Shown one piece after another: positions 1-57,050 of a stretch of 57,050 nucleotides of DNA. The notes under the pieces were generated by a model. That model was not told where the DNA came from, made no database searches, and worked only from the letters and a program-made list of their open reading frames with translations. The number at the start of each line of letters is the position of its first letter. The stretch's first letter is position 1. A program made the position numbers and the translations under genes. Source of the DNA: an uncultured Candidatus Poseidoniales archaeon (lineage in GTDB: Archaea; Thermoplasmatota; Poseidoniia; Poseidoniales; Thalassarchaeaceae); assembly GCA_963990035.1 (NCBI GenBank), contig CAXDMJ010000005.1, forward strand, positions 1 through 57,050. Direction: 5' to 3'.

Positions 1-148
1 CACCAATTATTTGACCAATTGTACCGACTTCAGTATCACATTCTTGTTCAACTCTGTCATCTATATATCCAGTTACTGAAATTGAAATTAGAAATAATAT
101 AAAGCCTAATATTCCCAAAGCAAAAAAAATGATGCCACCCTTGTTCAT
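1..148 (-). CDS. Partial ORF running off the left edge; N-terminal hydrophobic signal or TM segment (MNKGGIIFFALGILGFILFLISISVTGYIDDRVEQEC...)
   Basis: Hand translation: ATG at 148 (minus), open to position 1, about 25-residue hydrophobic N-terminus; divergent from bcp. Not in the ORF track. Confidence 0.6.
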   Translation of the reverse strand, partial: MNKGGIIFFALGILGFILFLISISVTGYIDDRVEQECDTEVGTIGQIIG

Positions 149-223
149 ACATATAGCAAAGTATCTTTCCTATTGAATGCTCTTAGTACGAGCATTCATC
201 AGCCCCTCTCTCTTGCGATAAAC

Positions 224-709
224 ATGACCTTCGAAGCAATTTCATTAGAGGTAGGCCAAATGGCACCTGATTTTGAAGCGGAATTAACTAATGGTGATAT
301 GATAAAACTCTCAGAGGTTTTAAAATCTGGGGAAAATGTAGTACTTTATTTCTATCCTAAAGATAGTACTCCAGGCTGTACAGTCCAAGCTTGTGATTTC
401 AGAGATAACTTTTCAAGTCTTCAATCAGCAGGTTATAGAGTAATTGGAGTTTCCAAAGATTCTTCTAAATCTCATCAGAAATTTATAGATAAATATGAAC
501 TCCCTTTCGAACTAATTGTAGATCCTGATATTATTTTACATCAAAGTTATGGTGTATGGAGAGAAAAAATGAACTATGGTAAAACCTATCTTGGCGTATC
601 TCGTTCAACATTTGTTATTGGAACCGATGGTAAATTAATTTCTGTTGGATATAATGTTAGAGCTAGTGGACATGTTGATAGATTAGTTCGAGAATTAGGT
701 ATTGAGTGA
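224..709 (+). CDS. bcp: Peroxiredoxin, Bcp/PrxQ family
   Basis: LYFYPKDSTPGCTVQACDFRD (PxxxTxxC with resolving Cys), GVWREKMNYGK, RSTFVI. Likely start ATG 224 rather than TTG 173. Confidence 0.93.
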   Translation: MTFEAISLEVGQMAPDFEAELTNGDMIKLSEVLKSGENVVLYFYPKDSTPGCTVQACDFRDNFSSLQSAGYRVIGVSKDSSKSHQKFIDKYELPFELIVDPDIILHQSYGVWREKMNYGKTYLGVSRSTFVIGTDGKLISVGYNVRASGHVDRLVRELGIE

Positions 710-1566
710 TTAGAGTGGATGTATCCCAGAGAAGAGAAATAGTTTCTCGATTTCTTAGAAGATGTGTAACTTATGCTGATGCTTCCATTGATCGTAAAAA
801 ATCAAGAGGTGAAGACGAGCAAGATATATTGAATTGGGAAAATTATCGTCAATTCACATCTTTTTCAGCTTCCGAAGTAGAATCAGGTGAGCTTGATACC
901 TGGTTAGAAGATGGTGATTATGAATCGGAACCAATTAGCCATATCTCTTTAGATGGTGACAATTTAGTTTCTAAGTTGGAAGATTTATCTCATGATGAAA
1001 GAAGAAATTGGCTTTCATCTTTGATGATGCCTCGCCCTATCTCATTAGTTGGAACAGTAAGTTCTGATGGTGTGCAAAATTTAGCCCCAATGTCATCCAT
1101 TGGTGTAGTTTCAAATACGCCCCCATTAATCACAATTAGTCTTTCCAAAAGTAGAGATGGTAAAGAAAGAGATACTTTGGTTAATCTTCGTAATTCAGGT
1201 ATTGGTTCATCATGTATGGTATTCATACTTCCTGCTGATCTTGATTCTGCTAGAAATGTTCAACAAACCTCTGCAAAATTGCCAATAACTGAATCTGAAT
1301 GGGATTTAATTAGCGGTCAGGTGGAATCTGATGATGGTCTTTCTCTTCTTTCTTCGTCCATAGCTGCAATGCATTGTAAAATGGTAGAAATACACCCTCT
1401 TCCCGAAGGATCTTTAGCATCTTTAGTTGTACTTCGTGTCGAATCGATAATTACATCTAATGGAATTGATTCTTCTAATATCCCTCAGAAACTAATGCAG
1501 ATTGATTATAATAAATTAGGACCTAGTTCTAATAAAAATGACTGGGATTTTGAAGTATTTTATTGA
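706..1566 (+). CDS. Flavin reductase-like (FMN-binding split barrel) protein with a ~95 aa N-terminal extension
   Basis: PRPISLVGTVSSDGVQNLAPMS...PPLITISL...RDTLVNL is the DIM6/NTAB-type flavin reductase signature. Confidence 0.75.
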   Translation: MIRVDVSQRREIVSRFLRRCVTYADASIDRKKSRGEDEQDILNWENYRQFTSFSASEVESGELDTWLEDGDYESEPISHISLDGDNLVSKLEDLSHDERRNWLSSLMMPRPISLVGTVSSDGVQNLAPMSSIGVVSNTPPLITISLSKSRDGKERDTLVNLRNSGIGSSCMVFILPADLDSARNVQQTSAKLPITESEWDLISGQVESDDGLSLLSSSIAAMHCKMVEIHPLPEGSLASLVVLRVESIITSNGIDSSNIPQKLMQIDYNKLGPSSNKNDWDFEVFY

Positions 1567-2048
1567 GATTCAATTTGGCTAGATAATTGTTCTAAAACTT
1601 TCATCCCTAATCTATGACTTTTAGTATCTACTCTCATCCCTAATCCAGGCACCATCAATAATGAATCGCTTTCATTTAAAGAAAATACTGGTATTCCAAC
1701 TCTTTCACCTAATAGTTCCACTTTTCTTTTACAAACATCTTTTTGAGCCGGCATATGCGACAACGAGCTAATATCTACTAGTAACATATCTCCTCTTGCT
1801 AATTCATTTTCTATCCCATCTAATGATATTCTATGGTAATCATCTGGTTTCATATAAATTACATTTCTTTTAGCTAAAGGAGTCAGTCTCTCGGTTCTTT
1901 CTGACCACAAGGAATCTCCTAGATCGTGAAAATCAGCTCTTGAATTTGATCTCGGACCTGGGTTTGCTGAACCAAGATTTTTCTTGACAGTTCTCGAAAT
2001 TGTTTTATTTGGATCAGGTAAACCTAGAAGCTTGAATAGATTAACCAT
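1560..2048 (-). CDS. sepF: Cell division protein SepF (archaeal type)
   Basis: N-terminal amphipathic MVNLFKLLG; core ELARGDMLLVDISSL...LLMVPGLGMRVD fits the archaeal SepF pattern. Confidence 0.7.
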   Translation of the reverse strand: MVNLFKLLGLPDPNKTISRTVKKNLGSANPGPRSNSRADFHDLGDSLWSERTERLTPLAKRNVIYMKPDDYHRISLDGIENELARGDMLLVDISSLSHMPAQKDVCKRKVELLGERVGIPVFSLNESDSLLMVPGLGMRVDTKSHRLGMKVLEQLSSQIESQ

Positions 2049-2056
2049 ATCTTGTC

Positions 2057-5000
2057 CTATTCCTCTTCACCAATTAGTTCTTCTATCTCTGATACGCTCA
2101 TAACCTCATTTAGTGATATTGTTTTGTCACTCAAAAAAGTATTTTCATCTTCGAGTAACTTTATTTGTTCCTCGCTTGTTCTCGTGTCTTCCTCTTTGAA
2201 ATCCATTAGTAAATCATCATCATCATCATTATTTTTTATAACAATATTTTCTTTATCTTCTTTGATTCTTTTTTTACTAATTTTTTGTTTTTGTTTTTCC
2301 TCACTGAATGGGTCATAATCAGGGTCGTCAAATGCATCATCCATTGATACTTTTCTTCTCGTTTGAGAAATATCTACAATTACTTCTTTCTTCTTTAGCA
2401 ATAATGCCATTCCAACAAGTAAAATCGTAATTAATAGAATTATGACTATACCTATAGGGCTGAGAATAAATCCAGATAATGAAAAAGGTATTTCTTGTAC
2501 CTTTATTTTCATTGTCATTGAATCTGTTTTATCACCATCATCTACAGTTAATTGTATTACTTTATCACCTGCATCATCGTATTTCCAAGATACTGTTTGT
2601 CCAGTGATATCTCTATCATTATTTTTATTGCCATCACCATCGCTATCTCTTGAAACATCCATATCCCAATAATATTTCATATTCTGCATGTCAAAATCGG
2701 AGTCAGTAGTGCCATTACCTGTAAGAATAATTTCATCGCCTGCCATTGGTTGAGATTCACTAATTGATAAACCAACATTTGGTTTCATATTTCTAACATC
2801 AATAGGTATCTCTATAGAAGCAATTTCACCATCATTATCAGTCACATGGAATCTTATTCTATCAGGCGCGGTATTTGAATCAGGCCATGAGTGTACTAAT
2901 TGATAAGATGCTACATCACAATCGTCATTTATTGTCCCCATATTATCTGAATTTGTATATGGGTCAAGATCATAACATGGAATAAGGCTCTGCATATCAT
3001 ATAATGTATCATCAACTATAATCGTCAATTCTATATTGTCATCTTCTTCAACTGGTAGTGGTTGAGAAAATGGACGAATAGTTGGTGGGAGATTATTTAC
3101 TTTGAACGGAACAGTCATTAAATCAGTACTTTCATCATTATTGTCAAATACTTGATAAGTTGCTATATGTTGTCCTTCTATGTTGTATGTATATACTATT
3201 GAACTAACAAGTCCTTCTTGTATATTTTGAACGTCTGGTTCATCTTCAGCATCTGGTTTCCATACATGCTGTAATGTACTCATATCGTTTTCAGAATCTT
3301 GAGCCCAACCTCTAATTGTCAATTGGTCTCCTTCATTTACATCATAAAGCCCGAATGAATTAGGGATAATTCTATTTCCATCAAAAAGAACCTCCCATTC
3401 CGGATCATATGGAGCAATATTAGTTACATCTATTGTGTATAACTCAGTAATTTCTTCTCCATCGTCATCCATTGCATTAACTTCTATGGTATATGGCCCC
3501 TCTTCGGTTGGTGTTACAGTACATTTAACGCCTAAAACACCTTGTTCACAAGGTGCATTCCAGATGATATCAACTGGAGCATCTGGATTTTGAGTATCTA
3601 AGTCAATTCTCTCAGTAATTTCAAATGTTACTGGAGTGAGTACTGGGCTGAATTCAGATTCTACAGATACTGTTATTTCTGGTGCTCTATTCAGTATTGT
3701 AATGTCACGACTTACTGAATCATAATCACTCTCTCCATCAGTTATTACCATATTAACTGTGAATATTCCATCATCATCCCATGTATATTCAAAAATACAA
3801 TCACTTTCTTGAGATGTCACAATATTTCCTGCTAAACTTTGTACTGAAAAGGTACACTCGAAACCTCCTCCATCTGGATCATATGAGTTGAGTCCATTAA
3901 AAGATACTTCATTTAGAGTCAATGATTCATCATACATTGTCAATAAAGCAATTGGTAATGATCCGATGAAAAGATTAAATTCACCTGCATTATTTATCAA
4001 ATCACCATCTTCTAAATCAATATTAAATTGAATACTAATCATTCCAAATGGCTGATTCGAAGGGACAACCCAAGATACCTCGACTCTTGATTCTTCCAGA
4101 CTCGACAAGGATGGAATACTTGTTTCTGTAACTGTTCCATCTGGTTCAGTTATCTGTAGAATTGATGGTGGTGATTCTCTTAATCCTTTATTTATAACTG
4201 GAATACTGAATGTCATCATATCATTTCTTATTCCTGTAAATCCTATGTTGTCATCTAAGGTGACAGTTGTGTTTAATCTTGTTCTTTCTACTGAAACACC
4301 TTCTTGATTTGCATATAAATCAATTTCATAAACCTCTGGATCAATTGTTATTGTCGATACGCCAATTGTCTTTGAAGTATCAATCCAAGCCAGAATGCCG
4401 TGACTTCCTAAATCTTCACAATTATTACAGAGTCCTTCAGAATTTGAATTATCCGCAGAATCTCCAGTATTAAATATGACATGTGCACTTCCATTAGATG
4501 CCGTAGTTAAAGTTTCTATTTCTCCATTAATCTCATATCTAAACTCTAATTGCTGATTTCCAATAGCGTTTCCATTATTATTTGTCACATTAATCCAAGC
4601 AGAGGTATCAATATTAATCGGTGATAAAGGAAATTCTACATCGATATTAATTATTTTTAGCCTACTAGATGCTTGATAAGATGATAATGAATGAACTGCA
4701 GTGAATCCCAAGCTTTCAACAGTTTCCATCTTTATATCTCCTCTAATAGCTGGACAAAACCATTTGTATCCCGTGTCATCTCCATCTCCATTTGTACTAG
4801 ATATATTGTATGATACAGCACAGCCACTATAACCAACTCCCGAAAATCCTTGACTTACTACTTCAAAATTTGAATTACTTTGCGACACACTATTTTCAGG
4901 TATATCTACGTAATCACTTTGGCCATCAAAAGTAGTAGTTGTAGTATAATCTTGACCCCATACCTCACCTACCGAGAGTGGGAAGTCATAGCCTTCAAGA

Positions 5001-5551
5001 GGTGGTGAATATGCTTGGTTAACTTCTAGTGTACCAACTGAGACGTCTACACACCACCACAAGAAATCTCTACAAAAATTAATCACAATAGTTGCTTCTT
5101 GAGATACTGTTGCAAGATCTGATGAGCGTATTACTGTTACAGTCTGCATAGTTACTTCTAAGTCACCCGGTTGACCATCTAAATTGATATTATTTGCCTC
5201 ATAATATCCATCTGCCTCTAACTTGTAAACAAGAGATGTAGTATTATCTACATCTTCTAAATAAATATCTGTAACTGTACTTTCTAATGTACCAGTTAGT
5301 TCTTCTAAATCAGTATTAACTCCAGATGCGATAATGAAATCTACCATGTCAAGATATCCATTATAATTCCATCTATCATTTATTTGCCATGATGGAATAT
5401 CTATCAAATTCGCATTTCTCGATATTGAATTGAAATTTATTTGGCTTTCTTCAATTTCAACAGTATTGTTTTCAGGAGTATAAATCCCAGTAAATGTAGA
5501 AATTAATAATAAAAATGTCAGTAGATAAACTGTCTCAGTCCGAGAGCGCAT
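2057..5551 (-). CDS. Large cell-surface PKD/Ig-like repeat protein with signal peptide, C-terminal TM anchor and acidic cytoplasmic tail
   Basis: PKD-like motifs (FNGLNSYDPDG, YTWDDDGIFTVNMVITD, WKYDDAGDKVIQLTVDDG), DxDGDG Ca-binding-like motif, TM IGIVIILLITILLVGMALLL followed by KKK. Confidence 0.8.
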   Translation of the reverse strand: MRSRTETVYLLTFLLLISTFTGIYTPENNTVEIEESQINFNSISRNANLIDIPSWQINDRWNYNGYLDMVDFIIASGVNTDLEELTGTLESTVTDIYLEDVDNTTSLVYKLEADGYYEANNINLDGQPGDLEVTMQTVTVIRSSDLATVSQEATIVINFCRDFLWWCVDVSVGTLEVNQAYSPPLEGYDFPLSVGEVWGQDYTTTTTFDGQSDYVDIPENSVSQSNSNFEVVSQGFSGVGYSGCAVSYNISSTNGDGDDTGYKWFCPAIRGDIKMETVESLGFTAVHSLSSYQASSRLKIINIDVEFPLSPINIDTSAWINVTNNNGNAIGNQQLEFRYEINGEIETLTTASNGSAHVIFNTGDSADNSNSEGLCNNCEDLGSHGILAWIDTSKTIGVSTITIDPEVYEIDLYANQEGVSVERTRLNTTVTLDDNIGFTGIRNDMMTFSIPVINKGLRESPPSILQITEPDGTVTETSIPSLSSLEESRVEVSWVVPSNQPFGMISIQFNIDLEDGDLINNAGEFNLFIGSLPIALLTMYDESLTLNEVSFNGLNSYDPDGGGFECTFSVQSLAGNIVTSQESDCIFEYTWDDDGIFTVNMVITDGESDYDSVSRDITILNRAPEITVSVESEFSPVLTPVTFEITERIDLDTQNPDAPVDIIWNAPCEQGVLGVKCTVTPTEEGPYTIEVNAMDDDGEEITELYTIDVTNIAPYDPEWEVLFDGNRIIPNSFGLYDVNEGDQLTIRGWAQDSENDMSTLQHVWKPDAEDEPDVQNIQEGLVSSIVYTYNIEGQHIATYQVFDNNDESTDLMTVPFKVNNLPPTIRPFSQPLPVEEDDNIELTIIVDDTLYDMQSLIPCYDLDPYTNSDNMGTINDDCDVASYQLVHSWPDSNTAPDRIRFHVTDNDGEIASIEIPIDVRNMKPNVGLSISESQPMAGDEIILTGNGTTDSDFDMQNMKYYWDMDVSRDSDGDGNKNNDRDITGQTVSWKYDDAGDKVIQLTVDDGDKTDSMTMKIKVQEIPFSLSGFILSPIGIVIILLITILLVGMALLLKKKEVIVDISQTRRKVSMDDAFDDPDYDPFSEEKQKQKISKKRIKEDKENIVIKNNDDDDDLLMDFKEEDTRTSEEQIKLLEDENTFLSDKTISLNEVMSVSEIEELIGEEE

Positions 5552-5611
5552 AGCGCTCTCGCATGGTTACTTACACATCAATCTCGCGATTGGCAGTTCT
5601 CAAATGAAATT

Positions 5612-6328
5612 TCAAAGTAAATCTGCTAATTCATCTTGAATAAACTGAACAGCCTCAAGGATTTCATCCTTATGTCTTGCACCAGTTATAACCATTTTTC
5701 CACTACCGAAAATCAAGCATACAACTTTAGGATAGTCTAATCTATAGATAAGTCCAGGAAACTGCTCTGGTTCATATTCAACTTTGTCAAAAGGTAAGTG
5801 GAATGTTAGATTATTTAGATTTAACTTCCTAGGTAGAGCAGCTAATGGTTCACCTTCTCGTATCCCACGAATTCTCGAATCATTTTCTTCAACTTCCTCG
5901 TCTGTAGCTGCTCTTATAGCGCCGCCATCTAAATCAATAACGCGTGTATTATTATCATCCATTCTAGCAGTCCCATTATAATCTTCAGGATAGAACAGAG
6001 AATATGTAGCAACCATATTTTGAACTTCTATTTCTACATCTTTCAAATCCCAAGTCTCAATACCTGCATTTCGCAGATCAGCAGTCATTCTTTCAATACC
6101 TGTGTGGATATTTTGCTCATTCTTTCCACCTGTGCAAACCGCTCTTCCTGAACGGAACATTAGAATTGCAAGTTTTGGATCTACAACTCTATAAACAACT
6201 CCTGGGAACTGTTCAGGTTCATACTCACAATTCAATTGAATTGCGATATCCGGAAGATCTAGTTCTTCCGCGACTCGGGTTGATGCAACTACATTCACTA
6301 CAGTTAGGCGTTCTTCGTCACTAAGCAT
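5612..6328 (-). CDS. tbp: TATA-box binding protein with a 54-aa insertion in repeat 2
   Basis: Two repeats NVVAS...EYEPEQFPG..YR...F.SG..V.TG. Likely start MLSDEER at 6328 (ORF track start 6370). Confidence 0.96.
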   Translation of the reverse strand: MLSDEERLTVVNVVASTRVAEELDLPDIAIQLNCEYEPEQFPGVVYRVVDPKLAILMFRSGRAVCTGGKNEQNIHTGIERMTADLRNAGIETWDLKDVEIEVQNMVATYSLFYPEDYNGTARMDDNNTRVIDLDGGAIRAATDEEVEENDSRIRGIREGEPLAALPRKLNLNNLTFHLPFDKVEYEPEQFPGLIYRLDYPKVVCLIFGSGKMVITGARHKDEILEAVQFIQDELADLL

Positions 6329-6349
6329 ATCGCTCGCACTGACATTCCC

Positions 6350-6357
6350 TTTATAAA
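6350..6357 (-). promoter_or_regulatory. Putative TATA box of tbp (TTTATAAA)
   Basis: Canonical box 21 nt upstream of ATG 6328, consistent with a leaderless archaeal transcript. Confidence 0.55.
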
Positions 6358-6409
6358 GAATAGTTGTCATGAAATCGAAGGATTCAATAGTTTTAGTATG
6401 ATTATTCTC

Positions 6410-7408
6410 TCATTCTTTCTTTATTCGAGCACCCTTAGAGCCAAATTTCGAAATTAATGGTTTTCCTCCACAGAGTTCTATTTCTTGAGCAACTCTCTCA
6501 GGATTATCAGTCAATGCAACCATGCACCCGCCACCCCCAGCTCCAGTTAATTTTGAACCAAATGAATACTCTCTAGTTGCAAAAACCATATTATCCAGTG
6601 ACTTATTACTTACTCCAAGAATTTTTAATTTTTCATGACAACTATTCATTGCGATACCCACCGCTTCTAAATTCCCTAATTCTAATGCCGTTAAACCTGC
6701 TTTAGTAATATTTTCAATTGCTTGCATCTCATCATGAAGTTCAGGATTTTGTTTTAGTCTATCTGCAACTCCTGATACCATATCTCCAGTAGGCGCTGCT
6801 TCTCCTGTAAATCCAAGAACTAACCATGCATCATTAATATTTTTGTGTAAATCTACACTGTGAATTGACCAACTTCTTTCACCCTCTGGGGTTAATAATT
6901 TAGTGTTGAAAACATGCTTTAATGTTGGAATTTTTTCACCCGAAACTACAACACAACCTCCTAATGAACTAGTCGCTGAATCAGTTGGGCTGGCTCTTCC
7001 AGCCTGTGCACTTGCTTCCGCAGAGTGGCCAATTTTTGCTAATTTTATCAAATTAATGTCTTCTTCAGGTTTCGTTAAATTATGAAGAGCCGCTCCCATA
7101 GCATTCGAAAGTGCTGCGCTAGATCCAAGTCCTGCTGCTGAAAATAAATTTGATTGAATATTTATCTTAAGAGGAGGTCCATTATAATCAAAAATTTCAC
7201 TAATGATATGTTGGATATGAGGATTCTTTGATGCTTGATATTCCACAACTGTGTTAGTATAATGAGAATTCTTAATTTCCCATTGTTGTGAAAACTCAAG
7301 TTTAACTTCTACTCCTGCATCAATTGCTACTGCTACCGCAGGGTGTCCGTAGACTACTGCATGTTCTCCAAATAAGATACACTTGCCGGGGGCGAAGGCA
7401 GTTGACAT
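6410..7408 (-). CDS. mvk: Mevalonate kinase (GHMP family)
   Basis: APGKCILFGEHAVVYGHPA, GLGSSAA, SPTD, KLTGAGGGGC. Confidence 0.92.
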   Translation of the reverse strand: MSTAFAPGKCILFGEHAVVYGHPAVAVAIDAGVEVKLEFSQQWEIKNSHYTNTVVEYQASKNPHIQHIISEIFDYNGPPLKINIQSNLFSAAGLGSSAALSNAMGAALHNLTKPEEDINLIKLAKIGHSAEASAQAGRASPTDSATSSLGGCVVVSGEKIPTLKHVFNTKLLTPEGERSWSIHSVDLHKNINDAWLVLGFTGEAAPTGDMVSGVADRLKQNPELHDEMQAIENITKAGLTALELGNLEAVGIAMNSCHEKLKILGVSNKSLDNMVFATREYSFGSKLTGAGGGGCMVALTDNPERVAQEIELCGGKPLISKFGSKGARIKKE

Positions 7409-7528
7409 GACTACCGGTAAAGGGTCTAGGAAATTAGTATTGGGGATGTCATATCAATCGGTTAATTGAAAGTGGTGTTTCTCTTCCGAGGCATATTCAG
7501 GTATTGGTTAAGTCGGGAGTAATAGAAA

Positions 7529-9532
7529 ATGAAACACCCTTTAGAGATGCAATATGGACCTCTAGATGGATGGATAATTCTACTTATAATGGGTGGATTA
7601 TCCATCTCTTTCTTTTCTTATCAAGTGATTAAAGCCACGAGATTAGTAATGCTTGGTGCTCCTGATAACCGTTTTGATTCTTGGGGAATAAGAATTAAAG
7701 AAATGCTTGTAGGATGGTTGGGTCAGAAGAAAGTACTTCGAGATAAAATTGCTGGAACAATGCATGTACTCATGTTCTGGGGTTTTCTTATGCTCGGAAG
7801 CGATATGCTTGATCTTGTTAGTGCAAACTATTTTTCTGAGCATATACTACCTTCATTCCTTAATAATCCATGGAATGGTATTGTAGAATTGGGATATACT
7901 ACTGCTTTACTGGGTGCACTGGCTGCTTTAATTAGAAGAGTACTATTTACTCCAGAGAAACTTAAAGGTAAATCTCAGTTAGAAGGTAATTTTATCTTAG
8001 TATTGATTTTAACTATAACTTCTACTTCTTTTATCATAGAATCACCTGAAAACCCTGATAGCCTCTGGGAACCTTTTGGTTTCTGGGTTTCTGGTTTAGG
8101 TTTATCTGAGAACTTTATAGTAGCATCTTATTGGGCTCACATGGTTTCAATTTGTTGCTTCTTAATATTAATCCCATTATCTAAGCACATGCATCTCGTT
8201 ATGGCTATACCAAACGTATTCTTCCATGACACGCAGGCATCAGGTAAAATGCGACCATTAGCAATTGGCGATGATGGTAAAGCCGTACCTTTAGAAGATC
8301 TTGATATAGATTCTTTTGGAGTTAGTACTTTCGATCAATATACTTGGAGACAGATAATTGATGGTTGGTCATGCACATCTTGTGCACGATGTCAAGATGT
8401 CTGCCCTGCTTATGAGTCTGGTAAAGGGTTGAATCCTATGCAAGTAATACATGATGTACGAGATTATGCTAATGAATATGCCCCTATTCTCTTGAGAGGT
8501 GAAAATCCCGAAGAAACCATGCTAGCAAGAATAACTAGCGAAGCAGTTTGGGCGTGTACAACTTGTAATGCGTGTGTTGATATTTGTCCTCTATATATCG
8601 AGCATGTACCTAAACTAACTGAACTAAGAAGAAATGCTATGATGGAAACAATGGATTATCCTGAAGAATTAAATGTTGCAATGGGTAATCTAGAATCTGC
8701 ATCTAATCCTTATGGCTTTGGCCCGCATGAAAGAGCAGATTGGGCGTCAGATTTAGATGTGAAAGTAGGTGAACCTGCTGAATATATTTACTTTGTAGGT
8801 TGTGCGGCTAGTTTCGATGAAAGAAATCAAAAGGTTGCTCGTGCAACTATATCTTTAATGAAAGAAGCCGGATTGGATGTTGGGATTCTTGGAATGCAAG
8901 AAGGATGTTCTGGTGACCCTGCGAGACGTGCTGGTAACGAATATTTATTCCAAATGTTAGCTGAGACTAATATTACAACATTTCAAGAACTAGGTGTCAA
9001 AAGAATTGTAGCTTCTTGTCCTCACTGCTTCCATACATTAGGTAAGGAATATGCGGATTATGGTGCTGATGAACTAGAGGTATTCCATCATACTGAGATA
9101 ATGGCAAAATTACAAGAAGAAGGTAAACTTCCTGCATTTGATAAAGATGGAACAAGTATCACTTATCATGACCCTTGCTATCTTGGACGTATAGGTGATG
9201 TAATCGATGAGCCAAGATCAGTACTTGGTGGAATTGATGTTGAAGTTGAAAGACATGGTAAAGATTCTTTCTGCTGTGGCGCAGGTGGTGCTCAAATGTG
9301 GATGGAAGAAGATTCTGATAAGAGAGTGAATAAGATCCGTGCAGAAGAAATTGCAGCCACAGGCTGCGATACAGTTGCAATAGGTTGTCCATTTTGCTCT
9401 GTTATGGTAAAAGATGGTCTTGATTCAGTAGGTTCTGAAATGGATGTAAAAGATGTAGCGGAGTTACTTTGGGAGCAAATTGTTGCTCGAGACGAAGAAA
9501 TCCATGCTTCAGCAAATGTAACACCTGAGTAG
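7529..9532 (+). CDS. Membrane-bound Fe-S oxidoreductase, FadF/HdrD/GlpC-like (TM domain + 2x[4Fe-4S] + CCG domains)
   Basis: CTSCARCQDVCP and CTTCNACVDICP; SCPHC, HDPCYL, FCCGAGG, GCPFC; N-terminal TM helices with His pairs. Confidence 0.88.
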   Translation: MKHPLEMQYGPLDGWIILLIMGGLSISFFSYQVIKATRLVMLGAPDNRFDSWGIRIKEMLVGWLGQKKVLRDKIAGTMHVLMFWGFLMLGSDMLDLVSANYFSEHILPSFLNNPWNGIVELGYTTALLGALAALIRRVLFTPEKLKGKSQLEGNFILVLILTITSTSFIIESPENPDSLWEPFGFWVSGLGLSENFIVASYWAHMVSICCFLILIPLSKHMHLVMAIPNVFFHDTQASGKMRPLAIGDDGKAVPLEDLDIDSFGVSTFDQYTWRQIIDGWSCTSCARCQDVCPAYESGKGLNPMQVIHDVRDYANEYAPILLRGENPEETMLARITSEAVWACTTCNACVDICPLYIEHVPKLTELRRNAMMETMDYPEELNVAMGNLESASNPYGFGPHERADWASDLDVKVGEPAEYIYFVGCAASFDERNQKVARATISLMKEAGLDVGILGMQEGCSGDPARRAGNEYLFQMLAETNITTFQELGVKRIVASCPHCFHTLGKEYADYGADELEVFHHTEIMAKLQEEGKLPAFDKDGTSITYHDPCYLGRIGDVIDEPRSVLGGIDVEVERHGKDSFCCGAGGAQMWMEEDSDKRVNKIRAEEIAATGCDTVAIGCPFCSVMVKDGLDSVGSEMDVKDVAELLWEQIVARDEEIHASANVTPE

Positions 9533-9569
9533 TCAGTATTATCTTAAACTCAATCTCTTTCGCGAGGTT

Positions 9570-9965
9570 ATGAGTGATGATTTCAAATTTCTAGGCCAAT
9601 CAATACCAAACTTTGCAATTATTTGCGGTGGTATCCTTATCTTATGGGGAATTGCCTCTTATGCAATAAGCGATACTGGTAGTATAACTGCATTAATTCC
9701 TTCATTTTTTGGAACTCCTCTATTGGTACTTGGATTTATTTCAATAAAAAATCAAGAAAATAAGCATCATTATATGCATGCATGCATGGTATTTGCTCTG
9801 ATATCAGTTTTAGGAGGTCTTAGGATTTTCTCTCTAGATGATGCTAGTAATTTGACTTTAGCATCCCATGTTATCTTAATTATAATTGGTGCAGTATTTA
9901 TGGTTGGAGGAATTCTTTCATTCAGGCACGCACGAAAATTACGTGAACTACTCGGTAGTGAATGA
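9570..9965 (+). CDS. Small 4-TM membrane protein (TMEM14-like)
   Basis: Four hydrophobic segments; GSITALIPSFFG and HYMH motifs. Confidence 0.55.
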   Translation: MSDDFKFLGQSIPNFAIICGGILILWGIASYAISDTGSITALIPSFFGTPLLVLGFISIKNQENKHHYMHACMVFALISVLGGLRIFSLDDASNLTLASHVILIIIGAVFMVGGILSFRHARKLRELLGSE

Positions 9966-10654
9966 AAATGAGGCCTTTAATCGGGATAACTACTTCTGTT
10001 AATTCACGAGATTATGAGGCTTCTAATCAATCTGTGATAATGTTACCTGAAACTTATCCTAAAGCCGTTAAAGCTGCAGGAGGGATTCCTCTTCTACTAT
10101 CTGAGTGTGAAGATAGTGATGAATTATTAGATTGCTTAGATGGATTAATAATTTCTGGAGGTAGAGATATTAATCCTAAATTGTATAATCAGGATGCTCA
10201 TGAAAAAACTATTGATTTCAGTGATAGTCAAGATAAATGGGAGATTTCTTTGATTGAAGGTGCTATAGAAAGAGATATTCCTCTACTTTGTATTTGCCGA
10301 GGGCATCAATTACTTTGCGTCATACGTGGAGGGGAACTATTCCAAGATCTACCTTCAACTGATGGTTATGAGAAACATGGTGAGACAGGTGGAAAATGGT
10401 CTCAACATACTGTAAAAATTGAATCTAATTCGTTAATTTCTGAATTATTAGGTGATGAGGTGATTGGTAATTCCGGACATCACCAAGGTGTAAGTGATGC
10501 AGGAGATTTGAGGGTTGTTGGTAGAACTTCAGATGGTTTAATCGAGGCAGTAGAATTAGACGATTGTCGTTTCCTAATATCTACTCAATGGCATCCTGAG
10601 ATGCTAGGGCAAAACCCTATTTTCGAAGCTCTAATCCAAGCATCTATTGAATAA
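9962..10654 (+). CDS. Peptidase C26 / gamma-glutamyl-GABA hydrolase family (class I glutamine amidotransferase fold), copy 1
   Basis: RPLIGIT, LDGLIISGGRDINP, ICRGHQLL (nucleophile Cys), QWHPE. Confidence 0.9.
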   Translation: MKMRPLIGITTSVNSRDYEASNQSVIMLPETYPKAVKAAGGIPLLLSECEDSDELLDCLDGLIISGGRDINPKLYNQDAHEKTIDFSDSQDKWEISLIEGAIERDIPLLCICRGHQLLCVIRGGELFQDLPSTDGYEKHGETGGKWSQHTVKIESNSLISELLGDEVIGNSGHHQGVSDAGDLRVVGRTSDGLIEAVELDDCRFLISTQWHPEMLGQNPIFEALIQASIE

Positions 10655-10695
10655 TAATCAAACCAATTATTAGCCATACCTTCTACGGTAGTAGT

Positions 10696-11394
10696 ATGGT
10701 GGATACAAGAAGTCCAGTTATTGGTATCACCTGTCCTGCCCGTCCTACTAAATGGGCTAACTGGGATATTGATGCTGTAGTGTTACCTACTACTTATCAT
10801 AAAATGGTGATGAAATGTGGAGGAGTTCCACTACTAATTCCACCAGGATGTAGCTCCGATATAATCGACAGAATCGATGGATTGCTAATATCTGGTGGTC
10901 CAGATATAAATCCAGAACTCTATGGAGAAAAAAATGGTGCTTACACTAATGAAATATATCCTGAACAAGATTCCTCAGAGATTGAATTAATAAAATCAGC
11001 TATAACGAAAGATATCCCACTCTTATGCATCTGTCGTGGTTTCCAATTACTCTGTGTTATGAATGGTGGTAAATTACACCAACATTTACCTGAAACAGAA
11101 GGCTATGAAAATCATGGTGGATGGAATGGTGAAGTAACGGAACATGGGGTGGAAATCATTGAAGGGAGTAGATTAGGTGAGATTATGGGTAATCATATTA
11201 ATGCCAACTCAACTCATCATCAAGGTGTATGTGATGCAGGTGATTTATCTATTTCAGCATATTCCAGTCATGATAATTTGATCGAAGCAGTTGAGATTAA
11301 ACACCTCAAATTTTGTCTTGGTGTTCAATGGCACCCTGAACGTATAAATCATGTTAGTTTGTATCGTGCCTTCATTAAATCAGCGCGAGGTTAA
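10696..11394 (+). CDS. Peptidase C26 / gamma-glutamyl-GABA hydrolase family, copy 2
   Basis: PVIGIT, IDGLLISGGPDINP, ICRGFQLL, QWHPE. Confidence 0.9.
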   Translation: MVDTRSPVIGITCPARPTKWANWDIDAVVLPTTYHKMVMKCGGVPLLIPPGCSSDIIDRIDGLLISGGPDINPELYGEKNGAYTNEIYPEQDSSEIELIKSAITKDIPLLCICRGFQLLCVMNGGKLHQHLPETEGYENHGGWNGEVTEHGVEIIEGSRLGEIMGNHINANSTHHQGVCDAGDLSISAYSSHDNLIEAVEIKHLKFCLGVQWHPERINHVSLYRAFIKSARG

Positions 11395-12857
11395 TGACTG
11401 TAAATGTGTACCATGATTTGATAGGTATGGTGCTGCGACTCTACGATACCCGTTCACGTAGTAAAAGAATCTTCGAAACATTGGTTCCTGGGAAGGTTGG
11501 AATTTACGTATGTGGGATTACTCCTTACTCACCTAGTCACATAGGCCATGCGCGTCAAGCAATTGCTTTCGACATTATTGTAAGATGGCTACGGAAAAGT
11601 GGTTTCATAGTCAATCATATTACTAATTTCACAGATATTGATGATAAAATCATAAGTATTGCTAACGAGGAAAATATCGATTTTATTGATGTCGCAAATA
11701 GAAATATCGCCGATTATTTTGAGGTTATGGATTTACTAAATGTAATTCCTGCTGACTCTTATCCAAGAGTTACTGATACAATACCTGAAATTATAGATAT
11801 GATTAATCAACTAATCGATAATGGAAATGCTTACTCATCTCCAGATGGAGTATATTTCGAAATCGATACAGCACCTGAAAAATATGGTCAATTAACAGGA
11901 CAAACATTAGAGATGGTTAGAGAGGGTGCAGGAGGTCGGGTTTCAGAGACAGGTTCTGGAAAGAAAAATCATAGAGATTTTGCCTTGTGGAAATTAGCAA
12001 AACCAGATGAACCATATTGGCCAAGTCCTTGGGGAGACGGACGTCCTGGTTGGCATATTGAATGTTCAGTAATGTCTTTGCAACACCTTGGTGAAAAATT
12101 CGACATACATGGTGGTGGTTCTGATTTAATGTTCCCTCACCATGAAGCAGAAATTTTTCAATCTGAATGTTGCTTAAATCATAATCCAGTAGTCCAATAC
12201 TGGATACATAATGGAATGATTAATGTTGATGGCGAAAAAATGAGTAAATCATTAGGTAATTTTTGGACGATTAGAGATGCCATTTCTAAGGTTAACCCTT
12301 TAGAATTGAGATATTGTTTAATCAACGCTCCGTACAGACAACCAGTTGAATTTAACGATGTAATGCTTGAAGATTCATCAGATCATTATCAAAGACTAAT
12401 ATCATCTTATGGAGAAGGTCTTTCTTTATGTGGAAAAGAGTCATGGGGGAATTCTGAATTCTTGAAATCTGCTAGTACTAATTTTTCTAATGGTATGAAT
12501 GATGATTTCAATACCAGAGTTGCAGTCGTAGAAGTTCAATCTGTAGTCAAGTACTTGAGAGAAAAAATTGATTCTAATCATACAGAAGAAATTTCTGCCT
12601 CTGTTTCGTGGTTGTCGGATTTTGCTGGGCTGATTCTAGGCCTATTGCCTGATGATGAATTTATTCTCAATGAAGTTAATCAGAAGATTGCAACTAAATC
12701 TGCTATTTCGGAGTTAGTTATTGATCTGTTAAATCAGAGGAAAATTGCGCGCAATGATAAGAATTGGAATCGAGCAGATGAAATCAGAAATGAATTAAAT
12801 GAGATGGGTGTAATTGTTGAAGATTCTTCCAGTGGCCCAGTTTGGAGATTAAAATAA
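11394..12857 (+). CDS. cysS: Cysteinyl-tRNA synthetase (class I)
   Basis: YVCGITPY, SHIGH, DFALWK, GRPGWHIECS, HHEAEIFQS, KMSKSLGN. Start could be 11427. Confidence 0.97.
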   Translation: MTVNVYHDLIGMVLRLYDTRSRSKRIFETLVPGKVGIYVCGITPYSPSHIGHARQAIAFDIIVRWLRKSGFIVNHITNFTDIDDKIISIANEENIDFIDVANRNIADYFEVMDLLNVIPADSYPRVTDTIPEIIDMINQLIDNGNAYSSPDGVYFEIDTAPEKYGQLTGQTLEMVREGAGGRVSETGSGKKNHRDFALWKLAKPDEPYWPSPWGDGRPGWHIECSVMSLQHLGEKFDIHGGGSDLMFPHHEAEIFQSECCLNHNPVVQYWIHNGMINVDGEKMSKSLGNFWTIRDAISKVNPLELRYCLINAPYRQPVEFNDVMLEDSSDHYQRLISSYGEGLSLCGKESWGNSEFLKSASTNFSNGMNDDFNTRVAVVEVQSVVKYLREKIDSNHTEEISASVSWLSDFAGLILGLLPDDEFILNEVNQKIATKSAISELVIDLLNQRKIARNDKNWNRADEIRNELNEMGVIVEDSSSGPVWRLK

Positions 12858-12915
12858 ATTATTTTTCTTTTCTAAATCTTGGAATCTACAGCGAAGGACC
12901 GATAAGTCATATCAC

Positions 12916-14370
12916 TTGCGTAATAATGTGTCTATCCCATCCGAGATTGAAACTACATGTGTTGTTTTGATTGTTTTTAGTACCTTGATGGCGGGATGTT
13001 TCACAATTCCTATCGGAGCGACAGATGTGCCTCCAGATTGGGATAAGGACTTAATTTATGTAGAAGATCCGTTAACTCATGAAGACCCTAGAGAATTTAC
13101 TACTAGAACAATTACAGATAAAGGGTATGTAGAAGGTGAAGCTTTTTGGGCTGTATTCGGTAATGAAGAAGGGGGTAATTGTTGTGAACATTATCTTGCA
13201 GGAACTAAAGAAGGATGGATTGTTAATTTCGGAGGAGAGTATCCTACTTGGTCAGAAGATAGAGGGCATACTTGGAAGGAGTACCAGCCAACTATCCTCT
13301 CTCAACTCGGCTGTTTGGAACCTAAGCCTACTATTCCTGGGCAAGAGGGACTTGGCGAGGGAAGTATCGTTCAGGCAACAAATGGCGATTTAATTTCTAT
13401 GGGGTGGTTTCCTTATCCCAGTGCTAGCGGAGCAGATCAATTCTATGCATTTCTCTATGACGCTGAAGATGAGGAATGGAGTTGGTGTTTCAATCGAACA
13501 CCCGAACCATTTTATGATCGCTCATGGCAAGTTGAAGTAATAGGCCCGATTAACGGTGGTATCTATGGAAATGGCGACTATGCTAGCCTAGTAATATCTA
13601 ATTTTTGGCATCAAGTGCAGAATGTTGGTGGACAAATCTCTACTGATGGTTTAAACTATGACTATTTTCCTTTTCCTGATAGGGATGGAACTCTAGATAG
13701 TATAGAAGTCAACCTAATTTCTGAAGATTTAGGAGTTGAATGGGACTTTACTAAGCCTCACAAGGAAATGAGAGCTTTCCCAGTTCCATCAGGGGGTCTG
13801 TATTTTCCAAACTACTTCATTGATGGTACTGACGCATATTTAGATACATCACTTAATTGGTGGTCAGCTACAAATCAAAATGGTTCATCTCTTCCCTCAG
13901 AGTATTGTGCATTTGATTCCTCTAGCGCGCTACATTGTGTGATTTCTGAATCAAATATGGTCACCCATCTTATGTCTTTAGATGGTGGTGAAAGTTGGCA
14001 AAATTTCACCTATGATTTATCAAATGATGCGAGTGCAATTGAAGAATTGGAATTCCATTCTAATGGAGTTCACGACCTCTTTGTTTTGAGTATTAGGTAT
14101 CAAAGTTCTTTGGGCCCTGACGTTGACGTTGCATTCCATGTTCGTGATTTCTCTGAATCATTAAATCCTGATCAATTAACCTATATTGGTCAAGGTGATT
14201 TAGATTCTACATCAGGTGCAGGAGCAGATATTCGATTTGATTTTGCTAGTATGGGTATACTCCCTGATGGTGGTTCTTTCATTGCATATCATGACTCATC
14301 TGATCCAGATCCATTATTTGCAGTTGAAATGCTTCTTCCTATTGATTACGGTATGAGTATTGTATTCTAA
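12916..14370 (+). CDS. Secreted or lipoprotein with Asp-box (BNR) repeats, possible beta-propeller
   Basis: Hydrophobic leader ending LMAGC (lipobox-like); Asp-boxes SEDRGHTW and SLDGGESW; acidic and aromatic-rich. Confidence 0.55.
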   Translation: MRNNVSIPSEIETTCVVLIVFSTLMAGCFTIPIGATDVPPDWDKDLIYVEDPLTHEDPREFTTRTITDKGYVEGEAFWAVFGNEEGGNCCEHYLAGTKEGWIVNFGGEYPTWSEDRGHTWKEYQPTILSQLGCLEPKPTIPGQEGLGEGSIVQATNGDLISMGWFPYPSASGADQFYAFLYDAEDEEWSWCFNRTPEPFYDRSWQVEVIGPINGGIYGNGDYASLVISNFWHQVQNVGGQISTDGLNYDYFPFPDRDGTLDSIEVNLISEDLGVEWDFTKPHKEMRAFPVPSGGLYFPNYFIDGTDAYLDTSLNWWSATNQNGSSLPSEYCAFDSSSALHCVISESNMVTHLMSLDGGESWQNFTYDLSNDASAIEELEFHSNGVHDLFVLSIRYQSSLGPDVDVAFHVRDFSESLNPDQLTYIGQGDLDSTSGAGADIRFDFASMGILPDGGSFIAYHDSSDPDPLFAVEMLLPIDYGMSIVF

Positions 14371-14396
14371 ATATAGAAATTCTCATGAAATAGTAA

Positions 14397-17300
14397 TTAA
14401 TCTAGTTGACTCACAGTAAATTTAACTTTACTTCCATCTACTTCAAAAGAGTTAGAATTATTTGTAATATTTTCTTCATTAAGGGTTGCTATACTTGCTC
14501 TTGTTTCATTCAGTATATGATTCCAATCATCTATGAATAAATCCTGACCATCTACACATACATCAAGTCTTATTGATGATTCTACATCAAGATTTATTTC
14601 CTTTCTTTTTGCTTGTACGTGCCTAATAATATCTCTCGCCAATCCTTTAGATAATAACTCCTCATTGAGTCTCATATCAAGAACCAGAGATACATCTCCA
14701 ATCTCATCTATAGATATAGTTGCAGCTGCATAACCATCTTTCTCAACTCTCTTAATCTCTATATCTTCCATTGTTATGTCATAACCTTCTATAATACAAA
14801 TCTCTGCTTCTATTTCAAGCAGAATATTATCTGGGTCGGCGTCTGCTAATAAACTCAGTACAGCAGGTAAATCTTGTCTACATTTCTTACCTAATGCTTT
14901 ACGATTTGGAGCGATTTGAATTTTCTGAAATCGATCTAAATCTTCTTCAGTAGTTAATACTTCAACATTTAATTCCTCTGCTAAAATCTCATGGAATTCA
15001 GAAATATCTGGCCCACCTACAATCCATCCTGATTTGCATGGTAGCCGTTGCCTTCGACCTGCATCTACGCGAACTCTTCTACCAGTTTCTGCTAATTTCC
15101 TTACTAAAGCCATTTCTTGTTCTAAAACCCAGTTTTGAGGAGGTAAATTACTAGGGACCAGCGATGAACCTAATGGCCAATCTGTTAAATGGACTGACTT
15201 TCCAGTCAAATCTCGATGTATTTGGTCTGGTATGAATGGGGCAACTGGTGCCATTAATCGACAAACTGTTAGTAAAATTTCATGTAAAGTATGTTGACAG
15301 GCTCTTTTATCGTTGCTATCATCCTCATTCCAAAGCCGTCTTCTTGATCTTCTTACATACCAGTTAGATAAATCATTAATTACGAAGTTTTCTAACTCTC
15401 TTCCCGCTTTATGGAAATCCCATGATATGAAATTTTCATGATAAGTTTCTGCAACTGTTGCCATACGTGAAAGAATCCACTTATCGAGAGGACTCCTATC
15501 TTTGACATTTATTTTTGTCAAATTATCTTCTGGGTCAAAACCATCTAAGGATGCATAATCAGAATAAAATCGATGAACATTCCAGAGAGTCAAGAACATT
15601 TTTGCATACGATTCTCTGACTCCATTTGGATCAAAGTTAGTTGGTGTCCAAGGTGCACTTTGTGTCATCATATACCATCGAATTGAATCTGATCCTTCTT
15701 TATTGAAATGATCCCATGGATTGACTACATTACCTCTTGATTTACTCATTTTCTTTCCATCTTTATCTAATATGTGCCCTAATGATAGGCACCTCTTGTA
15801 GGCGACATTATCGAAAACAGTAGTTGATACTGCAAGTAATGAATAGAACCAACCTCTAGTTTGGTCGACAGCTTCACAAATGTAATCTACTGGGAAAACT
15901 CCTTCAAATTTTTCTTTGTTTTCAAATGGATAATGCCACTGAGCAAAGGATGCACATCCGGAATCAAACCAACAATCCATTACGTAAGGTTCTCTAATCA
16001 TCTCTCCCGAACACCCTTCATTATTGCAATTTAATTTTACATCATCTACGTATGGTCTATGTAACTCAGGTGGTGTAGGGGAATCATTAGTTTTCATAGA
16101 AATCATTTCATCAATACTTCCAATACAGTGTTCATGTTGACAATCTTCACAAATCCATACAGGGATAGGCGTACCCCAATATCTTTCACGACTAATTGCC
16201 CAATCTTTGATATTTGATAGCCATTCTCCCATTCTCTTCGCTCCAGTCCATTCCGGAGCCCACTCAACCTGTGAATTAAATTCAAGAATTTGTTCACGTA
16301 CAGCTGTCATTCTTACGAACCAGCTATCCATCGCATAGTACAATAATGGGTGATCTGTTCTCCAACAATGTGGATAATCATGGGTGTAAATATGCTCTCG
16401 ATATAACTGCCCACTTGAACTCAATAAGTCAATTATATCTGAATCACATTCTTTGACATATCTATTATCTAATTTCTCATGTGTACCTTCAATGAATTTA
16501 CCATCTATTCCAACGGTATGTTGTGCGGGGAAACCTTCCTTCATTCCAAGGTTATAATCATCTTCTCCATACATTACTGCAGTATGAACAACTCCAGTTC
16601 CATCACTTGTAGTGACAAAATCTGCTCCTACTACTGTCCATGCATTAGAATTATTTCCATCTATGGCACCAGGGAACAATGGGTCATATGATTTCCCTAA
16701 CAATTCTGAACCTGGGAATTCTTCTAAAATTTCCATTTTATGCCGTAGGACATTTCCAAGTAAATCTTTGGCTAATATTAGTTCTTCTCCTAATTCAGCA
16801 CCTCCTCTACCTTCCCAAGACCCTGAAGGTGCAGCCGTGACTTTCACTCGGCAATAGGTTACATCTGGACCTACTGCTAGCCCAACGTTACCAGGTAAAG
16901 TCCAGGGTGTTGTTGTCCAAGCTAATATTGAAGAATTAGAATCTTTTAATTGAAATTTAACGAAAACAGCAGGTTCTGATACTTCTTTATACCCCTGAGC
17001 TACTTCATGACTAGAGTAACTCGTTCCAGTTTGAGGGCAGTATGGTAAAACCTTGTATCCTCTAAATAGAAGCCCTTTGTCAAACATTTGTTTTAATGAC
17101 CACCAAGCTGATTCTATGTAATTATCATGAAGAGTTACGTAGGGGTCATCCATATCTACCCAGAACCCCATTCTTTCAGTCATTTCTCTCCAAGCTTGTT
17201 CATAAGTCCAAACACTTTCCTTGCATTTCTGATTAAATGCTTCCATGCCATAAGCCTCTATGGCCTCATTCGACATTAAATCGAGTTGCTTTTGCACTTC

Positions 17301-17588
17301 AATTTCTACTGGTAAACCATGAGTATCCCACCCTGCTTTTCTTTCAACAATATGTCCTTCCATTGTTTTCCATCTACAAACCATATCTTTGTAGAGCCTT
17401 GAAATCACATGGTGTATTCCTGGTTTTCCATTTGCAGTGGGAGGTCCTTCAAGGAATGTAAATGGAGATTCACCATCTCTACGATTTTCAATAGATTTAG
17501 TGAATGTGTTTTCCATATTCCATGTATTGATTAAAGAGGTCTCAAGAGAGACTGGGTCTAGTTCACCAGCTGCCTTGGGTACGGTCAT
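14397..17588 (-). CDS. ileS: Isoleucyl-tRNA synthetase, type 2, with GIHH signature
   Basis: EGPPTANGKPGIHH, GWDTHGLPVE, AWTTTPWTLPGN, DWAISRERYWGTP, DQTRGWFY, KMSKSRGN. Confidence 0.97.
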   Translation of the reverse strand: MTVPKAAGELDPVSLETSLINTWNMENTFTKSIENRRDGESPFTFLEGPPTANGKPGIHHVISRLYKDMVCRWKTMEGHIVERKAGWDTHGLPVEIEVQKQLDLMSNEAIEAYGMEAFNQKCKESVWTYEQAWREMTERMGFWVDMDDPYVTLHDNYIESAWWSLKQMFDKGLLFRGYKVLPYCPQTGTSYSSHEVAQGYKEVSEPAVFVKFQLKDSNSSILAWTTTPWTLPGNVGLAVGPDVTYCRVKVTAAPSGSWEGRGGAELGEELILAKDLLGNVLRHKMEILEEFPGSELLGKSYDPLFPGAIDGNNSNAWTVVGADFVTTSDGTGVVHTAVMYGEDDYNLGMKEGFPAQHTVGIDGKFIEGTHEKLDNRYVKECDSDIIDLLSSSGQLYREHIYTHDYPHCWRTDHPLLYYAMDSWFVRMTAVREQILEFNSQVEWAPEWTGAKRMGEWLSNIKDWAISRERYWGTPIPVWICEDCQHEHCIGSIDEMISMKTNDSPTPPELHRPYVDDVKLNCNNEGCSGEMIREPYVMDCWFDSGCASFAQWHYPFENKEKFEGVFPVDYICEAVDQTRGWFYSLLAVSTTVFDNVAYKRCLSLGHILDKDGKKMSKSRGNVVNPWDHFNKEGSDSIRWYMMTQSAPWTPTNFDPNGVRESYAKMFLTLWNVHRFYSDYASLDGFDPEDNLTKINVKDRSPLDKWILSRMATVAETYHENFISWDFHKAGRELENFVINDLSNWYVRRSRRRLWNEDDSNDKRACQHTLHEILLTVCRLMAPVAPFIPDQIHRDLTGKSVHLTDWPLGSSLVPSNLPPQNWVLEQEMALVRKLAETGRRVRVDAGRRQRLPCKSGWIVGGPDISEFHEILAEELNVEVLTTEEDLDRFQKIQIAPNRKALGKKCRQDLPAVLSLLADADPDNILLEIEAEICIIEGYDITMEDIEIKRVEKDGYAAATISIDEIGDVSLVLDMRLNEELLSKGLARDIIRHVQAKRKEINLDVESSIRLDVCVDGQDLFIDDWNHILNETRASIATLNEENITNNSNSFEVDGSKVKFTVSQLD

Positions 17589-17693
17589 GTTGACACCGAC
17601 TCGATATGCTTTCTTGAACGTGACTAATCAAGATGAAACTGAATTACCAAATAACCACGCCTTCAAAAGGTAGTACCTAGTGGAAGATATTAG

Positions 17694-18356
17694 ATGTCAG
17701 AGGTTGTTTCATTAGAGGTAGGTGGAATGACCTGCACCGGTTGCTCTGATAGAGTCAGAAATGCTCTTGAAAGTATCCAGGGGGTTAATTCCGCAGATGT
17801 GTCTCATGAATCTGGTATTGCCATTGTCGTTCATCAAAATGTATCAGAAAAAATTATGACTTCTAGTGTACAAAAAATCGGTTATACAGTCGATGGAAAA
17901 GGTGAAGATTTCCATTGGAAAGATGGTAGCATTTGGAAACAATCTGCTCACAATACAAAATGGTGCCTGATTGGATGTTCAATTGGTGAATTTGGAACAC
18001 TTGCTTACTATTCGTATTCAGGGATAACTACAGGACTAGAATTATATTCTAAAATTTGGTATTTTTATGCAATTTTACCTTTAATTAATGGTTTGACAAC
18101 AAGTGTTATGCTGGAAACAGTAATCTTGATGAGAGGACAGATGGACTTTAGGAATGCGTTATCTACGGCATTTGGGATGTCTTTCATTTCAATGCTGATG
18201 ATGGAAATAGCAATGGAAATTACAGATTTACTATTTACTCAGGGTGAATTAGGTTTGATGCCTTTAGCTATTCCATTTATGCTACTTGTCGGATTTTTGA
18301 CGCCTTGGCCTTACAATTATTGGCGATTGAAAAAATACGGAGCTTCTTGCCATTAG
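17694..18356 (+). CDS. Heavy-metal-associated (HMA) domain fused to DUF4396-like membrane domain
   Basis: GMTCTGC; C-terminal HNTKWCLIGCSIGEFG...PWPYNYWRLKKYG. Confidence 0.8.
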   Translation: MSEVVSLEVGGMTCTGCSDRVRNALESIQGVNSADVSHESGIAIVVHQNVSEKIMTSSVQKIGYTVDGKGEDFHWKDGSIWKQSAHNTKWCLIGCSIGEFGTLAYYSYSGITTGLELYSKIWYFYAILPLINGLTTSVMLETVILMRGQMDFRNALSTAFGMSFISMLMMEIAMEITDLLFTQGELGLMPLAIPFMLLVGFLTPWPYNYWRLKKYGASCH

Positions 18357-18362
18357 GAGGAA

Positions 18363-19145
18363 ATGATTTTGTCAGATTGGGATAATTTAGCTGACGACAT
18401 ATCCAAATGGATTTTGAATTATGCTAAAAATAATAATATTTCTTGCTTAGTAGTGGGCGTTTCAGGAGGTATTGATTCAGCAGTAACTTCAGTATTATGT
18501 GCTAAAACTGGATTGAATACCATTGCTCTAAATATGCCCATTCATCAGGATAAGTCACAGTATGATCTTGCAAATATGCAGATTGAATGGTTGAAATCAA
18601 ATTGGAGTAATGTAGAAAGTCGTTTGATAGACCTCACTCAAACTTATGACACATTTAGTCAAAATGATTTATCTGAACAAAATATTTCGAAATTATCTCT
18701 CGCTAATACTAGAGCAAGAATGAGAATGACTACTCTATATGCTATTGCGGGGTCTAACAATGGAATTGTTGTAGGGACTGGCAATAAAGTTGAAGATTTT
18801 GGAATAGGATTTTTTACAAAGTATGGCGATGGTGGAGTTGATATATCACCTATAGGAGATTTGTATAAATCAGAGGTATATTTGTTAGCAAAGTCTCTAA
18901 ATGTCATCCAAGAAATTCAGCAAGCAGCTCCTACTGATGGTTTATGGGAAGATGGTCGTAATGATGAAGACCAGATTGGAGCAAGTTATACTGAATTAGA
19001 ATGGGCAATGGAAGAAATTATTAATCCTTCAGATTCATTTTTCACTCCTACTGATAGGCAAAAAGAAGTTTTAGAGATCTATCTGAAATTACATAAGACT
19101 AATTTACATAAAATACAGGAGATCCCTGTATTTCTGAAAAAATAG
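18363..19145 (+). CDS. nadE: NH3-dependent NAD+ synthetase
   Basis: VSGGIDS, NTRARMRM, GTGNKVE, GFFTKYGDGGVD, PTDGLW; no nitrilase domain; Shine-Dalgarno AGGAGG upstream. Confidence 0.95.
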   Translation: MILSDWDNLADDISKWILNYAKNNNISCLVVGVSGGIDSAVTSVLCAKTGLNTIALNMPIHQDKSQYDLANMQIEWLKSNWSNVESRLIDLTQTYDTFSQNDLSEQNISKLSLANTRARMRMTTLYAIAGSNNGIVVGTGNKVEDFGIGFFTKYGDGGVDISPIGDLYKSEVYLLAKSLNVIQEIQQAAPTDGLWEDGRNDEDQIGASYTELEWAMEEIINPSDSFFTPTDRQKEVLEIYLKLHKTNLHKIQEIPVFLKK

Positions 19146-19181
19146 TATTTTTGATAATTCCATATTACAAAATACCAATAC

Positions 19182-19727
19182 ATGGTACTTACTCCAATAT
19201 CCATGGTGGAGGCACTGGAGGAACCGAAATACGATTTAATCCGTAGTTTTGAAGGTTTTGAAATTCGTCATTATACTGATACAATTCAGGCTCGTATAGC
19301 GACAACAGATAGTAACAGTAAAGCTCCATCAAAGGGATTTAGAACAATTGCTGGATATATTTTTGGGAGCAATAATTCAGGTCAAAAAATTAAAATGACA
19401 GCCCCAGTACATATTTGGAGAGATCAAGGGGTGATGAATATGGCCTTTACGATGCCTTCCGAACATAATCTATCTGATTTGCCTGTACCAATTAATTCAT
19501 CAATTCAAGTAGTACCTGTTGCAGGTGAATTAACAGCAGCGATGAAATTTTCTGGATTTTACGGTGAGAAAAAAACTGAGAAATTAAGTAAAAAATTATT
19601 TTCTATGATTTCTAACCATAATTTAGAGCCAATAGGCCCCTCTATCCTTGCAGTATATGATAATCCTATGACATTACCATTTCTGCGAAGAAATGAGATA
19701 CTAATTCCATTAAAAGATAATTTTTAG
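19182..19727 (+). CDS. SOUL family heme-binding protein
   Basis: EEPKYDL...FEIRHY, GFRTIAGYIFG.N, KIKMTAPV, YDNPMTLPFLRRNEI. Confidence 0.9.
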   Translation: MVLTPISMVEALEEPKYDLIRSFEGFEIRHYTDTIQARIATTDSNSKAPSKGFRTIAGYIFGSNNSGQKIKMTAPVHIWRDQGVMNMAFTMPSEHNLSDLPVPINSSIQVVPVAGELTAAMKFSGFYGEKKTEKLSKKLFSMISNHNLEPIGPSILAVYDNPMTLPFLRRNEILIPLKDNF

Positions 19728-19728
19728 T

Positions 19729-20472
19729 TTGTATGATATAATTAGAGGAATGGGTATGGATATGCAGAGGTGTGGTGAAGATGAAATACTCACCGCTATT
19801 GAAAATAATGAAGAAATTAGTCTCATTTTAGTAAAAAGGGATACTGTATCTACTGAATTGATGAAAATTATCTCTTATGCAGAAAAATCTGAAATTAAGA
19901 TTATTTACGGTTCAGAAAATGATTTATGGCGCATGTCTCGTGATAATACAGATAGCATTCCAAATATTCTTGCTCTAGTTGGTCGGAATCCTGATTTAAC
20001 TTTGGAAGAAGTATTTTCTCATGGAGGCCTAATCTGGCTTCTCGCAGGAGCAGCATATCCTGTTAATATTGGTTTTTGTATTCGTACTGCGGAAGTATCA
20101 GGAGCAAATGCAGTGATAATTGATGCTCAACTAAATAATTCTGAGAGAAGTGCTGCAAAACGTGCTTCTATGAAGGCTCACAGATTTTTACCAGTTCATT
20201 GGACATCTGGCTATGAGGCCATATTAATGGCTAAGAAATTCGGTTTCCGTATAATTTCAGTCGAGGATGTTGGAGTATCGGCTCCCTGGGATGTCGATAT
20301 GACGGGTAATGTTATTCTGATAGTAGGTGGTGAAAGAAATGGTATTCCTTCTGATATTTTAGCCGAGTCTGATGAAATAGTCCGTATACCTATGTCTGGT
20401 TTTGTCCCATCATTTAATTTACAGGCTCCATTAAGTGCAGTTGCAATTGAAGCTCAGAGGCAGAGAAGTTAG
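19729..20472 (+). CDS. SpoU/TrmH family RNA 2'-O-methyltransferase
   Basis: PVNIGFCIRTAEVSG, LIVGGERNGI, IPMSGFVPSFNL (SPOUT motifs 1-3). Confidence 0.88.
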   Translation: MYDIIRGMGMDMQRCGEDEILTAIENNEEISLILVKRDTVSTELMKIISYAEKSEIKIIYGSENDLWRMSRDNTDSIPNILALVGRNPDLTLEEVFSHGGLIWLLAGAAYPVNIGFCIRTAEVSGANAVIIDAQLNNSERSAAKRASMKAHRFLPVHWTSGYEAILMAKKFGFRIISVEDVGVSAPWDVDMTGNVILIVGGERNGIPSDILAESDEIVRIPMSGFVPSFNLQAPLSAVAIEAQRQRS

Positions 20473-20529
20473 TCTCAATCCGTCAAATCACCTTTATGCT
20501 TTATCGAGTCCCTACGCTGCCCGGGCATT

Positions 20530-22275
20530 GTGAATATACCAAATGAGCTAATCTCGATGCTTGATGGCAAGCATGGACCTACTAAACAGAAGGCCGCTCG
20601 CCTTGTTGTAGATCTTGCATCTACAGCCGGAGCAACTGAATTTATTCGATGTGAACATGCTCATGTTTCAGGAGTTAGTGTCATTACAGGAGGACATGGC
20701 CTTCGTAGGTTTCTTTCTGATCTAGCTGGTGACGATGAAGGTGTTGTTTCAATACCTACAACTCTTAATTCAGCTGGTTGTGATAGAGAGAAAATGGAAG
20801 AAATGGGGATTGATTATCCTGATTTTTTGAAATATCAGTTTGAAATTATTGAAGCTTATTCTAATTTAGGAATTGATTCTACTTTATCCTGTACTCCTTA
20901 TGATAGAGGTGTAGAATTAGCTGAAGGTATTGGTTCTTGGGCAGAATCTAATGCAGTTTGTTTTTCAAACTCTTATACCTCTCTAATCACTAATAGGGAA
21001 TCTGGATTATCTGCATTAGCTACAGCATTAACTGGTTGGGCTCCATTATGGGGTCTTCATCTAGAGAGTAATAGATTTCCTAATATTCATGTGAATGTCC
21101 AATGTTCAATGTCTAATATTTCTGATTGGAGCGTATTAGGTGATTGGATCGGTAAACAGATTAGACCTGAGTGGAAGTTGCCATGGGGGATGATGCCGCA
21201 TATTTCAGGCCTACCAGAATTTGCTAGTTTTGAAATGCGCAAAGCTCTAACTGCTGCTGCTGCTAATTATGGCTGTCCTATGCTTTGGGCTGATGGCCAT
21301 ACTATCGTTCCTCCTCATGTTAATTCATATGAGGGAGAATTAGAATTTACTGAACATGATTTACAACTTCGTTATCAGCAGTTAGCGCCAAAGGGTATTG
21401 TTGACTTAGTAGTAATCGGTTGCCCGCAGGCAAGCGTTGGTGAAGTCAGAACTACGGCTTCTTATGTCCGTTCTAGGATGGAATTAGGTGAAATAATACC
21501 TGACCAAAGATTATGGATATTTACAAGTGGTCATAATTATGAGATATTAGAATCTGATGGTACTATTGATATTCTTGAAGAAGCGGGAGCATTAGTTCTG
21601 AGAGATACATGCCCTGAAGTCACTCCTTATAATCGGAATAAATATAATCATATTTTGACTAATTCACTCAAGGCTGAACATTATCTCACTTCTGGTTTGA
21701 ATAAAATGCCTACCAGTGTTTCAACAATCTCTGAATGTGTTTCTCATGCTTTTGACCCCAGTTTAATTGAGTCACCAAGGCCTAAATTAGATTCTAATAA
21801 TGCTAAGCCAATGTACTCTAATAAATCCTATAAATCTGGTGAAATAAATCTTATTGGTAAAAGTATACCAAGTCAAAAAGAATGGGTTATAGAGGGGACG
21901 GCTTTAGTTACAGATGTACCTATTACATACTTGGGATATGTAAATCGAGATACAGGAGTTATAGAAGAAAAAGGTCATCCACTTGATGGTATATCCATAG
22001 AAGATACTGTTTTGATATACCCTAAAGGTTCTGGTTCTACTGTTGCACCATTTGTACTCATGGGGCTGATATATACTGGGAAGGGCCCAAAAGCGATTGT
22101 GAATTGTGATGTTTGCCCTCTTACTTTACCTGCAGCTTCGTTACTGAACGTCCCTTATGCACATGGTTTTGCATTAAATCCAACTCTAGAGGTTAACAGT
22201 GGCGATAGTGTATCGATGTCTCTTGTCGATGGAATTGTCAGTCTCTCAGTCATATCCCGTACAAGCGAGGATTGA
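20530..22275 (+). CDS. Aconitase X, large and small subunit fusion; candidate phosphomevalonate dehydratase
   Basis: Large subunit: HVSGVS, SCTPY, WAESNA, TNRESG, IGCPQ, DTCP, TNSLKA. C-terminal swivel domain: ITYLGYVNRDTG...PKGSGSTV...GKGPKAIV. Confidence 0.88.
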   Translation: MNIPNELISMLDGKHGPTKQKAARLVVDLASTAGATEFIRCEHAHVSGVSVITGGHGLRRFLSDLAGDDEGVVSIPTTLNSAGCDREKMEEMGIDYPDFLKYQFEIIEAYSNLGIDSTLSCTPYDRGVELAEGIGSWAESNAVCFSNSYTSLITNRESGLSALATALTGWAPLWGLHLESNRFPNIHVNVQCSMSNISDWSVLGDWIGKQIRPEWKLPWGMMPHISGLPEFASFEMRKALTAAAANYGCPMLWADGHTIVPPHVNSYEGELEFTEHDLQLRYQQLAPKGIVDLVVIGCPQASVGEVRTTASYVRSRMELGEIIPDQRLWIFTSGHNYEILESDGTIDILEEAGALVLRDTCPEVTPYNRNKYNHILTNSLKAEHYLTSGLNKMPTSVSTISECVSHAFDPSLIESPRPKLDSNNAKPMYSNKSYKSGEINLIGKSIPSQKEWVIEGTALVTDVPITYLGYVNRDTGVIEEKGHPLDGISIEDTVLIYPKGSGSTVAPFVLMGLIYTGKGPKAIVNCDVCPLTLPAASLLNVPYAHGFALNPTLEVNSGDSVSMSLVDGIVSLSVISRTSED

Positions 22276-22300
22276 TGACTCCATGGTATCACAGGCCTCT

Positions 22301-24442
22301 ATGAGTCTCCGTCCTGATCCCGTTCCTTGTCGTCCTCAAGACTTAGGGAAATTTGAGATTCTCCAAAGAGATGGTTCAGCGAGAATTGGGCGTTTGCATA
22401 CTAATCATGGTATGCTAAACACCCCCATGCTTCTTCCTGTAGTCAATCCAAATATCAGGACAATAGAACCTAGAGAGATGTGGGATAAATATCGAGTAGA
22501 GGGTTTAATCACCAACTCTTATGTGATGTGGAAGCATAATGATTTGAGTGAATATGCACTAGAACATGGCGTTCATAAATTAATTGATTTCCCAGGAGTT
22601 GTTGTTACCGATTCAGGTACTTTCCAGTCTTATATCTATGGCGATGTAGAAGTTGGTGTTGAAGAAATAGTTGAATTTCAGAAGAATATTGGAGTAGATG
22701 TAGGGACAATGCTTGATGTTTTTGGAAGACCAGATATGAGCCGAGAAGAAATTGTATCTGCAGTAGATGTTACTGCAGAAAGGGCGCCAATATCTCTTGA
22801 AAAAGCAGGTGAAGGACTTCTTCTTAATGGCCCTATACAGGGGGGTTTACACGATGATCTTAGAGCATTAGCAGGACAAGTCATGGGAGACATTAGGGGA
22901 GACTATCGAGGATTCACAGTCCATCCAATAGGCGGTATTGTACCCTTAATGGAGAATCAAAAATATAGGGAGTTATTCCAAATTCTTCTTTCTGCCAAAT
23001 CTACATTACCGCCTAATCGACCAATACATCTATTTGGATGTGGTCACCCTCTACTTTTCCCTATGTCAATTGCTCTGGGAGTAGATATTTTTGATTCTGC
23101 AGCTTACGCACTTTTCGCTAGAGGTGGACGTCTTCTAACACCTACCGGTACAGTTCGATTAGAAGAAATAAAAGAGTGGCCACATCAATCTTCTGAATTA
23201 TTTTATTTAACTCCCGATGAAGTTCGATCAATGGAGTCTAAAGAACGTGAAAAAGTTCTGGCGAGGCATAATTTAGAAGTTACTCAATCAGAATTAGCTC
23301 GTTGTCGTGAGGCGATCAGAAATGGAAAAATTTGGCAACTTGCAGAAGAAAGGAGTCATTCATCAGCTCAATTAAGAGAAGCATTCCTATGGGTTTTAGA
23401 ACAATTAGATGACCCTGATGACGGTCCTGTTGGAGTCTCTGCAATGAGGATGATTTCGTCTACTAATCCTGTACGAAGTGGTGGTGAGAATTTAGTAGAT
23501 GATATTGAAGAAAGACCCCATATTTTACATTTCAAATCTTTACTATCAATGAGATGGAGAATTCCCGGTTCTTGGTGGAACGGTTCTTTAGAAAATCCTA
23601 AGCAAGTTGTAATAATTGAGGGTTCTCAACCACCTTGGAGGGATAGTTCACTACATACTGTAATTTCTAGTTTGAAAGAAGAACCTAATTCAATCATACT
23701 CATATCGACTCCCATTGGCTTAATTCCTTACAGTATGGAAGATGTCTCTCCATGGTGCCATATTGATGGTTCTGATGAAATTTGGGATTTACCATTAGAT
23801 GAAGAAGAGATAATTGAAGAATTAGTAGAATTAGATTTATCTGACTTACCATATATTAGAATTTCACCAGGTCCGGTTCCTGAAGAAAAAATAGAAGGAA
23901 GTGAAATTATCCGTAATTGGATAGACAAGTGTTCGATAGTAGATAAATTATCTGTTCTGAACGGCTTGTCTCCTGCTTATGGTTGTAAGATTACATCAAG
24001 TATGACAAGTAGAAGGTCAAAAACAGATAGAATGGTAAATGTATATTCAGATGATGTTCATGTCATATCTCCTCGACTAAACGACGGAGGTATTTCTTTG
24101 ACATTAGAGGGTGCAAGAATGATTCATTCTTTTTCACCTGAACCGCCACTTTCTTTTGGCGATGAATATAATGATGACGAATTAGATCATCCAGGTATTG
24201 CTAGAGTCATGATTATTGATGATGCGATACCATTTGTGGGTCAGGGAAGGAATGTTATGCAAGGTTATATCTTAGGGGCGGATCCTCATATTATTCCTGG
24301 TCAGCCATGCCTAGTAGTTGATGCTAAAGGTGATTTAATAGCCCATGGTTTGGCTATAACTACTGCTAGAGAAATGGCATATTTAACAAAAGGTTTGGCA
24401 GTTCGAGTTCGAGATGGGGCTTTGAAGAATTCTGATAGTTAA
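22301..24442 (+). CDS. tgtA: Archaeosine tRNA-guanine(15) transglycosylase (ArcTGT) with C-terminal PUA domain
   Basis: ARIGRL...TPMLLPVVNP, TDSGTFQ, PIGGIVPLME, HLFGCGHP, GVDIFDSA, HNL; PUA-like C-terminus. Likely start 22301 or 22283 (ORF track 22199 overlaps the upstream gene). Confidence 0.93.
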   Translation: MSLRPDPVPCRPQDLGKFEILQRDGSARIGRLHTNHGMLNTPMLLPVVNPNIRTIEPREMWDKYRVEGLITNSYVMWKHNDLSEYALEHGVHKLIDFPGVVVTDSGTFQSYIYGDVEVGVEEIVEFQKNIGVDVGTMLDVFGRPDMSREEIVSAVDVTAERAPISLEKAGEGLLLNGPIQGGLHDDLRALAGQVMGDIRGDYRGFTVHPIGGIVPLMENQKYRELFQILLSAKSTLPPNRPIHLFGCGHPLLFPMSIALGVDIFDSAAYALFARGGRLLTPTGTVRLEEIKEWPHQSSELFYLTPDEVRSMESKEREKVLARHNLEVTQSELARCREAIRNGKIWQLAEERSHSSAQLREAFLWVLEQLDDPDDGPVGVSAMRMISSTNPVRSGGENLVDDIEERPHILHFKSLLSMRWRIPGSWWNGSLENPKQVVIIEGSQPPWRDSSLHTVISSLKEEPNSIILISTPIGLIPYSMEDVSPWCHIDGSDEIWDLPLDEEEIIEELVELDLSDLPYIRISPGPVPEEKIEGSEIIRNWIDKCSIVDKLSVLNGLSPAYGCKITSSMTSRRSKTDRMVNVYSDDVHVISPRLNDGGISLTLEGARMIHSFSPEPPLSFGDEYNDDELDHPGIARVMIIDDAIPFVGQGRNVMQGYILGADPHIIPGQPCLVVDAKGDLIAHGLAITTAREMAYLTKGLAVRVRDGALKNSDS

Positions 24443-24542
24443 TCAGGACTCGTAGGCGATTGATTCAATAGCATAAATTCTAACGAAGTGATGACACCCG
24501 TAGGGTGTAGGTGATTTTCTGTCTGATATTTCTAGTACTAAA

Positions 24543-25517
24543 TTGGTTATTGAAACCAAAAATTTAGTCAAAATGTATGGACCACATGTAGCTCTTGAAA
24601 ATCTCACTCTAAATCTTGAACCTGGAGCGATTGGAATTCTTGGACCTAATGGTGCCGGCAAATCAACTTTCTTCAAATGTATTTTAGGTTTGATTAAAAC
24701 AACTTCAGGTGATGGTAAAGTAATGGGTTATGATATCAGAACACAGGGGGATCTTATACGCTCAAAAATTGGATATATGCCTGAATATGATTCATTAGAT
24801 CCTGAGTTAATTGCAGTTGATCAGGTCAGATATTCTGGTGAAATAATAGGTATGAACCCTGCGGAAGCAACTCAAAGAGCTCATGAAGTTTTAGAATATG
24901 TAGGGCTTAAAGAACAGAGATATCGTAAAATAGGCACATTTAGTTCTGGGATGAAACAGGCTACTAAACTTGCATGTGCTCTAATTCATGATCCTGAAAT
25001 TTTGATATGTGATGAACCAACAAATGGACTTGACCAACGTTCTCGAGAAATCATGTTAAACACACTAAGGAATACGGTTAAAGAAGGTGGTAGGACAGTA
25101 TTAATGAGTGGACATGTTATGGATGATATCCAAGAAGTTTGTGATAGTATTGTTATGATTTATAAGGGTAAAATTGTAGTCCATAGAAGAATTGACGAGT
25201 TAGCTAGGCAAGTTGATGAAGAAATCGAAATATCTGTATGGGGGGGCTCATCCCAAATGCAAGAATCTTTAGAATCACGAGGACTAACGGTTCGTCGTCT
25301 TGGAAGAGTTATGAGGATTAAAGTAGAGTCAGATGATACAATTTCTATAATCTTAAAATGTGCAGTTGAAAGTAATGTTCAAGTGAGAAGAATGGGTGAA
25401 TATAAACCTGATTTAGAAGATATATTCTTGTTAATAATGGATAAATTAGGTGCTGAAGTAAAGACAACTTCAGATCTTATGACTCCTGAACATACAGGGG
25501 GATTAGCAAATGAGTAA
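24543..25517 (+). CDS. ABC transporter ATP-binding protein (ABC-2/exporter type)
   Basis: GPNGAGKST, FSSGMKQ, LICDEPTNGLD, H-switch SGH. Confidence 0.93.
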   Translation: MVIETKNLVKMYGPHVALENLTLNLEPGAIGILGPNGAGKSTFFKCILGLIKTTSGDGKVMGYDIRTQGDLIRSKIGYMPEYDSLDPELIAVDQVRYSGEIIGMNPAEATQRAHEVLEYVGLKEQRYRKIGTFSSGMKQATKLACALIHDPEILICDEPTNGLDQRSREIMLNTLRNTVKEGGRTVLMSGHVMDDIQEVCDSIVMIYKGKIVVHRRIDELARQVDEEIEISVWGGSSQMQESLESRGLTVRRLGRVMRIKVESDDTISIILKCAVESNVQVRRMGEYKPDLEDIFLLIMDKLGAEVKTTSDLMTPEHTGGLANE

Positions 25518-26523
25518 AGATTTGGTCGATCTCGATGGAGGTCAAACTCGTATGGAAGTGGCTTACGGGTCTGATGATGGAGATAGTGATTCCATGGCAA
25601 TAGTTGCTAAAAAAGAGGCCTCTTTAGGGATTATATTTGAACAAAATTATCGGCCATGGAATGGTAATCTTGGGCCGCGATGGGTTAGAAATTATGCTAT
25701 TTTCAGACATCATGTTTTTGGTTTATTTACATCCAAAGGCCATAGACATTATAACCCATTTGTTAGGCTAACTATATTAGTTATATTTTTAGGAGCTATT
25801 TCTCCGATTGCTATGTTATTTTTCGCATCATTATTTGGTGGAGGACCCGATGGTTTTATCGATAAGATGTGGGGTATAAATCGAAGTAACCTCTGGGGCC
25901 AAGTATTGGGATACTTCCCTCGAAATTTATGCTATTGGCCATTATTAACTGCTCTTGTAGTTGGAGGTATGATTTCAGATGATCGGAGAAATGGGACAAG
26001 TGCTATATATTTCTCACGACCAGTCACTAGAGTAGATTATACTCTAATGAAATATTTGAGTGTAGCCGTAGTTCTTGGGTTTGTGATTATATTTTCTTAC
26101 ATGTCATATTATACACTAGCGATAGTATTCAAAGGTGAAGGTTGGGCATTTTTAATCGATACATTGCCTATGTTTTTATCTGGCCTATTGTGTAGTATAT
26201 TGCTGGTAATAACATATACTTCAATTGGTCTTGCTTTATCTAGTATTAGTCAAAGTAGATTTTTCGCTGCTATCGCTTTCTTAAGTATAATTTATGGCAC
26301 TAAATTAACAGCTCTATTGGTAGAAGCACAATTTGGATCTTCGATATTACATATACTAAGTCCTTATGATTGTCTTGCCCATATAGGTCAGTGGTTGTTA
26401 GGATTAGAGATGAACTATTCCCATTCACTATCGCTATCGATTGTTTCCTTGATACTAATGAATGCATTTTCTATTATGATATTAATATCTAGGGTTACTT
26501 CATTGGAGGTGACTAGAGAATGA
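25510..26523 (+). CDS. ABC-2 type permease
   Basis: About 6 TM; ISDDRRNGTSAIYFSRPVTRVDYTLMKY motif. Confidence 0.88.
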   Translation: MSKDLVDLDGGQTRMEVAYGSDDGDSDSMAIVAKKEASLGIIFEQNYRPWNGNLGPRWVRNYAIFRHHVFGLFTSKGHRHYNPFVRLTILVIFLGAISPIAMLFFASLFGGGPDGFIDKMWGINRSNLWGQVLGYFPRNLCYWPLLTALVVGGMISDDRRNGTSAIYFSRPVTRVDYTLMKYLSVAVVLGFVIIFSYMSYYTLAIVFKGEGWAFLIDTLPMFLSGLLCSILLVITYTSIGLALSSISQSRFFAAIAFLSIIYGTKLTALLVEAQFGSSILHILSPYDCLAHIGQWLLGLEMNYSHSLSLSIVSLILMNAFSIMILISRVTSLEVTRE

Positions 26524-27461
26524 ATGAAGATAGTAAGACTCCAGCAATTCTTGTAGAAAATGTATCAAAGTGGTATGGTCAAGTTATTGGTATTAATGAT
26601 GTATCTTTAGCTATTGATGGTGGTGTCACTGGTATTCTTGGCCCAAATGGTGCTGGTAAATCAACTCTTTTTAAATTATTAATGGGACGAATAAAACCTA
26701 GTCAGGGGAATGTTAAATTATTTGGAATAGATCCATGGTCAGATACATCTCCTTATCGAAGAATTGGTTATGTTAGTGAATCGGAAAGGCTCTACGATTG
26801 GATGACTGCTCAAGATTTCGTATCAACTCTTGCTAGACTGCACGGTATGACGAGAGATGAAGCAAATGAAAGAACCGAACATGTACTTGAGTTCGTAGGT
26901 TTATACGATGTCAGACACAAAGAAATAGGGAAGTATAGTAAAGGAATGAGGCAAAGAGTGAAGATAGCTCATGCTTTAGTTCATGACCCTGACTTAATAA
27001 TCTTGGACGAACCATTACATGGTTGTGACCCACTTGCTAGAACTAGCATTATGAATGTAATTCGAGAAATGGGGCGACAGGGTAAAACTGTGGTTGTGTC
27101 CAGTCATATTTTAGAAGAAATAGAACGAATTACTGAACAAATAGTAATTCTTCATAATGGCAGGTTACTTGCTTTAGGAAATCTATATGCAATTCGAGAT
27201 TTACTGGATAAACATCCGCATCGAATTGTGATTACAACCGAAGAACCGCGTAAATTAGCAAGTGCTTTTATTGCAGAAGAACCAATATATGGCGTTAGAT
27301 TCCCCGAAGAACATAAATTAGAACTTCAAACTAATGACTTATCAGCAGCTCATTCAGTTTTACCCCGAGTGATAGTCGATTCGAAAGTTTCAGTTTCTAG
27401 AATTGATAACCCTGATGATAATCTAGAATCTTTACTCGGATACTTAATCGGAGGTGAATAA
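26520..27461 (+). CDS. ABC transporter ATP-binding protein (second)
   Basis: GPNGAGKST, YSKGMRQ, ILDEPLHGCDP, SSH. Confidence 0.93.
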   Translation: MNEDSKTPAILVENVSKWYGQVIGINDVSLAIDGGVTGILGPNGAGKSTLFKLLMGRIKPSQGNVKLFGIDPWSDTSPYRRIGYVSESERLYDWMTAQDFVSTLARLHGMTRDEANERTEHVLEFVGLYDVRHKEIGKYSKGMRQRVKIAHALVHDPDLIILDEPLHGCDPLARTSIMNVIREMGRQGKTVVVSSHILEEIERITEQIVILHNGRLLALGNLYAIRDLLDKHPHRIVITTEEPRKLASAFIAEEPIYGVRFPEEHKLELQTNDLSAAHSVLPRVIVDSKVSVSRIDNPDDNLESLLGYLIGGE

Positions 27462-29127
27462 AATCGACAAGCAAGGCCGAGGACTTTCTGAAACAGTTTG
27501 GACTCAACTAGATAGGAAAGCCGGTGCTATAACGGAGTTGACAATTCGTCAACTCCGTAATCGTATGTCTACTTGGGTAGTCTTAAGTGTAGGTGTATTA
27601 TTGATATCTTTATTACTTGCATTTTATATTGATTCAATAAGAACTGATTTTGAGTCAATTGATAATGACGGAGATAGTGAAGACTGGGATAATGATGGAT
27701 ATCCATTAGGTCAAGAAAGAATCTATGGGACTAGTGATTATAGTGATGCAGAATTCCCTGGTTCATCCGAGTATATCTATCTAGGGGATATCGATTTCAA
27801 TGATCAACCACGAAATCATTATGGGAACCATACATGGGTTCATGCTTGGGGATATTTCACTCCTACATGGATTGATGTAAATGCTACGAATCCTGATCGG
27901 GGATTTAACAATTATTGGGCTAAATCTATTGATTGGAGTTTAGGTGATTATTTTTGTGAAGAAGAGGGTTTATCCTCCGACCCATTCGAAAATTGGTTTT
28001 CATCCATAGAAAGGAATTATTGTCTTTATGAAAATGGTACTTATATCATGTTTGGCACTTATTTTACAGGTGAAGGAGAATTTTTTGTTGAGCCCATGTA
28101 CGAAACTGAATGGGGTTATATTACTGAAACATTTTTCGTCGAAAAACATCCTAAATCAATGTATATTGATGAAGATGATATTGATTGGGATGGCTCCTCT
28201 GTATCGCAGGGGTTTGATGATGATGGGGACTGTCTCAAAGATGAATATGTGACCGAAGACAACTCTCAGAGTGATAATAATAGGAATGGGATATATTGTG
28301 ATGTTCAATATGAATATGACCAGGATGGTGTCTTGGTAAGTATTTATGCAGATAATAATGTCGATGAAGATCCTGATGATTCAAAACACGTAGGTGAATC
28401 AAGTCACCGGACTTTTATAATTGGTACTGGTAAAATTGCTTTTATTATGATATTAGGACTTTTCTTACCGTTATTTCTTGCCTTAGGTTTAGTTCGAGAT
28501 GAGTCTGAGAATGGTACGCTCCACTATTTACTATCTAAACCAATACATCGTGGAGAATTTATTCTTTATCGCCTATTGGGGTATTTAGCAATAGTTTCCT
28601 CATATATTGTGTTATTAATTTCAATAGTTGCCATTATAACTTCAATAATTGGACCGGGAGATTCTATTATTCGATTAACAGATTTTCCTGTATGGATGGG
28701 TATTGCACTTTCTACGATTTTAGTATTAAGTGCATACGGAGCTATATTCAATACGGTCGGTCTATTACTGCCAAAATCTGGAGTTTATGTCTGTATTTTA
28801 TATGGTATTTGGGAATTTTTAATGGGATTATTTACAATCACTATCCCTACTGCCACTATTCCGATGTTATCTATTTCTCATTGGGCTATTCAAATAATTG
28901 ATGCAGTTGTTTTAATTGTTTGGAGTGATACCAGTATAATTCAACAACAGGCAGATGCTTTTGGCTTAGAGACTGGGATTTCATTCTTTTGGCACCCCCC
29001 AGTCCATACTTTAGAGACTGGTAATCCTTTTGTAGCGCTATTGGTAAGTGTGGTATTAATATCAATAGTTACTATTAGTATGATCGGGATAGGACAATTA
29101 CTTTTCCGTAATAAAGAAATTATGTGA
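27454..29127 (+). CDS. ABC-2 type permease with a large acidic extracytoplasmic insertion
   Basis: DESENGTLHYLLSKPIHRGEFILYR permease motif; ~255 aa Asp-rich loop after TM1. Confidence 0.85.
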   Translation: MNKIDKQGRGLSETVWTQLDRKAGAITELTIRQLRNRMSTWVVLSVGVLLISLLLAFYIDSIRTDFESIDNDGDSEDWDNDGYPLGQERIYGTSDYSDAEFPGSSEYIYLGDIDFNDQPRNHYGNHTWVHAWGYFTPTWIDVNATNPDRGFNNYWAKSIDWSLGDYFCEEEGLSSDPFENWFSSIERNYCLYENGTYIMFGTYFTGEGEFFVEPMYETEWGYITETFFVEKHPKSMYIDEDDIDWDGSSVSQGFDDDGDCLKDEYVTEDNSQSDNNRNGIYCDVQYEYDQDGVLVSIYADNNVDEDPDDSKHVGESSHRTFIIGTGKIAFIMILGLFLPLFLALGLVRDESENGTLHYLLSKPIHRGEFILYRLLGYLAIVSSYIVLLISIVAIITSIIGPGDSIIRLTDFPVWMGIALSTILVLSAYGAIFNTVGLLLPKSGVYVCILYGIWEFLMGLFTITIPTATIPMLSISHWAIQIIDAVVLIVWSDTSIIQQQADAFGLETGISFFWHPPVHTLETGNPFVALLVSVVLISIVTISMIGIGQLLFRNKEIM

Positions 29128-29136
29128 GTGTAAAAT

Positions 29137-30336
29137 ATGGGAGAGAAATTAGATAAATTTTTAGGAGATTATTCTTCTCTATGGCGTTTAGATATGATGC
29201 CAAGTTTACCACGTCTTTCTTGGTGGTGGTGGTGGGTAATTATCTTCATTCCAGATCCAGATAATCCCGGACGTTCTCGGCAATTAATGGTTCTTTGGTC
29301 ATCTAAAGAAACTCCTGCAATACGTGTCAATGATCATTGGTGGAAACCAGGTTCAAGAATGAGAGTTGATGAACATGGAGGCCATGTAGTTCCAGGGATG
29401 GTCTGTTCTTGGTGGTTTGATGGTAAAGATATGCATGAACCATTAGTAATGCGTGAATGTAAGATGGTTTCATTAGATGATAAACATCCTTTATGGCCGG
29501 ATAAAGGCGAGGGTGAAGGTTCAGGTGCAGTCATCCCTTTACTAGATGATGATTTATCTCTTGGATTAACTAAGGGGAATAAGAAATTTTGGCTGAATTT
29601 AGTAAGCGATAAGAGTGCGCAGGAAAAAGGTGCTCCTAAATCAATTAATGCTGAATTAACTCCTTGGTGGGGCCCTCCTAGTAAATTGACATATAAAAAT
29701 AATGTATTCTTTTCTAATATGGGATATGATATTTTGAGACTACAAGGTACTAAAGCATCAATTGTAATCGATGGAGAGAAATTTGAAGGGACCGGTTACT
29801 TCCAGAAAGTTAGTGTACAAGCTCCCTCGTTACCTTGGTTTTGGGGGATGTTGCATTTTGACGATGGCTCATACCTAGATTGGTTTATGCCTCATATCTC
29901 ATTTTCTTGCTTAAACTTAAACGATAAACCATGGAAACTTAGAGATATTTTTAGGAACCCTAAAATTGGAACTGGAATATTTCATGATGCTAAGAGAGAT
30001 CGAACTCAAGAATTCAAGCATTGCCAAGTTGAATTAGCGGAACCCGATGATGATGATGAAGAACTATTTGACAATCAGGGTAATCCATTACCAAAATTTA
30101 GAGTACGTCTTTGGAATGATAATACTCAGATTTCTCTTGAAGTAAGGGCAGTTTCTCGTGCTAAATGGACTTTTGATCAACCAACTCGTGCAGGTATGGT
30201 TAGCCATCTTACTTACAACGAATATCCTCTTCAATTATTGAAAATAGTGATAAAAGATGAACAGGGAATTAGAACCAAGGATGATTATTCATGGATACAT
30301 GGTAATGCAGAGCATTCATGGGGTCTACTTCATTGA
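29137..30336 (+). CDS. Conserved hypothetical, possibly AttH/tocopherol cyclase/CrtC-like beta-barrel
   Basis: Trp-rich; SWWWWWVIIF at N-terminus; mid-protein G...IDGEKFEGTGYFQKV...PWFWGMLHFDDGS recalls lipocalin-like AttH-fold enzymes. Recognition by eye only. Confidence 0.45.
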   Translation: MGEKLDKFLGDYSSLWRLDMMPSLPRLSWWWWWVIIFIPDPDNPGRSRQLMVLWSSKETPAIRVNDHWWKPGSRMRVDEHGGHVVPGMVCSWWFDGKDMHEPLVMRECKMVSLDDKHPLWPDKGEGEGSGAVIPLLDDDLSLGLTKGNKKFWLNLVSDKSAQEKGAPKSINAELTPWWGPPSKLTYKNNVFFSNMGYDILRLQGTKASIVIDGEKFEGTGYFQKVSVQAPSLPWFWGMLHFDDGSYLDWFMPHISFSCLNLNDKPWKLRDIFRNPKIGTGIFHDAKRDRTQEFKHCQVELAEPDDDDEELFDNQGNPLPKFRVRLWNDNTQISLEVRAVSRAKWTFDQPTRAGMVSHLTYNEYPLQLLKIVIKDEQGIRTKDDYSWIHGNAEHSWGLLH

Positions 30337-30345
30337 AAAGGTGAT

Positions 30346-31281
30346 ATGAATATGGATGACTTAATTTTAGGTTTTAGAGCATCAATAGATGATGATGAGA
30401 TCCAAAAAAAATTCCCTTTAATACCTGCTGAAGAGGTCCCAATTTGGATTGGTAAACCTTCATTTTTTTCTTATATTCCTCGTTACTCTCTAGCATTCAT
30501 TGTTTTTCTAATTCATTTTTCTTTTTATCTGATAGTAGTAACGGATTATGCTCCCGAAGAAAAGACATACCTTAATGGCTTCATCCGTCTATTGGATTGG
30601 CTATTTGATTTGGTTGATATATTCGCATTTATTTTTGTTATGCTTGTAGTAGCCAGATTAAATTTTTACCTTAATATCACAACTTCTACAATTAAAAATA
30701 CTATTTTCTTAATTTTTATCGGATTAATACCTGCATTTTGGTGGTTTGCTAATTTAATCGATTGGATTCTTGTAATATTGCGCCAAGAACCATTGAATAT
30801 ACCTGAATGGATTGATTCATGGTTCTTGTTGCTCGGTATTATTAATTGTTTAATTTTACTTATTCCAACAATAATATCTCAATTCTCTTTTTCTTATCTA
30901 ATTACTGATACGAATTTACATTTTAGAGAAAATCATTTCTTTATCTATAAATCTTATAACACAATTGGTCTCCATGAATTAGAAAATATTAAGACGCAAC
31001 AATCTATTTTCGGAAGAGTATTTGGGTTTGGAAATATAATACCAATTCAGAATGATAATTCTGAAATTGTTTCTAATTCTTCCAAAGATTCATCTATTTT
31101 CCATAAATTCTTTCGAACGTTCAAATTCCTTATATCGCATCAACGAATTCTAAAAATTACCCTTTTACCTCCTTCTAAGTGCTTTTTTGGAATAAAGAAG
31201 CCAATGGTTATTTATGAATTACTGAATGAATTGATGGATAATCGAAACGGTAGGCCTGATTTAATCCCAGAAAATAGCTAG
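30346..31281 (+). CDS. Membrane protein with bacterial PH (bPH_2) domain
   Basis: IWIGKPS, four TM, then YLITDTNLH...ENIKTQQSIFGRVFGFGNI. Confidence 0.7.
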   Translation: MNMDDLILGFRASIDDDEIQKKFPLIPAEEVPIWIGKPSFFSYIPRYSLAFIVFLIHFSFYLIVVTDYAPEEKTYLNGFIRLLDWLFDLVDIFAFIFVMLVVARLNFYLNITTSTIKNTIFLIFIGLIPAFWWFANLIDWILVILRQEPLNIPEWIDSWFLLLGIINCLILLIPTIISQFSFSYLITDTNLHFRENHFFIYKSYNTIGLHELENIKTQQSIFGRVFGFGNIIPIQNDNSEIVSNSSKDSSIFHKFFRTFKFLISHQRILKITLLPPSKCFFGIKKPMVIYELLNELMDNRNGRPDLIPENS

Positions 31282-31353
31282 TCTAACCGAAGATTACTAT
31301 TCCGCACCGTTCTTAATGTAAAAGCCATCGAGAGATACATAGAGGGATTACCT

Positions 31354-31902
31354 ATGTCAGAAGAAGATGTCATTACAATTGCAGCACAACACATTACCAA
31401 AGGCGATTTTATGGGCGCTATGGAGATTTTTGAAACTCATGTTACAAACAATCCTAAAGACCCAGCTGGATATCATGGTTGGGCAGAATCAGCAATGTTT
31501 GAGATCCAAGAAAATGGTAATTTCGATGACAAAGGTAATGATCGAATTAATGAAGGGAAAGTTCAATCATATCTCCGTAAAGCTGCTGGATTAGAGCCTG
31601 ATAACGCTGAATATCAGGCGGCTTATGCAAATGCACTAATCGAATTTGATCGTGTTCCAATGGCTGTCCGTGAGTTCCAGAAACTCATTAAATTAGGTGA
31701 GAAATCGGAAGATGTGGATGTATCATTCCATCTTTATGAAGCAGCAAAGCAGTTAATCGATTCAATTGATGTAAAAGTAGGATATGATAGAAGTGAACAG
31801 TTTGCTCAACAATATATCCCAATTGCAATAGAGTTTGCAATTCTCGGCCTAGGCTTCTCATCAGTCGATGAAGCTATGGAATATTTATCAACTGAGGAAT
31901 AA
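31354..31902 (+). CDS. TPR-like helical repeat protein
   Basis: TPR-like patterns (NPKDPAGYHGWA, LEPDNAEYQAAYANAL). Confidence 0.6.
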   Translation: MSEEDVITIAAQHITKGDFMGAMEIFETHVTNNPKDPAGYHGWAESAMFEIQENGNFDDKGNDRINEGKVQSYLRKAAGLEPDNAEYQAAYANALIEFDRVPMAVREFQKLIKLGEKSEDVDVSFHLYEAAKQLIDSIDVKVGYDRSEQFAQQYIPIAIEFAILGLGFSSVDEAMEYLSTEE

Positions 31903-31918
31903 ATCAGGAGGTGTCCTA

Positions 31919-32800
31919 TTGGATCTCGGCCGAATCATGGTCGCTTTCGGATATCATGGAGATCTTTTCCATGGTTCTCAAATTCAACCCAATGTACCTA
32001 CTGTTCAGAAAGCAATTGAACTTGCGCTTAGAAAGATAAGTTGGTGGAGTGATGGTTGTTTAGAAATGTCGAGTAGAACTGATGCTGGTGTGAGCGTCAG
32101 AATGAATCTTGCTTGTATTGATGTACCTCTGAGAGTATGGGAAGAAGTAGATAAAAAAACAATTCTTCGCATATTAAATAATAGATTCTCTGAAGGATTG
32201 TGTGCTTGGGATGTAATTAAAGTTGAATCAAATGTTAGAAGCAGAGCAGCTATATCAAGAACCTATCTTTATCGAACTGAACTAATAGAAGAATGGTCTA
32301 GTGAAATTGATGAACAATTATTTCAAGAGGCATGTGGATTAATAATTGGAACTCATAATTTCACAAATTTTTGTAAACTTGAAGAAGATAAGAATCCAAT
32401 CAGAACAATATCTAATTGTGAACCATGGTATTCTTCCGATGGTAGATTAATTGGATTAATGATAACTTCTGAAGCATTTTTATGGAATCAAGTGAGAAGA
32501 TTGGCTGCAGCAATAACTGGCGTTGCTTCCAGACGTTTCCCACTCGATATTTTCAAATCTGCATTAAACGAACCCGACGTCTTAGTCGATTTAGGTAGAG
32601 CACAATCAAACGGTCTCATACTTTGGTCTATTGAACATAAATTTTCCCAAGGTATGGGATTAAAGTGTAATCCTGATACAACTGGTTTTTCCATTCCTCC
32701 AGATCAGAGGTATCGATTTAAGAGATGGTTATTTATGGCAAAGTTAGAATTAGGTTTATTGATTGAAAGAGATTGGGAAGATTCTCTTAATTCAGTTTAA
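31919..32800 (+). CDS. truA: tRNA pseudouridine(38-40) synthase
   Basis: FGYHGDLFHGSQIQPNVPTVQ, SSRTDAGV, GTHNFTNF, FLWNQVR; GGAGGTG Shine-Dalgarno 5 nt before TTG 31919. Confidence 0.92.
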   Translation: MDLGRIMVAFGYHGDLFHGSQIQPNVPTVQKAIELALRKISWWSDGCLEMSSRTDAGVSVRMNLACIDVPLRVWEEVDKKTILRILNNRFSEGLCAWDVIKVESNVRSRAAISRTYLYRTELIEEWSSEIDEQLFQEACGLIIGTHNFTNFCKLEEDKNPIRTISNCEPWYSSDGRLIGLMITSEAFLWNQVRRLAAAITGVASRRFPLDIFKSALNEPDVLVDLGRAQSNGLILWSIEHKFSQGMGLKCNPDTTGFSIPPDQRYRFKRWLFMAKLELGLLIERDWEDSLNSV

Positions 32801-33236
32801 TCTCTAATTTATCTCCATCTTTACATGGTAATAATTCTCTTAAGAATGATCCTGAAATAACTTCTGCAGTTTCAGTATGACGCGTTAAATCAGGAATTAA
32901 TATTGCGCAATCAATCCATTTTTTATTATCTACAGATATTTTTGCAGGAAAGGCCGTAGCTCCCCCAAATGATTTACCATCTCTTTCAAATCCTTTAATT
33001 CTAAATGATTTAGTATTTTGTTGAGGATCTCCTTCCTCCAATCCTGAAATTATTCTTAAACTCTTATAATTTAGTAAACTAGATTCTCCCATATCTAAGT
33101 TAAGAGTACCTGGCCATGCACTGACTTCCAGAACTCGCTTAAATTGCTCTTGATAATGAGGTTGTGCCATAAATATGTGTGCTCTCCCCAGTCCGCTGGA
33201 TACTTTCCCGGATAGATGCATATTTGTCCGCCTCAT
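32787..33236 (-). CDS. ribK: CTP-dependent riboflavin kinase (archaeal)
   Basis: GKVSSGLG, YQEQF, WPGTLN, IPDLTRH, EVISGSFLRELL..KDGD. Start may be 33221. Confidence 0.9.
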   Translation of the reverse strand: MRRTNMHLSGKVSSGLGRAHIFMAQPHYQEQFKRVLEVSAWPGTLNLDMGESSLLNYKSLRIISGLEEGDPQQNTKSFRIKGFERDGKSFGGATAFPAKISVDNKKWIDCAILIPDLTRHTETAEVISGSFLRELLPCKDGDKLEIKLN

Positions 33237-33269
33237 CTTTTGTTCAAGAGGATTACCGCTAAGAATTTA

Positions 33270-34163
33270 CTATAATGATGCAATATCGTTCCTTTGACAT
33301 ATTCCCCAGCCAAATGATTCTATCATTTTTCTTTCCTTGGAATTAATCTCATTAGCGGGATTTGAATGATTTAAATGTATAAAAGAAATCTCGAAATCAT
33401 TTTTATTTTTCATACCTAGTCGCTGAATGCTTTCCTCTATTGTTGGATGAGGTATCTCTGATAAATTTCTTCCAGGTAACTCTTTCAGATTCCAAAAAGT
33501 ACCATCGATCCAAGCAATATCTACTTTCCAATATGTTAAAAGTTCTCTAATATTATTCATTGAAAATGTGTCTAACGTATCTTTCCATGAATCTTGATCA
33601 GGCATAAATAATAGATTTTTCTTTTTTCCTTTAATCAAAATAGCGGCTGTATCCCCTAATTCACTCCGATGAGGTATTGGGATTAATTCTAATTTAAATC
33701 CGCAACCAATTCTTGGTTGAAATTCCTGATTATATTTCTGAGAAATTAATTTAATATTACCTTCTTTAATCATCAATTGAATATCATTTCTTTCTTCGAG
33801 CACCAATTTATTTTTTTCACTAACATAAATTGGTAAGTCTTCTAAATTCATTACTGGTTTACCAAACTGGCCTATTCCTTCTATATGCCCAAGATGTAAA
33901 TGAGTAACTGTAACTGTATCTGGGGTATAAACAATATTTCCTTTCTCTTCATCACCCCATATTTTCAACTGTTCTGATAAATTTTTTGTTATTTCAATAA
34001 GGTGTTTTGAGCCATCAATTCCTATGATTCCTATAGCTACAGGGTACTTTCTTAAATTTGGATGATTGTGAGCATTCAAACATCTTTTACACGAACATCC
34101 TGCTTGTGGAATCCCAGCATCCTGTGCTGTACCAAGTATTGTGACATTAACTTCTTGTCCCAT
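33270..34163 (-). CDS. Metallo-beta-lactamase fold protein, PqqB-like
   Basis: LGTAQDAGIPQAGCSCKRC, THLHLGH, PHRSE, DGTFW, HPT, HLNHSNP. Likely start MGQEV at 34163. Confidence 0.8.
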   Translation of the reverse strand: MGQEVNVTILGTAQDAGIPQAGCSCKRCLNAHNHPNLRKYPVAIGIIGIDGSKHLIEITKNLSEQLKIWGDEEKGNIVYTPDTVTVTHLHLGHIEGIGQFGKPVMNLEDLPIYVSEKNKLVLEERNDIQLMIKEGNIKLISQKYNQEFQPRIGCGFKLELIPIPHRSELGDTAAILIKGKKKNLLFMPDQDSWKDTLDTFSMNNIRELLTYWKVDIAWIDGTFWNLKELPGRNLSEIPHPTIEESIQRLGMKNKNDFEISFIHLNHSNPANEINSKERKMIESFGWGICQRNDIASL

Positions 34164-34254
34164 AATCAATGTCGTATAGGCATCTATCTTTAACTCGTCT
34201 GATTTCACTAATCAATACTCACTTCATAGAAGAACAGATGTACTGCCGTGCAGT

Positions 34255-35445
34255 GTGGAGGTTATGGTTGCGGATACATCATGGATGTCTCAACGATTTA
34301 GTGAGTTGCAAAATCAAGGCTTAGATTGGAACCCTCCAACTCTTGAAACTGCTAATGATGCCAAATGTATTATTGATGGCAAAGAAACTATAATGCTCTC
34401 AGCAAACAATTATCTCAATCTAACTAATCATAAGAAAGTTATCGATGCAATGATATCTGCTACTGAGAAATATGGTGCAGGGAGTGGTTCTGTGCGTGCA
34501 ATAGCCGGAACTATGGATATTCATCTTGCTGCTGAAAAAAAAGTGGCAGAATTTAAGAAAGTTGAATCTTCTTTAATCTATTCTGCTGGATATACTGTAA
34601 ATGTAGGGCTTATTCCAACACTAGTTCAAGGTGCACAAGATGTGATTATTAGTGATGAATTAAATCATGGTTCTATAATTGACGGAGTAAGATTAACGAA
34701 AGCACGTCGTGCAGTTTATGCTCATAATGATATGGCGCAGTTAGAAGCGGTTTTGAAAGAAAATTCGGATGCAGAGAGAAAATTAATTATTACAGATGGA
34801 GTATTCTCTATGGATGGAGATATAGCGCCATTAGATGAAGTTACTAAGTTGGCAGAAGAATATGATTCAATGGTATACGTGGATGACTGTCATGGTGAAG
34901 GTGTTCTAGGTGACAAAGGTGCAGGTATTGTAGATCATTTTAATTTACAGGGGAAAGTGCATTTTGAAACAGGTTCTTTTTCTAAAGCACTTGGAGTTCA
35001 AGGTGGGATTTTGGCAGGTTCTGAAGAAGTTAGGAATCATGCATTAAATCATTCTCGTTCATGGCTATTATCAGGAAGTCAACCTCCTGGCGTTGCTGCC
35101 GCTCAAAAGGCTGCTATTGAGGTGCTAATGAGTGAACCTGAACATCATTCTAGACTTTGGGATAATACTAATTATTTCCGTAAAGAACTACAATCACTTG
35201 GTTTTGATACAGGCTTATCAGAGACTCCAATAATTCCTATAATGTGTGGTGAATCTCTTATTGCAAAACAATTATCCAATGAACTTAGTAAAGAGAATAT
35301 AATGGCTGGAGCTATTGTATTCCCAATGGTTTCTAAGGATAAAGCTAGAGTTCGAACGCAGATGTCTGCAGGATTGACCAGGAATGATTTAGATCAAGTC
35401 TTAAGGATATTAGAAGAAATAGGCCCTAGGCTTAATTTAATTTAA
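34255..35445 (+). CDS. kbl: Glycine C-acetyltransferase / AONS family PLP enzyme (class II aminotransferase)
   Basis: ANNYLNL, GAGSGSVR, SDELNHGSIIDG, TDGVFSMDGD, DDCHGEG, SFSKALG (PLP Lys). Confidence 0.85.
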   Translation: MEVMVADTSWMSQRFSELQNQGLDWNPPTLETANDAKCIIDGKETIMLSANNYLNLTNHKKVIDAMISATEKYGAGSGSVRAIAGTMDIHLAAEKKVAEFKKVESSLIYSAGYTVNVGLIPTLVQGAQDVIISDELNHGSIIDGVRLTKARRAVYAHNDMAQLEAVLKENSDAERKLIITDGVFSMDGDIAPLDEVTKLAEEYDSMVYVDDCHGEGVLGDKGAGIVDHFNLQGKVHFETGSFSKALGVQGGILAGSEEVRNHALNHSRSWLLSGSQPPGVAAAQKAAIEVLMSEPEHHSRLWDNTNYFRKELQSLGFDTGLSETPIIPIMCGESLIAKQLSNELSKENIMAGAIVFPMVSKDKARVRTQMSAGLTRNDLDQVLRILEEIGPRLNLI

Positions 35446-35454
35446 GGTGATTCA

Positions 35455-35874
35455 ATGGTAAAATCCTCTACACTTGATGATGAATACATTAAATCAATGA
35501 TGATAAGAATTAATTCTGTACCAATTACTTCTACTTTAGAAATGAAGATATTAAGGTTGGACAAAGGTGAATGTGAAGCCATTGTGCCTCGGAAGAGAAA
35601 ATGGGATGGTATATACGAAACATTTCATGGTGGTCTTCTCGGAACAATTGCTGATAGTATAACCTGTTGGTCAATATTAACTGAAATAGGTCCTGAATCT
35701 AATGTTGCTACAACCGATTTTAATATTCGTTTTTTACGTCCATGTAAGACCGATGTAAGATGCTTAGCTAAAGTCATTAAAGTAGGCAGAACTATGAGTC
35801 TTGCAGAAGCACAAATTTTTGATATGGATGATAAGTTAGTTGCAGTATCTCAAGTAAATTATATCCGATTATAG
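35455..35874 (+). CDS. PaaI family hotdog-fold thioesterase
   Basis: FHGGLLGTIADS, TTDFNIRFLRP, KVGRT. Confidence 0.9.
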   Translation: MVKSSTLDDEYIKSMMIRINSVPITSTLEMKILRLDKGECEAIVPRKRKWDGIYETFHGGLLGTIADSITCWSILTEIGPESNVATTDFNIRFLRPCKTDVRCLAKVIKVGRTMSLAEAQIFDMDDKLVAVSQVNYIRL

Positions 35875-35881
35875 ATGGATA

Positions 35882-36532
35882 TTAATATAATTCTTCTATT
35901 ATATTTTCTAAATCTTCATTATTTTTATCTGTTGTCTTATCACTATAATTTTGAGGTTCAATTGTTTTATTCATTCCTTCAAATGGATCCAGATCTCTAT
36001 CTATTCTTTCCAGCATTCTCCACCTTGGAGCATAAGATAGTTGAATATATAATGGCCCAGGTAAAATTATTAATGAATATCCTATAAATTCTAACTCCAT
36101 AGGTGTTGAAAATGTTATTGCAATCATAGTGACTAATAATCCAATAAAAGGAATAGGATATAGGTATCTTCTTCTTTTTTCAAGTCTTACAGGAGGCCTT
36201 TTGAATATTGATGACATCATACTAGAGAAGCCACCAAGAATTGCACATGTGAATAAAATCATTAAACTCTCAATAAACCACTGCTCAAAGATTTCAGAGA
36301 AATCTTCTGAATTGATGTAACCATCATAAATATTTGTTGAGATTAGAATCAAATTAATAATTAATGCATAAATAAATCCGATAAAAACAGGATGTGAATA
36401 AGAGAGCGGAAATCCTAGGAATAGTTGGCTAATAGAGCCCCCCTCTAGCATAATTCGATGCTCTTCATCGAACTCATTCAGGCGTTCACGCCATCTTGAC
36501 ATATCCATTCGCCGATGTACTTCCTCTTTCAT
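35882..36532 (-). CDS. Hypothetical membrane protein (about 4 TM)
   Basis: Clean ORF with hydrophobic segments; no recognised family. Confidence 0.6.
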   Translation of the reverse strand: MKEEVHRRMDMSRWRERLNEFDEEHRIMLEGGSISQLFLGFPLSYSHPVFIGFIYALIINLILISTNIYDGYINSEDFSEIFEQWFIESLMILFTCAILGGFSSMMSSIFKRPPVRLEKRRRYLYPIPFIGLLVTMIAITFSTPMELEFIGYSLIILPGPLYIQLSYAPRWRMLERIDRDLDPFEGMNKTIEPQNYSDKTTDKNNEDLENIIEELY

Positions 36533-36655
36533 GATTATGGGTATGAAATACTCGTAAATACAATTATATGAGTATTATATGATGTTTTAATTTATAATCA
36601 CAATATCGGAGATATTATCAGTTGCTCACATTGGGAAATGATTTTGTGGTATTAG

Positions 36656-37825
36656 ATGAGTAGTGAAGATGTGTTATTTACAATTACTGGTAAGAACCTA
36701 GATTCAGGATTAAGAGGAGTACCAGTAGGAACCTGCCAAACTTCATTTGTAGACCCTTATGAAGGTGTACATTATGTTGGTTATCCAGTTGAAGATTTAG
36801 TAAATATGGAAGAAGAAGATGTAATATTTTTGTTAATGAATAAACGTCTTCCTACGGAGGTTGAAGCTCAAGAGTTCCATGCAGAATTAACACAAAGAGG
36901 AGAAAATATACCTACGGGTGCTCTTCGTGTATTAGAATCATTAACTCCTGGTAGTGGTCACCCTATGGATTGGCTTTCAATTGGAATAATGGCACTTGGA
37001 GCCGCAGAAAACACTGGGGATACAAAAGCCGATGCAATGAATCTAATAGCTCGGATGCCCGAGTTAATGGCAAGGATTTTCCGTCTTAGGGCGGGTGAGA
37101 AGGATAAATTAAAACCTCGAAGACCAGGTTTAGGTTTGGTAGAGAATTTTGTTCATATGATGGGTTATGAAGGTCAACAAGCAAGAGATATTGAGAGGGT
37201 ATTGCGTTTCTTTTTCATACTTCATATGGATCATGGTGGAGGGAATTTGTCAACGTTTTCCGGTAAAGCAGTAGCATCTGGTTGGGCTTCTATTTATCCC
37301 TCAATTTCAAGTGCAATGAATGCTCTTTCAGGACCACTTCATGGCAGAGCAAATCAGGCATGTCTTGAGTTTGTACAAAGAATTGGAACATCTGATCATA
37401 AAGAAATTGAGAATTTCGTCCGTACTGAATTAGAAAATCGTCGTCCAATATTTGGTTTTGGTCATGGTGTTTTAAGAGCCGAAGATCCACGTGCTCGTTT
37501 ACTTATTGAACTAGGTGAAGAAATCTGTCCTGATGATGAGAATTTCAAGATAGTTAGAGCATTGAGAGAAGTTGTACCACCAATACTTAGTGAAATTCCT
37601 AAAATAAGTAATCCTTATCCTAATGTTGATATTGCTAGTGGCAGTCTTCTTCATTCAGTAGGTTTCACAATGCCTGAATACTATACTACCTTTTTTGGTT
37701 GGGCTCGTGTAGCTGGAATTAGTGCTCAAATATTAGATGAAAGGAATGCTAGAGATGGTCGAGGTACACCTATTTATAGACCGAAATATATTCCTAAAAA
37801 TCAACCTCTAAGAAGATTAGAATAA
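36656..37825 (+). CDS. gltA: Citrate synthase (eukaryote/Geobacter-type motifs)
   Basis: DHGGGN, GPLHGRANQ, GFGHGVLR.EDPR, YPNVD, RPKY. Confidence 0.92.
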   Translation: MSSEDVLFTITGKNLDSGLRGVPVGTCQTSFVDPYEGVHYVGYPVEDLVNMEEEDVIFLLMNKRLPTEVEAQEFHAELTQRGENIPTGALRVLESLTPGSGHPMDWLSIGIMALGAAENTGDTKADAMNLIARMPELMARIFRLRAGEKDKLKPRRPGLGLVENFVHMMGYEGQQARDIERVLRFFFILHMDHGGGNLSTFSGKAVASGWASIYPSISSAMNALSGPLHGRANQACLEFVQRIGTSDHKEIENFVRTELENRRPIFGFGHGVLRAEDPRARLLIELGEEICPDDENFKIVRALREVVPPILSEIPKISNPYPNVDIASGSLLHSVGFTMPEYYTTFFGWARVAGISAQILDERNARDGRGTPIYRPKYIPKNQPLRRLE

Positions 37826-38959
37826 TCACGATCCACCTTTGTGCGATTTCCCAGTGCCTCTATGGCCTATGATTCGTGAAACTTCCCAAGGTAAACTCGA
37901 TTCAGAAGTTTCATTTAATAGCATACTCATTTTTCTTTCCCATAACCATCTATTACTCCAATTTTCAATAAATTTTTTCCTTTCAGTATCAGACAGTTCA
38001 TGCCAAGGAGAAATCTCACGTCGCAATTCTGAGATTTTCGAAGCATGCTCCTCTCTAGGAGTTTCATCCAATTTTTTTCTTATTTCATCAGTCAAAGGTT
38101 GAGTTGCAGGTTTTGTCCACCGAGCATGACCAGTATCTAAAGTTACAAAGTTAGGCGATAAATCATCAGTCAGTGCTGTTAATCCTGCGTCTAGTAGTAA
38201 TCTTTCAGAATCAGATTTCGAGGGCCAAACATAAACTGGATAACCTTTCCTATATTTTGTCAATCGCTTTAATTTTTTACCTTCTAAACCCACTGTCCAG
38301 CCTATATTTATATTGCTTTCTATACCTCTTAGATACTGTAGCGAACAGGGAAGCATAGGGGAACCTTCTTGTCTTTGTTTATCCATTAATTTGGGTAATG
38401 AATTTGCTAAGAAAGAAGGTGCTGCAATAATTCTCTGTGTTGTCCAATTACCCCATGATCTAATATTCGGTCTTAATCTACTGAATTTAAGATTACTTTT
38501 TATTTTTTTAGATGCAGATATAAGTTTCGGGTCGAATGAATAGATTACAGTGCTACTATTACTTCGTTCAATTGGTTGTAATAAATCTTCTAATTCCTCA
38601 ATCATCTTAATCATATGTTGTTCTTTTTCTCTACCATTAAACCATCCTCCTGCCTTACCACTTGATGGATGTGGTGTTTTCAGTTCTATACAAGTGAACG
38701 CCCCTTCTTCTGTCCAACGACGAATGAAATCTTTATTTTCTAATAAATCATCTATCGGTTCTACATATTCTGGTAACTCATCAAGAGTCAAACATTCAGG
38801 ATAATCACCAAATTCTGTTTTTGAATCATGATGAAGGACAAGTCTCTTATCTTCAGTTAGTCGTAAATCTAGCTCAACTCCATCCGAATGTTGCATTCCA
38901 TAAACTAGAGCATCAACAGTATTTTCTCTTGGACGTACCCACTCTCCACTGTCCTGCAT
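37826..38959 (-). CDS. Glycerophosphodiester phosphodiesterase, circularly permuted
   Basis: N-terminus starts at RENT...DGVELDLRLTED..LVLHHD...IELK; IIGHRG lies in the last 15 residues. Confidence 0.85.
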   Translation of the reverse strand: MQDSGEWVRPRENTVDALVYGMQHSDGVELDLRLTEDKRLVLHHDSKTEFGDYPECLTLDELPEYVEPIDDLLENKDFIRRWTEEGAFTCIELKTPHPSSGKAGGWFNGREKEQHMIKMIEELEDLLQPIERSNSSTVIYSFDPKLISASKKIKSNLKFSRLRPNIRSWGNWTTQRIIAAPSFLANSLPKLMDKQRQEGSPMLPCSLQYLRGIESNINIGWTVGLEGKKLKRLTKYRKGYPVYVWPSKSDSERLLLDAGLTALTDDLSPNFVTLDTGHARWTKPATQPLTDEIRKKLDETPREEHASKISELRREISPWHELSDTERKKFIENWSNRWLWERKMSMLLNETSESSLPWEVSRIIGHRGTGKSHKGGS

Positions 38960-39063
38960 AACTATACCGTAGTGTTACTAATAATTAATTAAACGTTTTT
39001 TTCCAACATTCGTCCGCCCCAATGCTAAAGTGTTGAAAAGTGAGCCGGGATACAGGTATGTCC

Positions 39064-40851
39064 ATGTCAGACACAATTGAACTAGACCGAAAATCAGACC
39101 CGAAAGAAGTAAGAGGATATGCATTTTATGACTGGGCTAAATCAGCATTTGAAACAAGTGTGACAGTTGCAGTCCTTCCAGCATGGTATGCATATTTATT
39201 CCTTAAAGCAAATGGTTTGACTACAACTATTGGGTCAATGGAACTTACTGGTGATACTATCTGGGCACTTTCTGTTGCTGCTGCAACACTATTCGTTGCA
39301 ATTATTAGCCCCTCTTTAGGGGTTATTGCAGATAGGCGCATGATCAAAATGTGGTGGTTGAAAATCTTAACTTATGTGGGAGCAGGTTCTACTTTCCTGA
39401 TTGCTTTTGCACCTTTATTATCTTTTGACTATCAATGGATATGGTTGATGGTATTCTTTGTCCTTGCAAACGTAGGTCTGAATGGTGCTGGAGTTTTCTA
39501 TAACGCCTTGCTACCTCATATGGGTAAAGATGACGAAATGGATCGTATATCCAATCTCGCATTTGCTTATGGTTATCTAGGTGGAGGTCTTCTTTTGCTT
39601 GTACATCTGATAATGGTTATGACGCTAACAGGTGATTGGGTCATTCCTTTTGTCATGGCATCTTCTGGTGTTTGGTGGTATGCCTTTGCACTTATTACAT
39701 TCAAATTAGTCCCTGAACCTCATATCGAGAATGAAATGCCTCCTATGAGTTTTGGTGTATCTGCTCGTTTAGCCATAACTGAAATTCGAAAAACTTTAGG
39801 TCAAGTTAGTAGATTCCGAACTCTTTTCATCTATATGCTTGCATACTTCTTCTTCATAGATGGTATCAACAGTGTAACTGCTCTTGGAGGCGTGTTTGGT
39901 ACAACTGTTTTAGGAATTACTACAGTCGATCTTATCATCACAATTCTTGCTATTCAATTTGTAGCATGGCCATCTGCTTTGGCGTTTACCCGCTTAGCAA
40001 AAAGAGTAGGTACAAAATCTGCTCTAAATGTATCTCTAGTTGGATGGGTAGTTCTTTGTTTTGCAGCACTTTCATTTGCTCCTTTAGAGTTAGATGCACA
40101 CTCTGAATATGATGTGCAGATAGAATCTATCGATGGAGAATGGTTTTTCACTCCAAACGCAGATATACCTACAATAGCTATGGTTGAAGATGGTTCTGAA
40201 CAAGTTTGGGCAAAAGAAAATTTGCTCATGCTTAACATAGTACAATTAAATGATGATGTTAATGACGCTAATATTTATGAATGGTCAGGTTTTGATGATG
40301 ATGGTGAAGTAATTGCTATTTCTATGGGATCTCATGATTTGGAAACTATTGCTTCTCTATCGGACTCATTTGAAGATACTCGTTTTTCAATTAGTGCCAA
40401 AGAAACTTCAACTATGGTTGGAGTAGATCATCCAACTAACTTAGGTGATGGCAAAATTGATTTCATTCCGGAAACAGTACGTACTCTAGTTTGGGGTCCT
40501 CTTGGCTTGGGAGTTGGTATTCAATTCCTAATCCTGGGATGTTCAATGGGAACTCTCCTCGGTGGCTCCCAAGGTCTAGCTCGTAGCATGTTTGGACAAA
40601 TGGTTCCAGAAACACGAAGTGCCGAATTCTTTGGTTTCTTTGGTTTCTTTGGTAAGGTTGCTGCTTTTATCGGACCATTACTTTATGCAGGGATGACATA
40701 CTTATTCGATAGCCGTGTTGGTCTCCTTTCTATAGCAGTTTTAATCCTAATAGGTGCTCTCATGATGAGACTAGTTGATCTCGATGAAGGAATAGCTGAT
40801 GCACGGGCTGAAGATGCTCGTAACCGTGGTTTGAATTCAGATGATGAGTGA
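39064..40851 (+). CDS. MFS transporter, UMF1/Atg22-like, with extracytoplasmic insertion
   Basis: YAFYDWAKSAF, VFYNALLP, ISNLAFAYGYLGG, FFFIDGI, GGSQGLARS, EFFGF. Likely start ATG 39064. Confidence 0.88.
   Translation: MSDTIELDRKSDPKEVRGYAFYDWAKSAFETSVTVAVLPAWYAYLFLKANGLTTTIGSMELTGDTIWALSVAAATLFVAIISPSLGVIADRRMIKMWWLKILTYVGAGSTFLIAFAPLLSFDYQWIWLMVFFVLANVGLNGAGVFYNALLPHMGKDDEMDRISNLAFAYGYLGGGLLLLVHLIMVMTLTGDWVIPFVMASSGVWWYAFALITFKLVPEPHIENEMPPMSFGVSARLAITEIRKTLGQVSRFRTLFIYMLAYFFFIDGINSVTALGGVFGTTVLGITTVDLIITILAIQFVAWPSALAFTRLAKRVGTKSALNVSLVGWVVLCFAALSFAPLELDAHSEYDVQIESIDGEWFFTPNADIPTIAMVEDGSEQVWAKENLLMLNIVQLNDDVNDANIYEWSGFDDDGEVIAISMGSHDLETIASLSDSFEDTRFSISAKETSTMVGVDHPTNLGDGKIDFIPETVRTLVWGPLGLGVGIQFLILGCSMGTLLGGSQGLARSMFGQMVPETRSAEFFGFFGFFGKVAAFIGPLLYAGMTYLFDSRVGLLSIAVLILIGALMMRLVDLDEGIADARAEDARNRGLNSDDE
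40627..40653 (+). repeat. Perfect 9-bp tandem repeat (TTCTTTGGT)x3 encoding FFGFFGFFG
   Basis: Read directly; in frame within the MFS gene. Confidence 0.9.
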
Positions 40852-41646
40852 TTAATTACGCATTATCTTATCGCATAATAATGCAATTTCTAGTAATAGA
40901 ATAATTGGTCCCCCTACTAAAAACATTGAGATTGGATCAGGTGGAGATAATGCTGCTCCTAATAGAATTGCAATAAAGTAAATTATTCCTCTATTTTCAG
41001 TTATACTTTGTCTACTTATTATCTCAGTCCTCAGTAATAGTAATGCTACCAAAGGTGTTTGGAAACTTATTATCGAACCAAAGAATAGACCAACTATGAA
41101 TCCGATCCATGACTGTAATTGCCAAGTATTAGTTAATCCTACATTCATTGCGTCATTAGCAAGGAAATCGAGGAGCATTGGAATTAGTATTTTATGTGAG
41201 TAAAAACCACCAGTTATGCCTAATCCAATTATAGAAACAAATACTATAATTAATTTAGATAATTTAAACTTTTTATTATCTATTTTCTTTCTTTTCGAAG
41301 TACTAATAATTCTTCTTCCATTCCAAGTCAAATCAGAAACTATTGCTATAAATACAAATATTAATCCTATTTGTACTGCAATTCTCAACCTTAGTAAAAT
41401 AACTTCCATTGGTTGTAGGATAATTATCGTAACTTCGCTCGGCAAATAACCTTCAGCATTCAATAGCCAATTAATCACATCTTCTGAAAATGGGTAACCT
41501 AGAGTAATGCCTGCTAGAAATACTCCAATGAATAATGTTAATTTACCTTTTAGATAATTGACTAAACCTACGAACTCAGCCATTGGGATTAAGTCCCTAG
41601 AGCGGTTATCCATGTTATCGCGTGGGGGTTCTATTCCTGAATCCAT
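40852..41646 (-). CDS. tatC: Twin-arginine translocase subunit TatC (divergent)
   Basis: Six-TM layout, QPMEV, SFQTP, SPPDPISM...LLEI. Confidence 0.8.
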   Translation of the reverse strand: MDSGIEPPRDNMDNRSRDLIPMAEFVGLVNYLKGKLTLFIGVFLAGITLGYPFSEDVINWLLNAEGYLPSEVTIIILQPMEVILLRLRIAVQIGLIFVFIAIVSDLTWNGRRIISTSKRKKIDNKKFKLSKLIIVFVSIIGLGITGGFYSHKILIPMLLDFLANDAMNVGLTNTWQLQSWIGFIVGLFFGSIISFQTPLVALLLLRTEIISRQSITENRGIIYFIAILLGAALSPPDPISMFLVGGPIILLLEIALLCDKIMRN

Positions 41647-41665
41647 CGCTTTGAATTTTACAATT

Positions 41666-42781
41666 TTATCTTCTTAGTATGATAGAAAGAATATCTCCAT
41701 CTTTCAGTCTATGATCTAAACCAACTCTTTGCCAATCAAATTTCCCACTTGGTCCCTTAACTCTCGCATATCTGAATTTTCTTACAAAATCACGATGTAA
41801 TTTCGCACAAATATCTCTCACTGTTGATGTGTCTTTGATAATTAAAGGTTCAATTAAATCTGCCTCTTGACCTTGTGGTTTTAGATATATCGACATAAAA
41901 TGAAGATTTTTAAATATGAAATCTTTCATGTTATCTATCCCTCTTCCTGTTTTCGCTGAAACTTCTAAAACAGGCCAATTTTCAGGAATCATTTGCATAG
42001 TTCTTTCGATATCATCTTCGTTCGCTAAGTCAATTTTATTAATTACTACAACTGCATTACTGTAAATTCTATTTCCTGCTAGCGTATCTACTATGTGGTC
42101 ATCTGTAACATTTGTTCTGAGAGTTACCGTTGCTGAAACGATACCGAAACTTCTGACGATATCTTGTATTTCATCATGTGTTAAATTTGTTTGTTTAACA
42201 GTTGATCTTACTACAATACCACCCCTGTTTGATCTAGTGATGAAGACTTGTGGTTCTTTTTGATTTAATCTCATACCTGATTTCCACAACTCCATATCTA
42301 GGATATCAAAGTGTGATTCTTGGAAAGGATCTAAAACGTATAATACCATGTCTGAACCTCTTATGACATTGAGAATTTCCTTACCTCTACCTTTGCCATC
42401 TGAAGCACCTTTAATTAATCCAGGAAGATCTAAAATCTGTATCTTTGCTCCTCTATGCTCCATTAATCCTGGTATACATGTAAGTGTTGTAAATGCAAAG
42501 TTCCCAACCTCTGATTTAACATCTGTTAACTGAGAGATAAGACTTGACTTACCTACGCTTGGGAAGCCAACTAGAGCAACAGAAGCATCTCCTGACTTTT
42601 TTACTTCAAACCCTGGTCCTCCACCACTAGCTTTTGCATGAGCCTGAGCTTTTTCTTTACGAGCTCTCAATGCTGCAATCTTTGCTTTTAGTTTGCCTAT
42701 ATGGGCATTTGTGGCTTTATTCTTTTGAGTTTTTCCAATCTCATCTTCGAGTAACTTGATTTGTTCCTCGATTGTTGCCAT
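41666..42781 (-). CDS. DRG family GTPase (OBG-HflX superfamily) with TGS domain
   Basis: GFPSVGKS, FTT, DLPG, NKID, KNKATNAHIGKLKAK, C-terminal TGS. Confidence 0.95.
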   Translation of the reverse strand: MATIEEQIKLLEDEIGKTQKNKATNAHIGKLKAKIAALRARKEKAQAHAKASGGGPGFEVKKSGDASVALVGFPSVGKSSLISQLTDVKSEVGNFAFTTLTCIPGLMEHRGAKIQILDLPGLIKGASDGKGRGKEILNVIRGSDMVLYVLDPFQESHFDILDMELWKSGMRLNQKEPQVFITRSNRGGIVVRSTVKQTNLTHDEIQDIVRSFGIVSATVTLRTNVTDDHIVDTLAGNRIYSNAVVVINKIDLANEDDIERTMQMIPENWPVLEVSAKTGRGIDNMKDFIFKNLHFMSIYLKPQGQEADLIEPLIIKDTSTVRDICAKLHRDFVRKFRYARVKGPSGKFDWQRVGLDHRLKDGDILSIILRR

Positions 42782-42900
42782 GTCTAAACCTCTTATCCCG
42801 ACTTATGGATATGTAGGTGGCCTAGCCCCCTATTCTTCAATTGAATGCCTAAGCGATAGTTCATTGTCTACTTCTCTTTGGCTAGACCTGAGGGGCGGCC

Positions 42901-43578
42901 ATGGCTGATGTGATACTAAATTTAGTAAATATACCAATCTTCAAAAAATTATTGTCGATGCCTCTCCAAGATTTATTTAATGGTATCGAAAATCAAACTT
43001 TAAGAGATATACGACCGAAAATTGATATTCGATCACATAGAGATTTTGATGTAGATTTAGAGGGCGATATACTTGAATGGTCAGATGAAAATTCGACTAT
43101 TAACTTAGAAAAATCAATAATATTTCAAACAATTAATAACGAAAAAATCAGTGAATTCGGGATATTATTGGCTAAGTGGGCGTCTCAATCGGAATGGAAA
43201 TGTTGGGATGCTCGTCTATTCCTATACATCGAACCATTACTTGATCGTCCTATAGAGAGTTCAGATGAATTCTTGATGTATACAACCTGGAATGATTTTG
43301 CAGATGTTTTATCTAGAACTGACAAAAAAGGTTATTCTGAATCTGTAGTTCTTGATTGGATGAAAAGAAGGGAGGGATTCGGTGAAACTATGGAACCATC
43401 TGAAGACCCAAGGATACTACCAACTATGGCTACACATAAATTATCTAGTGAGTCTTTGCATGTATTTCTCAATAATCTTAAATCAAAAGATATTAATTTA
43501 CTGATTGGTCGCGAATATTTAGAACCAACCTTATGGAGTATTGGCGGCATATCTTTAGTAGACATAATGGAGATTTAA
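42901..43578 (+). CDS. Hypothetical protein
   Basis: 225-aa ORF, 1 bp before nadM; no recognised motif. Confidence 0.6.
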   Translation: MADVILNLVNIPIFKKLLSMPLQDLFNGIENQTLRDIRPKIDIRSHRDFDVDLEGDILEWSDENSTINLEKSIIFQTINNEKISEFGILLAKWASQSEWKCWDARLFLYIEPLLDRPIESSDEFLMYTTWNDFADVLSRTDKKGYSESVVLDWMKRREGFGETMEPSEDPRILPTMATHKLSSESLHVFLNNLKSKDINLLIGREYLEPTLWSIGGISLVDIMEI

Positions 43579-43579
43579 A

Positions 43580-44194
43580 ATGAGTGAATTACCTTTATTT
43601 CCGCAACCTCCTAAATACCCTATGGATCCGGGATTTGTAGTTCTAGGAAGATTTCAGCCTTTTCACAAGGGCCATTCATTGATGGTTCAAGAAGCAGAAA
43701 AAATTCGTCTAGAAAAATATCCTGATTTGAAATTAATAATAGCAATTGGTTCATCTAATCAACCTGAATCTCTGAGGAATCCTTGGTCTGCTGCCGAAAG
43801 GTCGGGAATGATTTCTTCTTGGTTGAAAAATGAAGCTGGATTTGATGCTATTATTGTAGCAGTACCTGATATTAACGATCCTCCGAATTGGGTCAATCAT
43901 TCAGAAAAATATCATGGAGGCCCTGGTGTATTTTTCAGTAGTGACAAATATTCTTGTGATTTATATGATGATTCAGATTGGACTGTAATTCATACACCTT
44001 TAATTCAAAGAGAAAATTTTGAGGGATGGAGAGTCCGTGAAACTGCTAGGATGCTTTCGACTATTCTTGATAAAATGGCAATAGATACGGTCTTAGGTGT
44101 ATCTACTCCTAAATCTGTAATTGATTATCTCGTATCGAATGATTACCTAAAGAGACTTGCATTTTTAGGTGAAGGTGGAGAGCCAGTTGGTTAA
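43580..44194 (+). CDS. nadM: Nicotinamide-nucleotide adenylyltransferase
   Basis: GRFQPFHKGH, IGSS, RNPWSAAER, VPDINDPPNWV. Confidence 0.88.
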   Translation: MSELPLFPQPPKYPMDPGFVVLGRFQPFHKGHSLMVQEAEKIRLEKYPDLKLIIAIGSSNQPESLRNPWSAAERSGMISSWLKNEAGFDAIIVAVPDINDPPNWVNHSEKYHGGPGVFFSSDKYSCDLYDDSDWTVIHTPLIQRENFEGWRVRETARMLSTILDKMAIDTVLGVSTPKSVIDYLVSNDYLKRLAFLGEGGEPVG

Positions 44195-46264
44195 TTACCA
44201 TCCAAGATTATCTTGACTAAATTCACAATTCCCTTCACAAGTATCCACTATTGAACCATTTGAAAGGAATTGGAAAGCCATTTCTCTTGCAATTGGTAAT
44301 GCGCCTATTGCATTATGAGCAGGATGAGGTTCTTGTCCATATTCATTCCCTACAGGGGGTTGGATATATCCTCCATCGAAGAAAACTCCTACTGATCCAA
44401 TATGTCCATCTTCAACTATATCCAGCCCGTATGGGGTAATAGTTGAGGAATCAAGCAATGGAATCCCTCCTGTCCTCATCATTCTTGATGAAGAAATATT
44501 TGATATTTGCAAATCAGATATCGAAAACAAAGTCATTAGTTCGAAAGGTTCTATCTCGTCTAAATAACCATTTTCCCTTATACTTAGGAATGTATCTGTT
44601 TCAGTTGAATCCCATAGTGATTGTATTATCGACATTGCAACTGCTCTATCTAATTGATTATCATAACCATATTCGCTAGCGAAAATAAAGTGAAATGCAT
44701 CATATTGAGTGCATCTCTCGATTATATGTGAAAAAGAAGAACCTCCCGCCCATAGTACTCCTCTATTCAGGTCTGGTGAGAGACCTATTATTGAGGGTCC
44801 TCTTAGTGCGCCATTTGAGTATCCTGTATATGTGGGGTTATTGGTATCAATTAGTTTGTATCCATCATCGGTATAATATTCGGGTAAATCTGAGCAAACA
44901 CCCATGAATGTTTTTATCATGACTACTTGATTAATCATGGCTTGTTCTAATCTTTCAGCTTGGTGCTGGAAATATTGCATGTTTAATACTGCATATTCAA
45001 TACTAGTACTGTCATCATCAGACCAGCCATAGAAACTAGTTCCTAACATTGCAACATTGTTTTCATTGGCCCAGCCACTTAGCCCAGAGGTGTTACCATT
45101 ACCAAGGAAACCATGACCCCATATTGTTATTTTAGCTGCTTCTTGAATATCTACTGAAGAGCCAGGTATTACTAACCAGAATGGGATTTCTCTATTTTCT
45201 ACGAAAACTGGAGTACGATCTTCCGTTGAGGTTCTACGTATTAGTGCAGGTGGGAAAAATGATTCAGTATATTGTGGAGCCGTAAAAGTCCCAGTAATTA
45301 GCCAATGACTTGTATTTTCTTCAATCATAACTTTTGTATTAGATTCAATTTTACATCCAATGCCGTTACCAGTTCTTTCTAGAGCATCATTCCTCATAGA
45401 TAGTAATGGTCCAATCATCGATTCAGTAGAAGATGTATGAAAACTCCATGCAGTTTGTAGTTCATTAATTGAATATTCAGTATTTTCAGAAATCCAATTA
45501 AATAATTCTTTGAATTCTCCTCTCCTATTCTCAATATCCGGCGATGTTGTGATTACATCATCGCGGAGTGCTGCAAATCCTTCAGGAGTTGGTATGGATT
45601 GATTATTTTCATCCATTAAACCAGTTAATAATACTACATAAGAGGTATTGTGATCTAATGCCTCAACAGTCCTCATATGAATTATAGTAGGCTGATCAAT
45701 TTCCGATCTAGCATCTAGTTCAACCCAATGAGCTACTAATTCTCCATTAAATTGATTAATTATTACAGTAGAATGCCCTGAGTCTAAACTTTTCCCTATA
45801 CTGTACTGACCTGCTAATTCTGAAACATCAGGTTCTACTGTGAAAGCAGTCATTATTTGTGTATTTGGGCTGGCACCATCCATTTGATTTAGGATAGGTA
45901 TTTCTATCGGGCTAACTGTACCTGAACTAGGTATGGTATTCTGAGAATAATGAATTCTTTTTCCAGTATTCGTAGTATCATCATCTATCAAGAATGCATC
46001 CGAAGGAAATGGTAACATGCAATGTATAGGATTAGTGTTATCGCATCCTTCAATATGCGGTATTGTTATTGGATTATCAAGTGTGTTTTCATCTGTATAA
46101 TCGCATGAACCATCATCATTTGTTGCCTCAATATCATAATTTTTAGCATTCTCATCCATACATCCTAATATTTCATCAATATCTGTATTTTCATCAGAAT
46201 TTGCTGTACAACCGGAGAGAATAATACTGCAACAAAATAGTACCGCAAGTGTTTTTTTCATCAT
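44195..46264 (-). CDS. Secreted lipoprotein, alpha/beta-hydrolase (lipase/depolymerase-like)
   Basis: Lipobox LSGC; GCMD..A.NY...A..DDGSC module; CMLPFPSD; HGFLG oxyanion motif; GYSNG nucleophile elbow. Confidence 0.65.
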   Translation of the reverse strand: MMKKTLAVLFCCSIILSGCTANSDENTDIDEILGCMDENAKNYDIEATNDDGSCDYTDENTLDNPITIPHIEGCDNTNPIHCMLPFPSDAFLIDDDTTNTGKRIHYSQNTIPSSGTVSPIEIPILNQMDGASPNTQIMTAFTVEPDVSELAGQYSIGKSLDSGHSTVIINQFNGELVAHWVELDARSEIDQPTIIHMRTVEALDHNTSYVVLLTGLMDENNQSIPTPEGFAALRDDVITTSPDIENRRGEFKELFNWISENTEYSINELQTAWSFHTSSTESMIGPLLSMRNDALERTGNGIGCKIESNTKVMIEENTSHWLITGTFTAPQYTESFFPPALIRRTSTEDRTPVFVENREIPFWLVIPGSSVDIQEAAKITIWGHGFLGNGNTSGLSGWANENNVAMLGTSFYGWSDDDSTSIEYAVLNMQYFQHQAERLEQAMINQVVMIKTFMGVCSDLPEYYTDDGYKLIDTNNPTYTGYSNGALRGPSIIGLSPDLNRGVLWAGGSSFSHIIERCTQYDAFHFIFASEYGYDNQLDRAVAMSIIQSLWDSTETDTFLSIRENGYLDEIEPFELMTLFSISDLQISNISSSRMMRTGGIPLLDSSTITPYGLDIVEDGHIGSVGVFFDGGYIQPPVGNEYGQEPHPAHNAIGALPIAREMAFQFLSNGSIVDTCEGNCEFSQDNLGW

Positions 46265-46293
46265 TGCTACGTGATGTCAGTCAGTTATGAATA

Positions 46294-46827
46294 CTAGTTT
46301 TCTGATACTACTACTTTGACAGGTCTCAATACTCGGTCATGAAACATATATCCGTCTTCAATAATCTCTAAAACAACTCCTGGATTTTTATCCTCAGGAG
46401 CTGGTATTACAGCAATAGCCTCCATGAATGATGGATTAAATTCTTTATCTAATGCTTCTATTTTCACAATGCCTTCATTCTCAAATGTAGTTTTCAGCAT
46501 TTTTAAAGTCAGATTCATTCCTTCAATGAATTTTTCCGAATCATTATTTTTAATATCTAATACTTTTTCTAGATTATCAACTACAGGAAGTATATTAAAT
46601 GCCAAATTCATACCAGCAAATTTCACTAGTATATTCCTTTCTCTTGCGTATCTTTGCCTAATATTTGCAATCTCAGCAGTATCATATATTTTCTCTTTTT
46701 GTAATTCTTCTATTTGTTCTTCAAGAATTTTCATTTGGTCGATTTCATCATTTTCTTCAAGAATAATATCTTCTGATAATTCCTCTATTGGTTCATCGAC
46801 CTCGTCCGTCATGGCCTTGGGTTTCAA
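46294..46827 (-). CDS. grpE: Nucleotide exchange factor GrpE
   Basis: AEIANIRQR, ILPVVDNLE, FNPSFMEA, GYMFHDRVLRPVKVVV. Start may be 46812. Confidence 0.95.
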   Translation of the reverse strand: MKPKAMTDEVDEPIEELSEDIILEENDEIDQMKILEEQIEELQKEKIYDTAEIANIRQRYARERNILVKFAGMNLAFNILPVVDNLEKVLDIKNNDSEKFIEGMNLTLKMLKTTFENEGIVKIEALDKEFNPSFMEAIAVIPAPEDKNPGVVLEIIEDGYMFHDRVLRPVKVVVSEN

Positions 46828-46855
46828 ACATCCTTCAAGAATCCAATGGTCCTAG

Positions 46856-48634
46856 TTATTCAAGATAGAAGTATTCGCCAGCTACTTTTTGTTCTCTATC
46901 TTTACGACTATCTGGTTTATTTATACGTGGTCTATGAGATTCATGGTCTCTTCTAAATGTGACATTTACATCTTTCAAAAATTTATTCATACCTTTACGC
47001 AGAGTTAGAGGTCCTACTGCATTTCCATGCTTCCCTCCCTCACCATCAAAAACTAGCAATGAGTCACTCACTATGTCAATGAAGTAAATGTCATGATCAA
47101 TTACCATAGCTGCTTTCTCATTACTTTCCATTGTTCTTCTAATTGCCTTGGCTGCTTCCATTCTTGCATTCGCATCAAGATGTGCACTAGGTTCATCAAG
47201 TAGATACAAATCTGCTTCTCTCCCTAGGCAAATAACTATACTAACTGCTTGTAATTCTCCTCCTGAAAGTTTTTTAGCCTTTAGTTCTAGTAATTGATCA
47301 ACTTGTAATGGCCTTACTACTTGAGTATGGAATTCCCCAGTTCTCCATTTATTCCCTAATTCCGTATTCAACCAATCTTCCACACTTCCTTCAAAATCAG
47401 TATGGACATGTTGAGGTTTATACGATACTTTTGCATCCATTGTACACCATCCTTGATCAGGTTCTATTTCACCTGCTATCATCTTAACCATGGTAGTTTT
47501 TCCTGTAGCATTAGGTCCAACAACACCTACAACTTCAGCACTTCTAACCATGCCTTCACCAGTTTTAAGTTTGAATGTTCCAAGAGTTTTTTCCATATCT
47601 CCCCACTTTAAGATTGGTAAACCAACTCCTTCACCTCTAACTCTTCCTCTCAAAAATTGTATTGGTTTATCTCTTATCCTTACATTTTCTTCGGGTAAGA
47701 AACCTTCTAGATATGCGTTAATTGCACTTCGGGTAGATCTTGCAGGAGTAAATATTCCAAATGCTGCACGTTCTCCATAGACTACATGAAGTAAATCACA
47801 GAGGACATCCAGTATTGCTAAGTCGTGTTCAACAACAATCACTCTTTTACCCATTTCAGCTAAGTCTTGAATGATTTTCACCATTCTCATACGTTCATGA
47901 ATATCTAGGTAAGATGATGGTTCATCGAAGAAGTATACCTCTGCTTCTTTCAACATAGTTGCACAGATTGCAACTCTTTGTAATTCTCCTCCTGATAACT
48001 GACCTATATTCCGATCTAATATATGATTAATAGCTAATAATTCTGCATATTCATCCAGTTCTCCCCTATCATCGACTCTTTCAAGTAATTCTCGTGCTTT
48101 ACCATCAAATATCTTAGGTAATTTATCAATATATTGTGGCTTTACTGCAATACTAACCTTATCATCTGCAACTAATTTCAGATAATCTCTTAATTCTCCT
48201 CTAGGAAATGATTCAATTATATCATCCCATTCTGCAGAATTAATTGTCCAGTCTCCTAGGTTCGGTTGTATAGATCCTGAAAGGAGATTTATTGCAGTAG
48301 ATTTCCCCATGCCATTTGGTCCTAATATACCAACAACTTGTTTTTCCCTTGGTGCTGGTAATCTGAAAAGTCTAAATCCATTCTGTCCATATCTATGAGT
48401 CATCTCACCTTCTAATTCTTCAGGTAAATTTGTAATTATTAAAGCATCAAAAGGACATTTTGTAATACATATACCACACCCTATACACAAAGGCTCTGAA
48501 ACAATTGGTTTTCCACTTGAATCATCGAGAATAATACATTCGATTCCATTCCGGACAGGTGGACAAAATGCCCAACATTCTGCATTACATTTCTCAGGGC
48601 TACACCTGTCTTCCAGAAGGACAGCCACTCTCAT
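46856..48634 (-). CDS. rli: Ribosome recycling ATPase ABCE1/RLI
   Basis: N-terminal Fe-S CSPEKCNAECWAFCP and CIGCGICITKCP; two ABC cassettes (GPNGMGKST, LSGGELQ twice). Confidence 0.97.
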   Translation of the reverse strand: MRVAVLLEDRCSPEKCNAECWAFCPPVRNGIECIILDDSSGKPIVSEPLCIGCGICITKCPFDALIITNLPEELEGEMTHRYGQNGFRLFRLPAPREKQVVGILGPNGMGKSTAINLLSGSIQPNLGDWTINSAEWDDIIESFPRGELRDYLKLVADDKVSIAVKPQYIDKLPKIFDGKARELLERVDDRGELDEYAELLAINHILDRNIGQLSGGELQRVAICATMLKEAEVYFFDEPSSYLDIHERMRMVKIIQDLAEMGKRVIVVEHDLAILDVLCDLLHVVYGERAAFGIFTPARSTRSAINAYLEGFLPEENVRIRDKPIQFLRGRVRGEGVGLPILKWGDMEKTLGTFKLKTGEGMVRSAEVVGVVGPNATGKTTMVKMIAGEIEPDQGWCTMDAKVSYKPQHVHTDFEGSVEDWLNTELGNKWRTGEFHTQVVRPLQVDQLLELKAKKLSGGELQAVSIVICLGREADLYLLDEPSAHLDANARMEAAKAIRRTMESNEKAAMVIDHDIYFIDIVSDSLLVFDGEGGKHGNAVGPLTLRKGMNKFLKDVNVTFRRDHESHRPRINKPDSRKDREQKVAGEYFYLE

Positions 48635-48702
48635 AATATCATCTCCCTAGTATTTTACTCAATATGTCTTCTATTATATAGGCGAATTTAAGCTGATTTC
48701 AA

Positions 48703-49953
48703 TCAAACTGCGAAGAAACGAAATCTCACATAGATATATGCTGCCAAGCCAATTTTTTCTGTTTTTGACAATTGAGTTCTTTCAGAGAAAACGTCCCCGT
48801 CATTTTTCTCAATTTTCTTCATAATAGAATGATAAAATGTAGTCATTGCAGCAGGAGAATATCTACTTGATTTGTCAAGAAGTGGGAATAATTTCATTCC
48901 TCTTTCACGATATTTATCTGCCCGTGAAATGAATTCTGAAACAAATGGTTTCCACCCTGGATGCTTCAAGATTTCTTTGCCATTTCTTAAATCATCTTCA
49001 GAAATTCCGTATCTAGCAAGATCTTCTATTGGTAGATATATTCGATCACGTTCGATATCTTCAGCAACATCCCTTAGTATATTTGTAAGCTGCATATATA
49101 TGCCCCAAGACTCAGCATATTCTATTGCTTTTTTATCGTTATATCCATATATTTCAATGCAAACAAGACCTACTGTTGATGCGACTTTGTAGCAGTATGA
49201 GTAAAGGTCTTCAAACGTATCATATCTATTACGATGGAAATCTTCCTCCATCCCACTAATCATATCATCGAGAAGTTGTCTATTTATCCCATATTTATTG
49301 ACAGTATCTTTCAAAGCAATAAATATAGGATCTGTAGATGTTAATTTCCCATATGCTGTTGATAATTTTTTCCGATAATAGAATAATTGTGACATTTTAT
49401 CATTATAAGATGATCTTTCTAATACAGGTCTTCCATCAATTAATCTTTCAATTTTTGTCCTATAATCTATTGACTCTTGATTATTCTCTGAACCCCCTGG
49501 GAAATAATCAACATAATCTCCATCTGCGATGTCATCTGCACGTCTACAAAATGCGTAATAAGCCATAATTGATTTTCTTTCTTCTTCAGGTAGATATTTG
49601 AATGAATGATAAAAATTACCCGCTTCTCTACGTGTTAATTCTTCACAATAATTGTACGCGGATTCTACTATTTCTGGAGGCATACTATTCTCCGACCAAA
49701 TTGCTGCATCGATATGGGTGAATGGATTTACAAGTTCTCCTCTTGAACCAATTACACCCATGAAAAGTGCTCCCTCTCTCAATGTTTCTAATGCAGTTAT
49801 ACTAATTGCATGAACCGCCTCTTTCGTCACATTAACTGCAGTTCTAACCTTCTCAATAGGTGGAGCATCTGAGTCAGCATCAACAAGAGTGATACTCTTG
49901 CCACGGTCATAATCAACCATAGGCTCGGACCCATTAACTTGCCCTCCCGTCAT
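48703..49953 (-). CDS. Phytoene/squalene synthase family, CrtB/HpnD-like, with N-terminal extension
   Basis: AYNYCEELTRREAGNFY, YAFCRRADDIAD, YCYKVASTVGL, QLTNILRDVAED..RDRIYLP. Confidence 0.88.
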   Translation of the reverse strand: MTGGQVNGSEPMVDYDRGKSITLVDADSDAPPIEKVRTAVNVTKEAVHAISITALETLREGALFMGVIGSRGELVNPFTHIDAAIWSENSMPPEIVESAYNYCEELTRREAGNFYHSFKYLPEEERKSIMAYYAFCRRADDIADGDYVDYFPGGSENNQESIDYRTKIERLIDGRPVLERSSYNDKMSQLFYYRKKLSTAYGKLTSTDPIFIALKDTVNKYGINRQLLDDMISGMEEDFHRNRYDTFEDLYSYCYKVASTVGLVCIEIYGYNDKKAIEYAESWGIYMQLTNILRDVAEDIERDRIYLPIEDLARYGISEDDLRNGKEILKHPGWKPFVSEFISRADKYRERGMKLFPLLDKSSRYSPAAMTTFYHSIMKKIEKNDGDVFSERTQLSKTEKIGLAAYIYVRFRFFAV

Positions 49954-50027
49954 ACTACTTCGACATCAAGCCCAATTGATTCGTTCTTGAACCCCCCGCT
50001 ATATTGGGTAATGTATAACTCTACGAT

Positions 50028-51083
50028 TTAATTGATATTAATCATTTTTTTTGGATTCTTACGGGTTAAACATAATAAAATAGATTTCTTCATTATTTTC
50101 TTTATTTCAGGTCTTAAAACTTTAATTCTTTTATCCGGGTCTAGAATATTTCCTTCTTTCAATAAAATTAATGTTCTTTGTCCTATTAATACTGGCAGCA
50201 TACAAGATAATCTGAGTCGATATTGGTTTTTTGGCAACATTTCAATATATTCTACTGCATTATCTAGGTAAGAACTAGCAATCTGAATATAATGTTTGAA
50301 TAACGGAGTAAATGTGTCTATATTTTCCTTATCTAACAAATCCTCAGGTGTCAGATTATATTCTGAGAGTTTACTCCTAGGTAAATAGCACCTACCCATC
50401 TGTAAATCTTGAGGCAAATCTCTTAAAATATTTATTAATTGTAAAGATTTACCGAAATTTACTGCTTTTTCAAAAATTACTTTCTTTTCTTCCTCTTCCA
50501 TTTTGAAAAGATGATCTAATGACATATGTGTCCAAAATTCACCTACACAACCCGCTACTCTATATGTATAATCATCTAGTTGTTCTTCATTATCTAATGA
50601 AACTATTTGTTCCCCTGATGCATCAGTAAATCTCTCTAAATCGAGAGACTGTCCTCCAATGATTATATCTAAACAAGTTCTTATTTTCTCCTTGTCTAAA
50701 TCAGTGAAATTATTTGATTTTTCAAAATAATTAACTGGTATTTCTGCATCATATAGTAACTCTGCTTCAGACTTATTTTCTTGAATAATTGCTAGTTCTT
50801 TAAAATCGGGTAATTTTTGATTTGCATTTTGAATTCTAATATTATATTCTCTAAGTAATTGAAGTAATTGTTTATTATCTCCTACTGTGGAATCCGCAAT
50901 TGTATCTGCTAGACGTGCTAACAAATAGGTCAGACCAATATGTCTACGTATTTTTTTGGGTAGAACTTTAAGACTTAAAAAAAATGATCTAGAAGTTCCC
51001 TCAAGTAATGTATCAATCCTTTTTTCAGACATACGAACCTCTAGTGCGCCGTCTTCCATGGACTTTGAGGGAATGTCTGGCAT
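50028..51083 (-). CDS. Squalene synthase-like (FdfT/SQS-type) isoprenoid synthase
   Basis: TSRSFFLSL, YLLARLADTIAD, YTYRVAGCVGEFWT, LQLINILRDLPQD...GRCYLP. Confidence 0.88.
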   Translation of the reverse strand: MPDIPSKSMEDGALEVRMSEKRIDTLLEGTSRSFFLSLKVLPKKIRRHIGLTYLLARLADTIADSTVGDNKQLLQLLREYNIRIQNANQKLPDFKELAIIQENKSEAELLYDAEIPVNYFEKSNNFTDLDKEKIRTCLDIIIGGQSLDLERFTDASGEQIVSLDNEEQLDDYTYRVAGCVGEFWTHMSLDHLFKMEEEEKKVIFEKAVNFGKSLQLINILRDLPQDLQMGRCYLPRSKLSEYNLTPEDLLDKENIDTFTPLFKHYIQIASSYLDNAVEYIEMLPKNQYRLRLSCMLPVLIGQRTLILLKEGNILDPDKRIKVLRPEIKKIMKKSILLCLTRKNPKKMININ

Positions 51084-51104
51084 CTAAGACTCTCGCTTAC
51101 TAGT

Positions 51105-52025
51105 TTATCTTAGTCCAGCTTCTTTTAATGCTTTCACTAATACATTTCCTATTTCTGAAGGGTCTCTGGCAACATAAATTCCTGCTGCTTCGAAAGCAGC
51201 GAATTTCTCTTGAGCTGTGCCCTTTCCACCTGAAATTATCGCTCCAGCATGTCCCATTCTTTTGCCCGGTGGTGCTGTTGATCCTGCTACAAACCCTACT
51301 ATCGGTTTACTCATATTCTTTGATGCCCATTCTGCTGCCTCCTCTTCTGCAGATCCGCCAATTTCACCTATCATTACTATTGCCTCAGTTTGTGGGTCGG
51401 CCTCGAAAGCAGCAAGGCAATCAATAAATCCTGTTCCATTTACGGGATCTCCTCCGATGCCAACGCATGTTGACTGTCCTTCATCAACACTCATTGTTTG
51501 TGCAACAGCTTCGTAAGTTAAAGTTCCAGATTTTGAAACAATTCCAATTCTTCCTTTTGCATGTATGAATCCAGGCATTATTCCTACCTTACACCCACCA
51601 TTCTCACCAGGTGTTATTATTCCTGGACAATTTGGTCCAATTAATCTTACATTTTGATATTGGTCTACTCGTGCAACTGCTCTAATCATATCTAATATCG
51701 GAATTCCTTCAGTAATGCAGACAATTATTCCGCCACCGTTCTGTTCAAAAGCGTCTGCGGCTTCAATAATAGCGGCAGCAGCAAATTTTGCTGGAACATA
51801 TATCACACTCACATCAGCATTAGTTGCATCCAATCCCTCTGATACTGAATTAAATACAGGGACATTCTTATTTGGTAACTCTACAATTTGTCCACCTTTT
51901 CCAGGCGTTACTCCTCCTACTACGTTTGTTTTATATTCGTCCATCATTGTTCCATGGAATGTACCTTGTTTACCAGTTATTCCTTGAATTAGGACTTTAC
52001 TTTCTTCATGAATCCAAATCGACAT
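51105..52025 (-). CDS. sucD: Succinyl-CoA synthetase alpha subunit
   Basis: [46 protein letters not shown]. Confidence 0.97.
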
Positions 52026-53233
52026 TATTTCTCACCTCTAGTTAATTGAACAATCTTTTCGGCACCTTCAGCCAAAGTACTAACTGTATGTACATTCAAA
52101 TTACAATTATCTAGGACTGCTTTACCTTCTACATGATTAGTTCCTGAAAATCTTACTACTAATGGTACTTCTAATCCAAGTTCATTTGATGCTTCAATGA
52201 CGCTTCTTGCAACCATATCACATTGAATAATTCCTCCAAATATATTTACTAGAATCCCTTCGACATTATCATCTTCAAGAATTATTCCAAAGGCGGTAGT
52301 TATCGATTCTCTTGTAGCACCTCCCCCAATATCAAGGAAATTTGCTGGTTCACCTCCATATAATTTTATTACATCCATGGATGCCATTGCTAAACCAGCA
52401 CCATTTACTAAGCAACCAATATTCCCATCTAATTTGACATAAGATAGCCCGTGTTCATGGGCACGAATTTCAACTTCTTCTTCCTCCGAATGATCCCGCA
52501 TTTCATCCATCCATGGATGCCTATATGACGCATTATCATCGAAACTAACCTTTGCATCCAGTGCAATCATTTCTCCTGAGTTTGAACGTACAAGAGGGTT
52601 AATCTCTATCATTGCACAATCTTTTTCTACAAACATTCTTGATAATGATGAAAGCATTGACACTAAGTCTTTCTTTGATTCACCAACTAGTCCTAGTTGA
52701 TTTGCCATATTTTCAGCATCTTTTATGTCTAGGCCGTTAACCGGATGAGTCCAAATTTTGTATATTGCTTCTGGCGTATTTTCGGCTACTTCCTCAATAT
52801 CTACTCCACCTTCTTTTGAAGCCATGATGAGGACTGATTTTGCCTCTCTATCAACTAGAAGGGCAAGATAATATTCATGTGCTATGGAACATCCTGCTTC
52901 TATGTATAAGTTGTTCACAATTTTCCCCTCAGGTCCTGTTTGTTTAGTTACAAGATTTCTATTGATTATGTTACTTGCATAAGTCTCAACTTCATCTCTG
53001 GAGAAAGCTATTTTCACTCCTCCTTCCATAACTAAGTTTCCAGTTTTTGTGTCATAAAGATTACCTTTACCACGCCCTCCTGCGTGAATTTGTGACTTTA
53101 CTGCAACTACTTTAGACCCTAAGTTATCATATGCAGATAACGCATCACTTACTGTTTTACAGTGTATTCCATCTTGTACTTTTACACCTGCTTCTTTGAA
53201 CAGGATTTTCCCTTGATACTCGTGAATATTCAT
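52025..53233 (-). CDS. sucC: Succinyl-CoA synthetase beta subunit
   Basis: [48 protein letters not shown]. Confidence 0.97.
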
Positions 53234-53337
53234 CTCTATCGTGTCTCCGAACCGAACTCGCTCTTTGAACGATGCGCTGATACAAGTTCAAATCATAGAC
53301 ACGAAGTGCTGAAATCAATTGTCATATCCGACAGGGC

Positions 53338-54300
53338 ATGGACGTTGTAGTTCTTGCAGGTGGTTTTGGTACTAGGTTGAGGCCTTGGACCGATGGGAGA
53401 GCGAAACCATTGCTACCAGTCTTAGATAAAACTCTTCTAGAAAGGGTTGTTGAATGCGTTCCTCCTAAACTTATTGACAAAGTTATAATTGCAGCCGGTT
53501 ACAGTATAAATGAAATGCAGGATTTTTTTAATACATCTGATCTTCCTTATGAGGTTGTAATATCTGTTGAAGATGAACCATTAGGCACGGGGGGGGCAAT
53601 CGCTAAATCTCTAGAACATCTCACTAGTGATGGCCCCATACTAATATTAAATGGCGATTTAGTTTCAAGTGTAGATGTACTGGAATTACTAAATCATCAT
53701 CAAGAAAAAAAGGCTAAAGTTACACTTTCACTCTGGCATGTTGATGACCCAAGTAGATTTGGCGTATGTGGTTTAGAAAGTTCAGGAATGATTACCAAAT
53801 TTCAAGAAAAGCCTGCACCTGGTACTGAGTTCTCAAATCTCATAAATGCCGGATGTTACTTAGTAGAAAGAGAAGTTCTTGAGTCCCTTTCTAAAGAAAG
53901 GCATAGTATGGAAAGAGAAGTGTTTCCTGTTATCGCAAATAAAGGCAATATGGCCGGCTTAGAGTTCAAAGGCTATTTCGTTGATGCAGGTACTCCTTCA
54001 TCATTTCTTGATGCAACAAAAGTCTGTATATCTAATAATAGGTATTCTGTTGGAGTTGTTGATGGAGATAATTGGTATTCAGACACAAATTTCAGTACAA
54101 ATTCTTCTATTAAAGGGACATCTGTCTCTAGCGGTGTATCAATAGGTGAAAACTCTAAAGTTGTTGATTGTGTAATTTTATCAGATGCTAAAATCGGAGA
54201 TAATTGCACCTTATATCGCTGCTTAATTGGAGAATCCTCAATTATTTCTGATAATTGTGAAATTTCTGACAGAGTCATAGGACATGGCGAAATTGTTTAA
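53338..54300 (+). CDS. NDP-sugar pyrophosphorylase (mannose-1-phosphate guanylyltransferase-like) with left-handed beta-helix C-terminus
   Basis: LAGGFGTRLRP, KPLLPV, EPLGTGG, LNGD, FQEKP, INAGCY. Confidence 0.88.
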   Translation: MDVVVLAGGFGTRLRPWTDGRAKPLLPVLDKTLLERVVECVPPKLIDKVIIAAGYSINEMQDFFNTSDLPYEVVISVEDEPLGTGGAIAKSLEHLTSDGPILILNGDLVSSVDVLELLNHHQEKKAKVTLSLWHVDDPSRFGVCGLESSGMITKFQEKPAPGTEFSNLINAGCYLVEREVLESLSKERHSMEREVFPVIANKGNMAGLEFKGYFVDAGTPSSFLDATKVCISNNRYSVGVVDGDNWYSDTNFSTNSSIKGTSVSSGVSIGENSKVVDCVILSDAKIGDNCTLYRCLIGESSIISDNCEISDRVIGHGEIV

Positions 54301-54327
54301 TTCATCCGTCATTATCATATCAGTTTA

Positions 54328-55005
54328 ATGTCTCGGGTATTCATGAGAGAACAACTCGTAGTTGTAAATTTCAAAACATATGAGACTGCTCATGGTATCG
54401 CAGCTGAAAAATTAGCACTGATAATGGAATCAATCGAAACAGAAGCAAGGATGATAGCAGTTGTTTCTGCTTTTGATTTATCTGCAGTCGTTACAGCGGC
54501 TCCTAGTCTTGAGGTATGGACTCAACATCTGGATCCAATTAATTTTGGTTCAAATACAGGTTGGTTACATCCTGAAACTGCGATTGAAAGAGGAGCAAAA
54601 GGGACTCTAATCAATCATGCTGAACATAAAGTTTCAATTGAGCATATAGCCATGTTACTCGATACTGTACCTGAAGGATTTACGGTTTGTGCATGTGCTG
54701 CAGATATAGATGAAGCCCGCGCATTATCTGCACTAATGCCAGATTATGTCGCCGTCGAACCTCCTGAATTAATTGGCGGGGATATATCTGTTACAACATC
54801 TGATCCTGAGGTAGTTAGTGGCACAGCACGAGCTATTCGCGAGATTAGTGAAGAAGTAGGTATTCTTTGCGGAGCCGGTGTAAAGAATGGGGATGATGTA
54901 ATCAAAGCCATAGAGTTAGGGACTTCAGGAGTATTATTAGCTAGCGGCGTTACTAAAGTTGAGGACGCCAGAAAGGCTCTAAACGATTTAGTGTCTAAAA
55001 TATAG
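54328..55005 (+). CDS. tpiA: Triosephosphate isomerase (archaeal short type)
   Basis: NFKTY, NHAE, AVEPPELIG, CGAG, GVLLASG. Confidence 0.96.
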   Translation: MSRVFMREQLVVVNFKTYETAHGIAAEKLALIMESIETEARMIAVVSAFDLSAVVTAAPSLEVWTQHLDPINFGSNTGWLHPETAIERGAKGTLINHAEHKVSIEHIAMLLDTVPEGFTVCACAADIDEARALSALMPDYVAVEPPELIGGDISVTTSDPEVVSGTARAIREISEEVGILCGAGVKNGDDVIKAIELGTSGVLLASGVTKVEDARKALNDLVSKI

Positions 55006-55068
55006 GTATTATTTATATAATTAAATAAGTATTATACTTCAATGAAATGTCGCTAATTAGCGAGATAA

Positions 55069-55176
55069 TCACTGTTTCGCTCTCTTTCGAGATGCTTTTC
55101 GGCGACGTAATTTCTTCTTACGCCATTTCCAGCGTTGGTTTCCTTGCTTCTTCCAGGCACGTGAACCTCGCTTCAT
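55069..55176 (-). CDS. rpl41e: Ribosomal protein eL41 (L41e), 35 aa: MKRGSRAWKKQGNQRWKWRKKKLRRRKASRKRAKQ
   Basis: Hand translation; matches the archaeal eL41 pattern KRxSxxWKKxGxxRWKWxKKxLRR. Too short for the ORF track. Confidence 0.9.
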   Translation of the reverse strand: MKRGSRAWKKQGNQRWKWRKKKLRRRKASRKRAKQ

Positions 55177-55257
55177 GCAGCCCGCCGACCTACTGCCCCT
55201 ATATGAGCGATTTGTAGAGTGAGAACAGACCTTCGTCGCTCAAGTCATTGTTTTTAG

Positions 55258-55334
55258 TGGTGGGCGATACAGGATTTGAACCCATGTCATCGGCTTAGAA
55301 GGCCGATATGATATCCAGACTACACCAATCGCCC
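55258..55334 (-). tRNA. tRNA-Arg (anticodon TCT), CCA encoded, no intron
   Basis: GGGCGAT/ATCGCCC acceptor stem; TCGGC-CTTCTAA-GCCGA anticodon arm; TTCAAAT T-loop; ends A-CCA. Confidence 0.95.
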
Positions 55335-55375
55335 TTGGGCTGTCGCGGAAGTATCTCTCTCATGAACCCTACACC

Positions 55376-56176
55376 TCAAGCATTTTCATCCAGAAGGCCA
55401 TCTACAGCATCTTCCAATACGTCTTGCATTTGATTTGCATCCTCTCCTGCACTATAATTTAGTCTCCCGTCATCCTGTATATCTGCTCTGATATCTTTCA
55501 CACTTCTCCCTATTTCTTTCGCGATTTCTTTTTTCTTATTCAAATTTTTTCTTCTTAAAGAAATTAAATTTGATATTGCAGATATACTCCGTAGTATACT
55601 TTCTAATACTGCGATTAAGAATAAACTACTGAAGAATGATGAAGCAATTTCACTGAGACTACTAAATAATGATTCAATTTCTGAAATTTGGACCTGAGCA
55701 TCACCGACTAAAAACACACCAAGGACACCAAATGGTAGCATTTTCGCGACATCTCTGGAGAGGTCTTCGGTCCAATATGATAAGATTCTAACAGCTCCAA
55801 CTACTGAAGTTGCAATCAATGCGTTCCTTGAATGATCTGCATCAGGAGAGAGTAATGTCAAAATTATTGCAAGAACAAGTGTCCAGAATGTGATAAGTAC
55901 TGGTACAATTACAACATATTGCATCACAAAAATAATTGTTCTAGCATATTTTTTTATTTTCCCACCAAAATTATCTGAATAATGTTCTAAATCTAAAGTT
56001 ATCAAATCCCTCTTAGCTAATGCTCTGTAGAAAATAAATACGAATACAGAGTAAGCTGATATTGCGATAATAGCGCCGAGTGTAGGGTATGCTTCTTCTA
56101 TTATGACACGAACTAATTCTTCTACATCTGACATGTTAGTCGGCATATCCATAGTTATTGGTGCCCCTATCGCCAT
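55376..56176 (-). CDS. Conserved hypothetical membrane protein
   Basis: About 5 TM; RILSYWTEDLSRDVAKMLPF motif. Likely start ATG 56176 (ORF track 56215 overlaps the upstream gene). Confidence 0.65.
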   Translation of the reverse strand: MAIGAPITMDMPTNMSDVEELVRVIIEEAYPTLGAIIAISAYSVFVFIFYRALAKRDLITLDLEHYSDNFGGKIKKYARTIIFVMQYVVIVPVLITFWTLVLAIILTLLSPDADHSRNALIATSVVGAVRILSYWTEDLSRDVAKMLPFGVLGVFLVGDAQVQISEIESLFSSLSEIASSFFSSLFLIAVLESILRSISAISNLISLRRKNLNKKKEIAKEIGRSVKDIRADIQDDGRLNYSAGEDANQMQDVLEDAVDGLLDENA

Positions 56177-56192
56177 AATATGATTATGTATC

Positions 56193-56747
56193 TCATGATT
56201 TGAACGGTTTAGCACATTTAGGACATCTACTAGGCATAGTTACTCTTTTTCGCTCCCATGTATATCCACAATCTCCACAGATCCATTGTCGCTCAGGTAA
56301 TTTCTCTAACACTCTTTCTCGCATTTCTTGTAGTACTGATGAATCTGCTAATTTTGGTGGGGGGGATATTTCTTTGGCTAGATCTGCATGTATACTACCG
56401 TGGTCGAGTAAACCAGAAGCATGCAATAATTCATGGACCAATGTATGGCGATATAGAACTAAATCATTATTTAATAAGGGATTTAATCCAATAGTTACTG
56501 GTCCGCAAGATACTCTTAGCTTCCTTCTACGAAATAGTTCATTAGCATTACATTCGAAACGAGTCATACCCAACCTAGACTCATTCTCATTTATCCAAAT
56601 AAGTTCTAAGTTTCTACCTAGAAATTTTAGAAAAGGCGCATCTTTTTTATCAATTTTCATTTTTAATTCTTCTATTAATCCTTCAGGAATCCATGGTATC
56701 TCAGGGAGTTCAGTTATTTTCCTATCAGGTCCCCCCTCCTCACTCAT
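56193..56747 (-). CDS. SprT-like zinc metalloprotease with C-terminal zinc ribbon
   Basis: IGLNPLL...HTLVHELLHASGLLDHG (HExxH plus downstream His); CGDC...CPKC. Confidence 0.7.
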   Translation of the reverse strand: MSEEGGPDRKITELPEIPWIPEGLIEELKMKIDKKDAPFLKFLGRNLELIWINENESRLGMTRFECNANELFRRRKLRVSCGPVTIGLNPLLNNDLVLYRHTLVHELLHASGLLDHGSIHADLAKEISPPPKLADSSVLQEMRERVLEKLPERQWICGDCGYTWERKRVTMPSRCPKCAKPFKS

Positions 56748-56800
56748 ACCCTTGCCTAGTCCATTTGCCTTAAATGACCGTCGTAAGTCGCATGTTCAAT

Positions 56801-56877
56801 GGGCGTGTGGCGCAGCTTGGAAGCGCGCTTCTTTGGCTAAGAAGAGGCCCCGAGTTCAAATCTCGGCTCGTCCACCA
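56801..56877 (+). tRNA. tRNA-Ala (anticodon GGC), CCA encoded
   Basis: Cloverleaf: GCGC D-stem, CTTCT-TTGGCTA-AGAAG anticodon arm, CCGAG-TTCAAAT-CTCGG T-arm; G3:U70 and A73 alanine identity elements. Confidence 0.93.
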
Positions 56878-57006
56878 TTGTATATTTTATACTAATATTA
56901 TACAATATCAATAATATGGTGTATAATTTAATACCGGCTTTATTCAATTGAATCTGAATTAATTTCATTAATTTAATAATCCCTATATTCATTTGTCCTC
57001 CTCTAC

Positions 57007-57050
57007 CTGTCTCTTATACACATCTGACGCTGCCGACGAATAGAGAGGTG
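57007..57050 (+). other. Sequencing artefact: Nextera adapter read-through (Tn5 mosaic end + adapter + i5 index + start of P5)
   Basis: CTGTCTCTTATACACATCT (57007-57025) + GACGCTGCCGACGA (57026-57039) + ATAGAGAG (reverse complement of index CTCTCTAT) + GTG. Confidence 0.98.

Follow-up and report, generated by a model that had tools for sequence, protein, structure and literature searches.

The stretch of DNA analysed here, hereafter the window, comprises 57,050 nucleotides from an uncultured Candidatus Poseidoniales archaeon (Marine Group II; CAXDMJ010000005.1, positions 1-57,050, forward strand). On its reverse strand it holds a complete open reading frame of 377 amino acids (37826..38959, with the TGA stop at 37826-37828) that matches glycerophosphodiester phosphodiesterases (GDPDs), both as a single sequence (PF03009, 31.3 bits) and as a family profile searched against the PDB, where the GDPD 2pz0 was matched with E = 2.6e-14. 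We refer to its product as the permuted GDPD.

Two genes on the forward strand flank this reading frame. The first is a convergent citrate synthase (36656..37825), a conserved neighbour that we take as context only; its stop abuts the GDPD stop, so nothing can be encoded past the GDPD C-terminus. On the other side, an intergenic divergent spacer of 80 bp (38960..39039) separates the gene from an ATG22/UMF1-type MFS transporter of 603 aa (39040..40851; PF11700, 5.4e-48). Homologous loci share this divergent MFS neighbour (34% and 53% identity). The transporter may supply the substrate of the permuted GDPD, going by conserved synteny, which also takes in plainly unrelated genes.

Gene boundaries and motif order

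The permuted GDPD starts with MQDSGEWVRPRENT, which places 11 residues between the start and E12 of the ENT motif, and ends with SRIIGHRGTGKSHKGGS followed by the TGA stop. In between, ENT, ExD, HHD, ExK and the strand-8 TD follow one another in the canonical GDPD order; a helical linker comes next, and RIIGHRG closes the chain, with IIGHRG exactly at 37856-37873 when its position is recomputed. The preliminary description of this locus had reported the same start, motif order and C-terminal HRG, all of which we confirm. It had also stated that no HRG-encoding segment precedes the gene, and this holds: TAG and TAA close the reading frame 6-7 codons 5' of the ATG, leaving no coding extension into the spacer, and none of the three frames encodes an H[RK]G in the 540 nt upstream. 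The protein has no signal peptide and no membrane segment.

Conservation was assessed on 88 homologues, non-redundant at 80% identity and reaching down to ~31% identity. The chain begins at ENT (E12-N13-T14, 38918..38926; this and all motifs below are on the reverse strand), which canonically belongs to the loop after beta-1 and HRG; E12 is found in 81/88 sequences and N13 in 86/88. The preliminary description had proposed that no catalytic or metal ligand has been lost, and the residue counts bear this out. The metal ligands E29 (86/88) and D31 (87/88) sit in beta-2 (ExD as E29-L-D31, within GVELDLRL, 38867..38875) and align to the canonical ELD. H44, the second catalytic histidine, belongs to the HHD motif (H44-D45, within LVLHHD, 38825..38830), is present in 88/88 and aligns to the canonical HHD/HD. 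The ExK motif (E92-L-K94, within CIELK, 38678..38686), which aligns to the canonical EIK, provides a metal ligand and the phosphate-binding lysine, both in 88/88, and is followed by a family-specific P96-H97-P98 whose P96 is also found in 88/88. The last barrel strand, equivalent to beta-8, is G259-LTALT-D265 (38165..38185); G259 and D265 are found in 88/88, and the segment aligns to the canonical GVDGIxTD. Finally, the segment taken as the relocated beta-1, with the catalytic His-Arg pair (R362-IIG-H366-R367-G368-T-G370, 37850..37876), is aligned with the xIAHRG found N-terminally in canonical GDPDs. R362, H366, R367, G368 and G370 are all present in 88/88, and the His-Arg pair lies 11 residues from the C-terminus.

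Profile and structural evidence for the strand order

In native order, the protein exceeds the PF03009 cut-off of 23.6 bits with a score of 31.3, but the match is confined to profile positions 10-93 of 244. Standard HMM annotation misses all but the first third of this domain, and automated checks of catalytic residues would falsely report the HRG histidine as missing. Some records annotate the permuted GDPD as 'hypothetical'. When the last 17 aa were moved to the front, the score rose to 38.2 bits and the match started at profile position 1 instead of 10, as the preliminary description had anticipated for a tail-to-front version of the protein. The second half of the barrel was recognised by profile-profile and fold comparison only, not by Pfam.

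Profile-profile comparison (hhalign) of the permuted family with canonical GDPDs gave a probability of 99.2% over 202 columns. In native order, the family profile scored 138 and covered columns 15-218; after tandem duplication, it scored 156.5 over columns 3-218, in one block that ran across the C-to-N junction and joined family residues 359-377 to residues 1-267. Instead of the co-linear canonical order, with HRG and beta-1 first, HRG is found ~100 residues after beta-8.

The structure was predicted with AlphaFold2 as a monomer from an alignment of 88 sequences. With 20 sequences, by contrast, the model was poor and was discarded (pLDDT 62.6, and below 50 in the second half). The model from 88 sequences is a GDPD TIM barrel with a pLDDT of 95.2 and a pTM of 0.93. 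Residues 363-366 form a beta strand, residues 361-370 reach a pLDDT of ~98, and strand 261-264 corresponds to the GLTALTDDL region (residues 259-267). We read nine conserved strand motifs off the hhalign alignment of canonical GDPDs (the HHD hairpin and the eight strands of the barrel); the nine strands of the model match them one to one. Strand 363-366 is the sole candidate for beta-1 in the model. A Foldseek search of the PDB returned GDPDs for all of its top 23 matches (probability 1.0, target-normalised TM up to 0.71), and 1vd6 reached a target-normalised TM of 0.70. The preliminary description had asked whether IIGHRG completes the barrel. The prediction delivered the GDPD barrel and a confident strand at 363-366; that this strand sits between beta-8 and beta-2, closing the barrel, we infer from homology, from the number of strands and from the high confidence of the model in this region.

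According to the secondary structure of the model, residues 268-360 (37880..38158, reverse strand) make up the linker, which would bridge beta-8 and the position of beta-1. It is ~95 aa long in the permuted GDPD, and the spacing from D265 to H366 varies from 75 to 103 residues across the family. It opens with a conserved R280-W281..P..T/S.P-L segment and continues with four helices (291-299, 302-315, 324-337 and 344-350; pLDDT 97-98 in the AlphaFold2 model). W319 and W340 are invariant, and a P357-W358 pair lies near its end. Searching the linker for a known domain with Pfam gave noise only (TcdB_N, E = 0.23; DUF1289, E = 0.33).

Distribution, mechanism and alternative readings

The same architecture recurs throughout Marine Group II. 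HRG lies within the last 25 residues of 242 out of 243 full-length homologues (340-420 aa, from independent assemblies) and within the first 50 residues of none of the 243, which also include no two-ended intermediates. Every Marine Group II homologue has the permuted order, in line with what the preliminary description proposed to look for. A single upstream HRG was flagged at one homologous locus (L020); it precedes the start codon and looks coincidental. Counting full-length matches, the gene is single-copy in 196/201 Poseidoniales genomes and reaches 24/24 genera, and it is absent from 197 other Thermoplasmatota genomes. The gene belongs to the single-copy core of the order Poseidoniales and is passed on vertically; its permuted arrangement is inherited and under selection, as seen from these counts and from the invariant HRG.

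The odd motif order, taken by itself, could raise the suspicion of an artefact: a split gene, a misassembly, a frameshift or a missed start would have cost the gene an N-terminal HRG, and its C-terminal HRG would mark where a second, truncated GDPD copy begins. We give this practically no credence. The stops upstream of the ATG and the citrate synthase stop against that of the GDPD allow no coding extension at either end, no frame of the 540 nt upstream encodes an HRG, and independent assemblies share one architecture with an invariant HRG tail, so that missed start, frameshift and misassembly are refuted. Moreover, a protein identical to that of the window is encoded on 13 contigs, the longest of 272 kb, which rules out local misassembly. 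It is also very unlikely that the conserved HRG tail is unrelated to beta-1 and serves, for example, as a binding or sorting signal on a barrel that is seven-stranded or catalytically dead. The Pfam match to the first third of the model would fit such a reading, but the alignments pair the tail with canonical beta-1 and HRG, the preceding hydrophobic strand included, the model confidently shows it as a beta strand, and the other catalytic residues are strictly conserved, which would be unexpected for a dead enzyme.

We suggest that the gene product is very probably a GDPD (PF03009) TIM barrel that has undergone natural circular permutation, and it is predicted to be an active phosphodiesterase. 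Profiles, model fold and conservation together support the proposal of the preliminary description that this is a natural circular permutation with the new termini in the beta1-alpha1 loop. The chain would start immediately ahead of ENT, in what is normally the loop after beta-1, and residues 8-267 would form beta-2 to beta-8 in the canonical order. The ~95-residue helical linker would then return the chain to the N-terminal side of the barrel, where the RIIGHRG strand would fill the beta-1 slot between beta-8 and beta-2 and end the chain. This relocated strand would supply His366 as the general acid/base and Arg367 for phosphate binding, with the metal ligands E29, D31 and E92, together with H44 and K94, predicted in their usual places. 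Since all active-site residues are predicted to be placed as usual, the permuted GDPD should be an active, metal-dependent phosphodiesterase, and a cytosolic one given that it has no signal peptide. Its substrate is predicted to be a glycerophosphodiester or a lysolipid head group, split into glycerol phosphate and an alcohol; both this substrate and the physiological role are proposals.

The HRG strand sits at the tip of a 75-103-residue helical arm, a geometry that could allow swapping, and AlphaFold2 was run on the monomer only. An obligate strand-swapped dimer or oligomer, in which the C-terminal HRG strand closes the barrel of a partner subunit and active sites are shared, is nevertheless quite improbable: the monomer model is confident both overall and at residues 361-370, and a related short form from Heimdallarchaeota joins beta-8 to the HRG strand by only ~15 residues, which favours intrachain closure of the barrel. 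A different possibility, which we regard as doubtful, accepts the permuted barrel and makes it a membrane-lipid enzyme of the lysophospholipase D or phospholipase C type, with the Trp-rich linker as an interfacial or lid element. Several observations point that way, namely that the sole NCBIfam match is a lysophosphatidylglycerol phospholipase D (NF053857; weak, E = 0.0064), that the structures 7ym0 and 7ymq of lysoplasmalogen-specific phospholipases D are among the fold matches, that the linker tryptophans (W281, W319, W340 and W358) are invariant or nearly so, and that a near-universal single-copy gene suggests housekeeping rather than accessory scavenging. Against it, the NCBIfam match reaches 15.8 bits where the cut-off is 450, soluble GDPDs give the best matches in both fold and sequence, the protein has no membrane segment, and the tryptophans may just pack the linker onto the barrel (pLDDT 97-98). 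Membership in the lysophospholipase D family is unsupported at a score so far below the family cut-off, and we keep the match only as a lead to the class of substrate.

A broader scenario would combine a single origin of the permuted GDPD in Heimdallarchaeota and Poseidoniales, by descent or transfer, with the addition of the Trp-rich arm and a role as the universal housekeeping phosphodiesterase of lysolipid or ether-lipid head groups in Poseidoniales. Taken as a whole, it is unlikely. In a variant of it, the terminal catalytic strand would dock reversibly or swap between subunits, giving a switchable active site. If the housekeeping role were true, the enzyme would give biochemists a direct way to approach the membrane lipids of Marine Group II, which are unresolved (PMC6962369). 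Because the gene is near-universal in a lineage with unresolved lipids, its substrate specificity for G1P- or G3P-based diesters is worth testing.

The evidence speaks against tying the permutation to backbone stereochemistry in any simple way. Poseidoniales have GpsA and lack a G1P-dehydrogenase-type gene, as also described in PMC6962369. The four Heimdallarchaeota genomes with the short form display the opposite pattern, with the G1P-dehydrogenase-type PF13685 present (112-123 bits) and PF07479 (GpsA) absent; thus, the permutation does not track glycerol-phosphate stereochemistry. We therefore down-weighted a tie between the permuted GDPD and 'mixed-membrane' genomics.

In the literature searched, we found no description of a permuted GDPD or of a permuted PLC-like phosphodiesterase barrel; the match in PMC3482391 is just a list of canonical GDPD toxin domains. 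In topology, the permuted GDPD is a new variant within an enzyme family that is already known. It presents a single strand with two catalytic residues at the extreme C-terminus, maintained by selection across an entire order. Poseidoniales are among the most abundant archaea of the surface ocean. For protein evolution and design, the family provides a natural and deeply sampled case with hundreds of sequences, and its two linker lengths (~15 aa in Heimdallarchaeota, 75-103 aa in Marine Group II) can be used to study how a barrel tolerates rewiring.

Relation to known systems

Canonical GDPDs (PF03009, UgpQ/GlpQ type), with solved structures from T. tengcongensis (2pz0), T. thermophilus (1vd6), T. 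maritima (1o1z) and T. kodakarensis (4oec), have the same TIM-barrel fold as the permuted GDPD and share with it the motif set HRG, ENT, ExD, HD, ExK and beta-8 TD. GDPD chemistry is metal-dependent and uses two histidines, and we presume the same chemistry for the permuted GDPD. The difference lies in strand order: canonical GDPDs run from beta-1 to beta-8, whereas the permuted GDPD runs from beta-2 to beta-8, through the linker and on to beta-1. The canonical helix alpha-8 is replaced by the 75-103-residue helical linker, and PHP after ExK and RW..P.T.PL after beta-8 are specific to the permuted family.

Short permuted GDPDs of 271-273 aa were found in only four Heimdallarchaeota genomes within a collection of 185,579 species. 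These proteins (L004-L007, P0203, P0221) have the same termini, with a PNT start and an IIAHRGTGxKG end. They differ in lacking the helical linker, with ~15 residues from beta-8 to the HRG strand, and in their gene neighbourhood. With hhalign, the Heimdallarchaeota form scored 214.6 against the Marine Group II family, while the two scored 101 and 138, respectively, against canonical GDPDs. In a tree, both permuted groups fell together and apart from a small sample of 26 canonical GDPDs chosen by a shared motif (branch support 96/85). The short form probably has the same origin as the Poseidoniales permuted GDPD.

GDPD-fold lysophospholipases D (7ym0/7ymq; NF053857) also have a GDPD-type barrel and appear as fold matches with E ~1e-5, but their strand order is canonical, unlike that of the permuted GDPD. 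To our knowledge, TIM barrels have seldom undergone circular permutation in nature. Known cases are transaldolase as compared with class I aldolases, and GH70 glucansucrases as compared with GH13 amylases. They represent the same type of event, in which the barrel is kept, the termini are moved and one or more strands end up at the opposite end of the sequence. Nonetheless, they belong to other superfamilies with other chemistry, whereas the permuted GDPD moved only beta-1, and with it two catalytic residues.

The reading frame and its conserved residues

A 377-aa minus-strand ORF (37826-38959) encodes the permuted glycerophosphodiester phosphodiesterase (GDPD); it begins MQDSGEWVRPRENT and finishes SRIIGHRGTGKSHKGGS before a TGA stop. 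The sequence contains GVELDLRL (E29, D31), LVLHHD (H44), CIELK (E92, K94) and GLTALTDDL (residues 259-267), and IIGHRG maps exactly to 37856-37873 on the minus strand. The preliminary description of the ORF, its motifs and its HRG position was accurate in each detail examined. Its claim that no start had been missed also held: in-frame TAG and TAA codons lie 6-7 codons 5' of the ATG, and none of the three frames had an H[RK]G in the 540 nt upstream. A 5' extension of the ORF is impossible. The 5' spacer is 80 bp, up to the divergent gene at 39040, and the stop directly adjoins that of the convergent citrate synthase gene (36656-37825). At 37823-37828, the stops of citrate synthase (ending at 37825) and GDPD (ending at 37826) abut with zero spacer, leaving no space for a terminator. 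At the homologous locus L085, both genes overlap by 4 nt.

Word-indexed and exhaustive HMMER searches retrieved 366 proteins. HRG lies within the last 25 residues in 242 of the 243 homologues of 340-420 aa (median, 8 residues from the end) and within the first 50 residues in none of them, so the order expected in other Marine Group II homologues was found. The lone exception, P0092, has an unrelated tail and looks frameshifted.

To assess conservation, we aligned 88 sequences made non-redundant at 80% identity, the most distant of them ~31% identical to the window protein. Invariant in this alignment were H44, E92, K94, P96, F142, P164, E252, G259, D265, R280, W319, R362, H366, R367, G368, and G370; E12, N13, E29, D31, and R33 were conserved in at least 92%. 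GDPD catalysis involves two histidines, an arginine and a lysine holding the phosphate, and a Glu/Asp/Glu metal site. Thus, all the residues that define it are retained, as previously proposed for the catalytic and metal ligands. The catalytic His-Arg pair, normally at the start of the protein, is fixed at its end in this family.

Permutation test and predicted structure

At the family level, the Pfam GDPD profile (PF03009; cut-off, 23.6 bits) matched residues 12-128 at profile positions 10-93 of 244, with 31.3 bits. Placing the last 17 residues in front raised the score to 38.2 bits and moved the start of the match to profile position 1, the outcome that the preliminary description had predicted. 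Against solved GDPDs, the single window-protein sequence gave a weak match (2pz0, E = 0.0012) and the family profile a clear one (2pz0, E = 2.6e-14; 16 GDPD-type chains).

We further used hhalign to set the 88-sequence family profile against a second one, built from five canonical GDPDs that the same searches had retrieved (P0232, P0240, P0242, P0210, and P0252, each beginning xIxHRG...ENT). In native order, residues 8-267 covered columns 15-218 of the 231-column template (probability 99.2%, score 138), and the C-terminal EVSRIIGHRGT formed a separate mini-hit at columns 3-13. When the family alignment was duplicated in tandem, a single alignment ran from residue 359 to the C-terminus and across the junction to residue 267, spanning columns 3-218 with a score of 156.5. 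Judging by these alignments, crossing the junction is the classical permutation signature, and the new termini fall within the HRG-ENT loop. The increase from 138 to 156.5 supports the circular permutation proposed initially.

Structure prediction with AF2 was poor with a 20-sequence input (pLDDT 62.6), and the 88-sequence alignment gave a pLDDT of 95.2 and a pTM of 0.93, with all five models at 94.6 or above. In a Foldseek search against the PDB, GDPDs were the 23 best matches, led by 1vd6 and 1v8e (target-normalised TM 0.70-0.71) and followed by 1o1z, 4oec, 2otd, 7e0v, 2pz0, 3qvq, and others. The model presented strands at 27-34, 40-42, 88-93, 137-141, 159-161, 203-206, 242-245, 261-264, and 363-366, and linker helices at 291-299, 302-315, 324-337, and 344-350. 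These nine strands match one-to-one the nine conserved strand motifs in the canonical GDPD hhalign alignment, which run from beta-1 HRG and beta-2 ELD through the HHD hairpin strand and five others to the TD strand. Only strand 363-366 of the model could be beta-1, and residues 361-370 have a pLDDT of ~98. We infer that this strand would sit against beta-2 and beta-8, with H366 by the metal site; a terminal strand swapped between subunits is a possible alternative.

Distribution and origin of the permuted forms

A full-length match (profile positions 3-381 of 382) was present in 196 of 201 sampled Poseidoniales genomes. These 196 comprise 59 of the 61 high-quality genomes and cover 24/24 genera and three families; the permuted GDPD is almost always single-copy. 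Outside Poseidoniales, 197 further genomes of the phylum, among them those of the sister lineage within the class, gave no match at E <= 1e-12. The source names of the homologues were consistent (Candidatus Poseidoniales, Thalassarchaeaceae, Thalassarchaeum). Two otherwise full-length Poseidoniales matches contain one in-frame stop, TAG at G062:C1:394334-395470 and TGA at G121:C5:199641-200744, and may be pseudogenes or sequencing errors.

Across the Marine Group II family, the linker from D265 to H366 has 75-103 residues. A Poseidoniales subgroup of 347-352 aa (P0125, P0309, P0314, P0336, P0339, P0349, and P0365) has a linker of 75-78 residues rather than ~100 and keeps the C-terminal HRG, so the linker is length-tolerant.

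The exhaustive search also yielded two shorter proteins, P0203 (273 aa) and P0221 (280 aa), which begin M..(E/K)PNT..DGVEFD.R and finish ..I(I/A)(A/I)HRG.GT... A scan of GTDB species genomes turned up four full-length relatives (loci L004-L007; by record title, three Heimdallarchaeota and one 'uncultured archaeon'); in each locus, the gene lies at about 4001-4819. Their proteins (271-273 aa) have the same termini, beginning M.L.PNT and finishing IIAHRGTGxKG, but lack the helical linker: a connection of only ~15 residues leads from the final barrel strand to the HRG strand. Unlike in Marine Group II, the neighbours are deoxyhypusine synthase, a short-chain dehydrogenase, and an HxlR regulator. 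In the same scan, HRG was 5' of ENT in all bacterial matches (Bacilli, Chloroflexota, Actinomycetota, and others) and in those from Thermococcus and Desulfurococcales, and at the tail in all Poseidoniales matches.

The profile-profile score was 214.6 for Marine Group II vs. Heimdall, 138 for Marine Group II vs. canonical, and 101 for Heimdall vs. canonical. In a maximum-likelihood tree of 'de-permuted' sequences (16 Marine Group II, 5 Heimdall, and a small, motif-selected sample of 26 canonical), both permuted groups fell on one side of a branch of length 0.46 (ultrafast bootstrap 96, SH-aLRT 85). Scores and tree are consistent with a single origin of the permuted forms, which we somewhat favor, going no further because of that canonical sampling.

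Function, neighborhood, and relation to known enzymes

Since the N-terminus of the permuted GDPD is not hydrophobic, the protein is probably cytosolic, as UgpQ is. It is likely an active metal-dependent phosphodiesterase on glycerophosphodiester-type head groups. Its substrates may be either soluble diesters, which would be scavenged for phosphorus and carbon, or lysolipids, whose head groups it would turn over.

The window's genome (G000:C7:41055-41486, plus strand) and 10 of 12 relatives encode an NAD-dependent G3P dehydrogenase domain of the GpsA type; the G1P-dehydrogenase-type PF13685 was above cut-off in none of these 13 genomes. This agrees with the published absence of G1PDH from Marine Group II archaea (PMC6962369) and independently reproduces the pattern. 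The opposite was seen in the four Heimdall genomes that carry the short form: they have the G1PDH-type PF13685 at 112-123 bits and lack GpsA (PF07479). Thus, the permutation does not track glycerol-phosphate stereochemistry, and no correlation with GpsA/G1PDH emerged.

The gene order is a divergent ATG22/UMF1-type MFS transporter, the permuted GDPD, the convergent citrate synthase, a 4HBT thioesterase, an aminotransferase, and a metallo-beta-lactamase-fold protein. It recurs at loci where GDPD is just 34% and 53% identical; a third locus keeps citrate synthase, and its contig ends before the MFS position. Since plainly unrelated genes are equally conserved, this reflects lineage-wide synteny and is not operon evidence. 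We hypothesize that the transporter may be linked to GDPD function; yeast Git1 is a precedent for an MFS importer of glycerophosphodiesters. The transporter (39040-40851, plus strand, 603 aa) has Pfam-matched halves at 21-343 and 492-579, and residues ~345-490 (about 140 residues) are Asp/Glu-rich with no Pfam match.

The same genome harbors a second GDPD-like ORF in canonical order (G000:C82; locus L001, 1252-1827, minus strand, 191 aa). It begins MNNSGHRLG..LENT, with HRLG in place of HRG, matches PF03009 positions 2-109 with 35.3 bits, and lacks the length for a full barrel. Next to it is an ORF of 359 aa that looks, by sequence, like a solute-binding protein.

Finally, the C-terminal position of HRG is confirmed and its interpretation as circular permutation is supported. 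Databases name the homologues 'glycerophosphodiester phosphodiesterase family protein' or 'hypothetical protein', and a full-text literature search turned up no account of a permuted barrel among GDPDs or PLC-like phosphodiesterases. The enzyme family is known and the topological variant new: the permuted GDPD shares family, fold, and presumably chemistry with canonical GDPD, and differs from it by its topology and a lineage-specific helical arm.

Follow-up and report, generated by a model that had tools for sequence, protein, structure and literature searches.

Do two adjacent head-to-head prenyl synthase genes of a planktonic archaeon work together or apart, and what do they make? The two genes, called P1 and P2 here, lie in a 57,050-nucleotide stretch of DNA from a Poseidoniales archaeon (Marine Group II, Thalassarchaeaceae), referred to below as the window. 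The archaea of Marine Group II are uncultured and count among the most abundant in the plankton, and little is known of their membrane lipids. An initial annotation of the window left two alternatives for the pair, namely, parallel branches toward C30 squalene and C40 phytoene, or a two-enzyme relay making an unknown hydrocarbon. The analysis presented here points to a squalene locus: it is probable that P1 passes presqualene diphosphate (PSPP) to P2, that P2 turns it into squalene, and that the product of the relay is a C30 compound.

Organization of the locus

P2 (50028-51083, minus strand; 351 amino acids), a Sqs-type head-to-head prenyl synthase and the proposed functional replacement of HpnC and HpnE, is separated by a spacer of 74 bp (49954-50027) from P1 (48703-49953, minus strand; 416 amino acids), an HpnD orthologue and presumed presqualene diphosphate synthase. 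Upstream, the conserved neighbours are sucD (51105-52025) and sucC (52025-53233); downstream, they are RLI/ABCE1 (46856-48634) followed by GrpE (46294-46827). All four genes are on the minus strand, and Thalassarchaeaceae keep the order sucC-sucD-[P2 or hpnE-hpnC]-P1. The initial annotation had described two co-oriented genes 74 bp apart, lying between sucCD and RLI, with no hpnE, crtI or cyclase nearby, and this description agrees with our results: none of these three was found within the 15 kb flanking P1 and P2, and crtI, crtY and blh were not found in the window.

Each protein was also said to carry both Asp-rich motifs, and it does. In P1, the first motif, DDIAD (D140-D144; 49522-49536, minus strand), is invariant in 22 orthologues, and D295, E298 and D299 of the second, DVAED (D295-D299; 49057-49071, minus strand), are invariant in the same set. 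In P2, the first motif, DTIAD (D60-D64; 50892-50906, minus strand), is invariant in 14 homologues, and the second, DLPQD (D222-D226; 50406-50420, minus strand), has invariant D222, P224 and D226. Because P1 and P2 are 26% identical and belong to different major clades, they are not recent duplicates, a possibility that could be ruled out; the earlier view of the pair as phylogenetically distinct enzymes, one SQS-like and the other HpnD/CrtB-like, is supported by their separate positions in the tree.

P1 groups with HpnC and HpnD

P1 matched the Pfam family SQS_PSY (PF00494) with 227.9 bits (cut-off 26). Its best NCBIfam model was HpnD (TIGR03465) with 219.6 bits, which is under the equivalog cut-off of 278.6, and this match was broken in two by a clade-specific insert. 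HpnD is the enzyme that joins two farnesyl diphosphates into presqualene diphosphate. In the tree, P1 was placed, at group level, with HpnC, HpnD and the third paralogue of the genome, P3 (support 99/89), and was sister to the P3-type paralogues. It was apart from CrtM and Sqs, and also from the CrtB references, which were those of Pantoea, Roseobacter and Thermus.

These results bear on the idea of parallel branches, in which P2 would make C30 squalene and P1 would be a CrtB phytoene synthase for the beta-carotene and retinal of proteorhodopsin. The CrtB models NF045686, NF042419 and NF045921 gave 191, 113 and 131 bits with P1, and the highest of these scores, on the cyanobacterial model, speaks for a CrtB function; however, all three are under their cut-offs (550, 480 and 500, respectively), the 191 bits far so, and the grouping of P1 with HpnC/HpnD, away from the three CrtB references, speaks against it. 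Gene content and gene order in this genome and its relatives, described below, make this idea very improbable.

Two features set P1 apart from the reference enzymes, and both had been noticed in the initial annotation. The first is an N-terminal extension of about 90 amino acids (about residues 1-95; 49669-49953, minus strand) with a conserved core at about 37-86, which in the alignment is missing from bacterial HpnD, HpnC, CrtB and CrtM references and from P3. Twelve of its residues (R37, V40, A46, S51, T53, A54, E60, L74, P77, F78, A83 and W86) are invariant in 22 P1 orthologues, the extension is also found on the P1 of loci of the hpnE-hpnC type, and AF2 predicts in it only a long helix at 32-69, with low confidence. 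The second is an insert of about 30-35 amino acids after DDIAD (about residues 146-182; 49408-49518, minus strand, by alignment with reference enzymes). This insert is missing from the bacterial HpnD, HpnC, CrtB and CrtM references and is common to P1 and P3, and is thus characteristic of the HpnD-like clade of Poseidoniales. If the pair should work on longer substrates, a reading treated below as scarcely probable, the N-terminal module and the insert could belong to such an adaptation or to a surface on which the partner enzyme docks.

P2 has the fold of squalene synthase

P2 matched SQS_PSY with 159.7 bits (cut-off 26) and was under every NCBIfam equivalog cut-off, with 68.4 bits on the Sqs/FDFT1 model TIGR01559 (cut-off 286.75) and 77.8 bits on the HpnC model TIGR03464 (cut-off 250.45). 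In the tree, it fell outside the HpnC clade and within a Sqs superclade (support 100/99) that includes the human and haloarchaeal proteins, where it was sister to Sqs-like proteins of Burkholderiales. A profile of the P2 family scored CrtM and SQS about equally among PDB sequences, so that only the tree and the comparison of folds tell the two apart. The best PDB fold match of the AF2 model of P2 (pLDDT 89), as found with Foldseek, was human SQS over the full length (TMq 0.72-0.75, versus 0.58-0.63 for CrtM), and the model shows the complete fold of SQS, with the C-terminal helices not found in CrtM.

The motifs DTIAD and DLPQD of P2 align with DTLED and DYLED of human SQS, respectively, without the fourth-position Glu of the eukaryotic enzymes. 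The strings SRSF and VAGCVGEFW are present, and all residues that can be aligned to catalytic residues of human SQS are kept: the Tyr equivalent to Y171, both DxxxD motifs and the SRSF flap. These residues thus give no sign that P2 has lost the first half-reaction. A conserved basic stretch (R319, I320, K321 and R324) lies at the presumed site of the NADPH loop of human SQS.

Since P2 keeps the aligned catalytic residues, it may carry out both half-reactions alone, and P1 would then have a different role. In such a case P2 would convert farnesyl diphosphate to squalene by itself, P1 would do a separate job, for example, making dehydrosqualene or phytoene for a crtN/crtI-type desaturase or giving rise to PSPP-derived lipids, and the adjacency of the two genes would be a leftover of an hpnCDE operon. 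The Sqs fold of P2 is in keeping with self-sufficiency, and Sqs is normally a single-enzyme route (PMC7306690). We nevertheless regard this explanation as unlikely, though one that has to be taken seriously, on account of the distribution and arrangement of the genes.

P2 and hpnE-hpnC alternate at one site

Among 81 sampled Poseidoniales genomes, P1 was present in all and P2 in 70. Nine genomes had HpnC only, none had both P2 and HpnC, and two were unassigned owing to contig ends; the mutual exclusivity of P2 and HpnC in the 81 genomes is highly significant (Fisher p = 2e-10). In nine of the 11 genomes without P2, hpnE-hpnC were found immediately upstream of P1, in place of P2, and two of these nine have the flanks of the window (sucC-sucD-hpnE-hpnC-P1-RLI-grpE). 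In these nine relatives, unlike in the window itself, the P1 orthologue is thus the third gene of an hpnE-hpnC-P1 operon, a position that also argues against P1 being a CrtB phytoene synthase. At the two loci that were scanned, HpnE gave 304 and 295 bits and HpnC 288 and 294 bits, all above the NCBIfam equivalog cut-offs (283 and 250, respectively).

A profile search with P2 recovered 74 Poseidoniales-type loci from both families of the order, and in 72 of them P2 and P1 are adjacent. They are mostly co-oriented and are divergent in one subgroup; P1 thus stays beside its partner even after a change of orientation, which speaks against a self-sufficient P2. The sqs and hpnE-hpnC cassettes are interleaved on the P1 tree, the supported branches of which need at least five switches, and one P1 of the hpnE-hpnC type is 96% identical to a P1 of the sqs type. 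In 68 of 72 loci, P1 is the better conserved of the two proteins. Being universal in the 81 genomes and more conserved than P2, P1 is not a relic.

Because the two cassettes share the same slot, exclude each other and are interleaved, P1 is, as judged from the sequences, the orthologue of HpnD, and P2 is presumably the substitute for both HpnC and HpnE. Examination of synteny across Poseidoniales, as suggested in the initial annotation, thus yielded both a conserved P2-P1 neighbourhood and an alternative occupant of the P2 slot.

The same pairing outside Poseidoniales

The combination of HpnD with a Sqs of the P2 clade recurs in other groups. Marine Verrucomicrobia have an HpnD-like gene and a Sqs of the P2 clade, and plasmids and chromids of Burkholderiales carry hpnD-shc, with no hpnC or hpnE nearby, plus a gene for a Sqs-like protein that is 35-38% identical to P2. 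The Verrucomicrobia matches are not archaeal contigs that were mis-binned, an explanation ruled out by their bacterial flanks (KdsB, CTP synthase, Maf and GcvP on the contig L069, the sole one scanned) and by the HpnD-like gene in the same genomes. This recurrence is a further point against a self-sufficient P2, and the branch of Sqs found in company with HpnD in all three groups (Poseidoniales, Verrucomicrobia and Burkholderiales) may represent a PSPP-reducing partner of HpnD rather than a stand-alone squalene synthase.

The distribution of relatives also bears on the chain length. Archaeal lipid synthesis goes via GGPP, and it is conceivable, though scarcely probable, that the pair takes GGPP or mixed C15/C20 substrates and makes C40 or C35 analogues of squalene (similar to lycopaoctaene or lycopersene), with the work split at an intermediate resembling PSPP and the products serving as membrane hydrocarbons. 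Such a route would suit an archaeon with a C20-dominated isoprenoid pool, P1 and P2 are too divergent for any C30-specific equivalog cut-off, and the clade-specific insert of P1 and P3 lies beside the first Asp-rich motif. However, the hpnE and hpnC that are interchangeable with P2 pass the curated cut-offs of a C30 pathway (two loci scanned), and the nearest relatives of P2 come from Burkholderiales that produce hopanoids and from Verrucomicrobia, for which squalene is the product to be expected.

Desaturase, rhodopsin and the third paralogue

Beyond the window, the genome contains a rhodopsin gene and a single crtI-family desaturase on another contig (C41), where it adjoins P3, the third SQS_PSY paralogue. 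The rhodopsin and the desaturase speak for parallel branches. The designation of the C41 gene as crtN-type follows PMC9907078. We could not find hpnE, blh or a triterpene cyclase anywhere in the genome, and blh is also absent from 77 of the 81 genomes of the order. It is P3, not P1, that is linked to the desaturase: P3 occurs solely where the desaturase occurs (47/47; over the complete table, Fisher p = 7e-11). P1, by comparison, is present in 33 genomes without rhodopsin and is kept in 21 genomes that have neither the desaturase nor P3; rhodopsin, too, is missing from 20 of these 21. The C40 phytoene/retinal branch through P1 proposed in the initial annotation does not agree with the HpnD position of P1 in operons, the 21 desaturase-less genomes and the missing blh; as a phytoene synthase of the retinal pathway, P1 was rejected on its phyletic pattern, its operon context in relatives and the lack of blh.

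The retention of P1 in all 81 genomes, these 21 among them, also speaks against a self-sufficient P2. In favour of a separate job for P1 are 13 genomes with the desaturase and P1 and without P3, in which P1 might therefore also feed carotenoid synthesis. If squalene is the substrate of the desaturase, however, as in the squalene route of PMC9907078, these 13 genomes need no extra synthase.

Proposed pathway and its significance

Of the two alternatives of the initial annotation, a relay-type coupling fits best, given the order-wide conservation of the pair and the position of P2 in the slot of hpnE-hpnC. The coupling of the two enzymes is thus retained, but an unknown hydrocarbon is not required, squalene being the parsimonious product. 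In the proposed pathway, P1, as HpnD, would condense two farnesyl diphosphates to PSPP, and P2 would rearrange and reduce PSPP with NAD(P)H, thereby providing the step from PSPP to squalene in place of HpnC and HpnE. The squalene (C30) would serve as a membrane hydrocarbon and, in genomes with a crtN-type desaturase, also as a precursor of C30 carotenoids. Three points of this pathway are inferred: the reaction that each enzyme catalyses, the 30-carbon length of the product, and the reliance of P2 on P1 for PSPP.

The locus indicates that a squalene-type pathway belongs to the core of the entire order, whether or not light-related genes are present. It amounts to a clean natural experiment in which one Sqs-type gene and hpnE-hpnC are interchangeable at one site while HpnD stays constant. 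If the relay is real, squalene would have a third route, a hybrid one, and 'sqs' and 'hpnD' matches would have to be reread wherever genomes are surveyed for hopanoid, sterol or C30-carotenoid potential. If P2 should be self-sufficient, the finding would shrink to an ordinary and already published gene replacement.

Comparison with known systems

The occurrence of HpnD together with Sqs in Poseidoniia, Verrucomicrobia, Acidobacteria and Beta/Gammaproteobacteria has been published, as has the idea that Sqs replaced HpnCDE (Santana-Molina 2020, PMC7306690; 2022, PMC9907078). The conserved adjacency of sqs and hpnD and the replacement in the same slot add detail to this gene content: in Poseidoniales, sqs is directly beside hpnD across the order, exactly in the slot of hpnE-hpnC. 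A same-slot swap of sqs for hpnE-hpnC is not described in the text of these two papers.

The bacterial three-enzyme pathway of HpnC, HpnD and HpnE (Pan et al. 2015, as outlined in PMC7306690) resembles the present system in that P1 is an orthologue of its HpnD member and that the full hpnE-hpnC-hpnD operon occupies this very locus in 9 of the 81 genomes. It differs in that the window has a single Sqs-type gene instead of hpnC and hpnE. P1 also departs from the bacterial HpnD references by its N-terminal extension and its insert, and by its score below the HpnD cut-off.

With human SQS (1EZF, 3VJ8 and 3WEF), P2 shares the Sqs clade, the full-length fold, the SRSF flap, the Tyr before VAG and both DxxxD motifs, although the two proteins are only about 21% identical and the motifs read DTIAD and DLP(E/Q)D in P2 instead of DTLED and DYLED. 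Whereas the canonical Sqs works alone, P2 has an HpnD gene as its companion in every case. A precedent for such a division of labour is the alga Botryococcus braunii, in which, as reported by Niehaus and colleagues in 2011, the squalene-synthase-like enzymes SSL-1 and SSL-2/SSL-3 are split into a PSPP maker and an NADPH-dependent converter. In Poseidoniales, too, the half-reactions would be divided between two proteins of the SQS family; however, the Botryococcus enzymes arose recently as paralogues inside the SQS clade of eukaryotes, whereas P1 and P2 come from two different ancient clades, HpnD and Sqs.

Gene pair and flanking genes

Two genes spaced 74 bp apart on the minus strand of the window encode the HpnD/CrtB-like protein P1 (48703-49953; 416 aa) and the Sqs-like protein P2 (50028-51083; 351 aa). 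Both match the Pfam family SQS_PSY far above its gathering score, and each contains two Asp-rich motifs that are invariant across orthologues. None of the NCBIfam equivalog cut-offs was reached by either protein: P1 scored highest against HpnD (219.6; cut-off, 278.6), ahead of cyanobacterial CrtB (191; cut-off, 550) and HpnC (171.5; cut-off, 250.45), and the scores of P2 were all weak (HpnD, 84; HpnC, 78; squalene synthase, 68). Housekeeping genes on the same strand flank the pair, namely sucC and sucD upstream and RLI/ABCE1 and GrpE downstream. Based on alignment, P1 has two segments that are absent from bacterial HpnD, HpnC, CrtB and CrtM references: the N-terminus is extended by about 90 residues (residues 1-95; 49669-49953), and the DDIAD motif is directly followed by an insert that spans about residues 148-182. 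The initial annotation had described the pair accurately in its coordinates, co-orientation, spacing, motifs, extension, insert and flanks.

No match to the extension exists in Pfam or NCBIfam, and in the AlphaFold model it forms a long helix, with low confidence only. Its core (R37, S51, T53, A54, E60, L74, P77, F78, A83 and W86) is kept order-wide, and it is found with either partner, Sqs or HpnC/HpnE. The window also contains a 689-aa ORF (44195-46264, minus strand) with a lipoprotein-like signal sequence (Cys after a hydrophobic N-terminus) and no Pfam match at E <= 0.001.

Phylogeny and fold

An IQ-TREE tree was built from 62 sequences, with labelled references taken from annotated plasmid records and the human SQS chain. 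Burkholderiales proteins annotated as farnesyl-diphosphate farnesyltransferase share a clade with the P2-type proteins (support, 100/99); the sister of this clade comprises human SQS and haloarchaeal Sqs-like proteins, and the whole Sqs superclade is supported at 100/99. P1-type proteins are the sister clade (99/94) of those related to P3, a third SQS_PSY paralogue encoded on another contig of the same genome. Both belong to a group that includes the HpnC and HpnD of bacteria (99/89) and are separate from CrtM and from the CrtB references, which were those of Pantoea, Roseobacter and Thermus. Along its full length, the AlphaFold model of P2 (pLDDT 89) matches squalene synthases from human, fungi and trypanosomes (TMq 0.72-0.75; about 0.6 for CrtM). 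The tree and the fold of P2 thus confirm the pair as SQS-like plus HpnD-like, as first suggested.

Synteny across Poseidoniales

A P2-homologue profile detected 570 related stretches in species-representative genomes, and the best 80 of these were examined. Among them, P1 directly adjoins P2 in 72 of 74 Poseidoniales-type loci; in the remaining two, the contig ends on the flank where P1 would be. The full order sucC-sucD-P2-P1-RLI-grpE is conserved in Thalassarchaeaceae. P1 and P2 are mostly co-oriented; one Poseidoniales subgroup has them in divergent orientation with a spacing of about 230 bp, so that a local inversion has not separated the two genes. The divergent loci (L028, L040, L043, L049, L057, L063, L064, L066 and L075) have sucCD on the opposite side.

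The other six of the best 80 are marine Verrucomicrobia contigs with a P2 homologue and no neighboring P1 (Verrucomicrobia/Pedosphaeraceae MAG contigs L041, L045, L046, L048, L056 and L069). Because these homologues (52% identity) are nested within the Poseidoniales P2-type proteins, and the flanking genes are clearly bacterial on L069, the one contig scanned, they point to an inter-domain transfer of this Sqs. A full-length HpnD-like gene exists elsewhere in four of the six genomes, and in a fifth a second SQS_PSY gene is represented by a fragment.

Exchange with hpnE-hpnC and the predicted pathway

Among 81 Poseidoniales genomes that were at least 80% complete, P1-type genes were found in all 81 and P2 in 70. 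Nine of the 11 genomes lacking P2 have hpnE and then hpnC in the slot upstream of P1, and in the other two the P1 neighborhoods end at contig ends. Two genomes (G023 and G065) share the flanks of the window: sucC-sucD-hpnE-hpnC-P1-RLI-grpE. At the two loci scanned, these neighbors exceed the equivalog cut-offs for HpnE (304 and 295 versus 283) and HpnC (288 and 294 versus 250). Order-wide, HpnC above cut-off was recognized in exactly those nine genomes, none of which has P2 (P2 only, 70; HpnC only, 9; both, 0; undecided, 2; Fisher p = 2e-10). The two cassette types alternate across a tree of the 81 P1 proteins, with seven switches by parsimony, at least five of them forced by well-supported branches. 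The hpnE-hpnC type is frequently at the base of clades, and one P1 of this type is 96% identical to a P1 of the sqs type. P2 is therefore an Sqs-type gene that has replaced hpnE and hpnC in their own position, either more than once or through recombination.

In Poseidoniales the orthologue of HpnD is P1, which falls below the HpnD cut-off because of its insert and divergence. HpnC and HpnE convert presqualene diphosphate (PSPP) to squalene, so the simplest reading is that P2 supplies this step: P1 would make PSPP, and P2 would reduce it to squalene. P2 could instead be self-sufficient and P1 redundant, as P2 retains all the catalytic residues that could be aligned with those of human SQS. However, the swap was never followed by loss of HpnD, whose evolution is slower than that of P2 (P1 is the better conserved in 68 of 72 loci), which favors the relay from P1 to P2. 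The activities, the cofactor and the chain length in this scheme are inferred.

The third paralogue and the desaturase

We could not find HpnE above cut-off, blh or a triterpene cyclase in the window's assembly (1.41 Mb in 87 contigs; about 85% complete), the last being absent from the order as well. The sole crtI-family desaturase (TIGR02734, 480 bits) lies on contig C41, 1 kb from P3 (340 aa), which is 41% identical to P1 and has the insert and no N-terminal extension. This region (locus L004) comprises 1831-3426 (+), 3423-4010 (+) and 4448-5470 (-). A 195-aa lipoprotein-like ORF without an NCBIfam match lies between P3 and the desaturase, an arrangement shared by the other two genomes of the genus. 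The genome has one rhodopsin (C12:7547-8218).

Among the 81 genomes, the desaturase (above cut-off) exists in 60, rhodopsin in 48, P3-type genes in 47 and blh (TIGR03753) in four, where the contig with blh also bears a further crtI/crtB cluster of bacterial type. P3 is confined to desaturase-bearing genomes (47/47), often directly beside the desaturase. Both are absent from 21 genomes, 20 of which also lack rhodopsin; because P1 is kept in all 21 and P2 in 16, the P1-P2 pair is a core feature of Poseidoniales that does not depend on light-related genes. The initial interpretation is partly supported: it stands for the Sqs-like/HpnD-like pair, but its parallel phytoene branch is not supported, as P1 persists without a desaturase. 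The desaturase itself is found in 47 of 48 rhodopsin-bearing versus 13 of 33 rhodopsin-less genomes (Fisher p = 2e-9), which reflects either a functional link between the two or their both being traits of the photic zone.

Since the order lacks a triterpene cyclase, the predicted squalene would serve as a membrane hydrocarbon. Where a desaturase is present, it could also feed C30 carotenoid formation by the squalene route that was proposed previously (PMC9907078), which would account for the 13 genomes that have a desaturase and no P3.

Comparison with known systems

Gene content and the idea of replacement are already known from the work of Santana-Molina et al. [quoted passage not shown] Added here are the following points: sqs adjoins hpnD across the order; the two cassettes occupy one slot, exclude each other and have switched repeatedly; HpnD is retained in every genome; and two HpnD paralogues are distinguished, P1 with its N-terminal module and P3 with the desaturase. 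In Burkholderiales replicons (L094, Mycetohabitans rhizoxinica plasmid pBRH01; matches in Burkholderia, Caballeronia and Cupriavidus), hpnD is immediately upstream of shc, with no hpnC or hpnE nearby, and a separate Sqs-like gene is 35-38% identical to P2. Like Marine Group II, these replicons combine HpnD with a P2-clade Sqs. In short, the locus is real and order-wide, a predicted hybrid HpnD plus Sqs squalene locus that represents a variant of the known squalene routes.
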